DNA from: a virus
Taxonomy: Duplodnaviria > Heunggongvirae > Uroviricota > Caudoviricetes
Length of the DNA stretch: 64,000 bases
IMG/VR virus record: IMGVR_UViG_2671180724_000008
Reading direction: 5' to 3' (one strand)
Both the position numbers and the translations under genes were made by a program. How positions within the stretch are numbered: the stretch's first letter is position 1; every line of letters begins with the position of its first letter. Positions 1 through 64,000 of this stretch are shown here, piece after piece. The notes beneath the pieces are model-generated. The model was not told the DNA's origin. It made no database searches and worked only from the letters and a program-made list of their open reading frames with translations.

Positions 1-2
1 AC

Positions 3-311
3 CCGAACGCACACCTGCATATTCCATCATGGTACACCGGCGATAACGACATTCTCGACCAGAACTACCGAAACGAAGGATTGGTACGGCTTGCACCCGG
101 AACAGAGCCTCAACGTGGGGACATCTTCTTTATCCAATACGGGAAAATGCCTGACCACTGCGCGGTTTATATCGGTGATGGAATGATTCTTCATCACCAG
201 ATCGACCGCCTTAGTTGTCGTGCTTATTACGGCGGGATGTATCAGAAACATACGACGCATCACTTGCGTCACAAAGACTTGCTCAAGGGAGATGAGACGT
301 GTCTGAGTTAG
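3..311 (+). CDS. tail assembly protein K-like (NlpC/P60-type peptidase domain), 5' end lies outside window
   Basis: Frame is open from the window edge to the stop at 311. Cys/His motif HCAVYIGDGMILHH. Position immediately upstream of I-like and J-like genes. Confidence 0.55.
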   Translation, partial: PNAHLHIPSWYTGDNDILDQNYRNEGLVRLAPGTEPQRGDIFFIQYGKMPDHCAVYIGDGMILHHQIDRLSCRAYYGGMYQKHTTHHLRHKDLLKGDETCLS

Positions 312-889
312 TTCATGTGCAGCTTGGCGGCCCTATGGCCAAACATTTTGGCCGCCACTGGCATCTAAAGGTGCGCAATACAAAACAGGCTCTGGATTTA
401 ATTGAGGCCAACAAGCCTGGGTTTAAAGCATGGATGAAGCGCAATATCAAAACCTATGACAGATACCACATCCAGATCACCAATAAACAGGGCCACAAGT
501 GGTCTGTGGACGAGAGTGAATATCAGATGATGGGGCAGTCTGACAATATTGCAAAAATCCGCATTACCCCTGTTCCGCGAGGAAGTGGTGGATCTGCTTT
601 TGGATGGTTTCAGACGGTTGTTGGAGCAGTATTAATGGTTGCCTCGATATGGGTGCCCGCTCTTGCGCCTCTCGGTTTGTCACTGATGATGGGCGGTATA
701 GCGCAAATCATATCTCCGCAAGCCACTAACGAAAGTGTGAGGCAGGCGGATAACTCGAACTCTTATTACTTTGATGGACCTCAAAACACAACAAACCAGG
801 GGAACCCTGTACAGCTTATCTATGGCGAGGAAATTTTAGTTGGCTCACAGGTCGTGAGTTCTTCTATCACCATCGACCAGCTTATGTAA
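299..889 (+). CDS. tail assembly protein I-like
   Basis: 196-aa ORF overlapping the K-like stop and directly preceding the J-like gene. Hydrophobic C-terminal segment as in lambda gpI-type proteins. Confidence 0.5.
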   Translation: MSELVHVQLGGPMAKHFGRHWHLKVRNTKQALDLIEANKPGFKAWMKRNIKTYDRYHIQITNKQGHKWSVDESEYQMMGQSDNIAKIRITPVPRGSGGSAFGWFQTVVGAVLMVASIWVPALAPLGLSLMMGGIAQIISPQATNESVRQADNSNSYYFDGPQNTTNQGNPVQLIYGEEILVGSQVVSSSITIDQLM

Positions 890-900
890 TCAAGGATTTT

Positions 901-3900
901 TTGGACATGGAACAGTTCAAGAAGAAAAAATTACCGCTTCTTATTGCCGGTGCTGGTGGCAAGAAAAGTAAAAGCTCCAGCCGTACACCGGTTGAAGCTG
1001 ATGATACTGTCAATTCTCGTGCTATGGCAGCCATCCTCGACCTTCTTGGCGAGGGGGTTATCGGTGGCCTGGTAAATGGCGCAAAGTCGATCTTCATCGA
1101 CGATTTACCGATCTTGAATGAAGATGGCTCTTCCAACTTCAGCGGTATTACATGGGATTTTCGTGACGGCTCACAAGACCAGACGCCAATGGCTGGTTTT
1201 GATTTTGTTGAAACGCCTAAGTCCGTAAATATTCAGCTTAAAAAAACACACGACGTTACGGTTTCAATCGATAACGATGAAGCTGATCGCGTTCGTGTCA
1301 TCATGAAATTCCCCTCTTTACGTAGCGTTGATAAAAGCTCTGGCGATACAAATGGCACTACGGTGAAGTACAAATTCCAGATCGCCAACGGAGACGCAAC
1401 ATTTTCTGATGTAGTGGCAGAAGGTGAGAAAAGCGTTGATATCACGCTAACGGCAAAGAAAACCGGCGTGTATTACCGTAGCTATGAGCTGAAACTGCCT
1501 AAGCCTGGTCGTGCATACAAGGTTAGGGTAATTCGTCTTACAGATGATAACAGTAGCCAGTACCTCTACAACGACACATGGGTTGATTCCATAGGTGAGA
1601 TTGTAGATACACCCATGAACTACCCTAATTCTGCACTTGTTGGCTTAAAGGTCAATTCAGAGCAGTTTGGTAGCACAATGCCTTCCCGTTCGTATTTGGT
1701 GCGCGGTATCAAAATTCGAGTACCGTCAAACTACAACGAATACACCAATACTTATGTCGGCGTATGGGACGGTACTTTTAAGCTGTTGTCTTCTTCAAAC
1801 CCTGCGTGGATTCTCTACGATTTGCTTACCAATACTCGGTATGGTCTTGGGCAATTTGTGTCGGAATCCATGATTGACCTCGGCCAGCTCTACCAGATTG
1901 GTCGATATTGTGACGAAGAGGTCGATGATGGCTTTGGGGGTAAAGAGAAACGCTTTGCAATCAATACGCAGATCACTAGTCGACAAGACGCATACCGATT
2001 AATTCAGGATATTGCCGGTGCATTCCGCGGCATGGTGTTTTGGGCTGGTGGCATGGTTAACATCATGCAGGATAGCCCATCAGATCCGGTAATGATGTTT
2101 ACCAACTCCAACGTCAAAGATGGGCTGTTTACCTATAAAGGTTCTGCGCGTAAAGATCGCCCATCCGTTGCGCTCGTAACCTACAACAACAAGGAGGACG
2201 GTTATAAGCAAAACATCGAGTACGTTGAAGATCAGGACGCAATGCGCCGTTATGGTGAGCGTAAAACAGAAGTCGTAGCATTTGGATGTACAAGCCGAGG
2301 CCAGGCTCACCGAGTTGGTTTGTGGCTTTTGTATACCGCCAGAATGGAGTCGGATGTAATTACATTTACTGCCGGCTTAGACGCCTCATTTCTGATGCCC
2401 GGTGAAACCGTTCTGATTCAGAACAAATATCGTGCAGGTAAACGTAACTCCGGTCGAATTGTGGAGTTTACCAAAAACAGCATCACTCTCGATGCGCCTG
2501 TGTCGTTAGCTAAAAGCGGCAGCTTTATTCGGATATTGAATCAGGAAGGCAAAATCGTTGAACGCGATGTTCTTGAAACTGGCGAAAACATAACAAAGGT
2601 TACGTTTTCAAAAGCCCTGTCGTCAGCGGAAACGCCTGTTTTGAACGGTGTCTGGACAATTACAGAACCAGATCTCGAACCTATGCGCGTTCGCATCGTT
2701 AACATCGCGCAGGGGGAAACGCCGGGTAGCTTTGACATCACCGCTGTTGAGAACAATCCGTCTAAATATGAGGCAATCGACAATGGTGCAACGCTTATCC
2801 CGCAGAATACGACGGTATTGGACCCGACTTACTCCAAGCCATCTAATTTGCAAATCACTGAAGGGACTTATCTCTCAAGCCCGGGAAACCTGTCAGTAAA
2901 ACTGACTGCAACATGGGAAGGGAAATCTCCAGAGTATTGGATCAGTTGGCGACGTTCTGATGAAAACAATGTATCGAACTGGCAATCGGCGCGTGTAACC
3001 GAAGAGCAATACGAAATCGTTAATGTCGCGGAGAATGGACGCTACGACTTCCAACTGTATGCGGTTTCATTCAACGGTAAAAAAACAGAAATTATCAGTA
3101 CCGTTTATCAGGTGCTGGGCACAATGACACCGCCGGATGCACCAACGTCATTAACGGCCGTTGGAGACTATCGTAATGTGATACTAAATTGGGTTAATCC
3201 AGATTCGGTAGACCTTGATCACATTAATGTTTACGCATCCCAGACCAACAATCTGGATACGGCGAAACTGATCGCGGAGTCTGCAAGCACCACCTTTACA
3301 CATGCTGGTCTTGGGGATAGTGAAACGTGGTATTACTGGGTTCGAGCATCGAACAAGCGCGGCATGTTAAGTCCTCCGAACTCAAACTTGGGTACAGAGG
3401 CGACAACTCGCGATGTACTGTCGTTCCTGGAAGGTAAGATTACATCGTCTGAGCTTGGTCAGGCTCTGCTTGAGGACATCCACAGCAAAGCCTCTCAAGA
3501 AGCAGTTGACGAGTTAAATGAGCATATCAACCAGAGCGTCGAATCTTTGGAGGGGGCGGTAAACGACGTTAAGGAAGATATAGCTGAATTAGATAAGCAG
3601 TTCAGCGATAACCTCGCGGATTTTGAAATAAAATTCAACGAGCGTAGCGATGCTTTGGAGAACGCACAAACCGAGCTTAAAGGTGAGGTTTCGGCAACGA
3701 TCGACAAGGTCAATGAAGCGTTTGAAAAAATTGGTGCTACTGATGCTGCAATTGTTGAAATCGAAAACACCGTATCTGAACACGATAAAGCTCTCGCTAA
3801 TACAGTCGAGGCAATAAAGGCTGCAAGAGATGAAGCAGCAGCTCTTATTGCTAAGGAAAGCGAGGCTCGTGTTGAAGGCGATGCTGCAAACGCTAAACAA

Positions 3901-5631
3901 CTGGAAGTGTTGCAGTCAACGGTAGAGGAAAGCTCCGCTGCCGTTGAAGAAATGAAAAAGACGGTTGCAGAGGTCGATCGTGCCAGTGCAGAACTGACTA
4001 CGAACATTGAGGCGTTAGCCAAAACAAATATTGACCTGGCTCTTCGTCAAGATGAAGACCAGCGCAAGCAGATGGTCAATAACGCGAAGATCGCAACAAC
4101 ACAGAAAACCTTTGCTGATGATATGTCTGCAATGGCCACGAAGGTTGAGGAAATTCGCGTAGAAATTGGCGAAGACATTAAGGCCAGTATTCTGGAAGAG
4201 TCCACCGCTCGTGCCGATGGCGATGAAGCGTTGGCAAAGCGTGTCACTCAGCTGCAATCTAAGTTTGAAGGAGATATCAGCGCGGCGATTAGTACAGAGC
4301 AGGAGGCTCGTACATCTGCCGATGAAGCTCTGACGACACAGATCACTCAGCTTGAGTCGAAAGTAAGCAACGATATCGTCGCAGCTATTAAGGAAGAGCA
4401 AGAAGCCCGAGCAACGGAAGATTCGGCTCTGGCAAGCCAGATCACCCAACTTCAGGCAAAGGTTGATGATGATATTTCTGCTGCAATACGTAGTGAGCAG
4501 GAGGCTCGAGCAAGCGGGGACTCTGCATTAGCCAAACAAATAAACCAGCTTCAGTCAAAGGTTGACGGTGATATATCCGCTGCCATCACTCAGGAGCAGG
4601 AGGCCAGGGCAAGTGCTGACCAGGCGCTCTCACGAGAAATTAACAGCCTGCGAGCACAGACCGGAACTGATATTGCCGCAGCGGTTGCTGTAGAGACAAA
4701 GGCAAGGACTGATGCCGATAGTGCATTGTCCACTCAGATTACGTCTCTTACAGCAAAAGCTAATGATCTCGAGGCATCTCTTGCCAGAGAAACAACGGCT
4801 CGTGCAGATGGTGATACCGCTTTAACAAAAGAGGTTTCAAGTTTAAAAGCACAGACTGCGAAAGATATTAGTGCGGCCGTTGCAGTTGAAACGCAGGCTC
4901 GAACTGATGCTGACTCGGCGTTGTCATCTCAGATCACCAAGCTGACCTCTCAATACAAAGAGGATATTAAAGCGGCTGTAGCAACCGAAACGAAAACGCG
5001 TACAGAGCAAGATGCGGCACTGGCGACTCAAATCACAAACTTAGAGTCTCAAACAGCAGCCAACATTTCTGCGGCGGTCACAACTGAAACGACAGCGAGA
5101 ACGCAGGCAGATAATGCTCTAAGTGGGCGAATCGATACTCTGAAAGCAGAGGTGGATGGAAATACCGCGACAATTCAACAGCAGGCAACGGCCATTGCTG
5201 ATACCAACAAAAAAGTCTCAACCGCGTGGACGTTGAAAATGGAGACTTCAACGAGCGGAGGGCAGAAGTATGTTGCCGGTATTGCGCTTGGTATCGACAC
5301 CACCGGTCTTTCTCAGTTTTTGGTGCAGGCGGACAGATTTGGTTTGGTCAACTCTGTTAACGGGAAGATCACCACGCCATTTGTTATCGAAAACAGTATC
5401 GCCTATATGAATGGTGCGTATATCAAGGATGGCACAATCACCAATGCAAAAGTAGGCGATCTGCAATCTACCAATTTTGTTAGCGGTAGATCTGGATGGC
5501 GGTTCGGCAAAAATGGAACGCTTGAGATCAACGGTAATAGCGGAGGTAATGGGCGACTGGTCATAAATGGTCAGCGGATTGACGTTTATGACGATAACAA
5601 CGTCCTACGAGTAAGAATTGGCCTTCTGTAA
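901..5631 (+). CDS. host specificity / tail tip protein (lambda J-like) with C-terminal coiled-coil repeat extension
   Basis: 1576-aa ORF with RBS-like aaggat upstream. Contains the J-family motif NPAWILYDLLTNTRYGLGQF and fibronectin-III-like segments, followed by about 300 aa of periodic Ala/Glu/Gln-rich repeats. Confidence 0.8.
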   Translation: MDMEQFKKKKLPLLIAGAGGKKSKSSSRTPVEADDTVNSRAMAAILDLLGEGVIGGLVNGAKSIFIDDLPILNEDGSSNFSGITWDFRDGSQDQTPMAGFDFVETPKSVNIQLKKTHDVTVSIDNDEADRVRVIMKFPSLRSVDKSSGDTNGTTVKYKFQIANGDATFSDVVAEGEKSVDITLTAKKTGVYYRSYELKLPKPGRAYKVRVIRLTDDNSSQYLYNDTWVDSIGEIVDTPMNYPNSALVGLKVNSEQFGSTMPSRSYLVRGIKIRVPSNYNEYTNTYVGVWDGTFKLLSSSNPAWILYDLLTNTRYGLGQFVSESMIDLGQLYQIGRYCDEEVDDGFGGKEKRFAINTQITSRQDAYRLIQDIAGAFRGMVFWAGGMVNIMQDSPSDPVMMFTNSNVKDGLFTYKGSARKDRPSVALVTYNNKEDGYKQNIEYVEDQDAMRRYGERKTEVVAFGCTSRGQAHRVGLWLLYTARMESDVITFTAGLDASFLMPGETVLIQNKYRAGKRNSGRIVEFTKNSITLDAPVSLAKSGSFIRILNQEGKIVERDVLETGENITKVTFSKALSSAETPVLNGVWTITEPDLEPMRVRIVNIAQGETPGSFDITAVENNPSKYEAIDNGATLIPQNTTVLDPTYSKPSNLQITEGTYLSSPGNLSVKLTATWEGKSPEYWISWRRSDENNVSNWQSARVTEEQYEIVNVAENGRYDFQLYAVSFNGKKTEIISTVYQVLGTMTPPDAPTSLTAVGDYRNVILNWVNPDSVDLDHINVYASQTNNLDTAKLIAESASTTFTHAGLGDSETWYYWVRASNKRGMLSPPNSNLGTEATTRDVLSFLEGKITSSELGQALLEDIHSKASQEAVDELNEHINQSVESLEGAVNDVKEDIAELDKQFSDNLADFEIKFNERSDALENAQTELKGEVSATIDKVNEAFEKIGATDAAIVEIENTVSEHDKALANTVEAIKAARDEAAALIAKESEARVEGDAANAKQLEVLQSTVEESSAAVEEMKKTVAEVDRASAELTTNIEALAKTNIDLALRQDEDQRKQMVNNAKIATTQKTFADDMSAMATKVEEIRVEIGEDIKASILEESTARADGDEALAKRVTQLQSKFEGDISAAISTEQEARTSADEALTTQITQLESKVSNDIVAAIKEEQEARATEDSALASQITQLQAKVDDDISAAIRSEQEARASGDSALAKQINQLQSKVDGDISAAITQEQEARASADQALSREINSLRAQTGTDIAAAVAVETKARTDADSALSTQITSLTAKANDLEASLARETTARADGDTALTKEVSSLKAQTAKDISAAVAVETQARTDADSALSSQITKLTSQYKEDIKAAVATETKTRTEQDAALATQITNLESQTAANISAAVTTETTARTQADNALSGRIDTLKAEVDGNTATIQQQATAIADTNKKVSTAWTLKMETSTSGGQKYVAGIALGIDTTGLSQFLVQADRFGLVNSVNGKITTPFVIENSIAYMNGAYIKDGTITNAKVGDLQSTNFVSGRSGWRFGKNGTLEINGNSGGNGRLVINGQRIDVYDDNNVLRVRIGLL
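4200..5120 (+). repeat. imperfect tandem coding repeats (about 40-aa period, coiled-coil-like) inside the J-like gene
   Basis: Recurring peptide pattern EQEARASADSALxxQIxxLxxKVxxDISAAI repeated more than 8 times. The same repeats generate the spurious long minus-strand ORFs in this region. Confidence 0.7.
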
Positions 5632-5723
5632 TGTAGAAAAAAATATTTACATCGGTAAAAATAAGTATGTACTTACTTAATGGCGGGCAAGGATAGCCCG
5701 CCAAATCAAGGAGCATATTCAAC

Positions 5724-8700
5724 ATGTGGTACAGGGAAGGTACTATCACATTTACACAGGGTAGCAATACTCTGGTTGGGGTTGGGACAGCCTGGAACGT
5801 AACAGCTAATGGTGTGTTGCCGGGGATGATCGTCATTGGCCCCGACAATAAGCTGTATGAGATCAAGCGCGTAACAAGCGATACGAATATTGTTCTCTCA
5901 GAACCTTATACCGGCGAAACTCAGTCTGAAGTTCCGTGCCGAATCATTACGACCTATGAAGGCGACTTAACACAGTTTAGCGCGCGCTTTACTGCGCTAA
6001 TGTCGCGTATGTCGGCTGATTCCAAGTCCATGCGCAGTTGGTTGACTGCTCTTGATGAGGTGACAATCGAGCGTGAAGACGGTACAGAAGTTACCGTTAA
6101 GCCGCTGATGCAGATCGTCAACGAGCACAACGAAAACGTTGAGTGGTATAAAAATAACACCGACGCGATTGACGCTGCTGGCGACAAAGCTCGTGAGGCG
6201 GCGGCCAGTGCTGCCGCAGCAGCAGAAAGCGCCAATACCGCTGGAGAAAAAGCCTCTCAAGCGTCTCAAAGTGCATCCGCTGCGGAATCCTCACAAAGTG
6301 CTGCAAGTGCGAGTGCAACTGCTGCGAAAAAATCTGAAACGAACGCAGAATCAGCATATGTCGCGGCAGCAGAATCAGCATCTGTAGCGTCGACTAAAGC
6401 ATCGGAGGCGGCCACATCTGCGTCCAGTGCCTCTGCATCTAAGGATGCGGCTAAAGCATCAGAGGCTAACGCTTCATCGAGTGCAAACGCGGCGGCATCA
6501 TTTGCAACAGAAGCTGAAAATTCGTCTAAGGCAGCAAAAGCGTCAGAGACAAACGCAAAAGCATCTGAAACGGCAGCCGGGCAGAGTGCATCGTCTGCAA
6601 ACAGTTCGAAATCTGCGGCAGAAGCGTCAGCAAGCGCAGCCTCAGCAAGTGCGGATAGTGCTTCATCAAGTGCAACTGCGGCAGGAAAATCTGCGGAAAG
6701 CGCGTCGTCATCAGCGGCAACAGCTACCGCAAAAGCGACTGAGGCGACGAATCAGGCTACAGCCGCTAAAAATTCAGCATCAGCAGCGAAAACCTCTGAA
6801 ACAAATGCAAAGTCTTCAGAAGACAATGCCGCTTCCTCTAAGACTGCGGCTGCTGAATCTGCAAGTTCTGCGTCAGCATCAGCCACCTCGGCGTCTGCTT
6901 CAAAGGATGAGGCGACCAAGCAGGCATCAGCTGCGAAGGGTAGTGCTTCAACGGCATCCACGAAAGCAACAGAGGCGGCAGGCAGTGCGACGGCTGCATC
7001 TCAGAGCAAAACTGCTGCTGAATCCGCTGCGACTCGTGCAGAAGCTGCCGCTGATCGTGCTGAAGAGATTGCCGGTGCAGTTGCGATGGAAGACGCAAGC
7101 CTTACAACTAAAGGTGTTGTGAAACTTAGCAGTGCTGTCGATAGCACCAGCGAATCACTGGCTGCAACTCCAAAGGCAGTTAAAGCTGCGAATGACAATG
7201 CGAATAGCCGATTGGCGAAGAACCAGAATGGTGCTGATATACCAGGTAAGGATACCTTCACGAAAAATATTGGCGCTGGGCGAGCATTTGGAGGCTCTGT
7301 AAGTACAACAGCAGGAAACTGGACTACGGCACAGTTTGTCGAATGGTTGGACTCTCAAGGGGCGTTTAATCATCCGTACTGGATGTGTAAAGGCTCATGG
7401 TCGTATGGCAACAACAAAATCATTACTGATACTGGTTGTGGCAATATTCATCTTGCCGGGGCAGTAATTGAGGTAATGGGGATAAAGTCAGCAATGACGA
7501 TCCGCGTTACCACACCAACAACATCTAGCGGTGGTGGTACTGCTAACGCTCAATTTACTTATATTAACCACGGGACAGATTATTCTCCAGGCTGGCGACG
7601 AGACTACAATACAAAATACAAACCTACGCCATCGGATATAGGTGCATTATCAACATCAGGAGGGACGGTTTCAGGTCCGTTGTCTGTTACTGGTGGATTA
7701 ACTGGTTCATTGAATGGCAATGCGAGTACCGCCACGAAATTGCAGACTGCAAGAACTATCGGCGGCGTGGCCTTCGATGGATCTGCGAACATAAATTTGC
7801 CTGGTGTAAACACGGCAGGTAATCAGAGCACTACTGGTAATGCCGCAACCGCTACAAAACTTCAAACGGCAAGAACGATTGGTGGCGTTTCATTTAACGG
7901 AACTGCCAACATCGACTTGCCCGGAGTTAACAAAGCTGGCAACCAAAGCACCACAGGTAATGCTGCTACAGCTACTAAATTGCAGACAGCAAGAACCATC
8001 GGTGGTGTAAGCTTCGATGGCACTGCGAATATTAATTTGCCTGGTGTTAATGCTGCCGGTAATCAGAACACTACCGGTAACGCGGCCACAGCGACCAAGT
8101 TGCAAACTGCTAGAACTATTAACGGGGTGTCGTTTAACGGCTCTGCGAATATTTCAATACCAACAATTACGTCCAGAGGACGCGTTACTGCGCTCACCGG
8201 TACAACACAAGGTGCTGCGACTGGATTGCAGATGTACGAGGCATATAACAATGGCTACCCTTCGACTTACGGGAATGTGCTTCATCTTAAGGGCGCAACG
8301 GCCGTTGGTGAAGGTGAGTTGTTCATAGGTTGGAGCGGTACAAGTGGTGCTCATGCGCCTGTACATGTACGTTCGCGACGAGATACGGATACATCCAGTT
8401 GGTCTGAATGGGCGCAAGTTTATACGTCCAAAGACTCTATTCCAGGTGTCAATGCCACCGGTAATCAGAACACTACTGGCAACGCAGCCTCTGCAACGAA
8501 GTTGCAGACAGCCAGAACAATTGGAGGTGTGTCGTTTAATGGTACCGCCAATATTAACTTGCCGGGTGTTAATATAGCGGGTAATCAGAATACGACTGGT
8601 AACGCAGCTTCAGCCACGAAGTTACAAACGGCTCGTACCATCGGTGGTGTTAGTTTTAACGGTACAGCCAATATTAACTTACCTGGTGTGAATACGACCG

Positions 8701-9251
8701 GTAATCAGAACACTACTGGTAATGCTGCAACCGCCACAAAATTGCAGACAGCAAGGAAAATTGCTGGTGTTGCGTTTGATGGCTCTGCCGATATAACTTT
8801 GACTGCGGCTAACCTTAATGCTTATACGAAAACAGAGGTAACAAACCTTCTAAGTTCCTATGTGAAGAGCAGTGCTCTTCCAAGCATGACTGTGCGAACT
8901 TCCTCTGTATCAGGTGGGGATATGGGCATGAGTTTGTCTGCGTTCATTAGCCACCTTAAATCAAATGGAGCGTTTAGCAAAAGTTATTGGATTGGCTTTG
9001 GCGATGCTATGGGATTCAATGCTGGTAGTATCAACAATATAACGGGATTTGGTGCTGTAGAATTAGCAGAATCTATAATCGAAGTTTTTAATCTACCTAA
9101 CGGTGATTATACAATTCGTTTAACAACATCACATAAAGCTGACTACGGTGGAGTTACAAACGCAATCCTCGTTTATCACTACCGTAGTAATAGAAGTCCG
9201 TCAGGTCAATGGCTGAAATTTGCCGGTACTGTTGGGGCAACAAGCAACTGA
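5724..9251 (+). CDS. side tail fiber protein with phage-tail-fiber tandem repeats
   Basis: 1175-aa ORF with RBS aaggag upstream. Long Ala/Ser-rich low-complexity N-terminal third, then 9 copies of a 33-aa unit (TGNAATATKLQTARTIGGVSFNGTANINLPGVN). Confidence 0.7.
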   Translation: MWYREGTITFTQGSNTLVGVGTAWNVTANGVLPGMIVIGPDNKLYEIKRVTSDTNIVLSEPYTGETQSEVPCRIITTYEGDLTQFSARFTALMSRMSADSKSMRSWLTALDEVTIEREDGTEVTVKPLMQIVNEHNENVEWYKNNTDAIDAAGDKAREAAASAAAAAESANTAGEKASQASQSASAAESSQSAASASATAAKKSETNAESAYVAAAESASVASTKASEAATSASSASASKDAAKASEANASSSANAAASFATEAENSSKAAKASETNAKASETAAGQSASSANSSKSAAEASASAASASADSASSSATAAGKSAESASSSAATATAKATEATNQATAAKNSASAAKTSETNAKSSEDNAASSKTAAAESASSASASATSASASKDEATKQASAAKGSASTASTKATEAAGSATAASQSKTAAESAATRAEAAADRAEEIAGAVAMEDASLTTKGVVKLSSAVDSTSESLAATPKAVKAANDNANSRLAKNQNGADIPGKDTFTKNIGAGRAFGGSVSTTAGNWTTAQFVEWLDSQGAFNHPYWMCKGSWSYGNNKIITDTGCGNIHLAGAVIEVMGIKSAMTIRVTTPTTSSGGGTANAQFTYINHGTDYSPGWRRDYNTKYKPTPSDIGALSTSGGTVSGPLSVTGGLTGSLNGNASTATKLQTARTIGGVAFDGSANINLPGVNTAGNQSTTGNAATATKLQTARTIGGVSFNGTANIDLPGVNKAGNQSTTGNAATATKLQTARTIGGVSFDGTANINLPGVNAAGNQNTTGNAATATKLQTARTINGVSFNGSANISIPTITSRGRVTALTGTTQGAATGLQMYEAYNNGYPSTYGNVLHLKGATAVGEGELFIGWSGTSGAHAPVHVRSRRDTDTSSWSEWAQVYTSKDSIPGVNATGNQNTTGNAASATKLQTARTIGGVSFNGTANINLPGVNIAGNQNTTGNAASATKLQTARTIGGVSFNGTANINLPGVNTTGNQNTTGNAATATKLQTARKIAGVAFDGSADITLTAANLNAYTKTEVTNLLSSYVKSSALPSMTVRTSSVSGGDMGMSLSAFISHLKSNGAFSKSYWIGFGDAMGFNAGSINNITGFGAVELAESIIEVFNLPNGDYTIRLTTSHKADYGGVTNAILVYHYRSNRSPSGQWLKFAGTVGATSN
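7720..8165 (+). repeat. 99-bp (33-aa) tandem repeat block 1 inside tail fiber gene
   Basis: Five consecutive near-identical units encoding ATKLQTARTIGGV(S/A)F(N/D)G(S/T)ANI. Confidence 0.75.
8440..8800 (+). repeat. 99-bp (33-aa) tandem repeat block 2 inside tail fiber gene
   Basis: Three to four further units of the same repeat after an intervening unique domain. Confidence 0.75.
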
Positions 9252-9288
9252 TTTAGACATTATTTCTAATAAGGATAATTTATAAGAT

Positions 9289-9321
9289 GGTTGTGAGGTC
9301 GATAAATATGGCCTCACAACC
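9289..9321 (+). terminator. stem-loop downstream of tail fiber gene (putative terminator or RNA stabiliser)
   Basis: 10-bp perfect inverted repeat ggttgtgagg / cctcacaacc around a 13-nt loop. No clear T-tract follows, so efficiency is uncertain. Confidence 0.35.
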
Positions 9322-9341
9322 GCAGTTATAAGGATATATTT

Positions 9342-9596
9342 ATGAGCTATGGTGCACAGGTTTGGTCGCCATCAAGACAGGAGATGGTCGATGCGTTGGC
9401 CCCTGTTTATTACCTCGATTATTTTACTCCCTCTGGTTCTGGAAGTAGAACATATGATGTTGAGGCGGGATTGGGAATCGACTATTACATAATGGACGTA
9501 ACCAATGGGAAATACACAAGTCTTACGGTTTCTGGAAATACCATTTCATGGTCTGGAGCTAGTGGTAATTTAAACATATTGGTTTTTCAAAAATAA
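9342..9596 (+). CDS. hypothetical protein
   Basis: 84-aa ORF; stop overlaps the start of the next ORF (translational coupling). Lies in a lower-GC segment after the tail fiber. Confidence 0.4.
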   Translation: MSYGAQVWSPSRQEMVDALAPVYYLDYFTPSGSGSRTYDVEAGLGIDYYIMDVTNGKYTSLTVSGNTISWSGASGNLNILVFQK

Positions 9597-10204
9597 TGTA
9601 CGGAAGCAAGATATATCGATCTGACGGGAAGGTCTGGATGTCTCCTTCTTTGTCTCCTATCGTTTTTCAGAGAAAGCAGGTTGTTTCTTTATCCGGCGGG
9701 ACAGAGTTTAACACCCAAATATCTCCAGATCGTTCACCGATGATTTTTGTTGCCTATTCGAAAGCTGTTTCATTAATAGCCAACAGAATAGTGCGTAACA
9801 ACCAGGTGATTTACAGTTTCGGAGGTCAGGGTAGCGACTCTAGTGCCACGATATACGTATTTTCGAAAGGTATAGCCAAAAAAGAAACTTGGGGCATGAG
9901 TTTTTTCAATGCACAAGGGGAGGAAATCTATAATACGGCAAATATCCCACTTTCATTTACCTTTCTTAATAATACGGAGTGGAACAGCTCTGGAGGGCAT
10001 GTTTTTGATTACCCACCAGCGATAATCCCAACGTATGCGAATGTGTTCGCTGTTCCAGTACCGGGCGGAGCCATGACAATGGTTTATGGATATGCGGCAT
10101 ATGGAAATACTGTTAGCTCGATATTCGTAAACCAACTTAATGGCGGCCATAGTTTTAGCGTAAATGGCAGAGTACCGGTAATAAATAGAAATCTGTATAA
10201 CTGA
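9596..10204 (+). CDS. hypothetical protein (possible tail fiber accessory protein)
   Basis: 202-aa ORF translationally coupled to the preceding ORF. Position after the fiber gene; no recognisable motif. Confidence 0.4.
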   Translation: MYGSKIYRSDGKVWMSPSLSPIVFQRKQVVSLSGGTEFNTQISPDRSPMIFVAYSKAVSLIANRIVRNNQVIYSFGGQGSDSSATIYVFSKGIAKKETWGMSFFNAQGEEIYNTANIPLSFTFLNNTEWNSSGGHVFDYPPAIIPTYANVFAVPVPGGAMTMVYGYAAYGNTVSSIFVNQLNGGHSFSVNGRVPVINRNLYN

Positions 10205-10211
10205 TGAGTAA

Positions 10212-10445
10212 ATGATGAAAAGATTATTTCTAACAATAGCTGTTGTTCTCTCTCTTACTGGCTGCCAGAAATTGCCGACACCTATATGTTATGGTGAGGC
10301 TATCATTGGTGGACAGGAGACTGTCATACCTATATATGCTGTTAAAAAAGTGAACGACTATACCTTATACAAAGCGGGTAGCATCTATAACTGGCGATGG
10401 GTTGGAGTAGGTGCTTTCTCATCAGTCCGTTGCAATGCTGAATGA
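10212..10445 (+). CDS. small lipoprotein, candidate superinfection-exclusion (Cor/Llp-like) protein
   Basis: 77-aa ORF with lipoprotein signal MMKRLFLTIAVVLSLTGC (lipobox LTGC). Sits immediately after the receptor-binding genes. Confidence 0.45.
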   Translation: MMKRLFLTIAVVLSLTGCQKLPTPICYGEAIIGGQETVIPIYAVKKVNDYTLYKAGSIYNWRWVGVGAFSSVRCNAE

Positions 10446-10514
10446 TAGGTAAGTACACACCTACAACAAAAGGGTGAAATGTGATATAAATCCGCCATCC
10501 CGATTTGACTTTTC

Positions 10515-10850
10515 ATGGAGGAAAACATGTCGAACGAGATGGCGGGCGTTACAACAGAGCAAGTTGAGCGTATTGCCGCGATCGTTGCTCGGGAGGTTGT
10601 TGGCAAATTAGGTAAAGAGCTACGTGAAGAAATTGGCCAGGAGGTCAATGATCAGCTGAAAACCTACTTTGGTGATATGACCCCGGCGCAACATAGTATT
10701 CAACACTCCAATCTGGACAAACTCCTTAACCGGTTAGATTCCATCTCAAGTGGGTTCTTTGGCGGCATTGTTTCTAAAATAACGTCGTTCATTATTACCG
10801 CACTGCTTTTGGGGTTAGCCGCGTATGGCGTAAAAAATGGACTGCAATAA
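10515..10850 (+). CDS. membrane protein of lysis cassette (holin candidate)
   Basis: 111-aa ORF with a single C-terminal hydrophobic helix, directly upstream of the endolysin-like and spanin genes. Confidence 0.35.
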   Translation: MEENMSNEMAGVTTEQVERIAAIVAREVVGKLGKELREEIGQEVNDQLKTYFGDMTPAQHSIQHSNLDKLLNRLDSISSGFFGGIVSKITSFIITALLLGLAAYGVKNGLQ

Positions 10851-10863
10851 CAGGAGATCAAGG

Positions 10864-11556
10864 ATGAAGACTCCGAGAGGCATTCGTAATAATAACCCCG
10901 GTAATCTTGATAAAGGATCACCGTGGCAAGGTCTGGTTGTGAATCCAGACGAACCGCGCTTTTGCACGTTTAAAGACCCTGTTTGGGGGATTCGTGCGCT
11001 GGCGGTGACTCTAATTACCTACCACGACAAACGTCGCGCAAAAGACGGCTCAAGTATCGATACCATTCGTGAAGTTATTGAACGTTGGGCACCGCCGAAT
11101 GAAAACAACACTGACGCCTACATTAATGAGGTGTCTAAAGCCGTTGGTGTAACCGCAGACATGATCATCGATCTGCATGATTACGACATCCTTCGACCTT
11201 TGGTTGAGGCAATCATTCGCCACGAGAATGGTCGAGGTCCACTAAAAACGCTGAATACCTGGTATGCGGCAGAAGTTATTGAGGAAGGTCTGCGTCGAGC
11301 TGGCGTCGTTAAGCCGGTGAAAACCGTGAAGGCTGTTCCTGTAACTAAAGAAACAGCAGGCGCAACTGTCACAGCAGGTATTGGTCTGGCGCAGCTTGCC
11401 GATGTTATGCCGCAGGTTTCCGCTGCTATGGATAAGGCACAAGGTCATATCTCTAGCGGGGATACAGTACGCATCATCTTCGGTATTGCCACTATTGTTG
11501 TGGCAGGATTCATTGCCTGGTCGCAGGTAAGAAAACACCAGAAAGGGATGGTCTAA
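10864..11556 (+). CDS. putative endolysin / peptidoglycan hydrolase with C-terminal membrane anchor
   Basis: ATG at 10864 preceded by caggag. Conserved-looking N-terminal motif GIRNNNPGNL; C-terminal hydrophobic segment. Position between holin candidate and spanins. The ORF track offers an earlier start at 10837. Confidence 0.4.
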   Translation: MKTPRGIRNNNPGNLDKGSPWQGLVVNPDEPRFCTFKDPVWGIRALAVTLITYHDKRRAKDGSSIDTIREVIERWAPPNENNTDAYINEVSKAVGVTADMIIDLHDYDILRPLVEAIIRHENGRGPLKTLNTWYAAEVIEEGLRRAGVVKPVKTVKAVPVTKETAGATVTAGIGLAQLADVMPQVSAAMDKAQGHISSGDTVRIIFGIATIVVAGFIAWSQVRKHQKGMV

Positions 11557-11557
11557 T

Positions 11558-11809
11558 ATGCTAGGCAGCCTGATGACAAAGCTAAAAGTTGCTTTGATTA
11601 CGCTGGCTGCCGTTCTTTTCGTTCTGGTCGGCGCTTACACGATGGGCGGAAATGCGGCGCGACGAGCAATGGAAGAGAAGGCAAAACAGGAAGACAGGAA
11701 ACGACTTCAAAGCACATTGGACGTCAAAAATGAAACACTTGATGAGTTACGGAGCAAGGATGCTTCTACTGTTCATCATGAGTTGCACAATAAGTGGTTG
11801 CGTGATTAA
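11558..11809 (+). CDS. i-spanin (Rz-like)
   Basis: 83-aa protein with an N-terminal transmembrane helix followed by a charged helical periplasmic region; its start overlaps the endolysin stop. Confidence 0.55.
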   Translation: MLGSLMTKLKVALITLAAVLFVLVGAYTMGGNAARRAMEEKAKQEDRKRLQSTLDVKNETLDELRSKDASTVHHELHNKWLRD

Positions 11810-11960
11810 GCCTCAACCCGCTGGTGTGCTTTTCTGCGATGCGGCTACACCGCTATACATCAGCCGTGATGATCTCATGACCGAAGAGACTGAAAGAGAG
11901 GTGCTTTTTCACAATATGATAGGGGAGCGATTGTGTGGATGGGGCAGAAAAGTACCCTAA
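11730..11960 (+). CDS. o-spanin (Rz1-like lipoprotein), overlapped with i-spanin in another frame
   Basis: Internal start MKHLM in the 11652..11960 ORF. Lipoprotein signal with lipobox ISGC. Begins inside the i-spanin gene and extends beyond it. Confidence 0.5.
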   Translation: MKHLMSYGARMLLLFIMSCTISGCVIKPQPAGVLFCDAATPLYISRDDLMTEETEREVLFHNMIGERLCGWGRKVP

Positions 11961-12137
11961 CAGAAGAGGAGTTTTCTAACATAAAATTTGCATATTATTA
12001 GAGCACAAGGTAGATTTGGCACATGGATGTCAAGTAAATCATCCCTTGCATTAATGCTGCGACGCATACTCGTAGCCTCTAAACCCTGACAAGGGTCGCC
12101 GCTATGACATTAAGTTAATACCGGCTAAGGTGGACAC

Positions 12138-12521
12138 ATGCTGAACGAAAAACGTTCTATACAAACAATTCGCGATTGCACGAGTGTTATCGCAACTCAT
12201 GTGCTGAATAAGCGCAAACTTGAGGTGCGTAAACTTAACAACGATGCGACTGCGCCAAAAGACACTCGCTTCATCGTAACTTTCAAAGACGATGTTGAGA
12301 ATGCTGGTGCCAGTGTAAAACCGTTGGCTGAAGCGATTTTCCTGAACGATCGTGTTCGTTTCATTGTGAAGCCAGCAAAACAATACCCTGAATTAGCACG
12401 GTTTAGTGACCAATTCTCTGAAATTATTGAGAGTGCAATTCGCCGCTTTCTTAATACTCATGGTAGCATTGTCAGCAATACAACTGCTGATGGTACTGCT
12501 CTAAGATGGCACCTACACTAG
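12138..12521 (+). CDS. hypothetical protein
   Basis: 127-aa ORF with RBS-like aaggtgg upstream. Confidence 0.4.
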   Translation: MLNEKRSIQTIRDCTSVIATHVLNKRKLEVRKLNNDATAPKDTRFIVTFKDDVENAGASVKPLAEAIFLNDRVRFIVKPAKQYPELARFSDQFSEIIESAIRRFLNTHGSIVSNTTADGTALRWHLH

Positions 12522-13258
12522 AACGCACATACTCTAAAAATCTTTATGAGTTTCCTCACCGTGGGGAAACTCGCGTTTCACGTTTTGGCTACCTCATCAA
12601 CGAAGCATCGCTTTTCAAAATATCTGAAATAACCATTATCGAGCCTGATGATGATATCTGTCTGTATATCCTGATGGAGAAAGTTGGAGCACGAGATCAG
12701 GGTGAACTGATGGACTTCATTCTGGACAGAGGCGAAGATGGAATGTCTGATTCGGACATTATTCAAGCAATTCTGCGTTCCGACATGCTCGATCAGAGCA
12801 GAAACACGATAGCAGGCAGAATTGCATTGCGTGAATACACATTCATCGAGGATGGGGTAGAGATTGACTGCTATCAGATTGCAGGTGTTGAAACAGAAAG
12901 AGCAATAAGGCAAAGGGGACTGTGCAACCTCACGTATCGCTTCCTCCTTCATTGGTACGAACATCTTGTCTGTGATTACAATCAGACCATTCCTGGCGCA
13001 AAAATCTGGGCCGGTCCATTAATGCGAACAGGTGATGTAAGAATTTACAACGCAAAAACTGAGACGTTCGAGGATGTGTTAGGCGAATATGGGATGGGAA
13101 AAGAAACCGGCTTTTTGCCGTGGAACAGAGGATTGTTACTTGATCCAGAATTAAGCTCTTGGTTTCCAAATAAGGTGCAAGTTAACGTTGAGAAATTTAT
13201 CGTACTTATCATCTCCCGCAAAACAAGAACCCCAGTTGGTTTATATCTAAAAGATTAA
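12506..13258 (+). CDS. hypothetical protein
   Basis: 250-aa ORF overlapping the preceding stop; followed by a canonical terminator. Confidence 0.45.
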   Translation: MAPTLERTYSKNLYEFPHRGETRVSRFGYLINEASLFKISEITIIEPDDDICLYILMEKVGARDQGELMDFILDRGEDGMSDSDIIQAILRSDMLDQSRNTIAGRIALREYTFIEDGVEIDCYQIAGVETERAIRQRGLCNLTYRFLLHWYEHLVCDYNQTIPGAKIWAGPLMRTGDVRIYNAKTETFEDVLGEYGMGKETGFLPWNRGLLLDPELSSWFPNKVQVNVEKFIVLIISRKTRTPVGLYLKD

Positions 13259-13263
13259 CAATT

Positions 13264-13286
13264 AGGCGACTTCTGTCGCCTTTTTT
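13264..13286 (+). terminator. rho-independent terminator
   Basis: aggcgac-ttct-gtcgcc hairpin followed by tttttt. Confidence 0.7.
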
Positions 13287-13434
13287 GTTAACAGCCATTG
13301 ATTCTCGCCTAAAAATTCTAAGGCAGCACCTACCATTTAACCTTTACACAGCAGCCGTAGGCATTTAGGCTATATCACATATAAGAAAACAAGTTGTTTC
13401 AGACAATAATAATAGACGCAAAGGGAACTCTCCA

Positions 13435-14103
13435 ATGACCAAGATCTTTGTGGTTGGCGGCACAAAGGGCGGGCCTGGCAAATCCACTGTTGCCCAGCAA
13501 ATTGCCGTTTGCCTGAAAGTCAAAAAGAAGAAGAAGGTTTATATCACTGATATAGATATTCAGCGCACGACAACAAGCTGGTGTGAAGACCGTCGACAGA
13601 ACGAAGACCTTGAGCTGATTCCTTTTGCCTACGTTCAGGATGACATCATTAAGCACCTAAAATCGCTTCAGGGTAGAGCTGAGTTTGTAGTGGTAGATGC
13701 TGGTGGCTTTGACTCCGAAATTCAGCGACAAGCGATGCTGATGGCCGACGTTATCATTATCCCGCTGCGTCCTAAGCGTCGTGATTTGAAATCTCTGCGT
13801 GACATCGATCCTATTATCGACAATGTTCGTAATGTAAACGATAAAGTGAAGGTCCGCGCGGTCATGAACCAGTGCCCGGCTTTGCCATCACAAGTGTCTC
13901 GCATTCTGGCGGCTAAAGAGATTGTCGAGACGTTTGGCATCGAGTCTGCGCCAGTCAATCTATATAACCGCAACGTCTACGATGATGCGGAAGAGTCTGG
14001 TCGTTCTATCTTCGAAATGACCGGTAGCGAGCGCGACAAAAAGGCTGAAGCCGAGTTTGAAGAATTTGTAGATTATCTGTTGAGTCTGGAGGAAGAAGAA
14101 TAA
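13435..14103 (+). CDS. parA: ParA-family partition ATPase
   Basis: 222-aa protein with deviant Walker A GGTKGGPGKST near the N-terminus. Small size is typical of type Ib ParA. Confidence 0.8.
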   Translation: MTKIFVVGGTKGGPGKSTVAQQIAVCLKVKKKKKVYITDIDIQRTTTSWCEDRRQNEDLELIPFAYVQDDIIKHLKSLQGRAEFVVVDAGGFDSEIQRQAMLMADVIIIPLRPKRRDLKSLRDIDPIIDNVRNVNDKVKVRAVMNQCPALPSQVSRILAAKEIVETFGIESAPVNLYNRNVYDDAEESGRSIFEMTGSERDKKAEAEFEEFVDYLLSLEEEE

Positions 14104-14462
14104 TGTCCATGAAAATGGGTGACCTAGCAAAGCGCAAAGAGCCTGATGCACCGGCTAAGAACACAACTCCTTTGCGCCAACCAGTCAGACCACAGGGACG
14201 CCCGACTCGTGGCAAAGAGAAAATTAAGAGCCGCACGATGTCACTGGAGGACGAATACTTCGAACTGCTGGAGATGATGAAGTTCATCCCTCGTTTCGAG
14301 AAATTCACCCGTTCAGACGTGATTCGCGCAGCCATTTTCCATCTGGCAGAGAAGTCACCGCAGGAAATCGAGGACATCGTGAAACTTAACGAGGCGATCA
14401 CAGCTGCCGATGTCACGATGCGTACCGATGAAATCAAACGAGAGTTGATGAAAAAAGGTTAA
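14103..14462 (+). CDS. small ParB/ParG-like centromere-binding protein (putative)
   Basis: 119-aa ORF translationally coupled to parA (ATGA overlap). Basic disordered N-terminus and a C-terminal helical region compatible with a ribbon-helix-helix fold. Confidence 0.45.
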   Translation: MSMKMGDLAKRKEPDAPAKNTTPLRQPVRPQGRPTRGKEKIKSRTMSLEDEYFELLEMMKFIPRFEKFTRSDVIRAAIFHLAEKSPQEIEDIVKLNEAITAADVTMRTDEIKRELMKKG

Positions 14463-14499
14463 AAATCATGCATTGGCGCAATGTACGCGCCAATGCATG
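14448..14499 (-). terminator. terminator hairpin between convergent genes
   Basis: 13-bp perfect inverted repeat catgcattggcgc / gcgccaatgcatg with a 7-nt loop. A T-rich run follows on the minus strand (plus-strand gaaaaaaggttaaaaat). Confidence 0.6.
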
Positions 14500-14514
14500 A
14501 CTACAGTGTCAGCT

Positions 14515-15282
14515 TTATGCCGCGCTAACACTATGTTCAGTCCTAACCACCCCAACCTTCACAAAAGGGCTACCGTAGCTTGGTGGCTTCTTGATTAATT
14601 TGCCTACATACAGTTTTCTAATATGCTCATCGGCTATTCTGCCAACAAATTCATAACGTTTTGTGTCGGGGCCAAGAGCTATATCCCTTGTAAAGTACTG
14701 CTGAGAACCGGCTTTGACCCAGCATTCAATCCGATAAACTTCCATTATCAGCCCACCATATGTAGCGTAGGCATATTTGAGATTCTCGTCTCTTGGAACC
14801 TTTGCCCATACGCCACGCGTAGCTTCATATAATGCCAGAGCGGACATTCCTGACTTGTAGGTGCTGTTTAGCAGGAAGGCAAGACCGGCGTGCTCAGGAG
14901 CAATTTCAGTTTCCTCTTGCAGCACTAAGTGATGGTAGGCGTCCAGTGATATTCTGCCCATCATGGAACCACTTCCTCGTACCTTATTCGTAAGCTCTCC
15001 GACCCCCATAAGGTCGATGCATGTCGCCTCAACAAGTTTGGCTGTGGTTTCATCCATACCATGACGAAGTATATCTATGCCTAATTTTTTATTAGCCAAA
15101 AGTTCTTTGATCCGCATGGATTTGGGAGAGTCATCGGGATACTTGATGTGATCGAGACAACGAGTCGATTTGCCTTTTCCTATGTAAAACGGTCTTTTCA
15201 TCTTGTCTTCTGTATCATAGAGACAGTAAACATAGTATTTAGCCTTATCCAATGATCTCGCGTATACCGATAAATCGTCCAT
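14515..15282 (-). CDS. GIY-YIG family nuclease with uncharacterised C-terminal domain
   Basis: 255-aa minus-strand ORF. N-terminal YVYCLYD...PFYIGKGK..R..H matches the GIY-YIG catalytic pattern. It is the only minus-strand gene in a plus-strand block. Confidence 0.55.
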   Translation of the reverse strand: MDDLSVYARSLDKAKYYVYCLYDTEDKMKRPFYIGKGKSTRCLDHIKYPDDSPKSMRIKELLANKKLGIDILRHGMDETTAKLVEATCIDLMGVGELTNKVRGSGSMMGRISLDAYHHLVLQEETEIAPEHAGLAFLLNSTYKSGMSALALYEATRGVWAKVPRDENLKYAYATYGGLIMEVYRIECWVKAGSQQYFTRDIALGPDTKRYEFVGRIADEHIRKLYVGKLIKKPPSYGSPFVKVGVVRTEHSVSAA

Positions 15283-15392
15283 TATTGCATCTCTTAGCTA
15301 CTGACTAATGCGTTCTATTTTACACATAAGTTTTTAATCAATTTAACAGGCTCAAAGTGTAGAGCTTCTGGGCGTCTAAGACGACAAGTTAT

Positions 15393-15455
15393 GCCTGCTT
15401 CCGTATATATAAATAATAAGTAACTTATTAAATATATACAGAAGCAGGTCTTTTA
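15393..15455. repeat. conserved hairpin element, copy A (cctgcttc / gaagcagg stem around an AT-rich loop)
   Basis: 8-bp stem enclosing a roughly 39-nt AT-rich loop, followed by a T-run. A near-identical element recurs at 62088..62148. Confidence 0.5.
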
Positions 15456-15555
15456 AAAGACACCACCAGAACAACTCCCTTCCGTTTCCACTTCCAAAAA
15501 CTGCCACCAGTCGCTATCATCCGCCCATTGTGATAAGTAAGTAACTACCTACCAG

Positions 15556-16305
15556 GTGAGCCACATGAGCCAAATCTTTTTCGACACCATCGACAACGAC
15601 CAGTACGACTTCATGACAGAGTGGAATACCGCTGTTATGGATAAGTGGGTTGCTGAAAACATTGGTTTGTCGCGTTGCAAAGACGAGGCTGAACTCTTCG
15701 ATACGAAGTGGTTTGATTACCGCGACATGCATCCTCTTATGGCCACCTGTCTGTTTACAGAGGCATACAAACGTCAGTACTCAAATATCATGCTGACGCA
15801 CGGTCGAGAACACTTTGAAACAGCTCCGTTCACCACCGGGTTAAAACGCCTGCCTTATCAGGAGTTGTCGACTGCCAATAAAACGTCGCTATGGAAAGCA
15901 CGCCAGTTTGCTGACCGCTATTGCTGCTCATACGACTACTTTATTTCCACCGTTCTTTCCGCAGCTGCACGACGACTGTGGGACAAGCTGCCGCGTCCGC
16001 AGCATTTGTGGCAGCCAGAACTGATTGAGATATTCGAAGATAAATTAGCCAGACGCGCAACAACCCGTCTGGATGACTCTCTGGTTAGCTTTAAGCATAT
16101 GGGAGACATGCAGTTCAACCCGATTCAGGAAAGCTATTTTGAGTGGATTCTGGAGCGTTTACGCGCCATCCCCCGCAGCAAGCGCATACGCGCAATTTTC
16201 TCCGCTATCTGGCTAATGGAAATCGTTCCAGAGCGCCTTATTTCCGCCCACTTTCCAGAAGAACTGGAAGAAGCACGGCGGTTTATTGATCCCCTATCTA
16301 ATTAA
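15556..16305 (+). CDS. hypothetical protein (upstream of replicative helicase)
   Basis: 249-aa ORF, no recognisable motif. Any helicase-loader role is speculation from position only. Confidence 0.45.
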   Translation: MSHMSQIFFDTIDNDQYDFMTEWNTAVMDKWVAENIGLSRCKDEAELFDTKWFDYRDMHPLMATCLFTEAYKRQYSNIMLTHGREHFETAPFTTGLKRLPYQELSTANKTSLWKARQFADRYCCSYDYFISTVLSAAARRLWDKLPRPQHLWQPELIEIFEDKLARRATTRLDDSLVSFKHMGDMQFNPIQESYFEWILERLRAIPRSKRIRAIFSAIWLMEIVPERLISAHFPEELEEARRFIDPLSN

Positions 16306-16348
16306 CTAATACTAGAAAACAATTTGTTTAAAAAACAAAGGAAAGCAC

Positions 16349-17689
16349 ATGACCGAACTTTGCCATACAGGACGCGGGCTGTCCGAAGAGTTTGATGAAG
16401 ATTTCCAGAACAGACTGACGGCATATTTTTGTCGTGATCACGAGTTTCTTACTCGTGCGGGAGATCTGGTTGTGCCTAGCCAATTTGCCAATGCGGCCAA
16501 TGCCATATTGGTTAATATGGTTTCGGGCTATTACCGTATGTACAAGAGCGCGCCCTCTTCATCTGCAATTCTGGATATGCTTAAGCGTGCGAAACGCGAT
16601 AAGACTATCCGTGAGGAACTATTCGCCGATGTTGTTGCTGCGTTTAAGCGCATCCTTGCAGAAAAATTGTCCGATACCTCGTACATGGTTGACCAGGTAT
16701 CAACCTTCGCAAAAAGCGTAGCGTTTGATGATGCTCTGATTAAGGCTGCTGAACTGAAAGAGAAGGGCGACTTTCAGGGGGCGATGGCAATCATGGCCAA
16801 GGTTCAGCAGATTGGATCGAATGAAGCGACCGGAATCTATGACTACTACACCTCCGCAAGTGAGCGATTGAAAGCGCGTGAATATGAGGCTTCAGAGGAG
16901 TATGTACCAAACAGTATTACAACTGGACTCCCTCTTCTCGATAGGTTGCTGTACCAAAAAGGCTGGGCAAAGCGCGAAATGGTGCTCTTCATGGGGTTCG
17001 CTAAATCCGGTAAATCGACCGCAATGGGTGAGTTTTCCATAAACGCAACGCTTGCCGGCTACAATGTTCTGTATCTCTCGCTGGAGGTTCACACCAACAT
17101 TTTGTCCGACCGCTTTGATGCAAGATTGTCGGAGACGGAAATGTCCAAGCTGGTGGAACGGCGCGATGAAGTTCATCGTAAGTTGGCAGAGTTGGGAGCC
17201 ACGAAGGGGATTGGTAGTTTGTGGGTTGTTGAGCGTCCGTCAGGAAGTATGTCACCGGCCGATCTGGACCGTATGCTTAACAGTATGAAAGCCAATGGCA
17301 TGGTGCCTGACATGGTTGTTGTCGACTACGCAGATTTGATGCGTGCCAGTTATGACCTTCGTGATGATCGCGCCAATATTCGTAGTATCTACACCGATTT
17401 ACGTGCTCTTTATGACAAACATAACGTTGCTGGGATCACGGCATCGCAGACAAACCGTGAAGGTGGCGCGTCAGAAGTTGCCACAATGATGCACGCTGCC
17501 GACAACATCGAAAAAGTACGTATTGCTGACCTGGTAATAACGATCAACAAAACCGAAGAAGAAGAAGCGAAAGGAGAGGCTCGTCTCTACTTTGCTGGTT
17601 CGCGTAACCAGCAGGGAGGGATCAGCATTCGCGTTAAACAAAACCTCGAACAAATGCGCTTCATTGAGCGAATCTTAGACGTTACCTAA
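16349..17689 (+). CDS. DnaB-like replicative DNA helicase
   Basis: 446-aa protein with Walker A GFAKSGKST in a RecA-like C-terminal domain. Start preceded by aaaggaaagcacATG. Confidence 0.75.
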   Translation: MTELCHTGRGLSEEFDEDFQNRLTAYFCRDHEFLTRAGDLVVPSQFANAANAILVNMVSGYYRMYKSAPSSSAILDMLKRAKRDKTIREELFADVVAAFKRILAEKLSDTSYMVDQVSTFAKSVAFDDALIKAAELKEKGDFQGAMAIMAKVQQIGSNEATGIYDYYTSASERLKAREYEASEEYVPNSITTGLPLLDRLLYQKGWAKREMVLFMGFAKSGKSTAMGEFSINATLAGYNVLYLSLEVHTNILSDRFDARLSETEMSKLVERRDEVHRKLAELGATKGIGSLWVVERPSGSMSPADLDRMLNSMKANGMVPDMVVVDYADLMRASYDLRDDRANIRSIYTDLRALYDKHNVAGITASQTNREGGASEVATMMHAADNIEKVRIADLVITINKTEEEEAKGEARLYFAGSRNQQGGISIRVKQNLEQMRFIERILDVT

Positions 17690-17770
17690 AAAATAAGCGT
17701 GGAGAACACCTCCACGCTTGATTCATTGGTGAAACAACTTTTCTTTTGCCAAACCACAAAAGAAAAACAC

Positions 17771-18952
17771 ATGAGCCTTTATGTTATATCAACATTTAGG
17801 TTGGTCACAATATTGCCTGTTAAAAGTGGAATTATCGTGAGCGAGCTGAAAGAGCTAATTACCGAATTAGATTTTGAACAATGGTTGGACACTGAAGGTA
17901 TCGTTTATCGACGTGGAGGTGTGAGTGCTCGCGGTCGTGAAGTGAATATCAAGGAGTGTCCGGTATGCGGCAGCTCCAACTGGAAGGTATATTTCAATCT
18001 GACCAGTGGCGTCGGCAAATGCTTCGCTGGTGATCATCCCGAAGAGATTCAGTTCAATAAGCTGGTCTTCCTCAAGCACTACAGCGGTAAATCACGACGA
18101 CAGTTCGAGGAATATGTGCAGAACGCTCTTCTTTCCCAGGGGTGGGCACCAAAGAAAGAAGAGATAGTGCTTGCAAGCACAGTCGAGTTAGAGGGACCAC
18201 TTGCACTCCCTCGTCATTACGAGCTTCCTATAGATGGCCGTCTTCCAGACTATCTGGTTGAACGAAACATATCACCTGAAATGGCAAAGTATTTTGACCT
18301 ACGATACTGCGTCGAAGGCAAGCACGCTTATGTAGATCCGTATACAGATCAGGTAAAAGGACAGATATTCGATATGCGAGTACTGATACCGGTTTACGAT
18401 CTGGATGGGGTAATGAAGACATTTCAGGGACGAGACATTACCGGTACAGCAGACCGCCGCTACCTCTTTCCTATGCAGCTTCCAGCTTCAGGTAAGTTTC
18501 TCTACAACGGCCATAATGCGGTCGGCAAACAGACTGTAGTTGTCTGTGAGGGGGCGTTCGATGTTATGGGGGTTAAACGAGCTATTTTTGATGAAGAAAC
18601 ATTACGTGATTACGTGGAACCGATAGGAACGTTCGGGATGCATCTATCTGGTAACACCACTCAGGATGCAGAAGATCAGTTAGGCGCGTTCCTGACGCTC
18701 AAGGCGCGTGGGTTACGTAATGTGATCATGATGTGGGATAGTGAAAAGCAAGCTATACGCAACACTATGGCCGCAGCCAGGCGACTGACCAGTATCGGTC
18801 TTAATGTCAAAGTTGCGTGTTTGGGTGAGGAAGGACTCGACCCAGGCGGTGCAACGCCAGAACAAATTATCAAAGCCTATTATCGGGCAAAACCGTATAC
18901 CAAACAGTTGGAGTTGCAAAGCAAGGTTTTGGGCATTAAGGCTCTATCGTAA
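17771..18952 (+). CDS. DNA primase (zinc-ribbon plus TOPRIM)
   Basis: Zinc ribbon CPVCGSSNWKVY...GKCF and TOPRIM-like VVVCEGAFDVMG. Start chosen at the internal ATG preceded by ccacaaaagaaaaacacATG (conserved start context); the ORF track offers an earlier start at 17699. Confidence 0.65.
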   Translation: MSLYVISTFRLVTILPVKSGIIVSELKELITELDFEQWLDTEGIVYRRGGVSARGREVNIKECPVCGSSNWKVYFNLTSGVGKCFAGDHPEEIQFNKLVFLKHYSGKSRRQFEEYVQNALLSQGWAPKKEEIVLASTVELEGPLALPRHYELPIDGRLPDYLVERNISPEMAKYFDLRYCVEGKHAYVDPYTDQVKGQIFDMRVLIPVYDLDGVMKTFQGRDITGTADRRYLFPMQLPASGKFLYNGHNAVGKQTVVVCEGAFDVMGVKRAIFDEETLRDYVEPIGTFGMHLSGNTTQDAEDQLGAFLTLKARGLRNVIMMWDSEKQAIRNTMAAARRLTSIGLNVKVACLGEEGLDPGGATPEQIIKAYYRAKPYTKQLELQSKVLGIKALS

Positions 18953-19027
18953 CAAACGCCGTTAAAATAAGTAGATGATTACTTATCTTTCTGTAAGAAT
19001 ACTTTCATCTGTTAGCTAGGAGTTGGT

Positions 19028-19810
19028 ATGAAAGACGAAATTCAGAAATTAGCCTGCGACATCATTGATAAAACTGGTTTAGAAATCAGCGAGAGCAATC
19101 GACTAGACATCATTGAAAAAGCGGTAAAAACAGCAATGGATCATATCGCCACTCGTTTGGTTGAGATCCCGCTACCAGGGCTACCTTATCTGAAGGTTGA
19201 GTTACACGTATGGGGTGAACCTTCTTGTGCACGGCGTTCTGCATTAGTTGTTTTTATTAGCAAAGAAAACCCGCTCAGTCTTAAAGTGCAGGTTGGTGCA
19301 TGGATGGATGGAAAAGTGATCTACACAAATACCGTTTTTTGTGCGCCAAACGACAGTATTATTGAAGAGGCTATTCAGGAATCACTTCTAACTATGCATA
19401 GCTTAGTTTTGCTGGAAGACAAGCAAAACTACGAAGAGTACTTACGGTCGATAAAAGGTGAGAGAACATTGTCACTTAAAGCCGATTTTGTTACCCCGAC
19501 AAACCTGTTGGAAGTCTTGCTTAATAAAGGGGCTAATGATGCCGTAAATGTAATCAGAGAGAGTGAGTATGCGTCTCTTTGCGACATGTGCAAAAGCCAG
19601 TTGGATCTGGTGCATATCGTTATTGATGCTGGGAAGGCATGTGATGGCGTAATGGCGGAATTTGCTGGGAAGATGGTCAGGATTGCTAACGAATTACCGA
19701 TGATAGAGCAAGAGGCTAAATCATACGCCACCAATCATGTCACAGAGCTTCTTGTCCCCTATCGCTTAGAAAGCAATCAGCGCAAGATGGTTAGCTGGGG
19801 AAGTTGGTAA
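19028..19810 (+). CDS. hypothetical protein
   Basis: 260-aa ORF with RBS aggag upstream. Confidence 0.45.
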   Translation: MKDEIQKLACDIIDKTGLEISESNRLDIIEKAVKTAMDHIATRLVEIPLPGLPYLKVELHVWGEPSCARRSALVVFISKENPLSLKVQVGAWMDGKVIYTNTVFCAPNDSIIEEAIQESLLTMHSLVLLEDKQNYEEYLRSIKGERTLSLKADFVTPTNLLEVLLNKGANDAVNVIRESEYASLCDMCKSQLDLVHIVIDAGKACDGVMAEFAGKMVRIANELPMIEQEAKSYATNHVTELLVPYRLESNQRKMVSWGSW

Positions 19811-19865
19811 TCTCTCCGCGCGTCGTTTTTTACGCAAATAACGATAGGTAAGTACAAGATTATTT

Positions 19866-20348
19866 ATGGCGGTAGTTGTGAAAGCTGATTTGTCAAAAAT
19901 CCCCTCTATTTCAGGAAATAATGGTTATTCACTTCGTTGTGAGGAAGTAAAGATAAACGGTGAGTCGGCATATTGCAGCTACTCCGTTTGCCAGCACACC
20001 ATTCTTGCCTTCAAAGAAAACCGTCTTCCTCGAACTTCATTCCAGTCGTGCGCAACCACTATCAAAGCAGGCAAATGCAAGGCGTTAAAAATGATGGTTG
20101 AAGAGATTCGTAAAGGAGAATCTCTGTATTTCGAAGATATGACCGCGCTCATTAAGGAGGTTGAAGAACGGAATAAACAAGCCAGAACTATAAAACGAAA
20201 ACGTGACAGTGTAACGATTAATAGCATGGTTAAGAAGAGCACCACATCACAAACAGCGATCACTGACGTGTATGCGGCGTTGCTTGAAGAAACAACAAAA
20301 GAAACACATGAGCAAATCGATCAACATATGGAGGCAAAACAACAATGA
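19866..20348 (+). CDS. hypothetical protein (Cys-rich N-terminus)
   Basis: 160-aa ORF; several Cys in the first 70 aa (possible metal-binding). Confidence 0.4.
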   Translation: MAVVVKADLSKIPSISGNNGYSLRCEEVKINGESAYCSYSVCQHTILAFKENRLPRTSFQSCATTIKAGKCKALKMMVEEIRKGESLYFEDMTALIKEVEERNKQARTIKRKRDSVTINSMVKKSTTSQTAITDVYAALLEETTKETHEQIDQHMEAKQQ

Positions 20349-21667
20349 AAAAGTTGATCGCACTTAAGCATAAGCTGGACGAAATGAAAGCTATGGGAAC
20401 CAATGCAAAAAAAGAGGCATTGGCCAACATGGATGACTTCGAGCAAAGCATGGTTTCATTGATGCTCAACCCTTTCATCCGTTTTGGGGTAAAGAAATAC
20501 AAAGTGGCAGAGCCGCTTAGTGAGTCCGTCCCAAGTGACGAAAAAGCCATTGATATACTGAATAAGCTGGCCTCTCGCGAGCTGACGGGGAACGCAGCAA
20601 TAGCTGCTGTTGAGTCTATCGTGGCGTCAATGTGCGCCGATGGGCAGGACGTGTTCCGTCGTTTCCTCTTAAAAGATCCGAAAGCTGGCGTTGGGATTAG
20701 CCTATGCAACAAGGTTTTTGAAAATCCCATTCCGAAATTCGAGGTGCAGCTGGCGTCACCGTATAAAGAAAAAGGCGACAAATACCCCTTCAAGCCAAAT
20801 CCTAAAGCAAAATGGCCGATGATTGGCAGCCTTAAGCTCGATGGTTTGCGAGTAATTTGCGAGGTTATTGTTGACGAGGAAGAGGTGAACTTCCTTTCTC
20901 GTACTGGTAATCCAATCACGTCTCTCGATCACCTAAAGCCAGCCATGCTCGAATTAGGCAAACTTTCAGGCCACAAACACATCTTCTTCGATGGTGAAGG
21001 AACAGCCGGTTCATTTAACAAGTCCGTATCTGCATTGCGCAAAAAGAACGTGCAGGCAATTGGCGCTATTTATCATGTTTTCGACTTCTTCCTACCGGAA
21101 TGGCGGGCACAGGCTAAATCCAAAGAGTATGCAAAGACAGGTATGAAGCTGAAAGAGCGCCTGGCTATTCTCGTGGCGTTGTTCAAAAACGATCGCAGTG
21201 AAGACTACGCGCAAGACATTCACCTACATCCGTTCTACATCATCCATAGCCACGAAGACTTCATCGAACGCTTCATGAAACGCCTGGACGATAACGAAGA
21301 AGGGGAGATGGGCAAAGATCCGAACTCTGTTTACGAGTTTAAACGTACCCGCAGCTGGTGGAAGTTAAAAGACGAAGATTCAGAAGATGGTGAAATTATC
21401 GACTTTGAGCCGGGCGACCCGGACTCTGGTTTTGCCAACACACTTGGAAAAATTGTTATTCGTCTTGAAAACGGCGTCATCGTTCGTGCGAGCGGCATTA
21501 AGCATAAATATCTGGACGAGATCTGGAACAACAAAGAGAAGTACCGTGGTCGTATTGTCGAGGTTCATTGTCACGAGAAAACACCGGACGGCAGCTTACG
21601 CCACCCACGACTGAAATGGCCGCGTTGCTTACGCGATACAGAAGATCGAATCGGAGATAAAGAATGA
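20345..21667 (+). CDS. ATP-dependent DNA ligase
   Basis: 440-aa ORF with nucleotidyltransferase motif I KLDGLR (GSLKLDGLRV). Confidence 0.65.
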   Translation: MKKLIALKHKLDEMKAMGTNAKKEALANMDDFEQSMVSLMLNPFIRFGVKKYKVAEPLSESVPSDEKAIDILNKLASRELTGNAAIAAVESIVASMCADGQDVFRRFLLKDPKAGVGISLCNKVFENPIPKFEVQLASPYKEKGDKYPFKPNPKAKWPMIGSLKLDGLRVICEVIVDEEEVNFLSRTGNPITSLDHLKPAMLELGKLSGHKHIFFDGEGTAGSFNKSVSALRKKNVQAIGAIYHVFDFFLPEWRAQAKSKEYAKTGMKLKERLAILVALFKNDRSEDYAQDIHLHPFYIIHSHEDFIERFMKRLDDNEEGEMGKDPNSVYEFKRTRSWWKLKDEDSEDGEIIDFEPGDPDSGFANTLGKIVIRLENGVIVRASGIKHKYLDEIWNNKEKYRGRIVEVHCHEKTPDGSLRHPRLKWPRCLRDTEDRIGDKE

Positions 21668-21843
21668 TGCTCGGCTGGATGATTGCATTTTTAGCGGTTG
21701 GTTTTTTAATCGGTATTGTGGTGATGTCCAGTTGCATCAATGACTACATTAAAAGCGGTGTTATAGAACGACGCGGTCGTATTTATCGCATTGTAGAAAT
21801 AACCCACACAGTGAAGGAGATTAAGGATGATCGTATTAAGTAA
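21664..21843 (+). CDS. small membrane protein (paralog A)
   Basis: 59-aa ORF, absent from the ORF track (under 60 aa). ATGA overlap with the ligase stop. One TM helix and a conserved C-terminal GRIYRIVEITH motif shared with the ORF at 22039. Confidence 0.35.
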   Translation: MMLGWMIAFLAVGFLIGIVVMSSCINDYIKSGVIERRGRIYRIVEITHTVKEIKDDRIK

Positions 21844-22042
21844 GCGGGAGAAGGAAACGCTTCATGAAATCAGTAAGTGGCCGGAGTTCCCTGAGTACTG
21901 GAAGCCTAAAACGCGGGCTAAGTTAGAGCGGTTAGGGTTGGTTGCAAACGTTTCTGAAACGTGGTGTTCGGCCAACTACCAGTTAACTGATAAAGGGAAA
22001 GTATTGCTACAGCAATTAGTAGAATCAGGAGCGTTCAAATGA
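21827..22042 (+). CDS. hypothetical protein
   Basis: 71-aa ORF overlapping the preceding small ORF. Confidence 0.35.
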   Translation: MIVLSKREKETLHEISKWPEFPEYWKPKTRAKLERLGLVANVSETWCSANYQLTDKGKVLLQQLVESGAFK

Positions 22043-22191
22043 TTCCATACATCTCATTAGCTTTTATGGGTGGCTTCCTTATTGGCTTCGGCATCTGTCG
22101 TGATTTAATTAAGCAGGAACTTAAAACCAAAACACTGTGCATCGGAAAGCGTGTGTATCGGGTAGTTCATGAAACAAAGGTGAAAAAATGA
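22039..22191 (+). CDS. small membrane protein (paralog B)
   Basis: 50-aa ORF, ATGA overlap with the preceding stop. One TM helix and a C-terminal KRVYRVVHETK motif paralogous to the ORF at 21664. Confidence 0.35.
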   Translation: MIPYISLAFMGGFLIGFGICRDLIKQELKTKTLCIGKRVYRVVHETKVKK

Positions 22192-22478
22192 GCAATTTAA
22201 CTTCTTGGGAATGGTGGTTGGCCACCTATTTCTTAGCGGCCGGAGTCGCATTCGCCTTTTACGTAGGTCAGTTAGTCGTAAAACTGTTGCTGATTAAATT
22301 TGCTAGTCATAAACGTATCGATGATGGTCTGTGGCGTCTTGGCACCCTGGTGGAAACTCGCTACGGGCAACTTAAGGAGAACGAAACCATTACTATCCAA
22401 GCGAAACGATTCACTGCCACCATCACAAGAACACCTAGTCGTAGAGTGGCATTGATCAAAAAAGTCACAACCGAATAA
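22188..22478 (+). CDS. hypothetical membrane protein
   Basis: 96-aa ORF with an N-terminal TM helix; ATGA overlap with the preceding ORF. Confidence 0.35.
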   Translation: MSNLTSWEWWLATYFLAAGVAFAFYVGQLVVKLLLIKFASHKRIDDGLWRLGTLVETRYGQLKENETITIQAKRFTATITRTPSRRVALIKKVTTE

Positions 22479-23256
22479 AAACATATTGATAAGTATTTAC
22501 TTACTTATCTTTTGTGTATAAGATGACTTTGTTTTCGTTGAGACGCGACTGTTTGAACTTAAATACAAGTGCAAACGAAGAAGTCTATCTGGCAGTAGCC
22601 TAATAAGCCAAACACCAGCGAGGTCAGTTTCCAGCCTCGTTACCGAAATGGGACACACTGAGCGAGTGTGATTGCAGAACGCAGGAGGGAACATTCATGT
22701 TCCCTCCGATGAAGTAACAGAATGGGCGGTTGGTATATTTTCAACTCCATATGACTCCCGGATTCTTAGCCACTGACCGCCCATCCTGTTACGTCATTTT
22801 GTTCAATTATGTCGTTTATACTGGGTTAAAAAGCGGCGACGTAGCCCGGCTGGTATGGTTAGCCAGCACACAACGTTGAGGCCATTACATTTTTATCAAT
22901 TCTAAGGTTCTATTCACAGAGATACCGGCGAGCGTTGATATGTAACATGTTGGGCAAACATTCAATCGGAGTAGTGGCCTCAACGTTGTGAAGACGGGAT
23001 TGTTGTGTAGGTTTAACCACTGTTGCCATTGGTGCCTGTTTTCACAACAAATGATTCCATACATCACATTGTATAAATTACAAAGTAGGTGCTGTCCTCA
23101 GAAACATCATCTACTTAAAGATTTTGCCTTCTACTATTGAGCGAAGTCGAAAGCGTCTGGCACTAACGAAAAGTGCAAGTAGCGGTGCGTTTCCTGGCAG
23201 AAACTAAACCGTCGCGATTGGCACTGTTGAGTAATAAATACTGGCAGTGCTGAATT

Positions 23257-23331
23257 GATGGTGTAGCTCAGCGGTAGAGCAGTTGGCTGTTAACCAACTG
23301 GTCGGTGGTTCGAATCCACCCACCATCGCCA
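23257..23331 (+). tRNA. tRNA-Asn (anticodon GTT)
   Basis: Canonical cloverleaf read by eye: acceptor gatggtg / caccatc, D-arm gctcagcggtagagc, anticodon loop ctGTTaa, T-arm ggtggttcgaatccacc, encoded CCA. Confidence 0.8.
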
Positions 23332-23336
23332 ATTTA

Positions 23337-23423
23337 GGGGAGTTAGTCCGTAGAGGTAGCGGTGTAGACTGTAAATCTACTGTCATTGCGACTCGGGTGG
23401 TTCGACTCCATCACTCCCCACCA
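23337..23423 (+). tRNA. tRNA-Tyr (anticodon GTA), type II with long variable arm
   Basis: Acceptor ggggagt / actcccc, anticodon stem-loop gtaga-ctGTAaa-tctac, long variable arm, T-loop ttcgact, encoded CCA. Confidence 0.7.
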
Positions 23424-23427
23424 AATT

Positions 23428-23503
23428 GCCGGTTTAGCTCAGTTGGTAGAGCGCCTGCCTTGTAAGCAGGATGTCAGCGGTTCGTGTCCGTTAACCGGCA
23501 CCA
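23428..23503 (+). tRNA. tRNA-Thr (anticodon TGT)
   Basis: Acceptor gccggtt / aaccggc, D-arm gctcagttggtagagc, anticodon loop ctTGTaa, T-loop ttcgtgt, encoded CCA. Confidence 0.75.
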
Positions 23504-24171
23504 ACATAATATTGAGAACATTGGCGTAACGGGGTCATATCCCAATCTATGAATAAATGTTACGTTGCCGCGTGACAACCAGTGTTCTCAACATTGTGGT
23601 GAATGCACAGGCTGATGTGCCGCAACTACAGTAGTGCGCGCTTTGCGGGGCTTGCTACAACCCTGTGTCGGAGATCAGCGCCGACCATCACAATTTGGCT
23701 CTCTTGCAACAGCATAACGCTGAAATATGTCCAACCTGGTGCGGCCTGTTCACCCGCCGTTAGCTCCACGAAACGGAGCGCACAACAGATAAGAGAACTT
23801 CCCATATGGGGCTTGGCTTAAATGCATCGAGTTCTCTTATCGCTGTGTCACAGACAAATTTCCGACAGCCCTGTTTATCATCGGACGCAACCTAAAAGGT
23901 CGAGGCAAAGCCAGGTAATAGCGGAGGGAGTGACACAGCACACAACAGGTAAGAGCATTTGTAGAGTTCGACTCTCTACCGTGGGCTTTTTCCCGCGATG
24001 CGAGCCATAAATGCTCTTTCCGTTGTGGTGGATTCGCAGACTGATGCGATAGCTTTCTTGGATGTTAGGGAAATGCGGCCGCAAATCTTCCCTTTCGCGA
24101 GCGGTGATCGTCCGTAGTCCTAATTGGCTGCACCGTATGCCGGAGATTCAGTACCGGCCACCACAACGGCC

Positions 24172-24258
24172 GGAGAGTAGGGAGCATGGTGCTCAAGCGG
24201 TCTTGAAAACCGTCCCATTGTGCAAACGATGATGGTTCGATTCCATTACTCTCCGCCA
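24172..24258 (+). tRNA. tRNA-Ser-like (anticodon TGA), type II, non-canonical D-arm
   Basis: Acceptor ggagagt / actctcc, anticodon stem-loop gcggt-ctTGAaa-accgt, long variable arm, T-loop ttcgatt, encoded CCA. The D-arm is irregular, so function is uncertain. Confidence 0.5.
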
Positions 24259-24260
24259 GA

Positions 24261-24338
24261 CACAGCGTTGAGCGGTTTGGCCTTTTAATCAACTCGATTA
24301 AGACTCCGCTAACATAAACCAGACCGCTCAACGCTGTG
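24261..24338. repeat. long imperfect inverted repeat immediately after the tRNA cluster
   Basis: 20-bp arms (19/20 match): cacagcgttgagcggtttgg and ccagaccgctcaacgctgtg, separated by a 42-nt loop. Confidence 0.6.
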
Positions 24339-24370
24339 ATAGACAATTACGGCAGACGTTCTTAACCATA

Positions 24371-24400
24371 GCTTGCTAACATCCTAGCAACACTTTTTTT
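24371..24400 (+). terminator. rho-independent terminator after tRNA region
   Basis: ttgcta-acatcc-tagcaa hairpin followed by cacttttttt. Confidence 0.5.
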
Positions 24401-24413
24401 CAGCGCAAAATTC

Positions 24414-24436
24414 AAAGGGGCTTCGGCCCCTTTTTT
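24414..24436. terminator. bidirectional rho-independent terminator
   Basis: aaaggggc-ttcg-gcccctttttt, with an A-run upstream and T-run downstream. Lies just past the 3' end of the minus-strand gene 24454..25788. Confidence 0.75.
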
Positions 24437-24453
24437 GAAAGCAATGGGCAAGT

Positions 24454-25788
24454 TCATGCCAAATTATCCAGATTTCTTTTCTTTTTTTCAATTATATTTC
24501 TCGCGCCAGAAAAAATTTTACTCAAAATAATTGATTTGCTTGCTCTATTATTAAGATGTAACAACGCGCTATAAAATACATAGTTATCTATTTTACTATT
24601 TAAAGTATTCCCAAGCTTCCCGTTATATGTGCTATTAATAGTATTAAAATATACATGTTCAGGACCTATATTACAAATACCCCTATCAACTCGCTTTAAA
24701 TAATGTTTAACTAAAGAAATAGCATCTTCCTTATCATTAATAACATAAAGTCCTGAGCGTTTACCTAGCTTGCTGTCCGAGAATAATTTATAACCAACAA
24801 GTTCATTTAACGTATTATCCACTTTTGTCAACTCTTTGTTGGCAATCTCCAAATAATACTCAATCTCTTTCTCCATATTACTTATTAAAGAGTTAAATTC
24901 TGCTCGTAACAAATCACCACCAGGTGATTTATAACTCCATAAAATTGAATTGGTAATACGTACTACGTCAGATACTTCTGGTTTCTCTGAATAGTTTTTG
25001 TATCTAGTGCAAATAATGCTGTGCTTTATATATTCTCTAACTAATGATCGATAATCCCTTTCGAAAAGGTTTTTGACATCTAGTCTTCCATTGCTTGTTG
25101 TTATTAAGGTGGTGTTTAAAACTGGGTCGCCTTCAAAAAAATTATATTTATTTAGTAATCGTTTTAGCTTGTGTGAATTATGTGATGTTTCGCCATAATA
25201 ATTTATCCCAAAAATAGCAATTATTAGCATAACATCAGGAGTGATGAAATGTCGTAATTGCTCGGCATAAACTTTTTTATCTTCGATTTTCGAAGATGGA
25301 GAGTAAAAACCTTTGTCTATATATTCTAATATTGAAACAATATTACTAACATAACGTATAAAAACTTGATTCATTACAACGGAATCATAAACCTGATGCA
25401 AATAATCTACTCTCAAGTTGTTTTTTATTTTTTCCCCTGTACTAGATGATAACTCTTCTTTTACCTGCCCAAGTAGCTTTTCGTGGTGCTCCAGCAATGT
25501 TTTAAACCATTGTTCAAATGATGATTTTCTTGCCTCAGTTAATGAATCTGATGTTATCTGGACAGCTTTCATAGCTGCTTTCGCACTTTTCTTTGCTTCA
25601 TAAGCGTTCCATGCTGAAGCACAAAAAGCTGCCGCCGTGATGCAACTGGTAAAAATAGAAATCCTATCTGCAACATTCAAGCTCCAGAACCAATCAGACG
25701 ATGAAATCAAAACCACAGATATTACGGGAACAATGAAAATCAAAACAGGCATGTATGTACTCGCTCTAATAGTTATTAGTCGAGGCAA
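24454..25788 (-). CDS. low-GC membrane protein of unknown function (candidate accessory / defence or exclusion gene)
   Basis: 444-aa minus-strand ORF in a markedly AT-rich segment. Two predicted N-terminal TM helices, then a largely helical soluble region with no nucleotide-binding or nuclease motif recognisable by eye. Own terminator at 24414..24436. Confidence 0.5.
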   Translation of the reverse strand: MPRLITIRASTYMPVLIFIVPVISVVLISSSDWFWSLNVADRISIFTSCITAAAFCASAWNAYEAKKSAKAAMKAVQITSDSLTEARKSSFEQWFKTLLEHHEKLLGQVKEELSSSTGEKIKNNLRVDYLHQVYDSVVMNQVFIRYVSNIVSILEYIDKGFYSPSSKIEDKKVYAEQLRHFITPDVMLIIAIFGINYYGETSHNSHKLKRLLNKYNFFEGDPVLNTTLITTSNGRLDVKNLFERDYRSLVREYIKHSIICTRYKNYSEKPEVSDVVRITNSILWSYKSPGGDLLRAEFNSLISNMEKEIEYYLEIANKELTKVDNTLNELVGYKLFSDSKLGKRSGLYVINDKEDAISLVKHYLKRVDRGICNIGPEHVYFNTINSTYNGKLGNTLNSKIDNYVFYSALLHLNNRASKSIILSKIFSGARNIIEKKKRNLDNLA

Positions 25789-25848
25789 ATATTATATAAA
25801 TCTCGTTATGATTTACAGACATGTATACGTATTGCTAATTATCACCAA

Positions 25849-25880
25849 CAAATGATAGGTGTGTACATATCTATCATTTG
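25849..25880. promoter_or_regulatory. palindromic operator-like site in a divergent intergenic region
   Basis: Perfect 10-bp inverted repeat caaatgatag ... ctatcatttg with a 12-nt spacer, between the minus-strand membrane-protein gene and the glutaredoxin gene. Confidence 0.45.
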
Positions 25881-25930
25881 TTGTAAAATTAATGTATACG
25901 CTATGAATACACTAATAATATGAGGTAATC

Positions 25931-26176
25931 ATGACTATCGTTATCTACGGACGAGATAACTGTTCATACTGCAAACGTGCGGTCGAGCTGGCGAAGCAAC
26001 TAAAGGGACATGGCTACGGTGATTATGAGTACATCGACATCACTACTACCGGTATCGATAAGGAAAAACTTAGCGAAATTGTTGGTAAACCGGTAGAGAC
26101 TATACCCCAGGTACTGATCGATGGCCAGCCGATTGGCGGATACACAGAACTGGCTGCATACGTCAGCACCCTCTGA
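25931..26176 (+). CDS. glutaredoxin (NrdH/Grx-like thiol-disulfide redoxin)
   Basis: 81-aa protein with active-site CSYC near the N-terminus and the TIPQVLIDGQPIGG motif. Confidence 0.7.
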   Translation: MTIVIYGRDNCSYCKRAVELAKQLKGHGYGDYEYIDITTTGIDKEKLSEIVGKPVETIPQVLIDGQPIGGYTELAAYVSTL

Positions 26177-26180
26177 TTTT

Positions 26181-26206
26181 AACGGCTCACAGGAGCCGTT
26201 TTTATT
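26181..26206 (+). terminator. rho-independent terminator
   Basis: aacggctc-acag-gagccgtt hairpin followed by tttatt. Confidence 0.7.
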
Positions 26207-26386
26207 CCCACCAAACTCACTCCCGTTTCCCTTAAAATTCAAAAAACAACGTCAAAATGATTCCATACCTACTATGTATGGAATCATTCGTGAAAATGAG
26301 TTACTTTTACTCTTGATCCTATAAGAATCTATGCCTAATATACTGTTTACTTATACAGTGAATCGGCGTAACTCGGTGATTGTCAT

Positions 26387-27490
26387 ATGAAAAATAGCTT
26401 TGACAGAGCACGCGCTGCGGAGAACACCTCAAAAGAGGCGATTGAGTATCTCGAAAGAGCATCTCAAATGCAGGCCGTTATGATCTCGCAGGTTAGCAAT
26501 GACATGAGATTCTCGGACGCATTCATGTTATTCACTCGCTTATCTCTGCTTATAACCAGACGTCGGCCAGAGATCGCTGTTCATTGTATTTTGATACATG
26601 TTTTGCCGCACATTGCTGATGTAAAAGTAAGTGACATTAATAGGTTCATGGTGAACCAACTGGTAAACCCACTAATACTGGATGGCAAAATTGTTATGGG
26701 CCGCCGCGTTTTCTCTCTGATGAAGCAGTTCCTTAGCTGGTGCGCCTTCCAGGGGATGATAGACGTGTCACCGTTAAACGATATGTCACTAAACAAAGTT
26801 GCCGGTGGCGCAAAGCCCACACCTCGCGAGCGGAAGCTGACCGACGCAGAGGTATGGGTGTTCTGGAATATATGGGACTACTTCAATGTGTGCGCTGGTA
26901 CAAAATGGGCGGCCAGGCTGTGTCTTGTATCAGCAAGACGACCTGACGAAGTACTGCGGGCTAAAAAAAGTGAGTTCAATCTTAAGCGTGGGGTTTGGAA
27001 TCAAGGCAAGAGAAACAAGTCAGCACGTGAGCATTCGCTGCCTTTAAGCACATTAATGCGCACATGCATTGAAGAGTTGTTCGAATACGGTAAAGACAGC
27101 CAGTGGCTCGTGCCTTCGAATAAAAAAATCGGGAAAGACCTTCCTATGTCTAAAGTGGCAATAGCCCAGGCATTACGTCGTATTCTGGAACGACCAGAAC
27201 TGATGGAGCTTGAGCCATTTACACCCCGAGATTTGCGCCGTACTGCGCGTAGTTACTTCCCAGCATTAGGCATAAGCCAGGAGGTATCACGCAAAATCAT
27301 GAACCACAGTCTTGAGGGGATAGATCGGGTCTACGACCGGCACGATTATATGGACGAGATGCGAGACGCCTTAGAAAGTTTCTCGACGTACATCGCATCA
27401 ATCGTAGAGCAACCGGATTTAGACGAAATTGACCACAAATTCAAGGGAGATCGTCTATCAACAGAGCTTATTCGTGTAAATTTTTCATAG
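26387..27490 (+). CDS. tyrosine-type site-specific recombinase (integrase / resolvase family)
   Basis: 367-aa ORF. C-terminal catalytic region carries R..DLRRTARS ... HS ... YDRHDY, consistent with the R-H-R-Y tyrosine recombinase signature. Confidence 0.7.
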   Translation: MKNSFDRARAAENTSKEAIEYLERASQMQAVMISQVSNDMRFSDAFMLFTRLSLLITRRRPEIAVHCILIHVLPHIADVKVSDINRFMVNQLVNPLILDGKIVMGRRVFSLMKQFLSWCAFQGMIDVSPLNDMSLNKVAGGAKPTPRERKLTDAEVWVFWNIWDYFNVCAGTKWAARLCLVSARRPDEVLRAKKSEFNLKRGVWNQGKRNKSAREHSLPLSTLMRTCIEELFEYGKDSQWLVPSNKKIGKDLPMSKVAIAQALRRILERPELMELEPFTPRDLRRTARSYFPALGISQEVSRKIMNHSLEGIDRVYDRHDYMDEMRDALESFSTYIASIVEQPDLDEIDHKFKGDRLSTELIRVNFS

Positions 27491-27871
27491 AGACTTTATG
27501 GCCTCAACAACCTTTTGTGATGCGCCTTTCTCTTTACCGAATCGCTCGTTATATGCAGCAAGAACCTGTTTTTCGTCCTCGTTAAGAGGAGCGGTGCCTT
27601 CTTTGTATAAAAATGCTGCGAGTTCAGGTTGGCGTTCTTCCAGCACCATCATCATAAGACGACTTGGCTCAATACCCAGCGCCAGCGCCAGCGGACGAAC
27701 CTTATCGATAGGCAAAGGAATTTTGCCACTTTTAATTAAAGAAAGGTTGTTGGCATTTTTATAACCAATAAGTCTGGCTATTTGGGCCTGACTCATAGGT
27801 GAGGATTCAATCAGCCCTGCGATAAAAGCAGCATAGCGACTTTCTATAAATTCAATCTTGTTGTCAGACAT
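27485..27871 (-). CDS. XRE-family helix-turn-helix transcriptional regulator (repressor-like)
   Basis: 128-aa minus-strand ORF with HTH segment SQAQIARLIGYKNANNLSLIKSG. Convergent with the recombinase gene and divergent from the operon beginning at 28123. Confidence 0.6.
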   Translation of the reverse strand: MSDNKIEFIESRYAAFIAGLIESSPMSQAQIARLIGYKNANNLSLIKSGKIPLPIDKVRPLALALGIEPSRLMMMVLEERQPELAAFLYKEGTAPLNEDEKQVLAAYNERFGKEKGASQKVVEAIKSL

Positions 27872-28122
27872 TGTTACAACCTTTGCGCGTTTAATTCTCT
27901 CTGGTAAGTGCTTACCGATATTACATCAAAGGTTAGGGTTGTAAAGCTATTATCATTTTTTTCGGCAGGCACTTGTAAGACCGAGCAAAGGTCCATGCAT
28001 GGAGAAAAACTAGCCCAAAATAGGTAAGAAAATTAACTTGCATCTGATATAGATGTATTCAGTATTGATACAAATTTTAGTAGTATTCCTTACCATAGTA
28101 TAAGTTAGAATGGATTGATTGA

Positions 28123-28335
28123 ATGAAAACCACTATTTCCAGCCTAATCGCTCTTGAGATCGGACACGTACAGAAATTAGCTGATGAGTGTGTAGCTGAC
28201 ATCCTCACCGATCTACCGAATGAGCAGATTCAGGTTGGTGTGAATGACACAACTGGCTTTATATTCGAACTTAACAACAAACGCTTCACGCTTCTCAATA
28301 CCGGCTCCGGGTCTTTAGCCGTCAGAATCTGTTAA
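28123..28335 (+). CDS. hypothetical protein
   Basis: 70-aa ORF, first gene divergent from the HTH regulator. Confidence 0.3.
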   Translation: MKTTISSLIALEIGHVQKLADECVADILTDLPNEQIQVGVNDTTGFIFELNNKRFTLLNTGSGSLAVRIC

Positions 28336-28433
28336 CCCCTCTTCTCCCTGCGCGAATGGCTTAGTTCCCTGTTCGCGCAGTGCTACATTAAACACACTAG
28401 TAAATAATTTGTTTTCATAACAAAGGATTAGCC

Positions 28434-30542
28434 ATGTCTAAAAAACGTTCCATCAAAGAGGTTCAGGACTTCCGTGACAGTGTAAAACGAGTAGTCGCTC
28501 TCCTTTCAGGTAAAAACATCCCTGTTGCAGAACGAGGGGACGACGCTTATGTACGCTATAACGATGATGGAGAGCCAATTCTCGTAAACATCCCATCAAT
28601 CCCGGATAACGCAACACCGGCATTGATGAATGCTGTGCGCGGATTTCTCGATCATGAGGTTGCTCACATTTTGTTTACCGATATTCGTGTGTCCAACAAA
28701 ATGAGAGAAAAAGGACGCGTTCCTTCCTGGTCGCTATGGAATGCCTTAGAAGACGTGTTCATCGAGCGAAAAATGGGGCAGGTCTTTAACGGAACAAGAC
28801 GTAATCTGATGGCAACTCAGCGCCTTATAATCGAAAAAGTCTTTAAACCAAAGGCTTCAGAGGCTATTGCTTATTGTGGCAAAGATCAGCGCGCGCTTTT
28901 TCTAAACTTCTTTCTCTGTCCGGTTGTAAGAGCCTGGGATGGCCAAGCACCGTTCGTAGATTTCATGGATGAATACTGGCCTGTCATTGAGAAACCAATT
29001 TCATTATTAAAAGAACATGGTATCGATGTGGCCGTGCGTAACATGTCTTGCACCGAGGATTGTGTAAAGGTGGCTGCGACCATAGCTAAGATCCTCAAAG
29101 ACACTGAAAGTGAAAGCAAAGGTAAGGAGTCAGCTCCGGGAAAAACTTCCGATCCTTCAGACGCTGACCAGACGGATGCCTCTGGAGAAAACAATGAAGA
29201 CAACGAAGATCATGAGACACCCTCAGCGTTAGATAATCACAAATCTATCGAATCAGAATCACACAGTAAGCACAAACATGATAATAACGACAGTGATGAT
29301 TCAGATAATTCTGAATCATCAGAAACAATATTCGATGATACAGAAAATGATAAAGAGGTATCAGATTCTGATGCTTCTGATAACGCGGCGTCAGAATCAT
29401 TAACCGCTGGCCACGAAAAAAGAAAAACGACAGAAGACGGCTCTTCAGATATTCCAACTCCGTCAAAAATGAGTCTGGAAGAGGCTTTAGAGGAGCTGGA
29501 TAGCATAGAAGATGAAGTCGGAGGCATGACAGAAGATGCTCTATCCGAAACGATTAAAAGCGAGTTAACAGAAAGCTCGAAAAGCGAATACAGGCCATAC
29601 AATCGCTCATACGACTTCATCGGCTCGATTGATCAGGCAGAAGCCCATATCAAACGGCTTATTAAAACATTCTCCGATATTGATTTAGGAGGATATCCAA
29701 TCAGCCGCTATCGCATCGTTCCTGAAGGCAACCAGCTCTTCGACAAATATATTGAAAAGCATCTTTCGTCAGGTGTTTCGTCGACGCTGGCAAAAGACCT
29801 GGAGCGAGCAATAGCAAGCAGAAACAGAGTTCAGTTTATACCGGGCCAGCGTCGGGGGCGCATTCATGGTTCTAGTATCTACAGATTAGCAATGAATGAT
29901 GATCGCGTGTTTCGTAAAAAAGAAGAATCTAAAGCCGTTAACGCCTGTGTTCAACAAGTGATTGATTTATCAGGTTCAATGAGTGGCGAAACGATAAAAC
30001 TAGCTCTTGCAAGTGCATATACCATCGCCGATGCTCTTGATCGAATAAATGTTCCCAACATTATCACCGGCTTCACTACATTTGGCAGTCATCTGGCAGC
30101 GATAGAACTTAAGGCTATCAAGTATGAGTTCTCTCGCTTTGAATCTTTAATGCTACCTATCATCAAAAATTGGAATGAAAAAGCAAATTCTCGCGAAGTT
30201 CGCTCACGTATGGGGTGCGTAGGCTACACATTCCCACTTCTTAATAACGTGGATGGTGAAAGCATAGCCAGCCTTGCATCGTTATTTTCCGGTCGCATGG
30301 AGGACAGGAAGATCATGCTTGTTCTGAGCGATGGCGAGCCGCTGGCTGTTGGGAGAGGTTTTGACGCTCATTTGCGTTCGGTTGCGAAGCAAATTGAAAC
30401 GCAGACTGACATTGATTTGATGGCAATTGGCATCATGACTGACGCACCGGAGAGATTTTACGCAAATCATGCCCTGGTAACGAGCGTTGATAGTCTTGGT
30501 TCATCTGTAGTTACTGAACTATCTCGTATCATTTTGAAGTGA
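28434..30542 (+). CDS. CobT-like von Willebrand factor A domain protein with acidic disordered linker
   Basis: 702-aa ORF. C-terminal VWA domain with MIDAS DLSGSMSG, central Asp/Glu/Ser-rich low-complexity region, and an N-terminal HEVAH (HExxH) motif. Confidence 0.6.
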   Translation: MSKKRSIKEVQDFRDSVKRVVALLSGKNIPVAERGDDAYVRYNDDGEPILVNIPSIPDNATPALMNAVRGFLDHEVAHILFTDIRVSNKMREKGRVPSWSLWNALEDVFIERKMGQVFNGTRRNLMATQRLIIEKVFKPKASEAIAYCGKDQRALFLNFFLCPVVRAWDGQAPFVDFMDEYWPVIEKPISLLKEHGIDVAVRNMSCTEDCVKVAATIAKILKDTESESKGKESAPGKTSDPSDADQTDASGENNEDNEDHETPSALDNHKSIESESHSKHKHDNNDSDDSDNSESSETIFDDTENDKEVSDSDASDNAASESLTAGHEKRKTTEDGSSDIPTPSKMSLEEALEELDSIEDEVGGMTEDALSETIKSELTESSKSEYRPYNRSYDFIGSIDQAEAHIKRLIKTFSDIDLGGYPISRYRIVPEGNQLFDKYIEKHLSSGVSSTLAKDLERAIASRNRVQFIPGQRRGRIHGSSIYRLAMNDDRVFRKKEESKAVNACVQQVIDLSGSMSGETIKLALASAYTIADALDRINVPNIITGFTTFGSHLAAIELKAIKYEFSRFESLMLPIIKNWNEKANSREVRSRMGCVGYTFPLLNNVDGESIASLASLFSGRMEDRKIMLVLSDGEPLAVGRGFDAHLRSVAKQIETQTDIDLMAIGIMTDAPERFYANHALVTSVDSLGSSVVTELSRIILK

Positions 30543-30637
30543 TTAAAACAGCCTTAACGATAAGTAACTACTTATGATAGTTAATGATATATTTATATAA
30601 GAAGTTGAACGCTCATTAGAGAACAAAGGAAAAACGC

Positions 30638-31873
30638 ATGACTACTACTGCACTGCAAAATGAAAAAAATCCTTCTGATTACCTTGTTTGCAAGTGGTGC
30701 GGAAAATCATTTCACTATTTTAAGTCCCATGTAGCCTATGGTAATTGCGAGGGCATTCCTGAGTCGGTAAAAGATGCCGATCCTGACACCGTACTGAAAA
30801 TGTACACAACGCAGTTTCCAGATGAACCAACGCTATCGAAAAAGGCACTTGATGCAATTCAAGCTAAACGTGCCGAGCAAAAAAGCGAAATGGCCAAATC
30901 TTCTGGTGTGACCAGTAGCCCAGGCTACATAGGCACAGTTGAGTACAAGACAGATCTGGTCGCAGCTCACGAACTGCTAGACGTAACGGTGGAAGAACTC
31001 GGAACAAAACGTGGGACGCCGCTCATGGTTAGCGTCAACGTCAATACGCCGTTTCCAGAGTTCGTTCCTGAAGTGAAGAAGGGCTACGTATATGGCGACT
31101 TCGAACTGATCAAAGACATTTTCATGATGCTTGAACTTGGCATACCAGGCTATTTGTGGGGACATGCAGGAACAGGCAAATCGTCATTGCCTACACAGCT
31201 ATGTGCTTTGCTCAATCGTCCGTTGATCCGTGCCCAACATACAGCATCAATGGAAGAAGCTCATGTTACGGGTCAAATTCTGGCGCGTGATGGCTCTACG
31301 TATTTCGAGCCAGGCTTGCTTGCGCTCGCAATGAAGCATGGCTGGGTTTACCTCGCGGATGAATACGACTTTGCGTTTCCACAAATTCTTGGCGTGTATC
31401 AGCCAGTGCTGGAAGGTGAAGCGTTGGTCATCAAAGAGGCGACACCAGAATGGCGTCGCATTACTCCGCATAAACGGTTTGCTTTTATTGGCACTGGCAA
31501 CACGAACGGATCTGGTGATGAAACCGGCTTGTACCAGGGTACAAACATCCAGAACGCCGCGAACTTTTCGCGTTTTGGCATCGTTTCGAATGTGAAATAC
31601 ATGAGCAAAGAGGCAGAGATCAACATGTTGATAAATGCCGGCATTGTGGATGAGTACGCTGAAAAGATGGTTAAGTTTGCCGGTATCGTTCGCGATGGTT
31701 ACGAAGAACACAATATCAGCCAACCGATTGGGCCTCGTGAGCTTTTGTTGTCGGCCAAGATTGGAATGATGCGAGGCGACTTTGTGACAGGTATTGAGCG
31801 TTCTTTCATTAACAAACTCCCTTCAGCTTCTGCACAAGCGGCTCGTGAAGTTGTTCAAAAAATATTTGGTTGA
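30638..31873 (+). CDS. CobS/MoxR-like AAA+ ATPase
   Basis: 411-aa ORF with Walker A GHAGTGKSS and an N-terminal Cys-rich segment CKWCG...C. Start preceded by aaaggaaaaacgcATG. Confidence 0.6.
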   Translation: MTTTALQNEKNPSDYLVCKWCGKSFHYFKSHVAYGNCEGIPESVKDADPDTVLKMYTTQFPDEPTLSKKALDAIQAKRAEQKSEMAKSSGVTSSPGYIGTVEYKTDLVAAHELLDVTVEELGTKRGTPLMVSVNVNTPFPEFVPEVKKGYVYGDFELIKDIFMMLELGIPGYLWGHAGTGKSSLPTQLCALLNRPLIRAQHTASMEEAHVTGQILARDGSTYFEPGLLALAMKHGWVYLADEYDFAFPQILGVYQPVLEGEALVIKEATPEWRRITPHKRFAFIGTGNTNGSGDETGLYQGTNIQNAANFSRFGIVSNVKYMSKEAEINMLINAGIVDEYAEKMVKFAGIVRDGYEEHNISQPIGPRELLLSAKIGMMRGDFVTGIERSFINKLPSASAQAAREVVQKIFG

Positions 31874-32079
31874 TCGTGCGTAAAGGATGTTTCGGCTCTC
31901 TTATCGCTGCTTCTGAAACTGGTAAGGCTTGTCTGGTGTGTCCAGACAAGCCCGATTGTCACCAATCAGCAAAAGAAGTTGCGATTTCGATGCACGGGAA
32001 GTTCGTAGGCTTCCCAAATGACAAAATCAAAAAAACCAGAAAGGTAAAAACACATGAAGGCACTGATGGTTCGAACTGA
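31870..32079 (+). CDS. small Cys-rich hypothetical protein
   Basis: 69-aa ORF, ATGA-coupled to the upstream gene and overlapping the polymerase start. Contains CLVCPDKPDC. May be spurious. Confidence 0.25.
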   Translation: MIVRKGCFGSLIAASETGKACLVCPDKPDCHQSAKEVAISMHGKFVGFPNDKIKKTRKVKTHEGTDGSN

Positions 32080-35000
32080 CTTCTCACTTGGGGAGTCGGC
32101 TTTAAAAGCGGAAAACGCGGTGAAGATTGCCAGAGAAGCTGGCTACACCGCTGTAATTTCAGCAGATAGCATGAATATTGCGAGTGTTATTCCACTACAA
32201 CGTGCCGCTGGTGACGACATGGCGGTTATTTGTGGTGTGAAACTAAATATCGTTGATGATCCCACATACGAGTACCGGGCTAAACTTGCTAAAGAGTCTA
32301 AGGGATGTATGGAATCATTAGAGCGAGGACGTAACTACTCGTTTACCGCTCTAATTAAAAATGAGCAAGGATATCGCGACATCTGCGAACTAATGACGGT
32401 GGCCAACACACGAGAACAGTTCTACTTTGTACCGCGTCTCTCGCTCGAACAGTTGGTTTCTACATATGCCAAAGGCAACATCATCCTGCTCACTTCCGAC
32501 ATCGGTAGCGTGTTCCAACGCAACGATTTTGCAAAAATCATAAGCACACTGATTACAGCGGGTGGAAAAGACAACTTCTATAGTGTGGTTTATCCGCACC
32601 CTACCCCATTCTACGACCAGATTAACGTCCGGGCGATGAAAGTCGCCAGCGCATTGAAAATAGAGCCAGTGGCGTTCTATCCCGCTTATTACGAATCGAT
32701 CGACGATGCAGACATTAAAGACATTGCGCACATGGTTACGAACAACATCAAAATCGACCAGCCGCATCGTCTGCGTATCCCCCACCAGCGAGATAACGCC
32801 GTCAATGGTCGCCGCCATCTCCTTGAGGCTCTTAAAGCCTTCTCCGTTCGCATGGATGTGCCGGTAACAGCTGCAATGGCCTCAACAACGCAGGATACCA
32901 TTATCGATGCCTGCACATGGCGCTGGCATGAATTGCCGCCAGCACTGCCAAAGATGGCAGACGACGAGCCTGCAACGCTTATGAAACTGGCTGTTGCAGG
33001 GCTGCGTAAACGTCTTACCACAAAAGAGTTTGGCTACACACCACCTGCTTCTGAGAACAGGGTTTATGTTGAGCGGCTAAAGTACGAAATGGACACGCTG
33101 ACTCGCCTGGGATTTTGTGGTTACTTCCTGATGGTACGCGATCTGATGAATCACAGCCGTGAAACTGGCATTCCTGTCGGGCCTGGTCGTGGTTCCTCCG
33201 CTGGATCTCTGGTGGCATGGTGCATAGGCATAACCAACGTCGACCCAATCCGTCACGGTCTTCTGTTTGAACGTTTCATCAACCCTGAGCGTCTCGACTT
33301 GCCGGATGCGGATTTGGACTTCAGCCAGGCACGTCGCCATGAAGTGATCGAGTATTTGAATGAACGCTACGGCGAAGATTACGTTGCGGGTATTCCGAAC
33401 TTCACATATCTGGGCGCAGCCTCTGCACTACGTGACACCGCTCGTATTTATGGTGTGGAGTCCGCAGATATGGCGGTATCAAAAGAACTGAAGAACGTCG
33501 AGGATGATAGCCTTCCATTGGAAGAACTGCGCGAACAACTGGCAAGTCTCGACAAATACGCAACAAAATATCCTGATGCATTCAATGCAGCCTGCAAGTT
33601 ACAAAGCCTTATGCGTGGCTTTGGTAGACATGCGGCAGGGATGATCGTAGCAGGTGTTCCTCTGACAGAACGTACACCGGTTGAGCGCCGTGGTGACGCG
33701 CGTTGTATCGCATTTGACAAGCGTTACTGCGAGGCTATGGGCCTAATTAAGCTGGACGTGCTTGGCCTGGCAACTCTCGATTTGCTCGATAGTGCAAAAC
33801 GCTACATAAAAGAGAACACAGGTGAAGATATCAATCTTGATGCCATTTCTCTTGAGGATCGCAAGGTGCTGGATGGTTTTGCTGCTGGGTACACTCAAGG
33901 TGTTTTCCAGCTTGAATCAGGCCCAATGCGCAAGCTGCTTAAAGATTTAGGTGGTGGAATTGAGCCAATGAGCTTTAAAACGGTTGTTGCTACGACTGCG
34001 CTCTTCCGGCCGGGGCCAATTCAGTCAGGCATGTTGGATGATTATGTTTCTGTCGCCAAAGGCTTTATGACGCCGGAATCATTACACCCCGTTCTTGATG
34101 AACTTACCGCAGAAACAAATGGCGTGATTCTCTATCAGGAACAGACGATGAACGCGACTCGATTGCTTGCTGGCTTCACAATGGCTGAAGCTGACGGTGT
34201 TCGTAAAGCGATCGGCAAAAAAGACATGGAAAAAATGAAGAGCATGGGCGAGAAGTTCATCGTTCAGGCTCAAGCTGGCTGGATAGACGTTGAGCTGGAA
34301 GATGGCACTACACAGCGCATTCACCGTGCGGAACATTTTAAATGCGAAGACGGAACTCTGAAAACTGTCGAAGAGGCACTTGAGTACGGCGCAAAACTAC
34401 CTATAAACGCAGTACGCGTTACAGCGTCACATCCAGGGCTATCAGAGATGAAAGCGAAGGAGATCTGGACCGCATTCGAAAAGAATGGTGCCTACCAGTT
34501 CAACAAATCACACTCTGTTGCTTACTCCTTAATCAGTTATCAATCTATGTGGTTGAAAACTCATTATCCCGCAGAGTTTTTCGCTGCTGCTCTCACTATT
34601 CTTGGCGAAGATAAACACCAGGGGCTGGTTAAAGATGCGCTGACCTATGGTATTCGCGTATTGCCACCAGACGTTAACGTGTCATCTAACCGAATCGAGA
34701 TCCGCACGCTTGAAGATGGCAGCCAGGTGCTGTATGCGCCCTTCTCTGCTGTGAAAGGTTGTTCTGAGAATGGCTGCCAGGCCATCATGAGAGCGCGAGA
34801 AAAAGTTGGCGGCAAATTCGAGTCACTGGCGCAATTCGAAGAAGCTGTCGAGAAACGTGCCTGTAATAGTCGAGTGCGCGAATCACTGCAAAAAGTAGGG
34901 GCGTTTGCATCCATCGAGCCAGGTAGTCTGCCAGCAACTGATCCAGAGCGTCTCCGCGACCAAGCTGAATTGATGGGAAACCTTGTCATAGACGCAGTTA

Positions 35001-35572
35001 AAGCCTCACGTCCGTTTGAGATGAACCCCAAACGTTCGGCTGAGATTAACGTGCTCATGACACGGATGGCGGCTGAAATGGGATTAGGTGATGAACTAAT
35101 CCGCCCTAGCATTGGCATTAAGCCGAAAATCATGATCATTCTGGACAATGCAAACGGCAATGATGCTCGAACCGGTTACTTTATGGAGAACGGATACGAC
35201 GATTTTAAGGCCAAGCTGTTGACGGCTGGGGATTTGCGCATGGGCGATCTCTATGTCACAGGCGTTTGCAAAAAGGTGAAAGACAAAGAAAAGGACTACA
35301 CCAAAGACGAGATCGGCCAGTTCACCGACTTTATGCGTGAAGAGATCAATCTGGTGCGCCCGACCTATGTGCTGACGTGTGGCAGCCGGGCAACGGCATT
35401 GTTTAACAACAAAAACAAGCCATCCGATTTGGTCGGCAGGAAGGAGTACCTTCCAGACCTTGACGTTACTGTCTTTTACGGGTTTAACCCCAACATTCTT
35501 TACTTCAGACCTGAAGAGGGAGAACGACTAGAAGCGATATTAGCCGACGTAGCAGAAACCATTAAGACGTGA
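32054..35572 (+). CDS. dnaE: DNA polymerase III alpha subunit-like replicative polymerase (DnaE family) with C-terminal extension
   Basis: 1172-aa ORF. N-terminal PHP-like region, central Pol III alpha-type palm/fingers, and an extra C-terminal domain of about 200 aa. Start preceded by aaaggtaaaaacacATG. Confidence 0.75.
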   Translation: MKALMVRTDFSLGESALKAENAVKIAREAGYTAVISADSMNIASVIPLQRAAGDDMAVICGVKLNIVDDPTYEYRAKLAKESKGCMESLERGRNYSFTALIKNEQGYRDICELMTVANTREQFYFVPRLSLEQLVSTYAKGNIILLTSDIGSVFQRNDFAKIISTLITAGGKDNFYSVVYPHPTPFYDQINVRAMKVASALKIEPVAFYPAYYESIDDADIKDIAHMVTNNIKIDQPHRLRIPHQRDNAVNGRRHLLEALKAFSVRMDVPVTAAMASTTQDTIIDACTWRWHELPPALPKMADDEPATLMKLAVAGLRKRLTTKEFGYTPPASENRVYVERLKYEMDTLTRLGFCGYFLMVRDLMNHSRETGIPVGPGRGSSAGSLVAWCIGITNVDPIRHGLLFERFINPERLDLPDADLDFSQARRHEVIEYLNERYGEDYVAGIPNFTYLGAASALRDTARIYGVESADMAVSKELKNVEDDSLPLEELREQLASLDKYATKYPDAFNAACKLQSLMRGFGRHAAGMIVAGVPLTERTPVERRGDARCIAFDKRYCEAMGLIKLDVLGLATLDLLDSAKRYIKENTGEDINLDAISLEDRKVLDGFAAGYTQGVFQLESGPMRKLLKDLGGGIEPMSFKTVVATTALFRPGPIQSGMLDDYVSVAKGFMTPESLHPVLDELTAETNGVILYQEQTMNATRLLAGFTMAEADGVRKAIGKKDMEKMKSMGEKFIVQAQAGWIDVELEDGTTQRIHRAEHFKCEDGTLKTVEEALEYGAKLPINAVRVTASHPGLSEMKAKEIWTAFEKNGAYQFNKSHSVAYSLISYQSMWLKTHYPAEFFAAALTILGEDKHQGLVKDALTYGIRVLPPDVNVSSNRIEIRTLEDGSQVLYAPFSAVKGCSENGCQAIMRAREKVGGKFESLAQFEEAVEKRACNSRVRESLQKVGAFASIEPGSLPATDPERLRDQAELMGNLVIDAVKASRPFEMNPKRSAEINVLMTRMAAEMGLGDELIRPSIGIKPKIMIILDNANGNDARTGYFMENGYDDFKAKLLTAGDLRMGDLYVTGVCKKVKDKEKDYTKDEIGQFTDFMREEINLVRPTYVLTCGSRATALFNNKNKPSDLVGRKEYLPDLDVTVFYGFNPNILYFRPEEGERLEAILADVAETIKT

Positions 35573-35581
35573 TCCCATAAA

Positions 35582-35604
35582 CATGGCCTCTATGGCCATG
35601 TTTT
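35582..35604 (+). terminator. rho-independent terminator
   Basis: catggcc-tcta-tggccatg hairpin followed by tttt. Confidence 0.6.
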
Positions 35605-35697
35605 CCCTTATCCCCTCATATCCCCTATCCTCGAACTCCTTGCCTTATCATCACAATGATATAATCAATATAAAATGATAAGTAAAAAGGAAAGCAC

Positions 35698-36129
35698 ATG
35701 ATCACCGATATTTACGAGAAAATAATGTCTGATCTCGAGTTTGACCGAGACAATCTGGAGGAAGTCTGGCGTAGACAACCCCGCCTTTTAATGGAGTATG
35801 GCTCAAAACTCGCTCATGCAGAAAGAAGTGTCGCAGAGGCAAAACTTAACCTTGAAGCTGTTGAAGCAAAGCTATACGACACAGAGCGTAAGAACTTGAG
35901 TATGAACGGCATTAAGTTCAACGAGTCTGTACTGGACGCTAAGGTTAAAACAAACCCACAGTATCTGTCTAAACGGCAGAAGTTGGATGAAGCACGGCAC
36001 ATCGCAGACATATACAAACATGCTGTCGCCGCCTTTTCGCATCGCCGAGACATGATCGTTCAGGCGTCGAAGATGGCCATCGTTGAGTTAGATCGATTAG
36101 GCTCTGAACGCTTTATTACTCCCCGTTGA
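35698..36129 (+). CDS. hypothetical protein
   Basis: 143-aa ORF with the conserved start context aaaaggaaagcacATG, between the polymerase and SSB genes. Confidence 0.45.
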   Translation: MITDIYEKIMSDLEFDRDNLEEVWRRQPRLLMEYGSKLAHAERSVAEAKLNLEAVEAKLYDTERKNLSMNGIKFNESVLDAKVKTNPQYLSKRQKLDEARHIADIYKHAVAAFSHRRDMIVQASKMAIVELDRLGSERFITPR

Positions 36130-36246
36130 TTTTTGATAGATAATAAGTAAGTACTGATCTATCATTTAACAGCTCGAAAGAGCCACGAATGAACGAAAGC
36201 CCAACGCGCATAGCGCCATCGGCCAAATCACAACAAGGAGAAACAC

Positions 36247-37269
36247 ATGTCTAAGACATTACTTGATTTGCTTAACAAAACTCGTGAAGACATTGCCGCC
36301 AAACGTGGCAAAAACACTGATTTGACCCGCTTAAAAGACGGCATCAACTATATCCGCATCTTCCCTAATAAAGACGACCCGAATGGTAAGTTCTTCCAGA
36401 CTTTTGGTATGCACTACATTAAGTATCAGAACGAGGAAGGTAAAGAAGCAACCAATGCTTATATTTGTGAGCAACATACTCACGGTCGCGCTTGTCAGCT
36501 ATGCGAAATGGTGATGGAAGGTCGCGCTCGTCACAAGGGTAACAAAGCAATGGAAGAGCGCATCGGTCAAATGCGTGCAACCCCTCGCTACCTGGTAAAC
36601 GGCATTCTTTCAACTCGTGAGGATTTCTCCGATGCAGAGAAATGTCAGTTAATCGAACTGCCTTCCACTGTGTTCGATGATATCTGCAAAGCAATCACCG
36701 AAGACATCGCTGACGATATCGGCAATCCATTAAGCAAAGAGGAAGGTTACGCATTTCAAATTAAGCGCACAGGCTCTGGTCGCGATACAGAATATGACGT
36801 TTCACCAAAACGTAAAGTCTTCAAAGGTGATATCGAAGATAAATTCTGGAACAACCAACATGACCTGATTGCTTATGTGAATCAGGCCGATGAAACTCGC
36901 CTTCTTGCGACAGTTCGCACTATGGGTCGTCTGATTGGCATCGCTGCACCAACTGCCACTGCATCGGCACCAGCAATTTCCTCAACAGCGAAAACATCGG
37001 CCTCTGCACTGCCTGGATTTGGCTCGATCACTGGTCATACGGAAGGAGCGACGGCTGTAGCAACCGCCCACACTCCAGCTTCTGAACCAACCAGTCTGGT
37101 TGATGAAGAAGTCCTGCGAGCAATGGAATCTGAATTTAAATCAGAAACAAGTTCTGCTGCCACATCAGCCAAAGAGTCTGAAGCAGACGCAACGACATCT
37201 GTAGCAGCCGCATCTGCGGCGGAAGATGAAGGTATTGATGACCTGCTGAAAGAACTGGAGTCTCTGTAA
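36247..37269 (+). CDS. single-stranded DNA-binding protein (T4 gp32-like) with acidic C-terminal tail
   Basis: 340-aa ORF. N-terminal region aligns by eye with gp32 (INYIRIFPNKDDPNGKFF versus gp32 AVIRFLPSKNDEQAPF) and carries a Cys/His cluster CEQHTHGRACQLC. Acidic C-terminus EDEGIDDLLKELESL. Confidence 0.6.
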   Translation: MSKTLLDLLNKTREDIAAKRGKNTDLTRLKDGINYIRIFPNKDDPNGKFFQTFGMHYIKYQNEEGKEATNAYICEQHTHGRACQLCEMVMEGRARHKGNKAMEERIGQMRATPRYLVNGILSTREDFSDAEKCQLIELPSTVFDDICKAITEDIADDIGNPLSKEEGYAFQIKRTGSGRDTEYDVSPKRKVFKGDIEDKFWNNQHDLIAYVNQADETRLLATVRTMGRLIGIAAPTATASAPAISSTAKTSASALPGFGSITGHTEGATAVATAHTPASEPTSLVDEEVLRAMESEFKSETSSAATSAKESEADATTSVAAASAAEDEGIDDLLKELESL

Positions 37270-37286
37270 TCCCATTACGTGACCAG

Positions 37287-37314
37287 TAAGGCGTCTACGG
37301 ACGCCTTACTTTTT
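37287..37314 (+). terminator. rho-independent terminator after SSB gene
   Basis: taaggcgtc-tacg-gacgcctta hairpin followed by ctttttgg. It lies inside the longest version of the next ORF, arguing for a later start. Confidence 0.6.
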
Positions 37315-37329
37315 GGAAGGAATGTACCG

Positions 37330-38274
37330 GTGAATTATCTCTTCGTAGATGGCAATAGCCTGGGTTATTACCACCAACAATCTGACAAATTGCACAACGG
37401 CGAAATGGAAGTACAGGCTGCTTTCGGCTTTGTTAAGAACGTCCGTCGTTATGCCTCCATCCTCCATGCCCGACCTATGATTCTTTGGGATGGATTTAGT
37501 GACAAGCGTCGCGACTTTTACCCGGACTACAAAGCAAATCGCGACGACGATCCTGATATGAAAAAGATGAAGGAAGGCTTTGCTGTCCAGAAGCCATACA
37601 TCCTCAAAATGATGACCGCGCTTGGTGTTAACCAAATCATTGCAAAAGATGCAGAAGCGGATGATCTGGCCGGGCTGCTGGTATCCCGCATGGCACCGCA
37701 GCCAACCGTTGAACACATCTATCTGTTAACAGGCGATAGCGACTGGCTTCAGTTAGTTCGCGAAAACGTAAGCTGGGTAAGCCTGCGTGAAGACGCCAAA
37801 AACAAGCAGGTTAATTTTGAGCAATTTGCGGAGCTGACAGGATTCGCCACGCCTCGCGCATTTTTGGAAGCAAAAGCATTACAAGGCGATAACTCGGACA
37901 ACATTAGCGGTGTTGGTGGCATTGGTGCTGGCGGCGCGAAAGAGCTGCTGCATGAATGGGGAAGTGTCGCAACGATGGTACGCGGCATCAACGACGGCTC
38001 AATCGTGGTTAATAAAGGGCGTCATAAGACCGCCTTCAACAAACTAGCGAAGAATGCCTTCAACGAGAAAACAGGCTGTCGAATGCTCGAAGCGTTCAAG
38101 AGAAACATCACGCTAATGAACCTGATTGAGACGAAGTTTCCGCCTACCGAAATCGAAACAATCAAAGGCAATCGTGACGTGAAAGCATTCGAGCAACTGT
38201 GCTACGAGCTGAATTTCCGTTCGTTCCTTGAAGACCTTGAAGTGTTTGTTCTTCCATTCGAAAGGTATTGCTAA
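37330..38274 (+). CDS. 5'-3' exonuclease / flap endonuclease (T4 RNase H / T5 D15-like)
   Basis: N-terminal LFVDGNSLGYY and downstream acidic clusters typical of the FEN/PIN fold. Start set at GTG 37330 after the terminator, with ggaagg RBS; the ORF track start is 37279. Confidence 0.6.
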   Translation: MNYLFVDGNSLGYYHQQSDKLHNGEMEVQAAFGFVKNVRRYASILHARPMILWDGFSDKRRDFYPDYKANRDDDPDMKKMKEGFAVQKPYILKMMTALGVNQIIAKDAEADDLAGLLVSRMAPQPTVEHIYLLTGDSDWLQLVRENVSWVSLREDAKNKQVNFEQFAELTGFATPRAFLEAKALQGDNSDNISGVGGIGAGGAKELLHEWGSVATMVRGINDGSIVVNKGRHKTAFNKLAKNAFNEKTGCRMLEAFKRNITLMNLIETKFPPTEIETIKGNRDVKAFEQLCYELNFRSFLEDLEVFVLPFERYC

Positions 38275-38540
38275 TGCTTAAATCGATTATTAATGGCGCT
38301 ACCACCACCCCTACCCAACTGGCAAAAGAGATTGTCTTTTATCACGGTGAGTACGCTGTCATCGCACTGCCGTCAATTCTAGGCGCTGCCGGAATGAAAG
38401 CGACAGATCGCGAGTTTGGATTAGTCAGCGAGCAGGTCGTAAAAATCCTCGCTCGTGTATCCAAACACCTTAACCACGATGCGATTGTATTCGACGAATC
38501 CGCCGCTTTAAAACGAATCAACAAAACAAAAGGAGCCTGA
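38268..38540 (+). CDS. hypothetical protein
   Basis: 90-aa ORF overlapping the stop of the exonuclease gene. Confidence 0.3.
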   Translation: MLMLKSIINGATTTPTQLAKEIVFYHGEYAVIALPSILGAAGMKATDREFGLVSEQVVKILARVSKHLNHDAIVFDESAALKRINKTKGA

Positions 38541-38542
38541 TC

Positions 38543-39616
38543 ATGGCAAAAGGAAAATCCGCACTGGCACTTGCTCTGAAAAAGAAAATCGGTAGCAACG
38601 ACGAAATTCAGAAAGTAACCCATTGGATTGACACAGGCTTTCCTCCGTTAAACAAAGCTATTTCAGGTCGTTACGATGGCGGTTTCCCATGTGGTCGTAT
38701 CGTAGAAGTATTCGGGCCGCCAAGCGCGGGGAAAACCTTTTTGGCAACAGCAGCAATGATCTCCGCTCAGAAACAAGATGGTCTGGCGGTATTCCTCGAT
38801 CATGAGAACAGTTTTGACGTTGGCCTGGCGGTAGCCAATGGCCTGAATGCAGATGAGGATGACGGCCAGTGGGTATACAAGCAGCCTGATACCTTCGAAG
38901 ACTCTGTAGAGTTGATCGGCACAATACTTAAATTGGTACGTGATGAAGAGCTTATCCCTGAATCAGCACCTATCTGTATCGTGGCTGACTCACTTGCGTC
39001 TATGGTTCCGAACTCCAAAGCCGAGAAGTTCGAAAAGATGGCTGAAGGCACTGCCAAAGACAAAGATCAGCTAAACATGAACGACAATACGGCGCTTGCT
39101 CGTGCGACGAGCGCGAACTTCCCCACTCTGGCTTTGTGGGCACGCAAATATAACGCCTGCATCATCTTCTTGAATCAGGTTCGCACAAAAATCGGTGTAA
39201 TGTTTGGCGACCCTACGACGTCACCAGGCGGCGATTCACCGAAGTTTTACGCTTCTGTGCGCATCCGTCTCGGTGCATCGGTGATGAAGGATGGTAAAGA
39301 GAAGATCGGTCAGGACGTAGGCGCAGAGTGCATCAAAAACAAAGTTGCACCACCGTATGGCAAATGCACCTGGAAATTCTACTTCGATCCTACTCGTGGC
39401 CTCGACGTTATCGAGTCGCTCGTCGAGTACATGCTGGAAGAAGGATACCTGCCAAAGAACGCCAGCGGGCGCGTAGAAATTGGTGACAAGAAATACACCA
39501 AATCACAGATCGTCGAGATGTATCGGGAGAAGCCACTAGCTGAAATCATTGCGGCTTTACAGGCAATCGACGACCGGAGATCAAAAGACAATCCCACCGA
39601 GTCAGTAGAAGAGTAA
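38543..39616 (+). CDS. RecA-family recombinase (RecA/UvsX-like)
   Basis: 357-aa ORF. Walker A region RIVEVFGPPSAGKTFLA closely resembles RecA GRIVEIYGPESSGKTTL. Confidence 0.6.
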   Translation: MAKGKSALALALKKKIGSNDEIQKVTHWIDTGFPPLNKAISGRYDGGFPCGRIVEVFGPPSAGKTFLATAAMISAQKQDGLAVFLDHENSFDVGLAVANGLNADEDDGQWVYKQPDTFEDSVELIGTILKLVRDEELIPESAPICIVADSLASMVPNSKAEKFEKMAEGTAKDKDQLNMNDNTALARATSANFPTLALWARKYNACIIFLNQVRTKIGVMFGDPTTSPGGDSPKFYASVRIRLGASVMKDGKEKIGQDVGAECIKNKVAPPYGKCTWKFYFDPTRGLDVIESLVEYMLEEGYLPKNASGRVEIGDKKYTKSQIVEMYREKPLAEIIAALQAIDDRRSKDNPTESVEE

Positions 39617-39621
39617 ACACA

Positions 39622-39645
39622 AGGCGTCCACAGGACGCCTTTTTT
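39622..39645 (+). terminator. rho-independent terminator
   Basis: aggcgtcc-aca-ggacgcct hairpin followed by ttttt. Confidence 0.75.
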
Positions 39646-39708
39646 ATCTCTTGAAAATATATAAGTACTTACTTATCATTTTCACATAACAACCACATAG
39701 GAAAACAC

Positions 39709-39909
39709 ATGATCAAAATCTATCTATTGGCAGTAGCCACAGGCCTTTCAGTGGCTCTCATCTACGGATTACTGGTTCCGTCGCTGATTTCTGCAAAGAG
39801 TGATTTGGCCGTCATGCTTGGAGTTCTCGTTGGTTTTGGTACTCCTGTAATCGGTCTTATTGCTGGTCGTAAGTTTATTAACTCATTAATCAAAGCAAAG
39901 GGGAAATAA
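39709..39909 (+). CDS. small two-helix membrane protein
   Basis: 66-aa ORF with two hydrophobic helices. Start context cataggaaaacacATG. Immediately upstream of the SPFH gene. Confidence 0.4.
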   Translation: MIKIYLLAVATGLSVALIYGLLVPSLISAKSDLAVMLGVLVGFGTPVIGLIAGRKFINSLIKAKGK

Positions 39910-39912
39910 GTA

Positions 39913-40743
39913 ATGAAGAAACGTTTACCTGTAATTGCTCTGGCGGCTATTTGCACAATGGGTATTATTGGCTATGACCGCGTAGAACCTGGATTTGTTG
40001 GCATCAAAGTAAACAAAGTAGGTGAAGATAAAGGGATTGGTGAAGTTGTTGGTGTTGGCCACCAATGGGTAGGCATTAACACTGAACTTTATGTATTCCC
40101 GACCTTCAAACAAATGAAGATCTACGACGAGCCGTTCACATTCCAGATGAGTGACGGTACTGCTATCGGTCACAAAATTGGCGTTACGTATCTGGTTAAT
40201 CGTGACAAGGTAACGACAGTGTTCCAGACCTATCGCAAAGGCGTAGACGATATCACCGAATCAGATCTGCGTCAGAAAATTGCCGACTCTCTAAACCGTT
40301 TGGCCAGCCGTATGACCACTGACTCATTTATCGACGGTGGTAAGGCACAATTGCTGGACAACGCACTGAAAGATATTCAGAAAGAGATGTCTCCGGTTGG
40401 TATTGAGGTACTGAGCCTGTCATGGGTTGGAAAACCTGATTACCCAAAAACCGTCATTGAATCCATCAACGCCAAAGTAACGGCTAACCAGCGTACTCTG
40501 CAACGTCAGCAGGAAGTCGAACAACGTAAAGCTGAGGCGAATATGCTGCGTGAACAGGCTAATGGTGAAGCTGATGCTATCCGTGCTCGTGCGCAAGCAG
40601 AAGCAGACGCCATTCGTCTGCGCGGTGAAGCTCTGCGTCAAAACCCGAACGTTATGGAACTGGAAGCCATCAATAAATGGAATGGCCAGTTACCGCAGTA
40701 CATGACTCAAGGGGCTAACACTCCTTTCATTACCGTGAAATAA
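39913..40743 (+). CDS. SPFH / band-7 (stomatin-prohibitin-like) domain protein
   Basis: 276-aa ORF. N-terminal signal/anchor, central region with SPFH-like sequence character, C-terminal Ala/Glu/Arg-rich coiled coil (QRKAEANMLREQANGEADAIRARAQAEADAIR). Confidence 0.55.
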   Translation: MKKRLPVIALAAICTMGIIGYDRVEPGFVGIKVNKVGEDKGIGEVVGVGHQWVGINTELYVFPTFKQMKIYDEPFTFQMSDGTAIGHKIGVTYLVNRDKVTTVFQTYRKGVDDITESDLRQKIADSLNRLASRMTTDSFIDGGKAQLLDNALKDIQKEMSPVGIEVLSLSWVGKPDYPKTVIESINAKVTANQRTLQRQQEVEQRKAEANMLREQANGEADAIRARAQAEADAIRLRGEALRQNPNVMELEAINKWNGQLPQYMTQGANTPFITVK

Positions 40744-40761
40744 CTCTCTTTGAGAAGTTCA

Positions 40762-40786
40762 GGCGTCCAGTTGGACGCCGTTTTAT
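40762..40786 (+). terminator. rho-independent terminator
   Basis: ggcgtcc-agtt-ggacgcc hairpin followed by gtttta. Confidence 0.7.
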
Positions 40787-40838
40787 TCTCGTTATTATCA
40801 CATACAAGAAAACAATTTGTTAAAAGGTTAAGTTAATT

Positions 40839-41663
40839 ATGCCCAACCACATTACAAACGAAATCCGAGTCATAGGTGGCACAAATAAACAACGCTTAGA
40901 TTTCATACGTGCCATAACTAACAAAAAAGGTCTAATTGACTTTAATACCATTTGCAGACGTCCGAAAAGTATAGAAATGGAAGAAAACAATCATATCAGG
41001 CGCATGGCCTCTGCAATGGCGGGCGAAACAGTTTACGACTACATGTTCGGTGAATTAAAGACTCCAGAACAGCTCGAATTAGCTATGCGTGAATCAGGAA
41101 TGACACGCAAGGAAATTCGCAAAATCAAAGAGCAGGCTCTTATGCGGCTTGAGAATTATCGTCGCTATGGCTATTACTCATGGTTTGACTGGTCGCGAGC
41201 TAATTGGGGAACAAAATGGAATGCCTACAACATCGAAATGCCCGTAAAACGTATCCCTACACGTATTAAGTACGGCCATAATTTCCGCCATACACACGTT
41301 CGAGCATATGCAAAACGAATCTATAAAAAACGTCTTGCAAGACATGCCGCAACTGGTGGTGAGTTGGTGATTCGCTTTGAAACAGCCTGGTCTATGCCAA
41401 AACCAATTTATCAAGCGATGGCTAGAAAGTTCCCGCACCTTGAGTTTGTAATACGTTATGCAGACGAAGACTTCGGCAATAACTGCGGATTCATTTTACT
41501 TCGCAACGGCAAATGGGAATATGACTACATTGCACCGGCGAATAACGAACAATCGTCAGAAGAAAAAATCAAATGGCGCAAGTTCGCCTTTGAGTTATGT
41601 TGTCCTGGTATCACTCCACAAGAATACGGTCTAAATGAAGAATACGAATACGCCGGATATTAA
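40839..41663 (+). CDS. hypothetical protein (conserved-looking SWFDWSRANWGTKWN motif)
   Basis: 274-aa ORF; Trp-rich motif of unknown function. Confidence 0.45.
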   Translation: MPNHITNEIRVIGGTNKQRLDFIRAITNKKGLIDFNTICRRPKSIEMEENNHIRRMASAMAGETVYDYMFGELKTPEQLELAMRESGMTRKEIRKIKEQALMRLENYRRYGYYSWFDWSRANWGTKWNAYNIEMPVKRIPTRIKYGHNFRHTHVRAYAKRIYKKRLARHAATGGELVIRFETAWSMPKPIYQAMARKFPHLEFVIRYADEDFGNNCGFILLRNGKWEYDYIAPANNEQSSEEKIKWRKFAFELCCPGITPQEYGLNEEYEYAGY

Positions 41664-41709
41664 AAAAATTGTCATTTAGCTTTACGCATGAAGCATAGAG
41701 GTTAATAAG

Positions 41710-42450
41710 ATGAAAAGAAAAATTGAAGAACCAAAAACGACCCTTAATAAACATGGGGAAAAAATTCAAACACATCCAGCGTTCGGTCTTGTGAAAACAA
41801 GCCGTGTTAGCACAACTGGCATTCGCCTATTTGATTCAGAACTGGAACATAGAGACTATATTGAAATAGGCGTTTACGAGGCGGAACTGTCCTTAGACAA
41901 TGAACGAACCCGGCCACAAAGAAGTAGCAATAGACGGCCTTTAGTTGAAATCAGACTTAGTCAGGCACAATGGGCTGCTATGGTTAGCAGTTTTGGTGTG
42001 GGCGAAGGTGTGCCATGCACTATTTCATATAAAACCATTGGCGACTCAATTAGAGTTCATGATATTGCCGAGCAAAAAAGTATTCGGCAAAAATTCAACG
42101 ATCAAATAAAGGCAGCTACGAATAGTGAGATTGATCGACTTAATCAGCAAGTTTCAGAGCTAGGTGAGCTTGTGAAAAAAGGAAGAGCTGGAAAACGTGA
42201 CCTTGAAGAACTATATAGAAAACTTGCATCTGCTGTAGCTAACCTTCCTGAAAATCTGTGCTTTGCTACCGAATTAATGCAGGAGCAAATGGATGAAATT
42301 GTCTCATCTGGAAAGGCGGAGATTGAGGCGTATGTTGCGGGCACGGTTATGCGTAAAGGGTTAGCAGCATTAGGCACAGAATCATGCATTAACGATGATC
42401 CTACTGTCTCTATCACCAAAATGGAAAGCGGTAAAGAATTACTGCCATAA
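41710..42450 (+). CDS. hypothetical protein
   Basis: 246-aa ORF with RBS gaggt upstream. Confidence 0.45.
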   Translation: MKRKIEEPKTTLNKHGEKIQTHPAFGLVKTSRVSTTGIRLFDSELEHRDYIEIGVYEAELSLDNERTRPQRSSNRRPLVEIRLSQAQWAAMVSSFGVGEGVPCTISYKTIGDSIRVHDIAEQKSIRQKFNDQIKAATNSEIDRLNQQVSELGELVKKGRAGKRDLEELYRKLASAVANLPENLCFATELMQEQMDEIVSSGKAEIEAYVAGTVMRKGLAALGTESCINDDPTVSITKMESGKELLP

Positions 42451-42470
42451 ATGCATCTGAGGTACTGACA

Positions 42471-42860
42471 ATGCTTTTAATTCAACCTGGGTTCGGTTTA
42501 AAGATAAAAAAAGGGCATATGTTTGGTGAGCGAGATTCCAAACGAAAAATTCTGTCTATTCGATTACCATTTATCACCATTCATTGGTTAAACAGAGAGT
42601 CAACCGATTATTGGTATAAATGCGCAAGAGCAGCATTTAACGACCCTGACTGGTTTGTAGAAAATCACCACGCGGTTCGTCAGGCAAAAAGAAAGGCTAA
42701 TACGACATATATGAAGGCATATCAGGATGCCTGGGAAGAACATCGTGGCCGATACCAAAAAAACATTGAAAAACTTGAATCAGAAAATATGGACCTAAGA
42801 AGAAAACTTGGTGAAGCACGTCGAGACATCGAAGCATATAAACGTCTTGTATCGGAGTGA
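42471..42860 (+). CDS. hypothetical protein
   Basis: 129-aa ORF. Confidence 0.35.
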   Translation: MLLIQPGFGLKIKKGHMFGERDSKRKILSIRLPFITIHWLNRESTDYWYKCARAAFNDPDWFVENHHAVRQAKRKANTTYMKAYQDAWEEHRGRYQKNIEKLESENMDLRRKLGEARRDIEAYKRLVSE

Positions 42861-42922
42861 ATATATCTTTGCTTTATTTTTTCAAAGGTGATTATTTTCC
42901 TATTTATAAGGAGAAGTAAAAC

Positions 42923-43348
42923 ATGGCAGCAATTAAGAAACTCTACGATGCCGCAAACGCGGCTCTGGATGTTATTGATGATGAAGTATCAAAAGGCTTT
43001 CCTGAACCTGATTGGGCGCATCAGCTACGAAACGCTATCGCCGAAATGAATCCACCAGATCCGACCACCGACGAGACAGACTGGCAGCGATTTATCCGTA
43101 TGTACGCTCAGGAAATAGGTCCAACGCCAACGGCAGAGCAAGCAATGCTGCTGAAATACTTCAAAGAGGCGGGAGAGGATTTACCAATTGATGACTCAGC
43201 ATATTGGTTCCACTGCGCATGGCGTAAGTATGACGTGATATTCACACAAGGCATGGGGAGCAAAGATATGGTTGTGTGGCATCTACTCCATATAGACACA
43301 GCCGTTGACAGAGTTATTGAACAGTTTTTCCCTAAACAAGAAGATTGA
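42923..43348 (+). CDS. hypothetical protein
   Basis: 141-aa ORF with RBS aggag upstream. Confidence 0.4.
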   Translation: MAAIKKLYDAANAALDVIDDEVSKGFPEPDWAHQLRNAIAEMNPPDPTTDETDWQRFIRMYAQEIGPTPTAEQAMLLKYFKEAGEDLPIDDSAYWFHCAWRKYDVIFTQGMGSKDMVVWHLLHIDTAVDRVIEQFFPKQED

Positions 43349-43403
43349 TCGCCTATTCATAACTAACAAAATAAGTAAACACTAACCACAAAAGGAAAAA
43401 CAC

Positions 43404-43679
43404 ATGAGAGTTTTAGTTCGAATCGTTACCAGCACTGTCTATGACGTGTTTCCGCTTTTTATGGTCAAAGCCGATGGTCTTAACGACGAAGAAACTGACG
43501 CGCTGATCCAGCGTATTCTCGTTGAATATACAGGTCATGACGCTGATTCAGTGATGGTTGATGATGATGGTGTTTGTTGGCATAACGGCAACTGTTGGTA
43601 CGTAGAAGAGACTCAACAAATCAGTGATGAAGATGCCGCACATCTTGAGCGTATTTTAAGCATCAGCACTTTTGAGTGA
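43404..43679 (+). CDS. hypothetical protein
   Basis: 91-aa acidic ORF with the conserved start context aaaaggaaaaacacATG. Confidence 0.4.
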   Translation: MRVLVRIVTSTVYDVFPLFMVKADGLNDEETDALIQRILVEYTGHDADSVMVDDDGVCWHNGNCWYVEETQQISDEDAAHLERILSISTFE

Positions 43680-43718
43680 GTTTACAGTAAAATTTATATA
43701 AGTTAGTATCTACCTATC

Positions 43719-43898
43719 ATGAAGATTTTTATTGAATACTTGTTACTCATCGTGTCAATAGCTTTTGTCATCGACTGCATTTTCACTGGTGTCATTCGTA
43801 AAGTCTTTTCCCCGGTGAACGACGTAGTAATAAACGCTTTGGCTATCGTGCTCGTATTTAATTCAGCATTTGATGTAATCAAAGAGGTGGCAGCATGA
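43719..43898 (+). CDS. small membrane protein
   Basis: 59-aa ORF, absent from the track (under 60 aa). Two hydrophobic helices; ATGA overlap with the next gene. Confidence 0.25.
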   Translation: MKIFIEYLLLIVSIAFVIDCIFTGVIRKVFSPVNDVVINALAIVLVFNSAFDVIKEVAA

Positions 43899-44230
43899 AG
43901 GCCATCCCATTCGCGCTGTTGTTCCTTTCTTCGATCGTTGTGGCCGACACCACTGTTTATCAGTGTGAAATGTCTGTAGCCGACGTTAAGAATGGCGCTC
44001 TTACCGACGTCATAAAAGCACCATATGGAGCGATGGTCGTAGACAGCGGCGACCAGTTCTATGTTGTGCGTGACGATCGAGTATTGTCATCCCCATATCT
44101 CACAAACCGTAATGGCAAATTAACCGGCGTTGGAGAAGACCACTTCGTATACAACAAATACAAGGGCTTCTATGGCGTTCACGCTTCTCAGCAAAGCTAC
44201 CTTTTCGATGACTGCAAGGAGGTTGGATAA
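43895..44230 (+). CDS. secreted hypothetical protein
   Basis: 111-aa ORF with signal-peptide-like N-terminus MKAIPFALLFLSSIVVA. Confidence 0.4.
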   Translation: MKAIPFALLFLSSIVVADTTVYQCEMSVADVKNGALTDVIKAPYGAMVVDSGDQFYVVRDDRVLSSPYLTNRNGKLTGVGEDHFVYNKYKGFYGVHASQQSYLFDDCKEVG

Positions 44231-44442
44231 TGGCATTAACACTGGCAGGTCTGGAAATCGAGAAAACAAGCGGCTACTGGCGTGCTAAGGGTTTCAAGCA
44301 GCCAGGCATTCTTGAGCGTCTGGAACGTGAAGATGGGTATATCGTCCACCAGCGGCGTGAATGGCGTATGTACGATCCAGAAACAGGAAAACTGACTACA
44401 AAAGCCGGAACACTCTGGGGTCTGTTGAAGAAAATACACTAA
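44230..44442 (+). CDS. hypothetical protein
   Basis: 70-aa ORF translationally coupled to the preceding gene. Confidence 0.35.
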   Translation: MALTLAGLEIEKTSGYWRAKGFKQPGILERLEREDGYIVHQRREWRMYDPETGKLTTKAGTLWGLLKKIH

Positions 44443-44487
44443 ATGCAAACTGACTGCGGCTCGTTCCGCAGTCATATTTCATAGTCG

Positions 44488-45022
44488 TCACCGCTGACAG
44501 CATACACAATCAACTACCGCTGATAGCATATCGAGAGTCTATCTTACCGCTCACAGCATACTTTACTCGATTTTTTACCGCTGACAGCATACTTAAGACA
44601 TTGCATGAATAATGTGTACCGGTATGGGTATAACCAGAACAAAATTACCGCTGGCAGCATACGAAGGTCTGACATATACCATTAATTACCGCTGATAGCA
44701 TATCCAAACAAAAATTCCTCAATAAAACACCGCTGACAGCATACGTTCTATCAGGGAGCAGCAGGCAATAAATGCCTTTCACTACAAGCAATCAGCGCAA
44801 TAGCAATAGAATGTTAGTGAGCGCAAACCTATATGGAATGCACTCTTCGAGGTTAGTAACCACTGGGGAGGTATGACAGAGCATTGAGTGGTGATAGATG
44901 ATTTACCGCTCACAGCATACGTTCATCTCACTATACCGCTGGTAGCATATCTTTAACCGTTCACAGCATACTTTTCAGAAAAATAGCCGCTGATAGCATA
45001 CATTTCACCGCTGACAGCATAT
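44488..45022. repeat. iteron array downstream of repA (12 copies, incA-like)
   Basis: Twelve direct repeats with consensus (T)ACCGCTGACAGCATAC at irregular 20-45 bp spacing, in two clusters (7 + 5) separated by about 140 bp. Confidence 0.85.
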
Positions 45023-46116
45023 CAAAGCAGTTTGAGACTATTGGAAAGGATCTCAATCATCTTGATATTTTCAGGCGTCAAATTCTGCGAAAGTTCGGTT
45101 ATCTTGTTGATAATGTTCTGTTTAGCATCAATTTCCCCGGCTTTCTCATCTGGTTTTTTGGGTTCGATGTCTTCAGGTTTTGGCGGTGCGACTTTAAGTT
45201 TTGGATTACGGCTGTGAATCTGGATATAGATCGACCGCCCTCGCTTAATCTCGCTGTATTCGAGATAGCCCAAATCTTGGAGAGCTTTTAAGCCGTTACG
45301 TATAGTCTGATTCTGCGAGCTGACATTCCTGCTACTCAAATTGAGTCGCGCACGCAATCGAGCAAGCGATACCGGCGCAGGCTTGGTTGGAAGACTTTCG
45401 ATGAAGGTGTACAGAGCCTGTGCTGTTTCTTTGCGTGGTAGCTTATTGATAACCTTTAACTGCAAAAGAACCTTATGGTCAAAGCGATATAGTTCGGCCA
45501 GCTTCGGTTCTGCATAGAACACCACCGTATCTTTCTGCTCGTTGTAGTCCACGCTATTGATGAGGTGCACCATCAGAAGCGAGATCTTGTTAGAGCCGTC
45601 GACGTTCTTTTCTTCATACGTTCTCTGGAAAGACAGAGTTGTACGCATGATCTTCAAAAGACTGTTTGTAAGCCGGTCGCGGAGTGTTTTGCGGATCTGT
45701 GACGATGGATAGCCACAAAACTTCGCAAATTTCGTGATGCTTAACTCGACACGACCGTTAGGTTCGCCGTATTCTGCCAGCGAACGCACAACGCCCACCC
45801 ACGTTTTGAAATCATGATCCATGTCGAGACGAGGACCGGTTATCTTGATGTCGGAATAGCCTTCAGAACGGGCTACTTCGAGCTGAACAAGCTCCTTTGA
45901 AGCATCGATTTCATTTGGCTTGTTACGCTTGCTGTATTTTGTCCCCTTGAGCGTGGGCACGAACAACCCCAGCCGCATCAACGCAATTGGTTGGACTGTA
46001 TTGTTGCTATTAGGGACAAGTTCCCCTGTGTACAATTCAAGGGAACCTTCTTCAAAGTTGTCGAGATTATCTTCTACTTCTTTGTTATTTTTACCTTTTT
46101 TATTTTTTGTGGACAT
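45022..46116 (-). CDS. repA: RepA-like iteron-binding plasmid replication initiator
   Basis: Minus-strand ORF flanked on both sides by iterons. Start set at MSTKNKKGKNNK (ATG at 46116-46114) so that the coding region does not overlap the upstream iterons; the track start is 46236. Confidence 0.7.
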   Translation of the reverse strand: MSTKNKKGKNNKEVEDNLDNFEEGSLELYTGELVPNSNNTVQPIALMRLGLFVPTLKGTKYSKRNKPNEIDASKELVQLEVARSEGYSDIKITGPRLDMDHDFKTWVGVVRSLAEYGEPNGRVELSITKFAKFCGYPSSQIRKTLRDRLTNSLLKIMRTTLSFQRTYEEKNVDGSNKISLLMVHLINSVDYNEQKDTVVFYAEPKLAELYRFDHKVLLQLKVINKLPRKETAQALYTFIESLPTKPAPVSLARLRARLNLSSRNVSSQNQTIRNGLKALQDLGYLEYSEIKRGRSIYIQIHSRNPKLKVAPPKPEDIEPKKPDEKAGEIDAKQNIINKITELSQNLTPENIKMIEILSNSLKLL

Positions 46117-46134
46117 GTGGACACCTTTGTCATT

Positions 46135-46237
46135 CAACCGCTGACAGCATACTTGATTTGCCGCTGGCAGCATACAAAAAACAGTTGGCAGCATACGGCG
46201 AACCGTTGACAGACTATCAATTACCGCTGACAGCATA
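46135..46237. repeat. iteron array upstream of repA (5 copies, origin/incC-like)
   Basis: Five copies of the same CCGCTGACAGCATAC-type repeat, two of them degenerate, in the repA promoter region. Confidence 0.8.
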
Positions 46238-46278
46238 CATGAACATGGCTTCAGACCAGTCGTGGCGCGGCTTACAGC

Positions 46279-46351
46279 GATCGGGGATCTTATTTGATCT
46301 ATACAAGGATCTATCTATGGATCTCTTTATTAGGATCTATCCTGTGGATAT
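46279..46351. promoter_or_regulatory. origin-associated GATC cluster with DnaA-box-like sequence
   Basis: Six GATC sites within about 60 bp (46279-46337), followed by tgtggatat (reverse complement atatccaca, 8/9 match to the DnaA box TTATCCACA), adjacent to the iterons. Confidence 0.65.
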
Positions 46352-46437
46352 GTGAATAATTAAAACAGGCATTTACTACCTTCGGCGCACCTGGTGGGTT
46401 ATCGTTGCCTCGGCTAACAATCACAGAAAAATGACAT

Positions 46438-47082
46438 ATGGATCTAAAACGCACGCGCTGGGTTCGTCGTCTTGAAGACGGCTCATACACTATCGAATCA
46501 AATTCCAACCTGAATAAGCAGAAGTTGCTTTGTGACATCTGCGGTATAGCGGCGAAGTGCCCGATCTACGAAACCAGAATAAAACTTGATAAGGCTGGTG
46601 TGAATTTTCATTTAAACAGTTGCATCAGGTACGTTCCATTGCTCGCATTTCGTAAACCGATCATCGGATTGGATGCCCCCTACTTCAACACACTCCGTTC
46701 AGGTGTGACGTGGCGAGATCGTTTATCACCAGACAAGCTGATTTGCCTTGTATCCGCAGACACAGGGAAAATCATCCGTTTTGGGAAAGTAGACAAGGTT
46801 TACTCAGGTCCAGTAGACGAAATGTTGCGGAAACACAGCCGGTTTAATCATCTCTGTATGGGTGGTGAGAAAATCGAAAAGGTGGAAGAAGTGATCCGTA
46901 AATCCTACGGACACTTTCTGACCAAAGATAGCCTGCTCACCGCAATCTACATCAGACATGTAAAACGTGAGTTCGACCTCGAATACCACAGCGAAGAAGA
47001 GCTTAACCTTGTTGACCCACGTCCAAAAGCTGGCGTCATAAGCATAAACGCAGCGCGTAAAAAGCCCACTGACGCGCTGTAA
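46438..47082 (+). CDS. hypothetical protein
   Basis: 214-aa ORF next to the origin. Confidence 0.4.
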   Translation: MDLKRTRWVRRLEDGSYTIESNSNLNKQKLLCDICGIAAKCPIYETRIKLDKAGVNFHLNSCIRYVPLLAFRKPIIGLDAPYFNTLRSGVTWRDRLSPDKLICLVSADTGKIIRFGKVDKVYSGPVDEMLRKHSRFNHLCMGGEKIEKVEEVIRKSYGHFLTKDSLLTAIYIRHVKREFDLEYHSEEELNLVDPRPKAGVISINAARKKPTDAL

Positions 47083-47336
47083 CCCTCCAGATCGTATATT
47101 GGCGTAGATAGAATCTACGCCCCCTCAAAATAGCTCTCATAGCGTTCTACAGTGATCCTGTCTTATTTTTAGTCATACAGGCAAGCAAAGTTGCGCCACA
47201 ACAAATAGGTATATACTTACTTATAAATTTTGTATATTAAGACGCTCGTTTCATTCCTAACATACCGTTATGCATAGTTGTTTACCTTCTCATTGCTCTT
47301 AAAATTTGTATCAAAATAACCACAAAGGAAAAACAC

Positions 47337-48422
47337 ATGACTTTGCCATACGGCGTCATTTCTGACTGCCACTACCACAAATGGGATGCGTTCTCCACGA
47401 CGAACGCTGAGGGGCTTAACTCCAGACTTGAAATACAGTTGGAAGCAACGAAAGAAGCAGCCATCGCCATGAAGAAGGCCGGTTGTAAGTACATGTTGGT
47501 TGCCGGTGATACATTTCACGTCCGAGGAACTGTGTCCCCTTCTGTTTTGCATTACGTAACTGAAACGTACAAGTGGATTATCAACGAGCTTGATCTGACA
47601 GTAGTAATGCTGGCCGGTAATCACGATCTTGAAACCAACGATTCAGTATATAGCGCCAACGCAGCAGCATCGCTGAGTTCTATCGGCGTGGTAATCGTAT
47701 GTGGCAAGCGCCCACACTCAATAAAAATTGGTGATGTGACTGTCCACCTGATTAGCTGGCGTAACAATCATGCGGAGCTTATCAGCGATCTGAAAGCATT
47801 ACGTAAGAGCGTAGAAGGTGATAATCATGACGTTGTTATCCATACATCCATTAACAAAGCCATTCCAACAATGCCTGACGTCGGTATCGATGCGCAGGAG
47901 TTAAAGGATATCGGCTTTCGTCTCGTGCTTAGTGGGCATTACCACAACCACAAAGAGGTCATTCCTGGTGTTATCAGTGTCGGTGCGCTGACCCATCAAA
48001 ATTGGGGAGATGTTGGATCTCTGGCTGGTTACATGATCGTAAACCCGGACGGCAGTTTCAGTCACTACGAAACCAGTGCGCCTAAATTCATTAACCTGGA
48101 AGATTATGTTGCCGATGACCAAATTCGCGGCAACTACGTGCGTTTCCGCGCCGTAATTGAGAACGATGAAGAAGGCATTAAGTACCAGAATATCCTCAAA
48201 ACAATGGGCGCAAAAGGTGTCGTGTGCAACTTCATCCGTAAGTCATCAATGATGGAAGGGACAGCAAGCACAACGGAAACCAGCAAAATCGATAGCTTGG
48301 GAGAGTCGGTATCTGCTTATTGCAAGATTGTCCACGATACTGACGGCGGATTTGATCTGAGCAAGTTGGATATTTTGTGTCAGGAAATCCTCACCGAAGC
48401 GGAGAGTTCGGAGGCTGTGTGA
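47337..48422 (+). CDS. SbcD/Mre11-like nuclease (calcineurin-like phosphoesterase)
   Basis: 361-aa ORF with phosphoesterase motifs DCHYH, GDTFH and GNHD. Start context acaaaggaaaaacacATG. Confidence 0.65.
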   Translation: MTLPYGVISDCHYHKWDAFSTTNAEGLNSRLEIQLEATKEAAIAMKKAGCKYMLVAGDTFHVRGTVSPSVLHYVTETYKWIINELDLTVVMLAGNHDLETNDSVYSANAAASLSSIGVVIVCGKRPHSIKIGDVTVHLISWRNNHAELISDLKALRKSVEGDNHDVVIHTSINKAIPTMPDVGIDAQELKDIGFRLVLSGHYHNHKEVIPGVISVGALTHQNWGDVGSLAGYMIVNPDGSFSHYETSAPKFINLEDYVADDQIRGNYVRFRAVIENDEEGIKYQNILKTMGAKGVVCNFIRKSSMMEGTASTTETSKIDSLGESVSAYCKIVHDTDGGFDLSKLDILCQEILTEAESSEAV

Positions 48423-48651
48423 GGCAAAGTCGTTATGGGAGCTTTCGAGACTTTGCCATCACGATGAAAAGACTTGAACGAGGCCAGACGGTGATGTTTC
48501 ACAAGCCCTACCCGCCACAAGGAAATCCCGTAGCGTTTTATCTTGGAAGGTTAACAAGAAAAGGCGTATTGAGACGCAGATCCTTCCCGGCGCATACGGA
48601 GTTCAGATTGAAAGAAGGTCAAAAGCTAACACACGGTATCAAAGGTGTTAT

Positions 48652-50568
48652 ATGAAGTTTTTAAAGCTCCAGGTTGAGAATTTTATGGCTATCGCCAGCG
48701 CGGAGGTCGAGTTAGATCAGCGTGGTTTAGTGCTAATTCAGGGCGTTAATAGTGATGATAGTTCCGCATCAAGTAATGGCTCTGGAAAGTCAACTCTAAT
48801 GAATAGCCTGATGTGGTGTCTTTATGGCGAAACAGCTCATGGTGTGAAGGGTGACGATGTGTTGTCTACCGACCATGAAAAGAACTGTCGTGTTGCAGTA
48901 ACCATCGAGGATGAAGGCAAGAGATATGCGATCATTCGTCACCGTAAACACAAAGAGTTCAAAAATCGTCTTATCGTTCGTGGTGAAGATGGCGATATGA
49001 CGAAAGGCAAAGATGCGCTGACGCAGGAGTTCGTCGAGCGTCTGATCGGTGCATCTAAAGAGGTTTTCATGGCTTCCATCTATGCGAGCCAAGAAGCTAT
49101 GCCAGATTTACCTGGAATGTCCGACAAAAACCTCAAAACCATCGTAGAAGAAGCCGCTGGCGTTGACAGACTGACACGCGCCTACGCTATTGCTCGTGAG
49201 CGAGCTAATGCAGCTGCCGCACGTATGGATGTGGTTAAAACCAAATTGGAGTCGACAATCTCGACCATTGAGGCAACACAGTCAGAAATTGAGTCCGCGA
49301 AAGCCTCCTCTGAATCATGGGAACAAGAGCGTTCTAAACGTTATGACGATGCCTTGGCTGGGCTGGCAAGTGCCGAAGTTGAGTTAACGGAAGTTGAACT
49401 TGAGATCCGCACTCTTCCCGAACAGATCCGTGATACCGAGAAGGCAATCGAAAGTGAGCGCAAAAAGTTAGCCTCAAAAGAAGAACATGACGCCAAGTTG
49501 CTCAAAGTGCGTGGTGCGATAACTGATATTCGGGCAAGCATCAAAGCTACAGAAAATAGTCAGGCTGATGCAATGAGCCGCGCGCGCAATTTTAAGACTA
49601 AAGCAGAAGAGGTTGGTACTAAAGTGGGATCGCCATGCCCTACTTGTGGCAAAGCCTACTGCGAAGAAGATCTATCAACGGTGAAGGAGAATTTCATTGA
49701 ACAAGCACGTCAGGAAATTGGTCAGGCGAAGACACTTGCAGAGGCAATGGCTAAACACAAAACGAATCTTGAGAAAGCGTTAAGCATTGAGTCTGCCCTT
49801 GTTAAAACGACACCTGATGTAACGGCTATCATTGCACGGATTGAAGAGCTTACTAAACAACTCTCATCTTTGCGTCATCGTGAGAAGGAGGTTGTTGCTA
49901 TTGAGTCTCTTGTTACTCGTGCTCGTGCAGAGGTAGATCGTATCTCAAAAGAGGTTAATCCGTTTATTGCACTTATCGCCAGACACGAAGATAACCTGGC
50001 ATCCAGTAAGTCTACCTTCAAGTCCTTAAAAGATGAGTTGAAGGCTATTCAGGAACAAACGTTGCTATTGGAAAAAGCTCGTCAGGTCTACTCTCCTGCC
50101 GGGGTGCGTTCTCATATTTTGACGTCTGTTACGCCTTTCCTGAATACACGTACAGCTGAGTATCTCAATACGTTGTCTGACGGGAATATTACTGCTGAGT
50201 GGTCGACGATGGATGTCACTAAAAAAGGTGAGTATCGCGACAAATTCAACATTAGTGTGCAGAAGAAAGGTTCAAGTAAGTCGTTCCAGACCCTCTCTGG
50301 TGGTGAGAAGCGGAAGGTTCGCATTGCGTGTTCTTTGGCATTGCAGGATCTGGTTAGTAACCGGGCGAGTAAAAACATCGATTTGTTTATCGGCGACGAA
50401 ATTGACGATGCACTCGATACAGCCGGTCTTGAACGCCTCATGGGTATTCTGGAGTCCAAAGCTCGCGAGCGAGGTACTGTGCTGATTATCTCCCATAAAG
50501 AGATGAAGTCATGGTTCCGGGAAACTATTACGCTGGAAGTTAAAGAGGGGCGCAGCTATGTCGTTTAA
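48652..50568 (+). CDS. SbcC/Rad50-like ATPase
   Basis: 638-aa ORF. N-terminal Walker A NGSGKST, central coiled coil with CPTCGK zinc hook, C-terminal signature LSGGEKRK and Walker B LFIGDEID. Confidence 0.65.
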   Translation: MKFLKLQVENFMAIASAEVELDQRGLVLIQGVNSDDSSASSNGSGKSTLMNSLMWCLYGETAHGVKGDDVLSTDHEKNCRVAVTIEDEGKRYAIIRHRKHKEFKNRLIVRGEDGDMTKGKDALTQEFVERLIGASKEVFMASIYASQEAMPDLPGMSDKNLKTIVEEAAGVDRLTRAYAIARERANAAAARMDVVKTKLESTISTIEATQSEIESAKASSESWEQERSKRYDDALAGLASAEVELTEVELEIRTLPEQIRDTEKAIESERKKLASKEEHDAKLLKVRGAITDIRASIKATENSQADAMSRARNFKTKAEEVGTKVGSPCPTCGKAYCEEDLSTVKENFIEQARQEIGQAKTLAEAMAKHKTNLEKALSIESALVKTTPDVTAIIARIEELTKQLSSLRHREKEVVAIESLVTRARAEVDRISKEVNPFIALIARHEDNLASSKSTFKSLKDELKAIQEQTLLLEKARQVYSPAGVRSHILTSVTPFLNTRTAEYLNTLSDGNITAEWSTMDVTKKGEYRDKFNISVQKKGSSKSFQTLSGGEKRKVRIACSLALQDLVSNRASKNIDLFIGDEIDDALDTAGLERLMGILESKARERGTVLIISHKEMKSWFRETITLEVKEGRSYVV

Positions 50569-51301
50569 ATTAAGCCGCTCGCAGTTTTTGCAGGTATTTG
50601 CAGTGATGCAGTCGATAAAACTGATCAATGGGCATACTTCCAATAGTGCGGCTCCACGTATTCTGTGGGGCAGCAATAATATTGACAAAGCACAATTCGC
50701 CCCGTTGCTTGGTCTAATATCCGAGACACCATTGATGCAAAGTTTGGAATCACTACCGTCTGGATGTATTGCGCCGATCTTGATTAATCCTTTTGTTGAG
50801 GGGGGATATCTTCCCAACGTCGGACCTGGGTTTATCGCAACCCATGAAACTGAAGATCTTAACATTAATAGCGAAGGGTTCTTTGGGGCAATGGATGCGC
50901 ATCTCTGTATGGCTTTCACGAACCTTATTCGACTTGCCAATAAGCGGGCGGATAGTTTGGCATCGCCAGGTGATGCTTTTACTGGTTTCCTTATCCAAAG
51001 GAGGGATAAAAAGTACAGTGCGGACAAACTACAGTTTGTTGGTAAGTATGGAGAAATGGTAGAAATCGAACTTCAGCTCCCTCATGTTTTAGCAAACGAT
51101 AGTGCAGACAGTCGGAGGCTGTTGGGCATCATGCGTCATTTCATAGCAAGTGGCGTTAAACATGCCGTAGATAAACGTGTCACGCAGGAAAATGAGTATT
51201 CAGACTTTGCAAGCTATCCCCAACCAACGTTGCAAACGGCAATAGTAGCCAATTCGTTGGAGGCGAGATTATTGGAAAACCCTATATGGGGAACATGGTA
51301 A
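50558..51301 (+). CDS. hypothetical protein
   Basis: 247-aa ORF overlapping the SbcC-like stop. Confidence 0.4.
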   Translation: MSFKLSRSQFLQVFAVMQSIKLINGHTSNSAAPRILWGSNNIDKAQFAPLLGLISETPLMQSLESLPSGCIAPILINPFVEGGYLPNVGPGFIATHETEDLNINSEGFFGAMDAHLCMAFTNLIRLANKRADSLASPGDAFTGFLIQRRDKKYSADKLQFVGKYGEMVEIELQLPHVLANDSADSRRLLGIMRHFIASGVKHAVDKRVTQENEYSDFASYPQPTLQTAIVANSLEARLLENPIWGTW

Positions 51302-51310
51302 GGAGACTAT

Positions 51311-51880
51311 ATGAGTAAAAAAATCAGCGTAGTTGGTGTTGATCCCTCAATGAGCAACTTTGGGCTTGCTGTGGGCACTTTAGACCTTGAAACGGACGAA
51401 CTTGAGATTCACGGCCTTACTCTTGTTGAGACTAAAGCGGGGAGTAACAAAAAGACAGTTCGTGTGAACAGTGACGATCTGCGCCGTGCCAGTGAAATAT
51501 GGCGTGTTGCGAAGCCAATCATTGATAAGGCAAATATGGTTTTTTGTGAGCTACCGGTTGGGAGCCAAAACTCTCGTTCGCAGACGTCTTACGGTATTTG
51601 TATCGGTGTACTTGCGTGTGTGGATAAGCCATTGATCCAGGTCACTCCAAACGAAATTAAGCATTTTGTCGGCAATAAACTTACTACATCGAAAGAAGAG
51701 ATTATCCAGTGGGCTACGAAAAAACACCCTAAAGCACCGTGGCTGCGTCGTAAGCAATCTGGACAGGATGTTCTCGTGAACAAAAACGAACATTTGGCTG
51801 ATGCGGTGGCTGCCATCCATACCGGTATGCAAACGGATCAGTTCCGCCAGGTGCGCGATGTTCTTAAGTCTCTCATTTGA
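51311..51880 (+). CDS. RuvC-like Holliday junction resolvase (putative)
   Basis: 189-aa ORF. N-terminal ISVVGVDPS resembles the RuvC/YqgF catalytic Asp motif. RBS aaggag upstream. Confidence 0.5.
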   Translation: MSKKISVVGVDPSMSNFGLAVGTLDLETDELEIHGLTLVETKAGSNKKTVRVNSDDLRRASEIWRVAKPIIDKANMVFCELPVGSQNSRSQTSYGICIGVLACVDKPLIQVTPNEIKHFVGNKLTTSKEEIIQWATKKHPKAPWLRRKQSGQDVLVNKNEHLADAVAAIHTGMQTDQFRQVRDVLKSLI

Positions 51881-51914
51881 TTTCATTGATAGGTAAGTGC
51901 TTATCTATTAACAT

Positions 51915-51947
51915 GGGCCACTATATTTAGTGGCCCTCTTTATTTGG
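51915..51947 (+). terminator. rho-independent terminator
   Basis: gggccact-atattt-agtggccc hairpin followed by tctttatttgg. Confidence 0.65.
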
Positions 51948-51953
51948 TGATAC

Positions 51954-54269
51954 ATGATAAGCATCGTAAAACGTAACGGCCAAACAGAGCCGTTATCCGA
52001 AGAAAAATACAACCGCGTCGTAATGTATGGCGTAGAAGGCATTCGTGGTGTAAGCGCATCCGCTGTAGCAATGGGAGCTGCGGCCAGCATTTTTGATGGG
52101 ATTACCACCAGCCAGTTGCATGAGGCTTTGGTTAAATCTGCCGCTGATTTGATCTCACCAGATGCACCAAATTACTCGCAGGTGGCTGCCCGCCTGAACA
52201 TTTTTAAAATCCGCAAAGATGCCTTCGGTCGTTACGACTATCCGAACTTCTACCAACACATTGTCAAGAACGTTAACAAGGGCGTCTATGACAAGGATTT
52301 GCTGACACATTATTCATTTGAAGAGATCGAAGAACTCGGCAATTACATTAAGCCTAAACGTGACGATCTTTTTGGCTATGCAGCTACGGTGCAATTGCAA
52401 AGCAAATATCTCGTTCAAAACCGTGTTACTGGTGAGATTCATGAGGGGCCGCAACATATCTATATGCTGGTAGGCATGTGTCTGTTCCAGAATTGGGAAG
52501 ACGACTGCGCTGGCAAAACACGTATGGAGATGGTCAAAGGTTTCTATGACGTTACAAGTACGTTCAAACTGTCTCTGCCCACACCAATCATGGCCGGCGT
52601 CCGTACTCCAACCCGTCAGTTCTCCAGTTGTGTGCTGATTGAGTCTGGCGATAGTCTGAAAGGTATTAGTGCAGCTTCAGCCGCAATTATCGACTACGTT
52701 TCACGTCGTGCTGGAATTGGTATTGGTTTTGGCCGTATCCGTGCGCTGGGCAGCGAGATCCGCAATGGTGAAGCCACCCATACCGGAGTTATTCCATTCC
52801 TGAAGCATTTCCAGACGGCTGTTAAATCTTGTTCGCAAGGTGGTGTTCGTGGTGGCGCAGCAACAGCGTTTTACCCGATCTGGCATCTTGAAGTTGAAAG
52901 TCTGCTGGTGGTGAAAAATAACCGTGGTATTGATGAAAACCGCGTTCGCCATCTTGATTACGGCGTCATGAGTAACCGTCTAATGTACCGTCGACTCGTC
53001 AGAAGCGAGAACATCACTCTGTTCAGCCCGCATGATGTGCCTGATATGTACGAAGCCTTCTTCACAGACCAGGATCTGTTTGAAAAGCTGTACCATAAAT
53101 ACGAAGCCGATGATTCAATTCGCAAGAAGTCAGTACCTGCCATTGAGCTGTTCTCATCTCTGATGCAGGAACGAGCGTCCACGGGCCGAATTTATATTGC
53201 GAACGTCGATCATATTAATGAGCATGGCGCTTTCATTCCTGCTCTTGCACCTGTCCGCCAGTCAAACCTGTGCATGGAGATCACTCTACCCACTCGTCCA
53301 CTGGCATTTACCGACGACCCGAACGGTGAGATCGCGCTATGCACTTTATCCGCTTTTAACCTCGGAGCCATCCGTTCACTGGAGTCTCTTAAAGAGGTGG
53401 CGTTCTATGCCGTTGCTGCACTGGATTCGTTACTGGATTATCAAGACTATCCGATGGAGGCAGCCGAAGTGCCTGCCAAAGCTCGTCGTAGCCTGGGAAT
53501 CGGTGTAACCAACTTTGCTTATTACCTGGCAAAGAATGGCGTTCGTTATTCTGATACCGCTGGCAATAAACTGGTGCATGAAACGTTCGAAGCTATCCAG
53601 TATTACCTTCTTGATGCCAGCTGCCGACTTGCTGAAGCAAAAGGTGAGTGTGACTGGTTTGAGCAGACCAAGTACGCAATTGGTCAGTTGCCGATCGACC
53701 ATTACCGTTCTTCATTAGACGAAAGTGACGAAACCAACTTTGAGTTAAAGATGCCGTGGGAAGAACTGCGTGAACGTATTGCGAAATACGGCCTTCGCAA
53801 CTCCACACTGACGGCACAAATGCCATGTGAGACTTCCAGCCAGATCACTAATTCCACCAACGGCATCGAACCGCCTCGTGGCCCGGTGTCGGTGAAATCT
53901 TCTAAGGACGGCATCGTTAAGATGGTCGTGCCTGAGTTTGAAAAACTGAAGGAACAGTATGAATACCTGTGGGATATGCCGGACAACCGCGGCTATCTGA
54001 CAAAGGTGGCGATCATCCAGAAGTTCTTCGACCAGGCTATTTCAGCCAATACCAACTATGACCCTTCTCGCTTTGAAGGCGATAAAGTCCCAATGATGAC
54101 GCTACTGTCAGATTTGCTTCTCGCCTACAAGATGGGAGTTAAAACGCTTTACTACCACAACACCAGAGATGGGGCAGGAAAGCGTGATGACGACGAACCG
54201 CAGAATCCACTGACGCAAGCTGTAGCCGTCGAGCCAGAAGATGAGTGCGACGGAGCCTGCAAAATCTGA
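51954..54269 (+). CDS. nrdA: ribonucleoside-diphosphate reductase alpha subunit (class Ia NrdA)
   Basis: 771-aa ORF. Near-collinear, high-identity match (by eye) to enterobacterial NrdA along its length, including N-terminal ATP-cone, catalytic-site segments and C-terminal Cys pair. Confidence 0.9.
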   Translation: MISIVKRNGQTEPLSEEKYNRVVMYGVEGIRGVSASAVAMGAAASIFDGITTSQLHEALVKSAADLISPDAPNYSQVAARLNIFKIRKDAFGRYDYPNFYQHIVKNVNKGVYDKDLLTHYSFEEIEELGNYIKPKRDDLFGYAATVQLQSKYLVQNRVTGEIHEGPQHIYMLVGMCLFQNWEDDCAGKTRMEMVKGFYDVTSTFKLSLPTPIMAGVRTPTRQFSSCVLIESGDSLKGISAASAAIIDYVSRRAGIGIGFGRIRALGSEIRNGEATHTGVIPFLKHFQTAVKSCSQGGVRGGAATAFYPIWHLEVESLLVVKNNRGIDENRVRHLDYGVMSNRLMYRRLVRSENITLFSPHDVPDMYEAFFTDQDLFEKLYHKYEADDSIRKKSVPAIELFSSLMQERASTGRIYIANVDHINEHGAFIPALAPVRQSNLCMEITLPTRPLAFTDDPNGEIALCTLSAFNLGAIRSLESLKEVAFYAVAALDSLLDYQDYPMEAAEVPAKARRSLGIGVTNFAYYLAKNGVRYSDTAGNKLVHETFEAIQYYLLDASCRLAEAKGECDWFEQTKYAIGQLPIDHYRSSLDESDETNFELKMPWEELRERIAKYGLRNSTLTAQMPCETSSQITNSTNGIEPPRGPVSVKSSKDGIVKMVVPEFEKLKEQYEYLWDMPDNRGYLTKVAIIQKFFDQAISANTNYDPSRFEGDKVPMMTLLSDLLLAYKMGVKTLYYHNTRDGAGKRDDDEPQNPLTQAVAVEPEDECDGACKI

Positions 54270-54374
54270 CATATGGTGGGGGGTATCCCCACCTTCTCTT
54301 TGATTTGTAAGCCTTGTTTAAACAAATAAGATAACAACTTGTTTAAACACATCAAAAAGCAAAAGGAAAAACAC

Positions 54375-55517
54375 ATGTCATATTCAACGTTCCGTTTGGG
54401 TGCTAATGATGCAACCAAAGAGCCTATGTTCCTCGGACAATCTGTCAACGTGGCACGTTACGATCAGCAAAAATACCGTGATTTTGAAAAGTTGATTGAA
54501 CGTCAATTGTCTTTCTTCTGGCGGCCGGAAGAAGTTGATATTTCGAGCGATCGCATCGACTTCAATACGAAGCTGCGGGACCACGAACGCCACATTTTCC
54601 TGAGTAATCTCCGTTATCAAACGTTGCTCGATTCAGTTCAGGGACGTAGCCCAAATGCAACGCTGCTGCCGCTTATCTCTATTCCTGAACTGGAAACGTG
54701 GGTTGAAACGTGGTCTTTCTCTGAGACTATCCATAGCCGTAGCTACACCCACATTATTCGTGGCATGGTGGACGATCCGAGCATTGTTTTTGACGGTATT
54801 GTTACGGATGAAGAAATCATCAACCGAGCGATCAGTATCTCTGCTGAATATGACAGGCTTTATGGGATGACATGCGAGCGCCAGTCGTTAGGTGAGAAGG
54901 AGTTTGAACGTCTGTACGTAAATGAATATGGCTGGGAGCCATACCCTTTGCACCGTCAGCTTTTCCGCACGTTGGTGTCCATTAATGCGCTTGAGGCGAT
55001 CCGTTTCTATGTAAGTTTTGCATGTACGTTTGCCTTTGGCGAACGGAAGTTGCTTGAGGGTAACACCAAAATTATGCGCTTTATTGCCCGTGATGAAGCT
55101 CTGCATTGCGAAGGAACTGAACGCATGATCCGCTTCATGCGTACCGGTCGAGAAGGTTTATTGTGGAAAGAGATTGCTGCTGATGAAGAAAACGTCATTT
55201 ACGACACCATGAAATCAGTCGCCGAACAAGAAATGAACTGGGCAGACTATCTCTTCAAAGACGGTTCGATGATTGGTTTAAACGCGGATATTCTCAAAAC
55301 CTATGTAAAATACCGCACCAATCTGGCTATGAATCGTCTTGGCCTGAAGGCTTTATTTCCAGAAGTTACCACTGATCCGCTGGTCTGGATGAACAAGTGG
55401 TTGTTAACCGACACACTGCAAATTGCACCACAAGAGGCAGAGCAAAGCACATATCTGGTAGGTCAGATCGATTCTACCGTGGATAAGGCTTCTCTAAGCC
55501 AGTTTGCAGACCTGTAA
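54375..55517 (+). CDS. nrdB: ribonucleoside-diphosphate reductase beta subunit (class Ia NrdB)
   Basis: Start at the ATG preceded by aaaaggaaaaacacATG. Iron-ligand and tyrosyl-radical region [18 protein letters not shown] and ARDEALH conserved as in E. coli NrdB. Confidence 0.9.
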
Positions 55518-55594
55518 ACCGATACAAAGCATTATGTGGCCTGGCAACGCTGGGCCACAATGGATCACAAGAATTAAGAAGGAACAAAACTAGC

Positions 55595-56464
55595 ATGAAC
55601 TTTACCAAACTGACTGACCACCTGAAACTTGCCACCGATCGACTCATTGGATTTAAGCCAGAACCATATGAGTTGCATGAAGGTCATGGTGTAGCTACTG
55701 AAAGTATTTACAAGATGGTCGATCAGTTTCATGAACTCTTCCAGCATCCGAGACGCGTTATGCCGACACCAGAGCTGCTTCGTCTCCGTGCAAGCCTGAT
55801 TCATGAAGAAGCTGTAGTGGAAGGTATTCCAGCCGCAATGAATGGGGATATTGAGCAACTGCTGGATGCAATGGCCGACTTTTTATACGTTGGTGTTGGT
55901 ACGATGGTCGCCATCAAAGGTGGTATTTCTACCGGCATGACCTATTACACGCAGGAACAGAGCATTGATCGCTTTATGCAGACAATTTTTGTGCCTGGTA
56001 ACACTGTTTTCGATGATATGGCAATGCCATTTCAGGAAGCTCGTGAGGCGTCATGTATGCTCGAAGAGCTGGCAGATAAACTTGAGAACAAGACTGTTAA
56101 GGATTCTGAGCTGATTCAGGAACTGCGCCGTGTAATGAACAAAATCTATGTGGCGTGCATGATGACCTATCGACTGGCTGATTTCCTCGGTATCAATGTC
56201 GTCGAGCTGGTTGGCGAAATTCATCGGTCCAACATGACAAAATTATGGCCTGCAGATGCCGAAGAGCGTCGCCATGCTGTGGCCAACTGCAAATACGACT
56301 CTTCTGACCTGGGATTTCGCCATGCTGATGGCACCGATAAGATGATCGGTTTTCGAATTTCCGATGGAAAGATTCTGAAGTCTCCAACCTATAGTGATGT
56401 CGATTTATCCTCCTTTGTTGAGCAAGCTAAAGCCTCAGCAATGTACGGAATGATCAAAAAATAA
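55595..56464 (+). CDS. MazG-like nucleoside triphosphate pyrophosphohydrolase (putative, tandem all-alpha NTP-PPase modules)
   Basis: 289-aa ORF with two EE..E...D..D acidic helical motifs (IHEEAVVEG...DIEQLLDAMADFLY and EEL..K...D.E.I.E), located between nrdB and thyA. Confidence 0.35.
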   Translation: MNFTKLTDHLKLATDRLIGFKPEPYELHEGHGVATESIYKMVDQFHELFQHPRRVMPTPELLRLRASLIHEEAVVEGIPAAMNGDIEQLLDAMADFLYVGVGTMVAIKGGISTGMTYYTQEQSIDRFMQTIFVPGNTVFDDMAMPFQEAREASCMLEELADKLENKTVKDSELIQELRRVMNKIYVACMMTYRLADFLGINVVELVGEIHRSNMTKLWPADAEERRHAVANCKYDSSDLGFRHADGTDKMIGFRISDGKILKSPTYSDVDLSSFVEQAKASAMYGMIKK

Positions 56465-56533
56465 TTGTAGGTAGTTATCTATCTGTGTATATTGCATTGG
56501 CGCGTTAAATTTCTGAAACAACTATTCGTTTTT

Positions 56534-56558
56534 GGTGGCCTATGGCCACCATTTTTTT
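56534..56558 (+). terminator. rho-independent terminator
   Basis: ggtggcc-tat-ggccacc hairpin followed by attttttt. Confidence 0.75.
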
Positions 56559-56635
56559 ATCTATCTGGTCTTGTTCGCTCAATAAATGTAAACTCACATA
56601 ATGAATAAGTAGTTACTTATCTTTGTGAGGTTTTT

Positions 56636-57739
56636 GTGTCACTCCTTTTGAATCGTGAGCATACGAACGGTCAGGTAACAAACGCATCGTATGCAAAAGT
56701 TATTGAGACGGTGCTTAAAAGCGGCGTGCAGGCTGATGATCGCACAGGCACTGGTACTTTAAGCACCTGCTACGTTCCCTCTTACTACATGCTTACTGGT
56801 GGGACTGTGCCGCTTATTTCTGGAAAGGCGGTAAATCTTAAGCCACTACTTGTCGAACTTGAGTGGTATCTGAAAGGCACGGGCAACATCCAATTTCTCA
56901 AGGATAACGGCGTTAAGATTTGGGATGCATGGGCCGATGAGAATGGCGATTTGGGGCCGGTTTACGGTAAGCAGTGGCGTCGCTGGGAAGATACCCGCAT
57001 CGTGAGCCATAGTGAGTATCTGAGCAAGATCGATACGTTCCGTGAACGCGGGTACAAAGTCGAGGGATACCTGGGTATCAGTGAAGATCGCGTAGTGCTG
57101 TCCCGTGAAATCGATCAGCTACAGCGTATTGTCGATACACTGCGCACGAACCCTACCGATCGTCGCATCATGCTTAACGCATGGAACGTAGGCGAGCTTG
57201 AGGATATGAAACTGCCACCTTGCCACTTTGTCTTCTCTTTGTGGAGTCGTGAGCTTGATTTTGAAACCCGTTTAACGATGGCAACTGACATTGGTCTTCA
57301 ACACAGTCGCCTCGGTTACGAGTCTATCTACACCAAGATGCTATACGATCTGGAGATGGTCGGCAGTGTTACTGAAACTGAACTGGATGAACTTGGAATC
57401 CCCAAACGCATCCTCAACTCCTGCCTCGTACAGCGTAGCGTAGACACTTTTGTTGGTATGCCATTCAATATTGCTGGTTATGGCATTCTCACTCATTTTC
57501 TCGCGAAGATTACGGGTCACATGGCCGGTGCCTTTGTGCATTTTGGCTTTGACGTGCATTTGTACAATAACCACATGGAAAGTGTGTGTGAGCTAATGAA
57601 ACGACAGGCTCCAGAGCATTCAGATCCGGTCGTTATTTTCCCTCATGAATGGTCTGAGCTGGATGATTTCAAATGGGACGATATTCTGATTCTTGGCTAT
57701 GACCCTCTACCGTGGATCAAGGTTCCAGTGGCGGTGTGA
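56636..57739 (+). CDS. thyA: thymidylate synthase (ThyA family) with internal insertion
   Basis: GTG start. Conserved DRTGTGTLS, RRIMLNAWN and catalytic LPPCHFVF motifs plus QRSVDTFVGMPFNIAGY. At 367 aa it is about 100 aa longer than E. coli ThyA, mainly from an insertion after the catalytic Cys. Confidence 0.8.
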   Translation: MSLLLNREHTNGQVTNASYAKVIETVLKSGVQADDRTGTGTLSTCYVPSYYMLTGGTVPLISGKAVNLKPLLVELEWYLKGTGNIQFLKDNGVKIWDAWADENGDLGPVYGKQWRRWEDTRIVSHSEYLSKIDTFRERGYKVEGYLGISEDRVVLSREIDQLQRIVDTLRTNPTDRRIMLNAWNVGELEDMKLPPCHFVFSLWSRELDFETRLTMATDIGLQHSRLGYESIYTKMLYDLEMVGSVTETELDELGIPKRILNSCLVQRSVDTFVGMPFNIAGYGILTHFLAKITGHMAGAFVHFGFDVHLYNNHMESVCELMKRQAPEHSDPVVIFPHEWSELDDFKWDDILILGYDPLPWIKVPVAV

Positions 57740-57740
57740 T

Positions 57741-58154
57741 ATGGCAAGAGGTATGTATGTCTTATGCGAAATTGAAGGTGTGCTGGCAAATACCAGCCAT
57801 CGTAAATCTGTATCTGACGCGGATGCAGGCCAGCTCATTGCCGGTGATGAACTCATTTTCCCTACCAGCCGTATGTTGCGTGGTTTTGCTCGCTCAGGGG
57901 CTGAAGTGGTGCTTATCAGTAGCCGCTCTGAAACCCTTGAAGCGCCCACTAAACGATGGCTGAAAGATTTTGGTGTTGATTACGACTGGCTTCATCTCGT
58001 ACCGAATGGCATCAGTTATGAGAAGCATATTAAGCGCACATTAGCGGAGCATAAAGGCGATCTGCTTATCGCTGCGCTGGTGCACGATCCTCGACTCCGT
58101 GCCGCTTTAGCTGACTCTCATCATAGACCGGTCATCTATGAGGTGGGCAAATGA
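57741..58154 (+). CDS. HAD-fold hydrolase-like protein (putative nucleotidase-like; atypical motif I)
   Basis: Start at the ATG immediately after the thyA stop. Motif YVLCEIEGVLA resembles HAD motif I DxDGVL but with Glu in place of Asp. Confidence 0.3.
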   Translation: MARGMYVLCEIEGVLANTSHRKSVSDADAGQLIAGDELIFPTSRMLRGFARSGAEVVLISSRSETLEAPTKRWLKDFGVDYDWLHLVPNGISYEKHIKRTLAEHKGDLLIAALVHDPRLRAALADSHHRPVIYEVGK

Positions 58155-58627
58155 AGATGATAGCTGCTGTTGGCCGTAATTATGAGATCGGTAGAGCGAA
58201 CGAACTGCCCTGGCGTTGCTCTACCGATCTGAAGCTATTTAAGAGACTCACCAAAAACGCCACTGTCGTTATGGGACGTAAAACGATGGAAAGTCTCAAA
58301 CGCCCTCTTCCAGAGCGTCATAATCTCGTTTTGACGCGCTCTCATGGCTTTGTACCAAATGGATTCTACCCTGCTGGTGTGGATGATGTGTTGCGATTAC
58401 CAGAGCCTGTGTGGGTGATTGGCGGGGAACAAATTTACTCGCTATTCATGCCGCATGTTGAAGAGATTTGGCTCTCCCACATCGGCGTTGATGTACCAAA
58501 CGCTGATGCATTCTTCCCGGCAAGCATGATGCGTAACTTAGGCTTTGTGCCTGTTGAAACAGCTTATACCCAACGAGCCAGCGAGGAAGAGCCTGGCTTT
58601 TCGCAGATCGTATACAGAAGGTCGTAA
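58151..58627 (+). CDS. folA: dihydrofolate reductase
   Basis: 158-aa ORF with N-terminal MIAAVGRNYEIGRANELPW and VVMGRKT motifs typical of DHFR; translationally coupled to the upstream gene. Confidence 0.8.
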   Translation: MKMIAAVGRNYEIGRANELPWRCSTDLKLFKRLTKNATVVMGRKTMESLKRPLPERHNLVLTRSHGFVPNGFYPAGVDDVLRLPEPVWVIGGEQIYSLFMPHVEEIWLSHIGVDVPNADAFFPASMMRNLGFVPVETAYTQRASEEEPGFSQIVYRRS

Positions 58628-59271
58628 TGGATTACCGGATTGGGATCACTGGTGCTCAGGGCAGTGGGAAAACAACCCTGGCTAAATATATCGACAAACA
58701 TTACGGAATCCCTTACGTGGATGCTGGTGTCGGAAGTTTGATGAGCCGCCTCGGTGTTCGAGTAGGTGAGTCTATGCCTCTATATGAGCGGCTTCAGATT
58801 CAAATGGAAATAGCAAAGCATATAGAGCTACTTACGCGTGGTGTTGAAGGCTTTGTTATCGATCGTACACCTGCTGATGTTATGGCCTACACGTTGGATT
58901 TGGTCGGCCATACAAATGAAGAGCGGTGTATTGAGTTAGCCCTCGATATCGAAAAGTTTTGCCACAAAACTGCCATTTCAAACTTTAACGCCATTGCTGG
59001 CTTACGCCCGGGAGTCGCTCTCTCAGAGCGAGATTACTTGCGATCACAACGAGCATCATTAGACCGTCTGTATGTTGCTCGTATTGATGCGTTGATGTGC
59101 GGGGAACTGACAAAAATTCACCTGCATCCGCAAAGGGGAGATCTGCAAACCTTCGTCGTTTCCAACCGATATCGCACGGTTGAAGCAAGAGCCAGATCAG
59201 TGATGAGAATGCTAGATAACGCTGTAGAAAAGATAGAAAACCGGTTCTGTGGCCGAGTGACCGTTCATTAG
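58627..59271 (+). CDS. P-loop nucleotide/nucleoside kinase (putative dNMP kinase)
   Basis: 214-aa ORF with Walker A GITGAQGSGKTT at the N-terminus; sits in the nucleotide-metabolism cluster. Confidence 0.45.
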   Translation: MDYRIGITGAQGSGKTTLAKYIDKHYGIPYVDAGVGSLMSRLGVRVGESMPLYERLQIQMEIAKHIELLTRGVEGFVIDRTPADVMAYTLDLVGHTNEERCIELALDIEKFCHKTAISNFNAIAGLRPGVALSERDYLRSQRASLDRLYVARIDALMCGELTKIHLHPQRGDLQTFVVSNRYRTVEARARSVMRMLDNAVEKIENRFCGRVTVH

Positions 59272-59332
59272 AAATTGTTCGCCTCTTCTACATTGCGACA
59301 ATAAAACTCTCAAAATGGGTTAAGGATAAAAA

Positions 59333-59752
59333 ATGTTTAGTGAAATGTTGCTTGAAGATGAACTGGATCGGAAAACAACAGAGGCTTTGATTCGTGTGGC
59401 GGACGAACATTCTCGGTCGTTTATGAGCGATCGAGAGGCTCGTCTGGCTATTCGTGCCATATTCGAAACTGCGCAAGGGCTTGTTGGCGCACAAGTAGGT
59501 GAAGCCATTAACATCGCCATGTCTCAGTTCAGTGAAGGCAGTAAAAAGCCTCTGTTTCCTATGCATTTGATGCTGGCTGGTGGCACGGTGCTTTATATCT
59601 CTGTTTGTCTGGATAGCAACCAAATCAATATTCTCAACACTGCGTCAGGTAAGTGGAAAGATCCGATTGTCTGTGAAACCAGTGAAGAAACTTTGAAAAA
59701 AGCGGCTCAATTTGTACGTAGCGCACTACTTAAGGGCGCTAAGAAGTTGTAA
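59333..59752 (+). CDS. hypothetical protein
   Basis: 139-aa ORF with RBS aaggat upstream. Confidence 0.4.
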   Translation: MFSEMLLEDELDRKTTEALIRVADEHSRSFMSDREARLAIRAIFETAQGLVGAQVGEAINIAMSQFSEGSKKPLFPMHLMLAGGTVLYISVCLDSNQINILNTASGKWKDPIVCETSEETLKKAAQFVRSALLKGAKKL

Positions 59753-59761
59753 GGAGTTCTG

Positions 59762-60319
59762 ATGACAACGATTGTTGCAGGCATCGATATCGAGTCTACG
59801 GGACTGGATTTCCTTGCTGGTCATAAAATTATTGAAATCGCAATTACCCGCTATGAACTGGAGACACAGAGACATATTGATAGTCTGGAGATGCGTTTTA
59901 ACCCTCGCAGAAACATAGATCCGAAAGCTCAAGCCGTTCATGGCATTTCATTGGAACAGCTCGCAGCTGAACCTTTGTTGTCAAATCATGCCAGCGAAAT
60001 TGGCGCTTATATGGGGGCATGTAGTGCGTGGATTGCTCATAACGGCGAAGCGTTTGATATACCATTTATTCGGCACGAGTTTTCAGGGTATGGAGTAAGA
60101 CTGCCAGACGTTCCTGTTATAGATACTATGTTATCGGGATTGTGGGCCACAGAAGACGGTAAACGCCCCCGCCTTGAAGAGTTGGCCTTCTCTCTTGGCT
60201 TTATATACGATCATGCCAAAGCACATAGTGCCTTATATGACACAAACTTAATGATGCAATGCTTCTTTAAGGCACGTAATAAGTACGGATTTTTTAAATT
60301 ACCCTCTGAAATTGTGTAA
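59762..60319 (+). CDS. DnaQ-like 3'-5' exonuclease (DEDDh family)
   Basis: 185-aa ORF with Exo I GIDIESTGL, Exo II AHNGEAFDIPF and Exo III H..LYDT motifs. Confidence 0.7.
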   Translation: MTTIVAGIDIESTGLDFLAGHKIIEIAITRYELETQRHIDSLEMRFNPRRNIDPKAQAVHGISLEQLAAEPLLSNHASEIGAYMGACSAWIAHNGEAFDIPFIRHEFSGYGVRLPDVPVIDTMLSGLWATEDGKRPRLEELAFSLGFIYDHAKAHSALYDTNLMMQCFFKARNKYGFFKLPSEIV

Positions 60320-60323
60320 AACA

Positions 60324-60361
60324 AAAGCCTACTTTAAAAAGTTTAAAGTAGGCTTTCTTTT
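60324..60361 (+). terminator. rho-independent terminator
   Basis: 15-bp perfect inverted repeat aaagcctactttaaa / tttaaagtaggcttt with a 3-nt loop, followed by ctttt. Confidence 0.75.
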
Positions 60362-60477
60362 AAAGAACAGTCGCCTTTCAATCATTTCCTGCCTGTATTT
60401 AATACTTTTCCGCCTGATAGGTTTAGTCAAAATGTAGCCATCGAAACGCAAATGTAACCAAACAGAAGGAGACTTAC

Positions 60478-61287
60478 ATGAGTTCGGTTGAAAATGTAAT
60501 GACAAATGATGATCTGGACGAGCTGACAGCCATGTTGCAATCACTTGATGAACCAGTAAAAAAAGCTGCACAGGTTGAAAATACTGATGATATTGACGAT
60601 CTGCTGCTCGGCCTCGATGCTGGCGTAGCCATGAGTTCTGATGATGTTGCCGAAGAACTGTTCAATGAAGAAAAAGCAGGTGATTTCAGCTCTGCTTTAA
60701 ATGAGTTGGAGTTAGCGCATGAGCCTATAAACGTAATTAACGCTGAAAGTGGTGAAGCTGCCGAAAATGAGCCAGAACAGTTGGGGATCATTGAGGTTGA
60801 AGAGTGTGTTGAGGTTAATGATGAATTAAAAGTTCAACAGTCAAATGATAGCAATACAAATAAAAAAACTCGTGCTGCAAGAGGTCCTCGTTTTACTTTA
60901 AGTGATAAAGATGATTCGTTTTTCAATAAAGCAGGCTTAGAAAAAGATATTTTCTTAGACGCTTACGAAAACGCGCCTGTCAAAGCGAAGGATAAGATAT
61001 TAAACCTTCTTAATTGGTTTAGCGGAGGTCCAGATATTAGTGTTTACACGGTAATTTCCATGAGACACCTTCTTACAGAAAAGAAGGCTACAAGTAATAG
61101 TATTAAGATTGCTTTAATGAGCAATCCAGAAAAACCGTATCCGCTTAACACTGCGTCAACTCAGGCTGGGCAAATGATGGCTGTATTTCCAGCTACAGGA
61201 ATTGCCGTTAGAGACGGTGGAAATCTAACATTGAACGAAGAATCACCGATCGTTAAGAAGTTTGTCGCGGAGTACACTATTGGATGA
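60478..61287 (+). CDS. acidic hypothetical protein
   Basis: 269-aa ORF with RBS aaggag upstream; Asp/Glu-rich N-terminal half. Confidence 0.4.
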   Translation: MSSVENVMTNDDLDELTAMLQSLDEPVKKAAQVENTDDIDDLLLGLDAGVAMSSDDVAEELFNEEKAGDFSSALNELELAHEPINVINAESGEAAENEPEQLGIIEVEECVEVNDELKVQQSNDSNTNKKTRAARGPRFTLSDKDDSFFNKAGLEKDIFLDAYENAPVKAKDKILNLLNWFSGGPDISVYTVISMRHLLTEKKATSNSIKIALMSNPEKPYPLNTASTQAGQMMAVFPATGIAVRDGGNLTLNEESPIVKKFVAEYTIG

Positions 61288-61364
61288 CGTTCCCCTACTG
61301 AAAATAAAGCCCATAGAGAGCTTTATAGTGCTGGGTAAGCTAATCACATACCCAGCACCATAAA

Positions 61365-61410
61365 AACGCGCCAGAGAGCTTCTTGTTCGCATTTCTGGCG
61401 CGTTTTATTT
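61365..61410 (+). terminator. rho-independent terminator
   Basis: aacgcgccaga / tctggcgcgtt 11-bp stem followed by ttatttgatt; a second hairpin gtgctgggt / acccagcac lies just upstream. Confidence 0.7.
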
Positions 61411-61470
61411 GATTGCCATACATAAAATCAAATGCAAAAATAGGTAATCACTTACCTATCGAGAAAGAAG

Positions 61471-62064
61471 ATGATTGCAGCCGAAAAAATCAAACAGCGA
61501 AAGCGCGACAACTCTCTTCGTGACCTCTGGAGAACACCTGATTGGCTGTTTTCTGCCATTCAACGTTATCTTGGAGTGACATTTGATGTTGACGTTGCCT
61601 GCAACAAGGACAATGCAAAGCTGCCTAATTTCATAGGCATTGAGCGTGATGCTTTGAAATCTGAATGGGGACAGCCAGGTACAATTGCCTTCCTCAATCC
61701 ACCCTACTCCAAAATCTCCCCCTGGATTGATGCGGCTATACGTGAGCAGGCTCGCGGAGTTACAACAGTGATGCTAATTCCTCAATCCCTCGATACAAAG
61801 TGGTATGAGCGTGCAACAGAGTATGCGAATGAGACGATTATTCTGTCTGGTGGCCGCGTAGCGTTTGTCGAGCCTGACGTCAATTTGGGTCAGGTAGAAG
61901 TAAACATCAACCCCGGTGGCAGTATGCTCGTTGTTTTTCGAGGATTCTGTCAGGACGCTGGGCACTCTATAAGCAAGATCCCTTTGGACGTCATGAAAAG
62001 TCTGGGAGGGTATGATCCTGCGAATGTGGTCAGGAAAAAAAGACCATCAAAGAAGGCTGCTTAG
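61471..62064 (+). CDS. phage-type DNA N6-adenine methyltransferase (Dam-like)
   Basis: 197-aa ORF with catalytic NPPY motif (AFLNPPYS); small size is typical of the phage Dam family. Confidence 0.6.
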   Translation: MIAAEKIKQRKRDNSLRDLWRTPDWLFSAIQRYLGVTFDVDVACNKDNAKLPNFIGIERDALKSEWGQPGTIAFLNPPYSKISPWIDAAIREQARGVTTVMLIPQSLDTKWYERATEYANETIILSGGRVAFVEPDVNLGQVEVNINPGGSMLVVFRGFCQDAGHSISKIPLDVMKSLGGYDPANVVRKKRPSKKAA

Positions 62065-62087
62065 TTTGTTCTGGCGAGTGTAATTAA

Positions 62088-62148
62088 CCTGCTTCTGTAA
62101 ATAAATAACTACATATTAATTATTAATATACGGAAGCAGGCTGTTTTG
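62088..62148. repeat. conserved hairpin element, copy B (cctgcttc / gaagcagg stem around an AT-rich loop)
   Basis: Same 8-bp stem and similar AT-rich loop (gtaaataaataa...) as copy A at 15393..15455, followed by ctgttttg. Confidence 0.5.
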
Positions 62149-62249
62149 TATCAGAGACTCCCAGACCTGAACACCACTACAGAATCCACTAGAACCCCTT
62201 CTCAGACGCTTTAAAATCGATTTTATGAACCACTTTAAGGAAAACTAAC

Positions 62250-62480
62250 ATGTCATACCCGACCAATGTTGTTGCGCTCGTAGAGAGCGATTTTCTGGCT
62301 AAGGCTCGTGAAATGATGAAAGATCGCGAGCAGGCTTTCAACTTGTACGAATGGGCAATTAAGTGCTTGCATCTTGGGGAGCATCGCGAACTTGTTGAAC
62401 AGCTTTTAGGTGAGTTGATCAACGAGGTGTTTGCCTTGAATGTTCAACTACATGGTCGAGAAAATAATCAATCGAAATGA
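62250..62480 (+). CDS. hypothetical protein
   Basis: 76-aa ORF with start context aaggaaaactaacATG. Confidence 0.35.
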   Translation: MSYPTNVVALVESDFLAKAREMMKDREQAFNLYEWAIKCLHLGEHRELVEQLLGELINEVFALNVQLHGRENNQSK

Positions 62481-62997
62481 TAGATAAGTACAAACTATTC
62501 ATAAGATGAATTGTAAGTGCTAAGATCTGATAGTTTCCAGTCATAGACTGGAGACTCGACCTGATGGGTGGGGGTAAGCGTCACTGGCGTCAGGTTTAAA
62601 AAAGCTCACTACCAGCGTAGAACCGGTGCCGTTTAGGTGTCGGGGAAGGGGGAACCAAAGTGAGCAGAGACAAGGGTCACTTTATGATTGTCGAGTCTGG
62701 GGTGTTTCGAGAGGTTGAATCCAGTACTCCCCTTCATAAAGTGTGGGAAGATCTCGGTTCTGGGGTGCTGTCATCCATAACTTCCCAAGTCTAAGCTGGC
62801 AGTAGACTTAGACCATAGCTTTTCAGGTTATGAAACGACCAGGTTGGTGAGGAATTTTATACTCACCTCCCTGGGAGAGTATTACCTGAAAAGACAACCT
62901 CTCACTTCGTTCGAGGTGAACTTCACTCACTTCGTTCGTTCAGTTCAGGTTTATAAAAACCTGTACTGGGAAGTAATTTGTTTATTTTAATAATTAT

Positions 62998-63023
62998 TAC
63001 ACGCACGCGTGTGCGCACGCGCG
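62998..63023. repeat. 26-nt perfect alternating purine-pyrimidine tract (Z-DNA-prone)
   Basis: tacacgcacgcgtgtgcgcacgcgcg alternates Pu/Py without interruption and contains the direct repeat cgcacgcg twice. Lies about 40 bp upstream of the RNase H start. Confidence 0.6.
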
Positions 63024-63062
63024 AGGAAAAAAATAGGCGCGGCGCTTGATTCAGGAGTTTAT

Positions 63063-63653
63063 ATGACGTCGAAGACACCAGCCCGGTCGCAAGCAAAAAC
63101 TCGCAAAAAAGACAAAAACAAAAATTCTCCCCGCACCAATCCCACAACGCCTGTCGTAGAGTTCAATCCCCAGCTTAAAACCGTGAAAATCTTCAGTGAT
63201 GGCTCTTGCCTTAAAAATCCGGGTGGCCCGGGCGGTTACGGTATAGTTCTCCAGTATCGTGGTGAGGAACGCGAGTTCTCAGATGGTTTTCATAGCACCA
63301 CCAATAACCGCATGGAGATGATGGGGGCACTTATCGGGCTGGAGCGTTTGAAATATCCATGCAACGTTATTTTGCACTCTGATAGCCAGTATCTGAAAAA
63401 CGGCATGACACAGTGGATGAAATGGTGGAAACGCAATGGATGGATGACTTCTGACAAAAAACCGGTAAAGAATGTTGATCTGTGGAAGCGTCTGGATGAG
63501 GCCGCAAGTCGACATAATGTTCGCTGGAAGTGGGTTAAAGGTCACGCCGGGCATCGTGAAAATGAAATATGTGATCGACTCGCGAAGATCGCAGCTTTTT
63601 CAGCAGCAGATATGCCTCACAAGAAAGATATTGGTTTTGTTTATAACAATTAG
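63063..63653 (+). CDS. rnhA: ribonuclease HI
   Basis: Start at the ATG preceded by caggag. Motifs [28 protein letters not shown] and [14 protein letters not shown] are typical of RNase HI. Has a short basic N-terminal extension. Confidence 0.8.
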
Positions 63654-63801
63654 TAAGTAAGTATTTACCTATTATTTTAAATCATGTATCTTATCGGCGT
63701 CAGGATGACAATGTGTCGGTAAGACACAGTTCCAGGATGGAACGAGAAAGGCGGCTGGCAATCGCCAGCCGCAACTCTTTCTGACACTGGATGGAGTCCA
63801 C

Positions 63802-64000
63802 ATGGCACGTCAAACCTATTTCACTTCTGCAACTAAACGTCCTCGTTCTTTACGTCAAATTTTGGCCGAATTATTTAGCGGTCGTGTTATGTCACGTCTT
63901 GATGAACTAGAGACTACCGTTCGGTTGCTGAATGAACGTTTAGATAATCAAGCGTCAGTTGTTGCGAACGTGGGGGCGATTGTTGCCTCTGGTTCTTCAC
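63802..64000 (+). CDS. hypothetical protein, 3' end outside window
   Basis: ORF opens at ATG 63802 and runs off the window edge; a GC-rich hairpin lies upstream. Confidence 0.3.
   Translation, partial: MARQTYFTSATKRPRSLRQILAELFSGRVMSRLDELETTVRLLNERLDNQASVVANVGAIVASGSS

Follow-up and report, generated by a model that had tools for sequence, protein, structure and literature searches.

The two genes at positions 39,709-40,743 of the window (the window being the whole 64,000-nucleotide stretch of viral DNA that we analysed, IMG/VR record IMGVR_UViG_2671180724_000008) constitute a specific, widespread and mobile two-gene module, the linkage of which is ancient. The upstream gene specifies a small membrane protein of 66 amino acids, and the downstream gene specifies an SPFH/Band-7 protein of 276 amino acids. 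Public records already label these genes 'membrane protein' and 'SPFH domain protein', respectively; what is new here is the recognition that the pair is a widespread module, the same one as gp19-gp20 of phage N4 (PHROG 1130 together with PHROG 200). The features of the region to which we refer below are as follows.

39621-39641, + strand: upstream hairpin and T-run, AAGGCGTCC-ACA-GGACGCCTT and then TTTTTAT, identified by terminator scan
39651-39679, + strand: putative sigma-70-like promoter site, TTGAAA, 17-nt spacer, TATCAT, which matches 10 of 12 consensus positions
39709-39909, + strand: small partner gene, 66 aa, PHROG 1130, homologue of N4 gp19, with RBS AGGA at 39699-39702
39763-39804, + strand: conserved motif YGLLVPSLISAKSD, partner residues 19-32, comprising the end of helix 1 and the inter-helix turn, identified in alignments
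39913-40743, + strand: SPFH/Band-7 gene, 276 aa, PHROG 200, homologue of N4 gp20, with RBS GGGG at 39900-39903
39913-39975, + strand: N-terminal export/anchor segment MKKRLPVIALAAICTMGIIGY, in which codon 21 (TAT, 39973-39975) specifies Tyr
39979-40539, + strand: SPFH (Band_7) domain, residues 23-209, defined by Pfam match, with AlphaFold pLDDT >92 throughout
40447-40641, + strand: single long helix of ~65 residues (179-243), rich in Ala, Glu and Arg, identified from the model and Foldseek
40675-40695, + strand: C-terminal motif KWNGQLP, a candidate cap or oligomerisation element, identified in alignments
40762-40779, + strand: downstream hairpin and T-run, GGCGTCC-AGTT-GGACGCC and then GTTTTATT, the right edge of the cassette

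The cassette and its setting

The window matches SSU5-like phage-plasmids, represented by 254 plasmids in PLSDB (251 of the 254 being non-mobilizable), as well as the phages SSU5, Cyrano, PhiR41_1 and CMS-2020a. SSU5-like phage-plasmids are found in ~3.6% of complete E. coli genomes. Profile searches identified genes for a 5'-3' exonuclease and a RecA/UvsX-like protein 5' of the cassette, and the terminator scan indicated that the hairpin at 39621-39641, which forms the left edge of the cassette, is the terminator of the RecA-like gene. The stem of this hairpin, GGCGTCC/GGACGCC, is unchanged in Cyrano and SSU5, the loop being different, and in the window the stem is present in just two copies, one at each edge of the cassette. 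In the promoter region the stretch CTTGAAAAT..ACTTACTTATCATT is near-invariant among the window, Cyrano and SSU5. Moreover, the promoter-like site and both hairpins are kept in Cyrano and SSU5, with the region overall being ~77% identical to SSU5, and homology stops just past the right hairpin, at ~40832 in the case of Cyrano, PhiR41_1 and one CMS-2020a record and at ~40822 in the case of SSU5. The cassette is an autonomous unit with its own promoter-like site and terminators. The original prediction had described a terminator-bounded unit within the recombination and replication region of a phage-plasmid, and the hairpin and T-run sites, the genes that lie upstream, and the plasmid and phage matches bear out each part of that description.

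Within the cassette, the two open reading frames share the same frame and are separated only by TAA GTA. Each is preceded by a purine-rich RBS, that of the SPFH gene falling inside the 3' end of the small ORF. Both genes of the cassette are under purifying selection.

Fold and predicted export of the SPFH protein

The SPFH protein scored 103.1 bits (cut-off 23.6; E=2.3e-29) with the Pfam family PF01145 (Band_7), positions 2-176 of the 176 in the profile being aligned, and matched PHROG 200 with E=5.5e-102 over residues 1-275. A match to Flotillin (PF15975) was weak (19.9 bits, under the cut-off of 27). The AlphaFold2 model of the protein (pLDDT 90.5) comprises an N-terminal helix (residues 4-19), an alpha/beta domain (residues 21-176) and a long helix (residues 179-243). 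Comparison with the PDB by Foldseek gave matches of E ~1e-13 to prohibitin (PHB1/2), HflK/HflC, erlin, stomatin (probability 1.00 for these four), flotillin and QmcA, the best of the fold matches being to full-length cage subunits. The long helix is the counterpart of the coiled-coil wall helix in the HflK/C, prohibitin and stomatin cages. Thus the profile search, the model and the fold matches all support the SPFH fold that had been proposed from the letters of the sequence, and the long coiled-coil C-terminus that had been proposed with it is modelled as one helix of ~65 residues. In the motif KWNGQLP, Trp256 and Gly258 are invariant in the alignment we refer to as A1, and Pro261 is invariant in alignments A2 and A3 and conserved in at least 90% of the sequences in A1. 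(Note that in domain searches for this family we found no support for annotating the SPFH gene as 'serine protease' or 'transposase fusion protein'.)

At least 90% of the family have a lipobox Cys at the position that is occupied by Tyr21 in the window protein (MGLTGC-DR in SSU5 and Cyrano, for example), and a canonical lipobox is present in 97 of 119 close homologues and in 96 of 142 representatives. Enterobacterial copies have GC-DR at the lipobox, and in E. coli an Asp at position +2 is the classic signal for retention in the inner membrane. Most members of the family, the hosts of which are almost all diderm bacteria, are predicted to be lipoproteins, and the lipoboxes in the family argue that the SPFH domain faces the periplasm. 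The window copy would presumably adopt this periplasmic topology too. The window protein does not match the lipobox [LVI][ASTVI][GAS]C, however, having MGIIGY-DR, with Tyr instead of Cys, at this position; it also contains Cys15 in the sequence AAIC, where the Ile at -1 is non-canonical. The Tyr21 allele, found in protein clusters P0001-P0011, is not a sequencing error, since it is seen on >250 contigs. The N-terminal h-region of the window protein is short, at ~15 residues, and cleavage by signal peptidase I between the Gly and the Tyr of I-I-G-Y could yield a soluble periplasmic protein. Because the Cys is absent and the h-region is both short and possibly cleavable, how the window protein is anchored is uncertain, and the label 'lipoprotein' does not fit every allele of the SPFH gene.

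The partner and its pairing with SPFH genes

The small ORF at 39709-39909 is a genuine gene and not a chance ORF, because its product matches PHROG 1130 (E=7.6e-26), because its dN/dS is 0.23 when compared to Cyrano, and because it is conserved beside the SPFH gene in very distant phages. (The small gene is unannotated in some records, namely those of phiP27 and one P1-like phage.) No Pfam family matched the 66-aa protein at E<=0.01. Its hydropathy profile has two hydrophobic stretches with a short polar turn between them, followed by a basic tail, and in a model of the natural fusion protein P0158 a turn of 4 residues connects two helices (pLDDT 83-92). These findings agree with the earlier description of a two-TM protein encoded upstream of the SPFH gene. 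The two helices and the short tail use up all 66 residues. We aligned the partners from N4, P88, phiP27 and a P1-like phage with the N-termini of natural fusions (16 fusions were used), and found that Pro24, Ser28 and Gly38 are invariant or nearly so across the family and that the turn carries the motif P-x-L-I-S-A-x-S at residues 24-31. The inter-helix turn is predicted to face the periplasm, given the basic C-terminal tail and the positive-inside rule.

The wide distribution of the partner emerged only with a hidden Markov model (HMM) built from phage copies and the N-termini of fusions; matches obtained by tblastn with the 66-aa protein were confined to SSU5-family phages, and a word-indexed protein search found 33 close relatives only. 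In 86 of 86 loci that encode a close relative of the SPFH protein, the HMM identified exactly one match, encoded directly upstream on the strand of the SPFH gene. At 80 distant IMG/VR loci the partner was adjacent and upstream in 59 cases, fused in 1 and nearby on the same strand in 12 (in 2 of which it was immediately downstream), amounting to ~72 of 80, and was undetected in the other 8. For bacterial genomes, the partner was found at 19 of 22 loci of this SPFH subfamily (it was undetected at 3) and at 0 of 34 loci of other SPFH subfamilies. The original prediction had proposed checking whether the pair co-occurs in relatives, and by these counts it does. It had also named two findings that would count against it, a lack of profile support for the SPFH fold and a lack of conservation of the small ORF, and neither was borne out. 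Among 84 non-redundant gene pairs that we extracted, the spacing between the genes was mostly -4, +3 or -20 nt, consistent with translational coupling. Furthermore, ~19 cluster representatives among the top 150 are longer, natural single chains, in the order hairpin, signal peptide, SPFH domain.

An SPFH relative is encoded in 399 phage records. The module is found in diverse phages, both lytic and temperate, and is carried by P2-, P1- and lambda-like prophages. At seven chromosomal loci in Leptospira the pair adjoins sdhCAB and a glycosyltransferase gene, with no phage genes nearby. Clustering of neighbouring genes revealed no third gene that is conserved across loci.

Phage N4 provides the closest comparison with a known system that we describe here, as gp19 and gp20 form the same two-gene module with the same order, strand and tight spacing. 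N4 gp20 is 61% identical to the SPFH protein over its full length, and N4 gp19 aligns along its whole length with the partner, the two sharing the motif YG(L/F)L(V/L)PS(L/M)(I/V)SA. N4 gp20, which bears the public label 'lipoprotein', keeps the lipobox Cys (SLTSC-YDR), whereas the window protein has Tyr there. N4, a podovirus, is strictly lytic and carries the gene in its RNAP/early-middle region.

Candidate roles in the host envelope

Our best reading, which we hold with moderate confidence, is that the module specifies an envelope maintenance complex, an HflK/C-like scaffold that lies on the inner membrane and faces the periplasm. On this proposal the products of the two genes would be the subunits of a single complex. 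The SPFH protein would be exported across the inner membrane and stay on its periplasmic face, where it would be lipid-anchored in most relatives and where the window copy would presumably be held by an uncleaved signal helix, by the partner, or by both. Oligomerisation through the 65-residue helix and the C-terminal KWNGxLP would then generate an HflK/C-like dome. The 66-aa partner would be a helical hairpin in the inner membrane, whose turn (P-x-L-I-S-A-x-S) would lie in the periplasm and dock on the membrane-proximal side of the SPFH domain, so that the transmembrane 'fence', which in HflK and HflC is part of the SPFH chain itself, would come from the partner. The resulting complex may enclose or stabilise an inner-membrane patch, acting as an auxiliary host-envelope module that is driven by its own host-type promoter and that would take no part in replication, recombination or lysis. 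Contact between the hairpin and the SPFH protein and formation of a cage are what we infer by analogy with HflK/C, and we likewise infer the physiological effect of the complex. The seven Leptospira loci, in which the pair accompanies sdhCAB and the glycosyltransferase gene in the absence of phage genes, speak for a generic membrane role. Note, though, that 'membrane maintenance' is a weak and generic description that does not account for the many phages that keep the module.

The original prediction had called the function unknown, and papers of 2021 and June 2026 likewise describe what SPFH proteins do in phages as unclear; we found no functional study of the phage SPFH pair in the literature, and searches of PADLOC and NCBIfam gave no functional lead for either protein. 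The original prediction had also pointed to a possible role in replication. The location of the cassette in the recombination and replication region stands, but the role is not indicated, because the module is mobile across phage types and Leptospira and has no conserved third neighbour. In addition, a periplasmic SPFH domain, as suggested by the lipoboxes, argues against the organisation of cytoplasmic replication machinery.

Several other readings of the module draw on resemblance to known SPFH systems. HflK and HflC share with the module the SPFH domain and the long wall helix, and their orientation, facing the periplasm at the inner membrane, is the one predicted for the module. Structures of HflK/C-FtsH rank high among the fold matches, and HflK and HflC were the only NCBIfam and PDB sequence matches, albeit weak ones (E=2e-7 and 7e-3). 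The phage cage might therefore mimic HflK/C, binding or enclosing host FtsH or another membrane protease and altering the turnover of CII-like regulators, LpxC or membrane proteins, and a link to HflK/C was proposed by the authors of phage genome papers (PMC4936722). We regard such mimicry as distinctly unlikely, given that the scores fall far short of the equivalog cut-offs (30 against 134.4 bits for HflC, TIGR01932; 18.2 against 159.4 bits for HflK, TIGR01933), that structural identity is only ~16-17%, and that the module is common in strictly lytic phages, which have no lysogeny decision. Moreover, HflK/C requires a pair of SPFH paralogues, each anchored by an N-terminal TM helix of its own, whereas the module has one SPFH gene with a non-SPFH partner and combines a lipid or signal peptide with a separate hairpin protein. 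(A prophage-encoded HflK/C-like protein of Pasteurella multocida, PM0222, which is reported to be OMV-associated and TLR1/2-stimulating, is possibly related; PMC9872710.) The reference in the original prediction to NfeD-type partners raises the further idea that the pair is an SPFH-NfeD operon in which the small ORF is a short NfeD. NfeD genes are frequent companions of SPFH genes (PMC13086221). The operons that encode QmcA-YbbJ in E. coli (PDB 8z5g) and PH1511-PH1510 in Pyrococcus likewise combine an SPFH gene with a gene for a small membrane partner, and QmcA is a significant fold match to the SPFH protein. The partner, however, is not an NfeD protein: it has no Pfam NfeD match at E<=0.01, its 66 residues with two TM helices leave no room for an OB-fold domain, and it lacks the OB-fold/protease domain of the partners in SPFH-NfeD operons, to which its sequence is unrelated. 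The SPFH domain of QmcA faces the cytoplasm, whereas the module family is exported, and QmcA-YbbJ has neither the gene order of the module nor its periplasm-facing lipoprotein SPFH. We consider an NfeD operon exceedingly improbable.

The remaining readings place the module in phage competition or in lysis. The hairpin and a periplasmic SPFH layer might block the entry of a second phage's genome or protect against envelope damage, a possibility that we view as rather unlikely but that several observations favour. The cassette resembles a moron in having a host-type promoter and a terminator of its own, the PHROG category of the partner is 'moron, auxiliary metabolic gene and host takeover', and the lipoboxes suggest an envelope location. 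Lytic and temperate phages both carry the pair, as is the case for Sie genes, and the pair lies near int/xis in phiP27. In N4 the pair adjoins a P22 gp17-like 'superinfection exclusion' gene (PHROG 1510), and the gene table of PhiSH19 has the pair beside such a gene (PMC3220722); an HflK/C-family gene adjoins int in a P4-like satellite (PMC4936722). The analogy would be with T4 Imm and Sp and HK97 gp15. T4 Imm and Sp and other exclusion membrane proteins are also small, inner-membrane or periplasm-facing, and expressed early or from a prophage, the analogy being a functional one only, as T4 Imm and Sp have no sequence or fold relation to the module. Against superinfection exclusion, no model in PADLOC-DB v2 matched either protein, even at E<=1, neighbours are not conserved across loci, and in Leptospira the pair occupies a conserved chromosomal setting of housekeeping type, where a defence gene would not usually be found. 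Nor is adjacency to PHROG 1510 general, the gene in the equivalent place in KE23 being unrelated; with this, and with clustering having found no conserved neighbour, we rejected the P22 gp17-like gene as a conserved third member of the module. We also entertained the idea, which we think somewhat improbable, that the module is a split, minimal HflK/C-type cage that phages of many lineages would place on the periplasmic face of the inner membrane to win phage-phage or phage-host conflicts. Such a cage might wall off the membrane site of a rival's genome entry, or neutralise membrane-targeting abortive-infection effectors. Control of lysis timing, suggested in the original prediction, would have the small protein as a class II holin- or antiholin-like hairpin whose triggering is controlled by the SPFH protein. 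The protein does have holin-like gross features (a length of ~66 aa, a pair of TM helices and charge in the C-terminal tail), and N4 is known for delayed lysis. We nevertheless consider this role very unlikely, as no holin family in Pfam or PHROGs matches the small protein, as in all the annotated loci inspected (those of SSU5, Cyrano, N4, phiP27, P88, a P1-like phage, KE23 and PaP4) the pair has early, replication or accessory genes around it and is outside any lysis cassette, and as the pair is present on Leptospira chromosomes with no phage genes nearby. A spanin (Rz/Rz1-like), considered on account of the lipobox and the coiled coil, was rejected in view of the SPFH domain, the Asp+2 retention signal of enterobacterial copies, and the position outside lysis cassettes.

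SPFH scaffolds (HflK/C, prohibitins, stomatin and flotillins) are now structurally understood as membrane cages. The module defined here is a compact, self-contained, two-gene version of the SPFH system with an obligate partner that is not NfeD. Natural fusions fix the stoichiometry of its components, natural Cys-to-Tyr variants of the anchor are on hand, and the module sits in tractable systems, namely N4, SSU5-like phage-plasmids, and P2-, P1- and lambda-like prophages. If the reading in which a split cage wins conflicts were true, the module would represent a scaffold-based exclusion or anti-defence system acting at the level of the envelope, of a class that is new and very widespread.

Organization and setting of the cassette

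The window derives from an SSU5-like phage-plasmid. The region matches 254 PLSDB plasmids of ~100-125 kb, 251 of which are non-mobilizable, from Escherichia, Enterobacter, Salmonella, Klebsiella, Citrobacter and Shigella, together with the phages SSU5, Cyrano, PhiR41_1 and CMS-2020a; among complete E. coli genomes, 196 of 5,426 carry the cassette, with 195 of the 196 copies on plasmids. As originally predicted, the setting is one of recombination and replication, in that genes for a 5'-3' exonuclease and a RecA/UvsX-like recombinase adjoin the cassette and the neighbours in Cyrano also include UvsY, a gp32-like SSB and RepA.

Features of the cassette in the window
39621-39641: hairpin followed by a T-run, after the RecA-like gene
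Between this hairpin and the small ORF: promoter-like site TTGAAA-17-TATCAT
39709-39909, + strand: small hairpin gene, ORF of 66 aa
39913-40743, + strand: SPFH/Band_7 gene, ORF of 276 aa
40762-40779: hairpin followed by a T-run, after the SPFH gene

The two ORFs share a frame, are separated only by TAA GTA, and are each preceded by a purine-rich ribosome-binding site. The flanking hairpins, whose stem-loops lie at 39623-39639 and 40762-40779, have an identical 7-bp stem (GGCGTCC/GGACGCC), and no further site of this kind exists in the 64-kb window, where none is expected by chance. The stems and the promoter-like stretch are unchanged in Cyrano and SSU5, in contrast to the variable loops and flanks (identity of the cassette region to SSU5 is only ~77%), and this upholds the prediction that the unit is terminator-bounded. 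Moreover, homology ends just beyond the second hairpin, at ~40832 in Cyrano, PhiR41_1 and one CMS-2020a record and at ~40822 in SSU5. The cassette is accordingly a discrete conserved unit with a moron layout, probably transcribed by host RNA polymerase. The shared stem could reflect a common terminator type or be a relic of cassette insertion.

Both genes are under purifying selection, with dN/dS values against Cyrano of 0.23 for the small gene and 0.20 for the SPFH gene (0.04 for the SPFH gene against SSU5). Note that the small gene is far more diverged from its Cyrano counterpart than is the SPFH gene (dS 0.65 versus 0.12; 73% protein identity for the small protein, and a dN of only 0.024 for the SPFH gene), and this unequal divergence suggests a recombination breakpoint within the cassette. 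The site directly after the cassette is a variable slot: the gene at 40839-41663 (274 aa, DUF1281_C/Api92-like ferredoxin-like domain, PHROG 12644) is found in some E. coli plasmids and is replaced by different genes in Cyrano and SSU5. On the other side, the RecA/UvsX-like gene (38543-39616), which also matches PHROG 9666 (779 positions), is 1,074 nt long in the window versus 2,340 nt in Cyrano (3778-6117 of the fetched locus), and a LAGLIDADG homing endonuclease is annotated under this region in one E. coli plasmid; the window gene is an allele without intein or homing endonuclease.

The SPFH protein and its hairpin partner

The 276-aa protein matches Pfam Band_7/SPFH over residues 23-209 (E=2.3e-29, 103 bits against a cut-off of 23.6), with a below-threshold flotillin match in its helical tail. 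An AlphaFold2 model based on 50 diverse relatives (mean pLDDT 90.5) has an N-terminal helix (4-19), an alpha/beta SPFH domain (21-176), an unbroken helix of ~65 residues (179-243), and then a short helix and a flexible tail. Foldseek searches of the PDB returned full-length prohibitin, HflK/HflC, erlin, stomatin, flotillin and QmcA subunits and the vault shoulder, with E-values down to 1e-13; the SPFH fold is thus of the cage type. The 66-aa protein has two hydrophobic stretches joined by a short polar turn, as judged by hydropathy, and ends in a basic tail, RKFINSLIKAKGK. The structural description in the original prediction, of an SPFH protein with a long coiled-coil C-terminus preceded by a 66-aa two-TM protein, is thus correct in all particulars.

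Relatives of the SPFH protein were found by tblastn in 399 phage records, including N4 (61% identity), phiP27, Stx2a-converting lambdoid phages, a P1-like phage, the P2-like phage P88, Vequintavirinae, Erwinia and Pseudomonas phages, Burkholderia phiE125, Caulobacter phiCbK and Lak megaphages. The same search with the small protein detected nothing outside the SSU5 family. Direct reading of the DNA 5' of the SPFH genes in N4 (where it is annotated as gp19), P88, phiP27 and the P1-like phage revealed an adjacent ORF of equal length and hydrophobic pattern with the motif Y-G-L-L-V-P-S-L-I-S-A-x-S-D or variants of it, and gp19-gp20 of N4 (PHROG 1130 and PHROG 200) are the same module as the window pair. 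HMMER, run exhaustively against 1.84 billion cluster representatives, identified 2,743 relatives of the SPFH protein. Around 19 of the top 150 have lengths of 320-390 aa; in these, the additional 55-110 N-terminal residues correspond to the hairpin protein, after which come a signal peptide and the SPFH domain. These long relatives are natural gene fusions.

To scan every fetched locus in six frames we used a hairpin HMM built from seven phage copies and 16 fusion N-termini. All 86 loci with an SPFH protein at least 61% identical to that of the window had exactly one hit, on the same strand and directly upstream of the SPFH gene. In 80 distant IMG/VR loci, whose SPFH proteins share 41-52% identity with a family member that has 33% identity to the window protein, the hairpin was present in 72 (adjacent upstream in 59, fused in one, and nearby on the same strand in 12, two of these directly downstream of the SPFH gene) and absent from eight, with no opposite-strand hits. 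It also lay upstream in 19 of 22 bacterial-genome loci of the same SPFH subfamily (Dyella, Luteibacter, Leptospira, Saprospirales, Dependentiae and others), as compared with 0 of 34 control bacterial loci carrying other SPFH subfamilies (SPFH identity 21-31%; most ~12 kb, range 5-13 kb). Profile searches thus support the SPFH fold and the upstream ORF is conserved, the two points on which the original prediction was to stand or fall. Gene co-occurrence shows a widespread and specific module in which the partner is obligate; when all flanking ORFs were clustered, no third gene proved to be conserved alongside the pair. Most pairs are spaced by -4, +3 or -20 nt, and the natural fusions together with translational coupling suggest that the proteins probably associate 1:1.

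Variant arrangements also occur. The hairpin gene lies directly 3' of the SPFH gene in two metagenomic viral contigs (L088 2145-2321; L164 3319-3501, the latter a weak hit at E=0.009). One small ORF (PHROG 13358; L223 2329-2493) is inserted between the two genes in the Seunavirus KE23, and two are inserted in the Bruynoghevirus PaP4 (L224 1997-2440), in which the 72-aa ORF directly 5' of the SPFH gene has a C-terminal hydrophobic stretch.

The feature is already annotated at domain level, and annotation as such is not new. Public records label the SPFH gene 'SPFH domain-containing protein', 'stomatin-like', 'lipoprotein' or, wrongly, 'serine protease', and the small gene 'membrane protein' or 'hypothetical protein'; further SPFH homologues are labelled 'transposase fusion protein', 'mobile element protein', 'transferase' or 'QmcA'. 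Domain searches of the window SPFH protein supported none of the serine protease, transposase fusion, mobile element, transferase or QmcA labels. The hairpin gene is present yet unannotated in phiP27 (L004 ~2300-2492) and the P1-like phage MH422554 (L005 ~2320-2520), and a 206-nt gap 5' of the SPFH gene of PhiSH19 is the right size for one.

Membrane side and the lipobox

In the family alignment, at least 90% of sequences have a Cys four positions before the conserved V-x-x-G-x-V-G-V-K-V, with a signal peptide and a canonical lipobox (LTGC, LAGC, VTAC and similar) ahead of it. The lipobox is found in 97 of 119 close homologues, 96 of 142 representatives and 85 of the 86 close viral loci, from which we infer that the family is exported and that its SPFH domain lies in the periplasm like that of HflK/C. 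In enterobacterial copies the sequence is G-C-D-R, and Asp at +2 is the classic inner-membrane retention signal in E. coli.

The window protein reads MGIIGY-DR versus MGLTGC-DR in SSU5 and Cyrano: the Cys codon is TAT (Tyr; 39973-39975, codon 21) and the neighbouring LT is II. The Tyr allele is not an error, since more than 250 contigs, from 11 clusters of homologues (P0001-P0011), have it. Judged by this codon, the window copy is not a lipoprotein; it would be held either by an uncleaved signal-helix anchor or, in the event of cleavage by signal peptidase I after I-I-G, by its partner alone. Four other clusters (P0036, P0042, P0047 and P0048) have Tyr, Trp or Phe in place of Cys, and the lipid anchor has thus been lost repeatedly and independently.

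The basic C-terminal tail of the hairpin protein predicts an N-in/C-in topology, which would put its conserved turn at the periplasmic surface. Pro24 and Ser28 in the turn and Gly38 in helix 2 are invariant or nearly so in the alignment, and the model of a natural fusion has two confident helices separated by a four-residue turn (pLDDT 83-92).

Candidate functions of the module

The module is a kind of SPFH scaffold with an operon partner, and in structural working HflK/C is closest to it. It is not a member of HflK/HflC, because the window protein fails the cut-offs of those families and the module lacks the paralogous second SPFH subunit that HflK and HflC have. We propose that the SPFH protein forms an HflK/C-like dome on the periplasmic side of the inner membrane, oligomerizing through its long helix and an invariant K-W-N/D-G-x-L-P motif at the C-terminus, and that the hairpins would dock by their conserved turn and supply the transmembrane rim, which in HflK and HflC is part of the SPFH chain itself. 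The complex would thereby be a 'split' HflK/C, with its rim on separate hairpin chains.

In seven Leptospira loci (L180 and L183-L188), genes for the hairpin, the SPFH protein and a further lipoprotein are found at one conserved chromosomal position, next to sdhCAB and a glycosyltransferase gene, with no phage genes.

Leptospira sp. 'Mane' chromosome, L183 5754-7277: hairpin (74 aa), SPFH lipoprotein (277 aa), lipoprotein (157 aa)

These loci hold a cellular form of the module, possibly with a third component, and because they carry it beside sdhCAB and apart from phage genes we favour a generic envelope function. The Leptospira context also weighs against the module being specifically anti-phage. 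Superinfection exclusion or envelope defence would suit the moron layout, the envelope location and the PHROG category, as well as P22 gp17-like genes in the module neighbourhood (N4 gp18 and a PhiSH19 gene), the location close to int/xis in phiP27, and the HflK/C-family gene that adjoins int in a P4-like satellite; with no PADLOC match and a neighbourhood that is not conserved, we consider it unlikely, though a serious contender. The significance of the module would be much greater if the cassette were an exclusion or anti-defence device.

A mimic of HflK/C acting on FtsH, as suggested in phage genome papers, is harder to reconcile with the remoteness of the match to HflK/C and with how common the module is in strictly lytic phages, and we regard it as distinctly improbable. 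For a lysis-timing device, which had also been speculated, the holin-like size of the small protein is the sole positive indication, and we would be surprised if it were correct. The small protein has no NfeD domain, which excludes a canonical SPFH-NfeD pair for practical purposes.

In our literature search no paper described the hairpin protein, its fusion to SPFH or what the pair does; according to a 2021 paper, the role of the phage SPFH protein 'is still not clear' (PMC8540360), and an HflK/C-like protein of a Pasteurella multocida prophage, possibly related, is reported to be OMV-associated and a TLR1/2 agonist (PMC9872710). Newly documented here are the obligate nature of the partnership, the natural fusions, the periplasmic topology that we infer, the alleles without a lipobox and the spread across phages and some bacteria. 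To the whole proposal, a split HflK/C-like periplasmic scaffold with a generic envelope function, we give an even chance, its structural part being much more secure than its physiological part. According to this proposal, phages would borrow a generic envelope function, such as membrane organization, stabilization or control of a membrane client, so that the inner membrane of an infected or carrier host stays functional.

Follow-up and report, generated by a model that had tools for sequence, protein, structure and literature searches.

The region 44451-46359 is very probably the replicon that maintains an SSU5-supergroup phage-plasmid as a plasmid prophage, and its sequence makes it a homologue of both the P1 R replicon and RepFIB. 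It lies in a window of 64,000 nucleotides, by which we mean the whole stretch of DNA analysed. Since the literature types SSU5-supergroup phage-plasmids as IncFIB (PMC7969092; bioRxiv 10.1101/2025.09.12.675607), the kind of replicon is already known; it is present in hundreds of sequenced plasmids, and its family is equally well named RepFIB/IncFIB. By analogy, the replicon would be autonomous, low in copy number and dependent on Dam, DnaA and chaperones. Its parts, and two other loci of the element that bear on them, are as follows.

44451-44474, both strands: bidirectional terminator-like hairpin with a 9-bp stem, found by terminator scan after the upstream plus-strand operon; left edge of the cassette
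44491-44743, plus: seven distal control iterons, incA-like (starts 44491, 44517, 44547, 44578, 44648, 44689, 44730)
44744-44905: iteron-free gap of 162 bp dividing the control array
44811-44872, plus: non-iteron element of about 60 bp with two GTTAGTrA sites 39-40 bp apart, the second being AGGTTAGTAACCACTGGGGA
44906-45021, plus: five proximal control iterons (starts 44906, 44936, 44957, 44987, 45008)
45022-46116, minus: repA, 364-aa initiator of P1/RepFIB type, predicted to bind iterons (Pfam, PHROG, BLASTP)
46108-46124, minus: repA-proximal tandem DnaA-box-like 9-mers, ATGTCCACA and GTGTCCACA (7/9 each), overlapping the repA start codon
46138-46237, plus: five origin iterons, incC-like (starts 46138, 46161, 46182, 46203, 46224; spacing 23/21/21/21 bp)
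46238-46278: GC-rich spacer (59% GC) containing CCAGtCGTGGCGCGGC, conserved in P1
46279-46342: GATC-heptamer region (64% AT) with six Dam sites (46279, 46286, 46296, 46308, 46320, 46334)
46343-46359, minus: tandem DnaA boxes with a one-base overlap, ATATCCACA and TTATTCACA on the repA-sense strand, aligned with the tandem DnaA site annotated in P1
13435-14462, plus: partition candidates about 30 kb from the replicon, a ParA-like ATPase (13435-14103, 222 aa) and a 117-aa partner (14109-14462)
61471-62064, plus: Dam-family N6-adenine methyltransferase (Pfam PF05869, Dam, E 5.4e-38)

The host element

The window shares 98.5% identity with Escherichia phage PhiR41_1, and 99% with many plasmids of E. 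coli, Shigella and E. albertii; its flanks match phage Cyrano at 98% and 91%, and SSU5 at 76%. By sequence it is an E. coli phage-plasmid of the SSU5 supergroup, an SSU5-like siphovirus. An earlier note, made from the letters of the window, had proposed a phage maintained as a plasmid, which the identity to PhiR41_1 and the presence of tail, replisome and ParA-like genes bear out. These elements are extrachromosomal (PMC9600943), and the related phage-plasmid Cyrano is kept at about 5.5 copies per cell (PMC9928086). In the control region, the window is 99.4% identical to the 111,741-bp ST131 plasmid p7.2.1, which equals pECOH89 in length.

Among the genes of the window we find a tail protein and fibre, DnaE, a DnaB-like helicase, primase, ligase, NrdAB, Dam, a gp32-like SSB and a 5'-3' exonuclease. 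As the element carries its own replisome (DnaE, helicase, primase and ligase), lytic growth must use a second origin, and we assume a division of labour between the plasmid origin and the lytic one. The Dam-family methyltransferase, for its part, could methylate the GATC sites of the origin.

ParA/ParB-like genes had been listed in the same note. The small ParA stands (Pfam MipZ/CbiA/ParA; PHROG 164, 'ParA-like partition protein', E 4e-51), whereas its partner, of unassigned family, matches only phrog_5111, of unassigned function; the pair is neither P1-like nor adjacent to the replicon.

Iterons, initiator and origin core

Searching the whole window for CCGCTGACAGCATA with up to three mismatches, we obtained 21 matches, against 4.6 expected and a count that no shuffle reached. 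Seventeen lie inside 44491-46237, all on the plus strand: 12 downstream and five upstream of the minus-strand repA, as read earlier by eye of a model from the letters. With its conserved flanks the unit is A-CCGCTGACAGCATA-Y, the same 16 bp as the consensus given then. What needs correcting is the downstream array, which is bipartite, with seven and five iterons on either side of the 162-bp gap. All 12 of these copies are direct, and the last proximal one (45008) abuts the repA stop codon. A possible decayed copy is seen near 44620, within the distal block.

Conservation footprints the iterons, whose cores are 92% identical across four genera as against 69% for the spacers. Among 44 complete cassettes from IMG/VR and other databases, 41 hold five origin iterons spaced 21/21/21/23 bp, and in the remaining three the weakest origin iteron exceeds the three-mismatch threshold; all 44 have 8-12 direct control iterons. 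A comparable gap in the control array is found in relatives from Salmonella and Cronobacter (174-192 bp start-to-start), and in PhiR41_1 an 87-bp iteron-to-iteron deletion has removed three distal copies.

The five upstream iterons had also been placed in the repA promoter. The iterons are there, but a consensus scan of the minus strand over 46117-46260 found no canonical sigma-70 promoter among them; from the P1 annotation, we presume that the promoter lies within them. An inverted iteron-like sequence inside repA (45761-45783; 18/19 complementary to the origin) is unconserved at the synonymous sites of the Klebsiella homologue, and is therefore probably due to chance or specific to the lineage.

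That repA encodes a Rep initiator, also claimed from the open reading frame, agrees with the profile searches: the product matches Pfam Rep3_N (WH1) above the gathering cut-off (E 3.9e-9) and PHROG 775 (E 4.6e-133). BLASTP aligns it with P1 RepA over 278 aa at 46% identity (E 4e-86), tblastn retrieves P1, P7 and RepFIB, and residues 24-309 are about 50% identical to RepFIB RepA, found in at least 5000 plasmid records. Rep3_C (WH2) is weakly detected at the expected position (E 0.13); P1 RepA itself scores 5.7e-4 against this profile, just below the cut-off. Sequence and profile searches of the PDB gave no relative of solved structure, an NCBIfam search gave no match, and the single-sequence AlphaFold model was unusable (pLDDT 39.7). 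Comparison with relatives from three other genera shows strong purifying selection on the coding sequence (dN/dS 0.02-0.05, with synonymous sites saturated).

We place the repA start at 46116, where a conserved ATG has a Shine-Dalgarno sequence, AAAGGTG, and aligns with the N-termini of homologues. The longer RefSeq version (404 aa, start 46236) was rejected because its extra 40 aa would be translated through the five origin iterons.

The six GATC sites, noticed before as falling within 60 bp, occupy 59 bp (46279-46337); nowhere else in the window do more than two fall within 60 bp, and only 1 of 2000 random placements reached six (p ~5e-4). An independent TRF analysis finds GATC repeated with a 12-bp period over 46296-46341. 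This AT-rich region is presumably where the origin unwinds and is sequestered by SeqA.

The DnaA-box-like 9-mer pointed out beside it is indeed present: TGTGGATAT, at 46343-46351, agrees with TGTGGATAA at 8/9 positions. A second box that had been overlooked, TGTGAATAA at 46351-46359, overlaps it and also matches at 8/9. Taken alone, such matches are no commoner in the window than chance predicts (8 against 7.8), and what gives the boxes weight is their homology in position with the P1 tandem boxes. At the other end of the origin, TRF reports TGTGGACA twice at the repA-proximal site, and P1 has CTATCCACA at the equivalent end; these 9-mers are possibly the counterpart of the repA-proximal DnaA box of P1, at a site confounded by coding and Shine-Dalgarno constraints.

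From the P1 and RepFIB literature, the following scheme can be proposed. RepA monomers would occupy the five origin iterons, which are spaced at two turns of the helix, while host DnaA would recognise the tandem boxes on the outer side and possibly sites on the repA-proximal side too. Together they would open the adjacent AT-rich GATC-heptamer region and allow DnaB to be loaded. The GATC sites would need Dam methylation, and SeqA would sequester the hemimethylated origin after firing. By binding the iterons embedded in the promoter, RepA would repress its own gene; the 12 downstream iterons would titrate RepA and pair with the origin iterons ('handcuffing'), resulting in low copy number and incompatibility. 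DnaK, DnaJ and GrpE would turn RepA dimers into active monomers.

To the P1/RepFIB paradigm this adds nothing conceptually new. It does show where very common phage-plasmids of E. coli, Shigella and Klebsiella, some of which carry CTX-M-15 and other resistance genes, have their maintenance origin and copy-control locus, and what probably determines their incompatibility. The exact iteron arrays are useful for replicon typing, help to mend annotation (over-extended repA starts, iterons mislabelled as att sites) and allow iteron-based curing cassettes, for which FIB replicons provide the precedent. Beyond the paradigm, interest attaches to the clean exchange of cassettes, to the C-terminal RepA tail and to the conserved non-iteron element that lies among the control iterons.

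Known relatives and other readings of the locus

The likeness to P1, drawn first from the architecture, extends to the DNA itself. Order and orientation are those of the annotated P1 R replicon: incA control iterons, repA, five incC iterons, GATC/Dam sites, DnaA site. From GC-rich spacer through GATC heptamers to tandem DnaA boxes, the core aligns base-for-base with P1 oriR; a Klebsiella phage-plasmid and SSU5 can be added to the alignment. Both origins have five iterons phased by two turns, spaced 23/21/21/21 bp here and 22/21/21/21 in P1, where PrepA lies inside them; both control arrays show spacings of 30, 31 and 41 bp. Like the window element, P1 lysogenises in plasmid form and encodes its own Dam-type methylase.

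There are differences too. The iteron is TATGCTGTCAGCGGT here and GATGTGTGCTGGAGGGAAA in P1. There are 12 control iterons, all direct, against nine in P1 (three direct and six inverted), so the geometry of looping may differ. A gap interrupts the array and contains a conserved non-iteron element not present in P1, the six GATC sites are intact where P1 has five annotated Dam sites and one degenerate GACC, and RepA ends in a 55-aa tail (residues ~310-364) absent from P1 RepA. The P1 parA gene begins about 270 bp away from incA; here the neighbours of the replicon are small genes of unassigned function, no type Ia parA-parB-parS operon was found adjoining the control array, and the sole ParA-like gene is the distant one. 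Virion and backbone are unrelated to those of P1.

P1 also helps to judge whether the module serves mainly lytic or early phage replication instead of being a plasmid origin under copy control. Such a role, which we consider very unlikely, would suit its position amid phage DNA-metabolism genes and the fact that the lytic origin is unlocated. But the homologous replicon of P1 is its plasmid replicon, lytic replication proceeding from a separate oriL/repL, and a large array titrating RepA together with promoter-embedded iterons would be hallmarks of negative copy control. An exchange of the incompatibility type between near-identical backbones, described below, likewise fits plasmid maintenance.

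RepFIB (F, P307, pO157) shares, besides the similar RepA, origin iterons upstream and control iterons downstream of repA, and the classical IncFIB replicon has the same order of DnaA box, five GATC sites, spacer, iterons and repA. Tools for plasmid typing assign rep genes of the SSU5 type to IncFIB. The downstream FIB iterons are the incompatibility and control determinant, acting on the upstream ones (PMC11983097). RepFIB differs in its ATAAACTGTAGT-type iterons, in control iterons of mixed orientation and in its host, a conjugative F-type plasmid rather than a phage.

The F plasmid offers a precedent for a further reading, in which the RepA-iteron module is vestigial or silent and maintenance proceeds from another origin through the replisome genes of the element: F has a weakly expressed FIB replicon (PMC11983097), and the window encodes DnaE, helicase, primase, ligase, SSB and exonuclease. 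We regard this as highly improbable. It sits badly with the purifying selection on repA and the footprinted iterons, whose number and phasing are constant in the 41 of 44 cassettes, across four genera, with the other three missing the weakest copy at threshold. Moreover, no other plasmid-type Rep gene was seen among the open reading frames examined in the window, and PLSDB types these plasmids by the replicon rep_cluster_488 alone.

Klebsiella elements of the pKPHS1 type (Inc-pKPHS1; phage pJN2-26) are close relatives in another genus, with a RepA 85% identical, the same iteron sequence and five identically phased origin iterons; they have 8-9 control iterons. In its published description, this type has just four iterons downstream and lacks a Rep domain that could be recognised (PMC6735626). 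The pJN2-26 record labels 20-bp repeats flanking repA as attL and attR, but the idea that the repeats are attachment sites, or a CRISPR-like or transposon-end array, can be practically dismissed: there are seventeen copies, not two, phased by 21 bp, bracketing a Rep_3/P1-RepA homologue and adjoining a P1-oriR-like core, in elements known to be extrachromosomal (PMC9600943).

Cassette exchange and a conserved element in the control array

Two details are new: an exchange of cassettes at 44460-46249 and a conserved element of about 60 bp within the control array. Compared with Cyrano, the DNA is 98.3% identical up to 44459 and 91.2% identical from 46250, with only patches of 65-76% between. Judged by this alignment, iterons and repA (44460-46249) are a swapped 1.8-kb specificity cassette: Cyrano has the same backbone and a different iteron-repA cassette, and the origin core is common to both. 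The cassette thus sits between the terminator and the host-factor origin core that it shares with the SSU5/Cyrano type.

The SSU5/pLF82 (Cyrano) cassette occupies the same locus in a near-identical backbone and has the same origin core, the RepA C-terminal tail and a GTTAGT element downstream of repA. It differs in its iterons, TATCCACTGTAG, in distal control iterons that are mostly inverted, in the opposite orientation of the GTTAGT element relative to repA, and in RepA itself, 48% identical. The exact figure against pLF82/Cyrano RepA is 47.9%, in keeping with the 48% similarity reported between the RepA proteins of pECOH89 and pLF82 (PMC3999498). Together with the match to p7.2.1, this is indirect evidence that the window may carry the IncFIB(H89-PhagePlasmid) rep allele, the pECOH89 type.

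The GTTAGT element is kept in E. coli, Salmonella, Cronobacter, Klebsiella, SSU5 and Cyrano, whereas its flanks are not, and its second site invariantly reads AGGTTAGTrryCACTGGG. We did not find it in P1 or in one classical IncFIB replicon.

Several identities were tried for it and rejected. An Rfam search of the iteron-free gap gave no match, and RNAalifold on four genera and both strands returned weak energy and no compensatory pairs, which speaks against an RNA. A copy of the recurrent intergenic palindrome TAAGTA-N2-TACTTA is not supported as a description: with a PWM built from 13 sites, the sites in the gap score 3.1 and -6.3 bits, compared to at least 14 for true sites. Nor does it resemble an operator of the par operon, there being no similar site upstream of parA. 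A second GGTTAGTAACC, at 50352, lies within a coding region, has no extended similarity and was set aside as a coincidence.

It is conceivable, if on balance doubtful, that the element binds a factor other than RepA, of host or phage-plasmid origin, and adds an undescribed layer of control, alongside an exchange of the 1.8-kb cassette on a shared DnaA/GATC core that switches incompatibility specificity. If so, this factor could, for instance, couple copy control or handcuffing to the lysis-lysogeny state.

Of the 66 IMG/VR contigs with the element, 64 carry it immediately downstream of a repA from this family, and in H89-type and SSU5-type cassettes alike it is found in or beside the copy-control array: mid-array here, at the distal array edge in the Klebsiella pKPHS1 type.

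Iteron arrays and the RepA initiator

A search of the whole window for CCGCTGACAGCATA, allowing up to three mismatches, gave 21 matches against 4.6 expected, a number that none of the shuffles attained. Seventeen of these, all on the + strand, fall within 44491-46237, on both sides of the minus-strand ORF 45022-46116 (repA): 12 downstream and five upstream, as an earlier note had counted them. That note also placed six GATC sites and a DnaA-box-like sequence beside the upstream set; both are present, so its description is right in every countable respect. The ORF itself, which it took for a Rep initiator, encodes a 364-aa protein matching Pfam Rep3_N (WH1) above the gathering score (E 3.9e-9) and PHROG 775 (E 4.6e-133).

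Features of the replicon (window positions)
44491-44743, + strand: distal control iterons, seven copies, downstream of repA
44744-44905: iteron-free gap of 162 bp, splitting the 12 control iterons into 7 + 5
44906-45021, + strand: proximal control iterons, five copies, downstream of repA
45022-46116, minus strand: repA
46138-46237, + strand: origin iterons, five copies upstream of repA, spacing 23/21/21/21 bp
46279-46337: six GATC (Dam) sites
46343-46351: DnaA box TGTGGATAT
46351-46359: second DnaA-type box TGTGAATAA, overlapping TGTGGATAT by one base

RepA shares 46% identity with P1 RepA across 278 residues (E 4e-86), about 50% with the RepFIB RepA proteins of at least 5000 plasmid records, and 48% with RepA of SSU5 and Cyrano; the name 'replication helicase', attached to both P1 RepA and PHROG 775, is misleading. 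Against the Salmonella, Cronobacter and Klebsiella homologues, synonymous sites are saturated (pS 0.66-0.80) and dN/dS is 0.02-0.05, values that indicate strong purifying selection on repA. Residues 310-364 (window 45022-45186) form a 55-aa C-terminal tail that is absent from P1 RepA: a Pro/Glu/Lys-rich linker, then two predicted helices. Its end, ...(L/M)IEIL(S/T)NSLKLL, is nearly invariant in E. coli, Salmonella, Cronobacter and Klebsiella; SSU5 RepA has an analogous tail of other sequence.

AAAGGTG precedes the ATG at 46116, a start that in alignment agrees with the N-termini of homologues. The 404-aa RefSeq/PGAP model starting at 46236 (window 45022-46236; 6823-8037 in database record L001) reads through all five origin iterons and is very probably over-extended; these records are apparently mis-annotated. 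Two further apparent mis-annotations concern the iterons: in Klebsiella phage pJN2-26 two of them are labelled attL and attR (L007 1378-1397 and 2648-2667), and in Escherichia phage PhiR41_1 a 38-aa CDS is annotated within the array (L002 6273-6389).

Among 44 complete cassettes from IMG/VR and databases, 41 have an origin array of five iterons spaced 21/21/21/23 bp; the remaining three have their weakest origin iteron beyond the mismatch threshold. Control iterons number 8-12 in all 44, every one direct. Across four genera the number and spacing of the origin iterons are constant, and the 14-bp cores of this array are 92% identical versus 69% for its spacers. Such conservation of cores, number and spacing, beside saturated synonymous sites, is evidence that these non-coding parts are functional. 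The control copy number is polymorphic: PhiR41_1 is without three of the distal copies (window 44491-44577) through an 87-bp iteron-to-iteron deletion. An inverted iteron-like sequence within repA (45761-45783), complementary at 18 of 19 bases to origin positions 46186-46204, is probably fortuitous, since its synonymous sites are not kept in the Klebsiella homologue.

Origin core and its relation to P1 and IncFIB

Elsewhere in the window there are at most two GATC sites per 60 bp, and six were reached in one of 2000 random placements; TRF independently detected a 12-bp periodic GATC repeat. The GATC-heptamer region is 64% AT. A perfect tandem of two TGTGGACA copies (46108-46124) lies across the repA start codon and holds, on the repA-sense strand, two DnaA-box-like 9-mers, each matching at 7 of 9 positions. 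Relatives conserve this tandem in part, and in P1 the corresponding end of oriR bears a DnaA box. A consensus scan found no repA promoter among the origin iterons. The window also carries a gene for a Dam-family N6-adenine methyltransferase (61471-62064; PF05869, E 5e-38), a predicted enzyme that could maintain methylation of the origin GATC cluster without relying on the host.

The earlier note had recognised the architecture of the P1 R replicon. The annotated P1 record, with nine incA iterons, repA, five incC iterons, five Dam sites and a tandem DnaA site, indeed has the same order and orientation of elements, and the DNA beyond the window's origin iterons aligns with P1 oriR, conserving CCAG.CGTGGCGCGGC, the GGATCT heptamers and ..GTGGATAaTGTGgATAA. 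A Klebsiella phage-plasmid and SSU5 share this conserved core, and in a classical IncFIB replicon the DnaA box, five GATC sites, spacer, iterons and repA follow one another in the window's order. As judged from these sequences, the likeness to P1 and IncFIB is homology, beyond resemblance. The observation stands confirmed and its interpretation supported. The replicon differs from P1 in several respects: the iteron sequences are unlike, the 12 control iterons are all direct whereas three of P1's nine are direct and six inverted, the six GATC sites are all intact whereas P1 has five plus one GACC, and no P1-type par operon adjoins the replicon. The P1 incC iterons are spaced 22/21/21/21, with PrepA inside.

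Following the P1 and RepFIB literature, RepA monomers would fill the five phased origin iterons, DnaA would bind the tandem boxes, and the AT-rich GATC-heptamer region would open for helicase loading. Dam methylation would be needed, and hemimethylation after firing would permit SeqA sequestration, which the 10-14 bp spacing between GATC sites suits. RepA bound to promoter-proximal iterons would repress its own gene, and its activation is expected from the DnaK, DnaJ and GrpE chaperones. The downstream array would titrate RepA and handcuff the origin, leading to low copy number and incompatibility; a recent dissection of FIB replicons agrees with this role (PMC11983097).

Cassette exchange and a conserved element in the gap

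Phage Cyrano (pLF82) shares the backbone of this element. Identity with it is 98.3% as far as 44459, within the terminator hairpin 44451-44474, and 91.2% from 46250 onward, beginning at a GC-rich spacer. Between them, 44460-46249, holding repA and all 17 iterons, shows merely short patches of 65-76%. These sharp boundaries show that the specificity module has been swapped as a unit, with the host-factor half of the origin (GATC/DnaA core) common to both. A published remark on pECOH89 matches the exchange: its RepA has 48% similarity to the pLF82 protein, the two plasmids being near-identical elsewhere (PMC3999498).

The gap of the control array holds a non-iteron block, about 60 bp long (44811-44872), that E. 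coli, Salmonella, Cronobacter and Klebsiella all retain, as do the cassettes of SSU5 and Cyrano with their other iterons; the gap sequence around it is not conserved. Two GTTAGTrA sites lie in the block at a distance of 39-40 bp, the second invariantly AGGTTAGTrryCACTGGG (AGGTTAGTAACCACTGGGGA in the window). A total of 66 IMG/VR contigs carry this second site, and 64 of these have the element some 160-370 bp downstream of a P1/RepFIB-type repA; the other two are cut off at the contig end. The element is antiparallel to repA in H89-type cassettes (55 contigs) and parallel in the SSU5 type (9 contigs). Neither the P1 region nor a classical IncFIB replicon was found to have it. It is no recognisable RNA and not a good match to the intergenic palindrome described below.

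The phage-plasmid carrying the replicon

The element is an SSU5-supergroup phage-plasmid. The region is 98.5% identical to PhiR41_1. At 99% identity it also matches many non-mobilizable plasmids, roughly 100-114 kb in size, of E. coli, Shigella and E. albertii; these carry the annotation 'RepB family plasmid replication initiator' and the type rep_cluster_488. The supergroup has been typed IncFIB (PMC7969092; bioRxiv 10.1101/2025.09.12.675607), its members are inducible and packaged (PMC9600943), and the relative Cyrano is kept at about 5.5 copies per cell (PMC9928086). The window encodes phage structural proteins (tail protein, tail fibre), replication proteins (DnaE, DnaB-like helicase, primase, ligase, gp32-like SSB, 5'-3' exonuclease), and SbcCD-like, NrdAB, ThyA, Dam-family methylase and tyrosine recombinase proteins.

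The replicon is a known kind in a known phage-plasmid family, present nearly identically in more than 100 database records. The sole iteron description found, for the Klebsiella pKPHS1 group, counts four iterons downstream and gives no Rep domain (PMC6735626); the map given here has annotation value because the published anatomy of this allele appears incomplete.

Other features of the element (window positions)
13435-14462: partition candidates some 30 kb away from the replicon, a 222-aa ParA of MipZ/CbiA type and a 117-aa partner that has no known domain
26387-27490: tyrosine recombinase, 367 aa, Phage_integrase family
27485-27871, minus strand: 128-aa gene, overlapping the recombinase gene by a few bases
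5662, 10450, 15534-15552, 18971, 22490, 30561, 36144, 39662, 43372, 47206, 56606, 61441, 63654-63672: palindrome sites

Of the ParA/ParB-like genes that had also been claimed, there is the small ParA-like ATPase with its 117-aa partner; no ParB-domain protein was found among the ORFs scanned. Cre resolves multimers in P1, and the tyrosine recombinase may do so here in Cre-like fashion rather than act as an integrase, the element being extrachromosomal. The overlapping 128-aa gene is called a 'transcriptional regulator' in the annotation of a related plasmid.

The intergenic palindrome TAAGTA-N2-TACTTA(C/T), of which no description was found in the literature searched, recurs: its pattern matches 24 times, where 0.38 matches are expected. 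The majority of sites are no more than about 60 nt upstream of a + strand gene start, and a few are 116-372 nt or farther away; variants occur in Cyrano, SSU5, Klebsiella and Salmonella loci. The palindrome has the look of an operator or promoter motif dispersed over the phage-plasmid.

Follow-up and report, generated by a model that had tools for sequence, protein, structure and literature searches.

A phage-plasmid thymidylate synthase with conventional active-site residues and two surface inserts typical of large-phage ThyA

Thymidylate synthase (TS) ThyA of Escherichia coli (EC 2.1.1.45; PDB 2TSC, 1AOB) provides the reference for the enzyme analyzed here, which adopts the same fold and is 44% identical over 264 aligned core positions. 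Catalytic and substrate-binding residues as well as the C-terminal tail are identical or conservatively replaced, and the same chemistry would be expected; differences comprise an additional length of 103 residues and the exchanges of A142 to Lys and C168 to Val. Phage T4 likewise combines a phage ThyA (Td) with a phage dihydrofolate reductase (DHFR, Frd) and ribonucleotide reductase, while Td differs in comprising 286 aa with much shorter inserts. Finer-Moore et al. are said to have proposed in 1994 that the surface inserts of T4 Td form contacts within the dNTP-synthetase complex. The PF00303 superfamily and the Cys-dependent activation of C5 are also shared with T4 gp42 dCMP hydroxymethylase, SPO1-type dUMP hydroxymethylase, and RB69/DLP3 5-hydroxy-dCMP synthase, yet these enzymes carry L143D/E and/or N177D or D169N (E. 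coli numbering), whereas our protein has Leu, Asn, and Asp at these positions (PMC13326640).

A likeness in architecture is found in the TSs of jumbo phages, namely Salmonella phage SPN3US (gp037), Cronobacter phage CR5 (CR5_107), Pseudomonas phage 201phi2-1, and Erwinia phages, all of which carry two inserts at the same two sites. In these enzymes as in ours, insert 2 opens with the motif (S/T)RE(L/M)...R and closes with (L/M)Dxxx(I/V)P(R/K)RxL, and insert 1 contains D(T/V)(R/K)(I/V)V...GY...G; their overall identity to our protein is only 37–41%. Their loci contain a MazG-like gene within a few kb, but the genes on either side, mostly hypothetical, include none annotated as DHFR. Moreover, the CR5 and SPN3US cores are 75–80% identical to E. 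coli ThyA, in contrast to the 44% of the core described here.

The window, i.e., the whole 64,000-nucleotide stretch analyzed, is an SSU5-like phage-plasmid, and its DNA is 98% identical to Escherichia phages CMS-2020a and Cyrano. On the plus strand, thyA fills exactly the ORF 56636..57739 and encodes 367 aa from a GTG start, a choice identical in the Cyrano, SSU5, and PGAP records; a Shine–Dalgarno sequence GAGG (56627..56630, +) can be read 5 nt upstream. PF00303 is the sole Pfam match of the product, and its score of 267 bits (1.9e-79, cut-off 24.3) rules out chance resemblance. TIGR03284 is likewise matched with 223.5 bits (cut-off 108.35), while the narrower NF00249x equivalog models stay below threshold, their match being interrupted by the inserts. 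A PDB sequence search aligns E. coli ThyA in three blocks (4e-61), and the AlphaFold model (pLDDT 94.9) superimposes on E. coli TS with a Foldseek TMt of 0.94. Thus, the original prediction of a TS homolog about 100 aa longer than canonical ThyA is borne out, and both motifs it named, LPPCHFVF and QRSVDTFVGMPFNIAGY, are found in the product. The label ThyX, given to this gene in the Cyrano record OV696614, is a misnomer, as the only Pfam match is PF00303.

A residue map spanning E. coli R21 to I264 reveals that R36, K64, E74, W96, W99, Y110, R176, R177, L193, and C196 match their E. coli counterparts, as do H197, Q266, R267, S268, D270, G274, N278, H308, Y310, and the C-terminal V-A-V. Cys196, the catalytic nucleophile (E. 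coli C146), is encoded at 57221..57223 (+) and is invariant in both alignments checked. The P-C-H motif with C196 and H197 and the phosphate-binding arginines R36, R176, R177, and R267 (E. coli R21, R126', R127', and R166) are also invariant in the homolog alignment. Closing of the C-terminal tail has a role in determining whether a methyl or a hydroxymethyl product is formed. Here, the C-terminus reads K-V-P-V-A-V and E. coli position 143 is occupied by the bulky hydrophobic L193, indicating the methyl rather than the hydroxymethyl type by the position-143 criterion that separates synthases from hydroxymethylases (PMC13326640). E. coli position 177 corresponds to an Asn (N278), which points to a dUMP-type rather than a dCMP-type enzyme (PMC8670742, PMC13326640). 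In total, the diagnostic positions 143, 147, 169, and 177 are all synthase-type (L193, H197, D270, and N278), as is the C-terminal PVAV. The signature of dCMP/dUMP hydroxymethylases such as T4 gp42 and SPO1 gp29 (acidic residue at 143; Asp177 for dCMP enzymes) is absent, given L193 and N278. Equally, D270, N278, and L193 depart from the 5-hydroxy-dCMP synthase signature of RB69 gp48 and DLP3 gp80, which combines D169N with N177D and L143E (PMC13326640).

This pattern extends to the relatives. Among 97 representatives carrying insert 2, L143, C146, H147, and Y94 (E. coli numbering) are invariant, Asn occupies position 177 in 63/66 sequences aligned there, and position 169 is Asp in 66/79. One exchange occurs close to the substrate: A142, which in the E. 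coli enzyme is no more than 6 Å away from C5 of dUMP (PMC13326640), is replaced by Lys (K192) in the clade of the thyA product, and long forms have either A or K at this position.

The genes around thyA complete a dNTP-supply setting. Upstream, nrdA (51954–54269) and nrdB (ORF 54339–55517, probable ATG at 54375), assigned from their ORFs and ortholog annotation, encode a class Ia ribonucleotide reductase (51954..55517, +), followed by a MazG-like (PRA-PH) nucleotide pyrophosphohydrolase of 289 aa (55595..56464, +; PF01503, 35.6 bits; phrog_671, 1.1e-47). The gap between the MazG-like gene and thyA holds an intrinsic terminator-like hairpin of 8 pairs (6 G-C) with a T-run, recognized by consensus match only (56533..56561, +), which suggests that thyA opens a separate transcription unit; no convincing sigma-70 promoter was found 3' of this hairpin. 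Downstream, a HAD/PNKP-phosphatase-like ORF of 137 aa (57741..58154, +) starts 2 nt past the thyA stop; it matches phrog_5387 and, at 24.1 bits and thus under the cut-off of 27.6, PF25109. Its stop is overlapped by 4 nt by the start of a DfrA51-type DHFR gene (58151..58627, +; PF00186, 120.5 bits), the product of which is identical to SSU5 DHFR (DfrA51) at 142 of 158 residues (90%) and whose ortholog PGAP names dfrA51, beside "thymidylate synthase". For SSU5 DfrA51, activity and trimethoprim resistance have been demonstrated (PMC12217456). The DHFR had been placed next door to thyA; it is indeed encoded nearby, but next-but-one, the HAD-like ORF lying in between. Finally, a P-loop kinase-like protein, a putative dNMP/dTMP kinase, is encoded at 58627..59271 (+) with a start overlapping the DHFR stop. 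Its presumed kinase function is drawn from matches to AAA_28 (38.8 bits) and phrog_2107 thymidylate kinase (2.3e-10) and from a weak match to the (d)CMP kinase model TIGR02173.

With a pyrophosphohydrolase, a phosphatase-like protein, a TS homolog, and a P-loop kinase, this neighbourhood superficially resembles the SPO1/T4 toolkit (outlined in PMC8989533), and PF00303 itself spans synthase and hydroxymethylase activities. The protein might accordingly be read as a dUMP/dCMP hydroxymethylase or another non-canonical pyrimidine synthase, acting with its MazG-, HAD-, and kinase-like neighbours in a modified-base pathway as in SPO1/T4. We consider this extremely improbable. L193 is neither Asp nor Glu, N278 is not Asp, D270 is not Asn, and both H197 and the C-terminal PVAV are retained. 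Moreover, DHFR is required only where folate is oxidised, i.e., in the synthase reaction (PMC4528723), such that the co-encoded DHFR argues for a synthase. In the HAD-like ORF, motif I is C-E-I-(E/D), an invariant Glu taking the place of the expected nucleophile Asp, and 230 complete E. coli genomes carry the element as a plasmid, which likewise speaks against a modified-base pathway. No glycosyltransferase, 5-hmdU DNA kinase, aGPT-Pplase-like, or other hypermodification gene is annotated by PGAP within the first 100 kb of a closely related plasmid of 109.9 kb, the thyA of which shares 99.5% identity with the window gene. For the MazG-like pyrophosphohydrolase, a part in ordinary dUMP supply or in sanitising the pool is just as plausible. 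Hence the original prediction was right to favour a true TS over a hydroxymethylase, given synthase-type residues at all discriminating positions and a DHFR 90% identical to active DfrA51 in the same overlapping gene string, while the modified-nucleotide pathway it also raised finds no support in the gene content or in the HAD-like ORF. The gene is an already known, ordinary thymidylate synthase without sign of a modified-base pathway.

As an ordinary TS, the enzyme would convert dUMP and 5,10-methylene-THF to dTMP and dihydrofolate within the dNTP-supply module of the SSU5-like phage-plasmid. By homology, Cys196 would attack C6 of dUMP and the methylene group would be transferred from the folate, whereupon a hydride, also from the folate, would complete the methyl group in a water-excluding pocket formed by L193, W96, and the closing C-terminal PVAV. 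The DfrA51-type DHFR, two genes downstream, would then recycle dihydrofolate. The module is arranged in the order nrdAB, MazG-like gene, terminator-like hairpin, thyA, HAD-like ORF, dfrA51, and kinase-like gene. The ends of the last four touch or overlap, and the string from thyA to the kinase-like gene may be transcribed polycistronically.

The 103 residues in excess of the 264 aa of E. coli ThyA are distributed as 15 + 34 + 51 plus about 2–3 in a C-terminal loop. Residues 1–15 (56636..56680, +) form a poorly conserved N-terminal extension with a mean identity in the clade of 24% and a pLDDT of 66 over the first 10 residues. Insert 1 (residues 119–155; 56990..57100, +) adds ~34 aa net to the small domain between E. 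coli W101/P102 and R107 and is predicted to fold as strand-helix-strand-strand. Insert 2 (residues 204–260; 57245..57415, +) adds ~51 aa net between E. coli Y153 and L160 and is predicted to project as three helices from the tip of the β-hairpin behind Cys196. An insertion after the catalytic cysteine, predicted from the first reading of the DNA, is therefore present, but it is larger than the ~45 residues given and starts 7 residues beyond Cys196 rather than right after it. Likewise, the N-terminal extension was correctly noted, while the second insert in the small domain was overlooked.

Both inserts are predicted with confidence in the AlphaFold model (pLDDT about 95). The same insert architecture is predicted for P0040, a distant member, and the predicted fold is thus conserved between these two remote relatives with pLDDT values exceeding 90. 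Solved structures do not cover it: a search with the insert profile found no PDB sequence containing insert 2 at E<=1, and Foldseek against the PDB returned canonical enzymes only, with a TMq of about 0.68 and the inserts uncovered. In contrast, BFVD models of the jumbo-phage TSs cover the inserts with a TMq of 0.78–0.84, the upper value being that of 201phi2-1. A literature search on the SSU5/pHCM2 thymidylate synthase and on phage TS inserts yielded nothing about the inserts.

To describe the distribution of this architecture, we use "long-form phage ThyA" as an informal group defined by an insert in the W101 loop together with an insert at the C146 hairpin tip that contains an invariant Arg and Pro. 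The thyA product belongs to it by virtue of its 34-aa insert 1, its 51-aa insert 2, and the residues R212 and P256. Among 58 homologs of 290–400 aa, the small-domain site is extended in all and 55 have a clear hairpin-site insert of >=28 extra residues. A profile of insert 2 matches 208 clusters formed at 50% identity; of 149 that were inspected, 146 proved to be thymidylate synthases. Insert 1 accompanies insert 2 in at least 58 of the 97 insert 2 representatives. All three long forms whose contigs were examined reside in a large-phage context. A tblastn search of phage records covered >=80% of the query in 423/503 cases, a proportion that is not the fraction with inserts and in which long forms are probably favoured by the per-alignment E-value limit. 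In a neighbour-joining tree of core columns, the deep branches of which are not to be trusted, long forms fall into several separate groups. On the basis of these alignments and profiles, both inserts are a family trait of large-phage and phage-plasmid ThyA. The idea that an insert special to this gene alters specificity is unsupported, since both inserts recur in SPN3US, CR5, 201phi2-1, and the 208 clusters; the extra length is, as the original prediction had allowed, a common feature of phage Td-like enzymes. We thus regard the gene as very probably encoding a ThyA-type TS of conventional catalysis, whose extra length represents an N-terminal tail and two inherited surface inserts that would leave the chemistry unchanged. 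The neutrality of the inserts for catalysis is inferred only from the intact active-site residues; the literature yielded no enzyme assay of any long-form member.

Both inserts are under purifying selection. In comparison with SSU5, pN and pS are 0.023 and 0.517 for insert 1 and 0.125 and 0.826 for insert 2. Within insert 2, R212 and P256 are invariant in 38/38 divergent sequences and an IP(R/K)R motif is conserved, while its middle varies in sequence and length (28 to 64 extra residues). Identity in the clade amounts to 38–41% for the inserts and 60–67% for the core. The variable middle of insert 2 and the lower conservation of the inserts relative to the core would suit selectively near-neutral decorations of insertion-tolerant loops without specific function, all the more as other phage enzymes of 554–739 aa in total accept much larger additions at the same two sites, with inteins nearby. 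Such decorations nonetheless seem rather doubtful, in view of the retention of both inserts in more than 200 clusters, the joint occurrence of insert 1 with insert 2, the low pN/pS in both, and the combination of invariant residues with a predicted fold conserved between distant members.

The same selection, the invariant R212, and the IP(R/K)R motif could instead reflect a true TS in which the inserts alter kinetics, folate/polyglutamate preference, inhibitor sensitivity, or regulation, for example to escape the control or inhibition of host ThyA. The partner DHFR is itself drug-insensitive, and inserts are kept even on the E. coli-like cores of CR5 and SPN3US, arguing for a phage-specific benefit. 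However, insert 2 leaves from the hairpin tip, which in the textbook fold is the strand end opposite to C146 and R166, and the first-shell residues are all unchanged. This explanation is therefore quite improbable.

The hairpin after C146 is part of the dimer-interface sheet, and in the textbook fold its tip should be well removed from the catalytic pocket. The two inserts are perhaps best understood as independently folding elements at insertion-tolerant sites, one in the small-domain loop that follows E. coli W101, the other at the hairpin tip after C146, which would provide an accessory surface either bracing the obligate dimer or docking a phage partner. Bracing would follow from the position of the hairpin in the interface sheet, while the protein-contact alternative is modelled on the proposal for T4 Td. 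More specifically, the inserts might constitute a phage-specific accessory module, selected whatever the origin of the core, that tethers the synthase to DHFR or to a dNTP-synthesising or replication complex; CR5 and SPN3US, with both inserts on cores 75–80% identical to E. coli ThyA, would be instances of such a module. We consider this unlikely; if true, the module would be a non-covalent analogue of the protist DHFR-TS fusions.

The gene is a routine part of phage-plasmid nucleotide supply and is already named correctly by annotation pipelines, as illustrated by the label "thymidylate synthase" in 230/5426 complete E. coli genomes (~4%). Because about 4% of these genomes contain plasmids that pair it with DfrA51, a DHFR insensitive to trimethoprim, the locus has some clinical relevance. 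In practical terms, extra ThyA length should not be taken as a sign of modified DNA. At the family level, large phages and phage-plasmids retain two inserts that are well folded, under selection, and constant in position within a very well-studied drug-target enzyme.

The loop of insert 1 corresponds to that of the second small-domain insert of eukaryotic enzymes in an alignment with human TS. An equivalence with the well-known L. casei TS insert of 50 aa was rejected; alignment places that insert elsewhere, upstream of Y94, where it is flanked by WDEWA and GDLG. Neither human nor L. casei TS is extended at the hairpin position of insert 2. We also rejected the idea that insert 2 is left over from an intron or intein: it is in frame, translated, confidently predicted to fold into three helices, and far below intein length, and the thyA product gives no Pfam match to Hint or intein domains. 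As a separate observation, genuine inteins are present in some relatives, where they are located at the catalytic Cys.

The thyA gene of the window lies at 56636..57739 on the + strand, exactly where it had been predicted. An ORF scan gives a GTG start and a protein of 367 aa. A Shine-Dalgarno motif read from the sequence (GAGG, 56627-56630, + strand) ends 5 bases before the GTG, and the Cyrano, SSU5, and RefSeq records begin the gene at the same codon. PF00303 (Thymidylat_synt) is the sole Pfam family of the protein (1.9e-79, 267 bits), with its match split in two stretches, and the TIGR03284 score of 223.5 bits exceeds the cut-off of 108.35. Window thyA encodes a ThyA-type thymidylate synthase that is already known and correctly annotated, of the long form often found in large phages and phage-plasmids. 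In a phmmer comparison with PDB sequences, E. coli ThyA aligns to the query in three blocks (18-118, 156-203, and 261-367). Multiple alignments place the 103 extra residues in an N-terminal extension of 15 aa, insert 1 in the small domain (query 119-155, ~34 aa, flanked by the equivalents of E. coli W101 and R107), insert 2 in the hairpin (query 204-260, ~51 aa, flanked by the equivalents of E. coli Y153 and L160), and 2-3 residues of the C-terminal loop. The original prediction had recognized the N-terminal extension and the insertion after the catalytic cysteine, which is real but not distinctive and comprises ~51 aa rather than 45 aa; the 34-aa insert 1 had escaped it.

The residues that discriminate synthases from hydroxymethylases are of the synthase type. 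Asn177 (E. coli numbering) selects dUMP and Asp at this position dCMP (PMC8670742). At position 143, bulky hydrophobic Leu correlates with methyl products and Asp/Glu with hydroxymethyl products, while D169N marks 5-hydroxy-dCMP synthases (PMC13326640). In our residue alignment, the window protein carries L193, D270, N278, and H197 at the discriminating positions. Moreover, all other first-shell and phosphate-binding residues are kept (R36, K64, E74, W96, W99, Y110, R176, R177, C196, Q266, R267, S268, G274, H308, and Y310), and the C-terminus reads K-V-P-V-A-V as in canonical enzymes. The co-encoded DHFR (58151-58627) is identical to the SSU5 DHFR at 142 of 158 positions. The SSU5 enzyme, expressed and found to be active and trimethoprim-insensitive, was described in 2025 as the trimethoprim-resistance determinant DfrA51 (PMC12217456); the E. 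coli plasmid ortholog of the window DHFR is likewise dfrA51 in PGAP. DHFR is required only if folate is oxidized, as in the synthase reaction (PMC4528723). Because of the synthase-type residues and the DfrA51-type DHFR, we assign to window thyA, with high confidence, the role of a genuine dTMP-forming enzyme, in line with the preference originally stated for a true synthase over a hydroxymethylase. An altered substrate specificity brought about by the insert had also been considered. We see no sign of it, and since the active site is unchanged, a change of chemistry by either insert is unlikely.

The extra length itself proved to be a common phage feature, the very outcome that had been named as speaking against a special role. 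A homolog search covering 5.8 billion proteins yielded a clade of proteins 350-378 aa long, encoded on ~100-120-kb contigs, with named members from Salmonella, Klebsiella, Enterobacter, Raoultella, Providencia, Morganella, and Xenorhabdus, together with many metagenomic homologs of 315-354 aa. Of 58 aligned homologs of 290-400 aa, every one is longer at the small-domain site, and 55 have a clear insert (at least 28 extra residues) at the hairpin site. Insert 2 opens with (S/T)RE(L/M)xxx(E)R and closes with (L/M)Dxxx(I/V)P(R/K)RxL around a middle of variable length; one arginine (R212) and one proline (P256) are invariant in 38 divergent sequences. A profile of insert 2 only, run against 1.84 billion cluster representatives (E<=0.001), hit 208 clusters. 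Thymidylate synthases account for 146 of the 149 examined, and the other three are short fragments. L143, C146, H147, and Y94 are invariant in the 97 near-full-length representatives. Asn occupies position 177 in 63 of the 66 sequences that align at this site, and Asp occupies position 169 in 66 of 79; consequently, the long form as a whole looks synthase-type. All three long-form contigs examined are large-phage contexts, with genes for T4-type RNA ligase, PhoH, NAD-dependent ligase, thymidylate kinase, and RNR, and many small ORFs lacking a Pfam match.

Both inserts also occur in the enzymes of phage SPN3US (338 aa, L002:4046-5062) and Cronobacter phage CR5 (337 aa, L004:4007-5020), both jumbo phages from the phage collection, despite their E. 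coli-like cores. Over 264 aligned positions, identity to E. coli ThyA is 80% for CR5 and 75% for SPN3US, whereas the window core reaches only 44%. At the DNA level, CR5 aligns with the chromosomal thyA of E. coli in exactly three segments (76% coverage, 75.4% nucleotide identity). The coexistence of such cores with both inserts suggests mosaic evolution, either by replacement of the core from the host with retention of the inserts, or by transfer of the insert segments.

Between window and SSU5, the nonsynonymous and synonymous proportions (pN/pS) are 0.023/0.517 in insert 1 and 0.125/0.826 in insert 2, compared with 0.009-0.086/0.74-0.80 in the three core segments. In the SSU5-like clade, amino acid identity averages 60-67% in the core, 41% in insert 1, 38% in insert 2, and 24% in the N-terminal tail. 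The inserts are thus constrained, less tightly than the core, while the tail is barely constrained. AlphaFold2 (64-sequence alignment) models the protein with a mean pLDDT of 94.9 and a pTM of 0.93. Insert 1 is predicted as a strand (117-124), two short helices (125-137), and two further strands (141-146 and 152-159), insert 2 as three helices (209-225, 231-242, and 247-253). The same architecture is predicted at both sites of P0040, a distant long form with an E. coli-like core (pLDDT 95.6). Foldseek against the PDB retrieves only canonical enzymes, covering the core (TMt 0.94, TMq 0.68), and the insert 2 profile has no match among PDB sequences. Predicted viral structures cover more of the query, namely those of 201phi2-1 (457 aa, TMq 0.84) and Erwinia phage Yoloswag (366 aa, TMq 0.78).

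In an alignment with the L. casei and human enzymes, the insert 1 loop is presumably the site of the second small-domain insert of eukaryotic enzymes and not the L. casei insert site. At the hairpin site, the E. coli, L. casei, and human enzymes are not known to have anything comparable. The hairpin is part of the sheet that makes the obligate dimer interface of the ThyA fold. As its strands run from C146 to R166, its tip is the point of the hairpin farthest from the pocket. The best inference is that the inserts would provide an accessory surface that extends or stabilizes the dimer or docks a phage partner, a role reportedly proposed earlier for surface inserts of T4 Td. The remaining interest is at the family level, in two selected, well-folded, structurally uncharacterized inserts retained in phage enzymes.

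Window positions 55500-59300 share 97.6-98.5% identity with the Escherichia phages CMS-2020a, Cyrano, and PhiR41_1, and 76% with Salmonella phage SSU5. The window represents an SSU5-like phage-plasmid. Of 5426 complete E. coli genomes, 230 (~4%) contain the same thyA, with 232 of its 234 places on plasmids; the best-matching records are plasmids of ~108-110 kb, and the best E. coli records listed label it thymidylate synthase. In gene order, the neighborhood comprises nrdA (51954-54269), nrdB (54339-55517), a MazG-like pyrophosphohydrolase gene (55595-56464), thyA, a HAD-like ORF (57741-58154), DHFR, a P-loop kinase-like ORF (58627-59271), a hypothetical ORF (59333-59752), and a DnaQ-like exonuclease gene (59762-60319). 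Between the MazG-like gene and thyA, a gap of 171 nt holds a strong, terminator-like hairpin (TGGTGGCC-TAT-GGCCACCA then T7, 56533-56561), and a consensus scan found no convincing sigma-70 promoter downstream of it. From thyA through the kinase-like ORF, each gene abuts or overlaps the next, so that these four may form one translationally coupled unit. In the Cyrano record (L001, OV696614), CYRAN_72 is misleadingly labeled “ThyX Thymidylate synthase”, a misnomer for a ThyA-type gene; the HAD-like gene is termed “polynucleotide kinase”, and CYRAN_75, the kinase-like gene, is misleadingly labeled “ABC transporter ATP-binding protein”.

A modified nucleotide pathway involving the MazG-like and HAD-like genes, as originally proposed, finds no support. 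The HAD-like protein (137 aa) matches a PNKP-phosphatase HAD profile below threshold only. Its family of 38 proteins, mostly of SSU5-like phage-plasmids, has an invariant Glu in place of the nucleophile Asp in motif I (C-E-I-(E/D)-x-V-L-A) and may represent a pseudo-phosphatase or atypical enzyme. The MazG-like gene encodes a generic all-alpha pyrophosphohydrolase, which fits dUMP supply or pool sanitizing. As in the window, a MazG/PRA-PH-type gene lies a few kb from the long-form synthase in SPN3US (L002, at position 8.3 kb), CR5 (L004, at position 8.4 kb), and two metagenomic phages (L005, 4514-5146; L007, 1801-2364), a recurring association in four unrelated large-phage genomes. The P-loop protein (214 aa, AAA_28), probably translationally coupled to DHFR, shows weak matches to thymidylate kinase and (d)CMP kinase, below every curated threshold; a putative dTMP/dNMP kinase completing the dTTP branch is plausible. 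The plasmid pG749_2 (109.9 kb) carries a 99.5% identical thyA. Over its first 100 kb, PGAP annotates neither a glycosyltransferase nor a DNA-base kinase nor any comparable gene for hypermodification, and lists only an N6-adenine methyltransferase.

Two further observations concern long-form gene structure. Four metagenomic long forms (P0170, P0174, P0198, and P0290) contain an intein with a LAGLIDADG homing endonuclease at or beside the catalytic cysteine (Pfam profile position ~148-154). In addition, 31-33 of the 97 near-full-length insert 2 representatives lack the region from about E. coli N177 on (P0165, P0171, P0186, P0197, P0278, P0282, and ~25 more). Several of these ORFs end a few residues past insert 2 (...LYQ), which would fit intron-split genes or simply contig ends; the T4 td intron presumably sits near this point.

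Follow-up and report, generated by a model that had tools for sequence, protein, structure and literature searches.

Does a DNA methylase encoded by a phage-plasmid serve the GATC-clustered origin of the same element? This question is raised by a window of 64,000 nucleotides (the whole stretch of DNA that was analysed), in which a small adenine methyltransferase gene and such an origin lie 15.1 kb apart. The reading we favour, at a probability of roughly 0.6, is that the gene encodes an orphan GATC methylase that would top up host Dam during amplification of the element. As to when the enzyme acts and for what purpose, we consider the proposed answer evenly balanced.

The gene and its catalytic motif are located as follows:

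61471..62064, plus strand: dam-like gene for an orphan phage N6-adenine DNA methyltransferase (PF05869 / TIGR01712), based on the ORF, profile matches, an AlphaFold2 model and pN/pS
61696..61707, plus strand: codons of the NPPY catalytic motif (motif IV), residues 76-79, read from the sequence

The ORF opens with ATG and encodes 197 aa (the coordinates include the stop codon). Its product matches Pfam PF05869 'DNA N-6-adenine-methyltransferase (Dam)' with E=5.4e-38 and 130.8 bits (cut-off 28.1), the NCBIfam equivalog TIGR01712 'phage_N6A_met' with 113.6 bits (curated cut-off 97.05) and PHROG 111 'DNA methyltransferase' with E=3.5e-65. A single small domain with NPPY in 197 aa fits the definition of the PF05869 family, a (D/N)PPY motif in one small domain of ~140-240 aa. 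Across 21 homologues N76, P77 and Y79 are invariant and P78 is nearly so; the motif aligns with those of the T1, HP1, Stx-phage and Phi93DAM-type enzymes, and is kept without change in the characterised GATC enzymes. PF05869 is the sole Pfam family at E<=0.1, and the D12-class Dam profile PF02086 (E. coli Dam, T4 Dam) gives no match: the protein stands outside the classical D12-class Dam family, though its action may resemble that of Dam.

The AlphaFold2 model (pLDDT 86.6, pTM 0.84, input of 21 homologues) is consistent with a Rossmann-type SAM-dependent methyltransferase fold. Its best Foldseek matches in the PDB are the N6-adenine DNA methyltransferases M.TaqI, CamA and M.BseCI, which are distant (TM ~0.45), and a sequence search of solved structures with the protein gave no match at E<=1. 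Target-recognition residues cannot be mapped, because only distant N6-adenine methylase folds are found among the solved structures. Overall, the protein is almost certainly an active N6-adenine methylase, and an ordinary representative of the small DNA adenine methylases of phages. Existing records already name the gene: both the SSU5 genome record and hundreds of RefSeq plasmid records list it as 'phage N-6-adenine-methyltransferase', and the family is curated.

The window belongs to a phage-plasmid of the SSU5/pHCM2 type, ~109 kb in size. It is colinear with many complete ~109-kb plasmids, and the methylase and the GATC cluster sit on one element. A 5-kb query around the methylase is 99.7% identical to E. 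coli plasmid AP026520.1 (114.7 kb), and is covered to 80% or more by 173 plasmids; among phages, the same region shows 98% identity to Escherichia phages CMS-2020a, PhiR41_1 and Cyrano and 79% to Salmonella phage SSU5. The complete close relative pEA11_2 (109,354 bp) combines tail, capsid, portal and terminase genes with a plasmid replicon, and encodes its own replisome (DnaE, a DnaB-like helicase, primase and ligase). The methylase itself is surrounded by a DNA-metabolism block: SbcCD-like proteins, NrdA/NrdB, thymidylate synthase (ThyA), dihydrofolate reductase (DHFR), a DnaQ-like 3'-5' exonuclease and RNase HI. The last two are its neighbours, together with proteins of 269 aa and 76 aa that have no Pfam match. 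An endonuclease partner was found neither beside the methylase in the window nor near it in the RefSeq annotation of the complete relative; the methylase is therefore an orphan. Searches for literature on methylation in SSU5/pHCM2 elements returned nothing relevant.

The gene is widespread and well conserved. At least 80% of the methylase protein is contained in 729 PLSDB plasmids, and the gene is present in 206 of the 5,426 complete E. coli genomes, where it is nearly always plasmid-borne. E. coli, Salmonella, Cronobacter, Klebsiella, Enterobacter, Xenorhabdus and Providencia have orthologues 190-210 aa long, encoded on contigs that measure ~105-113 kb, and full-length orthologues reach down to ~55% identity. 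Against the SSU5 and Klebsiella orthologues pS is 0.65-0.76 (near saturation) and pN 0.08-0.11, giving a ratio of 0.12-0.17; these values are proportions, as synonymous sites are saturated and a Jukes-Cantor dS is not computable. Such ratios indicate that the methylase is under strong purifying selection.

The surroundings of the gene contain four further features:

61363..61406, plus strand: upstream hairpin followed by UUUUAUUU, a terminator-like end of the preceding transcription unit (13-nt perfect inverted repeat)
61413..61441, plus strand: weak sigma-70-like promoter candidate, TTGCCA-17-AAAAAT, TG-extended (consensus scan)
61440..61459, unstranded: perfect palindrome ATAGGTAA-tcac-TTACCTAT, 12 nt before the methylase ATG (recurring intergenic element)
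62088..62140, plus strand: downstream hairpin followed by CUGUUUUGU, a terminator-like end of the dam transcription unit (inverted repeat)

Both hairpins are followed by a U-run and are kept in SSU5 and the Klebsiella relative, with predicted RNA folds of -25.5 kcal/mol upstream and -19.8 kcal/mol downstream (z=-5.2 for each); the downstream one carries compensatory changes in the Klebsiella relative. Judged by this anatomy, the methylase is a small transcription unit of its own between terminator-like hairpins. The sigma-70 promoter scan upstream of the methylase gave no enrichment over shuffles. The palindrome (TAGGTAA-N4-TTACCTA) occurs in six copies in the window against 0.16 expected, all of them intergenic and just upstream of plus-strand genes, and it is present at orthologous sites in SSU5 and the Klebsiella relative. 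The complete relative holds ten copies, some of which separate capsid, portal and terminase genes. We considered whether the palindrome might be an operator dedicated to replication genes and rejected this, given the copies between late structural genes. For the same reason it is best regarded as a general intergenic element of this phage group, which does not mark early genes and is silent on the timing of the methylase.

The target of the enzyme is quite likely the adenine of GATC, as judged from its relatives. T1 Dam, HP1 Dam, the Stx-phage dam and the Phi.16 gene all belong to PF05869; pairwise identity among the four is 32-36%, and between them and the window methylase 27-35%. In this comparison VT-2 Dam is represented by the Stx-phage dam of phage JLK-2012 (assumed to be of VT-2 type) and Phi93DAM by the Phi.16 gene, whose ends match the published Phi93DAM cloning primers exactly. 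T1 Dam is reportedly GATC-specific. VT-2 Dam and HP1 Dam appear in reference lists as cloned Dam enzymes; literature that mentions M.EcoVT2Dam regards it as homologous to Dam. M.Phi93DAM produces G6mATC, as shown by DpnI/DpnII digestion and SMRT sequencing (PMC4190342). As these four divergent characterised members share the GATC target, the parsimonious expectation is that the SSU5 clade methylates GATC too. DNA methyltransferase specificity can shift over distances like 27-35% identity. The SSU5 clade also carries an insertion of 3 residues and, at the C-terminus, a basic tail of ~25 residues, both missing from the characterised enzymes. A literature search for experimental work on the window methylase or its close orthologues found none.

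Two other groups of adenine methylases were considered as kin and rejected. The non-specific enzymes Hia5, Hin1523 and Nma1821 have a DPPY motif, are of the alpha class and are related to classical Dam (PMC3299994). The relaxed-specificity phage enzymes OS31_p25, ARM81ld_p56 and phiP27 L24 were set aside as well; phiP27 L24 is a PF01555 protein of 352 aa.

The replicon on which the proposed methylation would act comprises five elements:

44491..45022, plus strand: 12-iteron array, downstream of repA and equivalent to incA, the copy-control locus of P1 (motif search and P1 layout)
45022..46116, minus strand: repA, iteron-type initiator (Pfam Rep3_N; BLASTP to P1 RepA)
46138..46238, plus strand: five origin iterons of the CCGCTGACAGCATAC type, counterpart of P1 incC (motif search and P1 layout)
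46279..46337, unstranded: six GATC sites in GATCT repeats resembling the oriC 13-mer, homologue of the P1 oriR Dam-site core (scan and alignments)
46343..46359, unstranded: two DnaA-box-like nonamers, TGTGGATAT and TGTGAATAA, which align with the annotated P1/P7 oriR DnaA site (sequence and alignment)

The GATC sites start at 46279, 46286, 46296, 46308, 46320 and 46334, which places six in 59 bp, between the five iterons and the DnaA-box-like nonamers; repA (on the minus strand) lies beyond the iterons. This is the sole such cluster in the window. The window's GATC total is unremarkable (258 against 245 expected), and when its 258 sites were placed at random six fell within 60 bp in 205 of 200,000 placements (~1e-3). 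Iteron matches number 20 against 1.35 expected; for the origin iterons, four copies lie within 3 mismatches, and the fifth, degenerate copy (~46203) was read from the sequence.

With blastn the origin region matches P1 and P7 oriR at 77-83% identity, and the matched stretch is exactly the annotated Dam methylation sites plus the DnaA site of P1/P7, aligned base for base. RepA is 46% identical to P1 RepA over 278 aa (BLASTP, E=4e-86). These homologies identify the plasmid replicon as an R replicon of the P1 type. Across four diverged origins of the SSU5 group (window, SSU5, Klebsiella phage ST13-OXA48phi12.3 and Cyrano) every one of the 24 GATC columns is invariant, whereas among the 35 other columns 15 are invariant and 20 vary (Fisher p=1.2e-6). 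This contrast indicates that the origin GATCs are under selective constraint, whereas the spacers between them vary; indirectly, it would fit an origin that needs adenine-methylated GATC to initiate and is bound by SeqA when its core is hemimethylated.

The preliminary description of this DNA thus stands in its observations. It had pointed to a small NPPY-motif adenine methyltransferase at 61471-62064, which the ORF and the PF05869, TIGR01712 and PHROG 111 matches bear out; to a GATC-clustered origin with six sites in 60 bp, which is found in 59 bp at 46279-46337 adjoining repA; and to the presence of both on the same element, which is one SSU5-type phage-plasmid. Its suppositions fare less well. 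That the enzyme methylates GATC agrees with the most likely target given the four characterised family members, though as a prediction from 27-35% identity. That the element sets the methylation state of its own origin is half sustained: the origin is a real P1-type origin with conserved GATCs, but nothing ties the enzyme specifically to it. In the plasmid state there is little room for independence from host Dam, as all genera carrying the element are Enterobacterales, which possess Dam.

Our favoured reading follows the phage side of the element. About 2,000 phage records contain a PF05869 methylase, those of the non-plasmid T1, HP1 and Stx phages among them; since the family is common in phages without a plasmid origin, the methylase looks like a phage trait and not a replicon trait. 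It would act as a stand-alone SAM-dependent methylase that puts the same GATC mark on DNA as host Dam, and would add GATC-methylation capacity when lytic or induced copying outpaces scarce host Dam, so that progeny and packaged genomes would become fully methylated. Host Dam is indeed limiting on a fast-replicating phage: about 50% of lambda GATC sites are methylated (PMC3299994). The P1-type origin could benefit, in that fully methylated incoming DNA would fire and evade SeqA binding upon entry into the cell. Further gains may lie in avoiding MutH nicking and in protection from enzymes that cut unmethylated GATC. The element's own replisome, not oriR, probably drives lytic replication; if so, we infer that oriR would benefit only at establishment.

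A direct role at the origin can be conceived in two forms. In the plasmid (prophage) state, the element's own Dam might set origin methylation and free replication control from host Dam. The homology to P1 oriR with six conserved GATCs speaks for this, as does the retention of the methylase in essentially every member of the plasmid group; so does the occurrence of two oriR-type lineages, P1 and the SSU5 group, each with a GATC-type methylase (of different families). P1 plasmid replication reportedly needs methylated DNA (title of Abeles & Austin 1987), and a further title describes adenine methylation control of P1 oriR at two levels; as far as such reference titles go, they point the same way. 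Nonetheless, hosts with Dam already supply the methylation, so the plasmid state needs no second enzyme, and the gene lies 15 kb from the origin, inside a phage DNA-metabolism block and in a family frequent in phages that lack plasmid origins. An extra constitutive Dam would moreover shorten the hemimethylated period and weaken SeqA-based control. The C1 operator annotated at P1 dmt implies that Dmt is repressed in the prophage, and E. coli prophage Dam homologues have been reported to be transcriptionally silent in lysogens (PMC4659465). We therefore hold control of the origin in the plasmid state to be decidedly unlikely. The other form is a licence for plasmid establishment, in which full methylation before packaging would ready the six-GATC origin right after injection, while SeqA would sequester genomes with too little methylation, or these would not initiate; the unrelated GATC methylases of P1 and of the SSU5 group would then have been recruited independently to one and the same end. 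This form we consider unlikely.

The remaining alternatives move away from the origin. Anti-restriction as the main role, with GATC self-methylation blocking MboI/DpnII-type enzymes, has a precedent in M.Phi93DAM, which shields DNA from DpnII and whose lactococcal hosts have GATC-specific restriction systems (PMC4190342); it also agrees with a methylase that has no partner endonuclease and with the tendency of phage DNA to be under-methylated by host Dam (PMC3299994). In Dam+ hosts, however, a methylation-sensitive system cutting at GATC would be pointless against DNA from related hosts, and full GATC methylation would expose the DNA to methyl-dependent enzymes of the DpnI type. In addition, GATC is not depleted in the window or in the complete relative (456 against 420 expected in the latter), which suggests no strong restriction pressure at this site, and such a main role is unlikely. 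A different or relaxed specificity, yielding a broad restriction shield as with Hia5 or the M.EcoGII-type phage enzymes, would suit the low identity to the GATC enzymes and the insertion and C-terminal tail of the clade, and such phage adenine methylases do exist; but all those checked come from other families (the DPPY alpha class, or PF01555), whereas 4 of 4 characterised PF05869 members are GATC-specific while being as divergent from one another as from the window methylase, which makes this explanation very improbable. Finally, it is hardly credible that the enzyme regulates the phage cycle by way of specific GATCs, for instance as a packaging licence like that of P1 pac or by stabilising lysogeny. 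Cleavage of P1 pac is said to depend on adenine methylation, and host Dam is required for stable 933W lysogeny according to a cited title; yet the origin is the only dense GATC cluster in the complete close relative, where no second, pac-like cluster was found near the terminase genes or elsewhere.

Compared with known systems, the methylase most resembles T1 Dam, HP1 Dam and M.EcoVT2Dam of Stx phage: all are orphan enzymes of PF05869 / TIGR01712 with a single NPPY domain, encoded among early or DNA-metabolism genes. Apart from the sequence distance, and from the insertion and basic tail that belong to the window methylase, they differ in being carried by integrating or virulent phages, while the window methylase, with its predicted GATC target, resides on a phage-plasmid. 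M.Phi93DAM is likewise a PF05869 enzyme in which NPPY is the sole classical motif recognised, and it makes G6mATC and guards against DpnII (PMC4190342). Unlike the window methylase, it is a protein of 140 aa (33% identity) encoded between the terminase genes of a virulent Gram-positive 936-type phage, whose hosts have GATC restriction systems; those of the window element are Dam+ Enterobacterales.

The closest parallel for the arrangement as a whole is P1. The two elements have a homologous RepA and origin core in the same order (copy-control iterons, repA, five origin iterons, GATC repeats, DnaA boxes), and P1 also encodes its own methylase, Dmt, annotated as GATC-specific. Dmt is however a 754-aa fusion of a C5-cytosine methylase (PF00145) and a D12-class Dam (PF02086), unrelated to PF05869; its gene lies 3.5 kb from oriR, with the annotated C1-repressor operator at its promoter, and P1 oriR has five GATCs (annotated Dam sites) against six in the window origin. 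As the P1 and SSU5-group methylases come from different families, the GATC-type methylases were acquired independently. P1 thus already provides an example of a phage-plasmid that combines a Dam-site origin with a GATC methylase of its own, and since both the gene and the type of arrangement had been described, the finding is of limited import. It nevertheless opens the SSU5-type replicon to direct comparison with the well-studied R replicon of P1, and homologous origins combined with non-homologous GATC-type methylases raise the question whether self-methylation aids establishment after infection. SSU5-type phage-plasmids are common in clinical Enterobacterales.

A minor observation concerns the left end of E. 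coli oriC, which resembles the window origin in having GATCT-N-TT-type repeats followed by a DnaA box of the TGTGGATA type. We take these to be the 13-mer unwinding element and DnaA box R1, and treat the likeness as a lead only. The two differ in that the window origin relies on an iteron-binding Rep protein.

The replicon of the window, SSU5 and Cyrano appears, from sequence comparison, to be built of modules. We compared the replicon region (window 44491-46360) with the origin regions of the Salmonella phage SSU5 (L007) and the Escherichia phage Cyrano (L009), where similarity starts only at the GATC core (query positions 379 and 351) and the alignment gives iteron regions that appear unlike that of the window. 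Together, these observations suggest that a Rep/iteron specificity module has been swapped beside a conserved unwinding and DnaA-box module. The origin is directly adjoined by a conserved 214-aa ORF (window 46438-47082, + strand), which also adjoins the origin in SSU5 and in the Klebsiella relative (phage ST13-OXA48phi12.3). It had no Pfam match in the window protein search; the Cyrano annotation lists its counterpart as an ASCH domain protein.

The 18-bp palindrome TAGGTAA-N4-TTACCTA is found far more often in the window than expected (six copies observed against 0.16 expected), each time in an intergenic position directly upstream of a gene:
10446, 18 nt
15534, 18 nt
47206, 18 nt
51890, 18 nt
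61441, 18 nt
63654, 18 nt
The palindrome is kept at orthologous positions in SSU5 and the Klebsiella relative, and the complete relative pEA11_2 (L015-L017) carries ten copies, preceding replication genes and also lying between the capsid, portal and terminase genes. The examined stretches of P1 and T1 did not contain the palindrome. It might serve as a promoter or operator specific to the phage, or else as an RNA hairpin, for which the folding energy is -7.1 kcal/mol.

Around the methyltransferase gene dam, the following features were recorded:
60478-61287, + strand, upstream flanking gene, 269 aa with an acidic N-terminus
62150-62215, CCAGAC/CTCCCAGAC-type motifs in repeated copies, past the dam terminator and ahead of the next small gene
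62250-62480, + strand, downstream flanking gene (that small gene), 76 aa
Both flanking genes are found at the same place in SSU5 and in the Klebsiella relative, and a Pfam search gave no match for either. In the regions downstream of dam in these same two relatives (L010, L011), an inverted copy, GTCTGGGAG, lies across the terminator hairpin from the repeated motifs. The repeats may form a protein-binding site flanking the dam terminator.

One dam homologue, P0069, is located on a 5.2 Mb E. coli chromosome contig. It looks degenerate: in the alignment of homologues, 45 residues are missing at its N-terminus and its sequence is scrambled past the NPPY region. It is probably a decayed integrated copy.

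Outside the window, pEA11_2 holds several further genes (record positions):
87767-89452, DUF4942 protein
75985-79276, metG and apbC
63365-64713, ParB/Srx-domain proteins
The DUF4942 protein is 561 aa long, metG and apbC are host-like, and the ParB/Srx-domain proteins, two in number, adjoin the terminase region.
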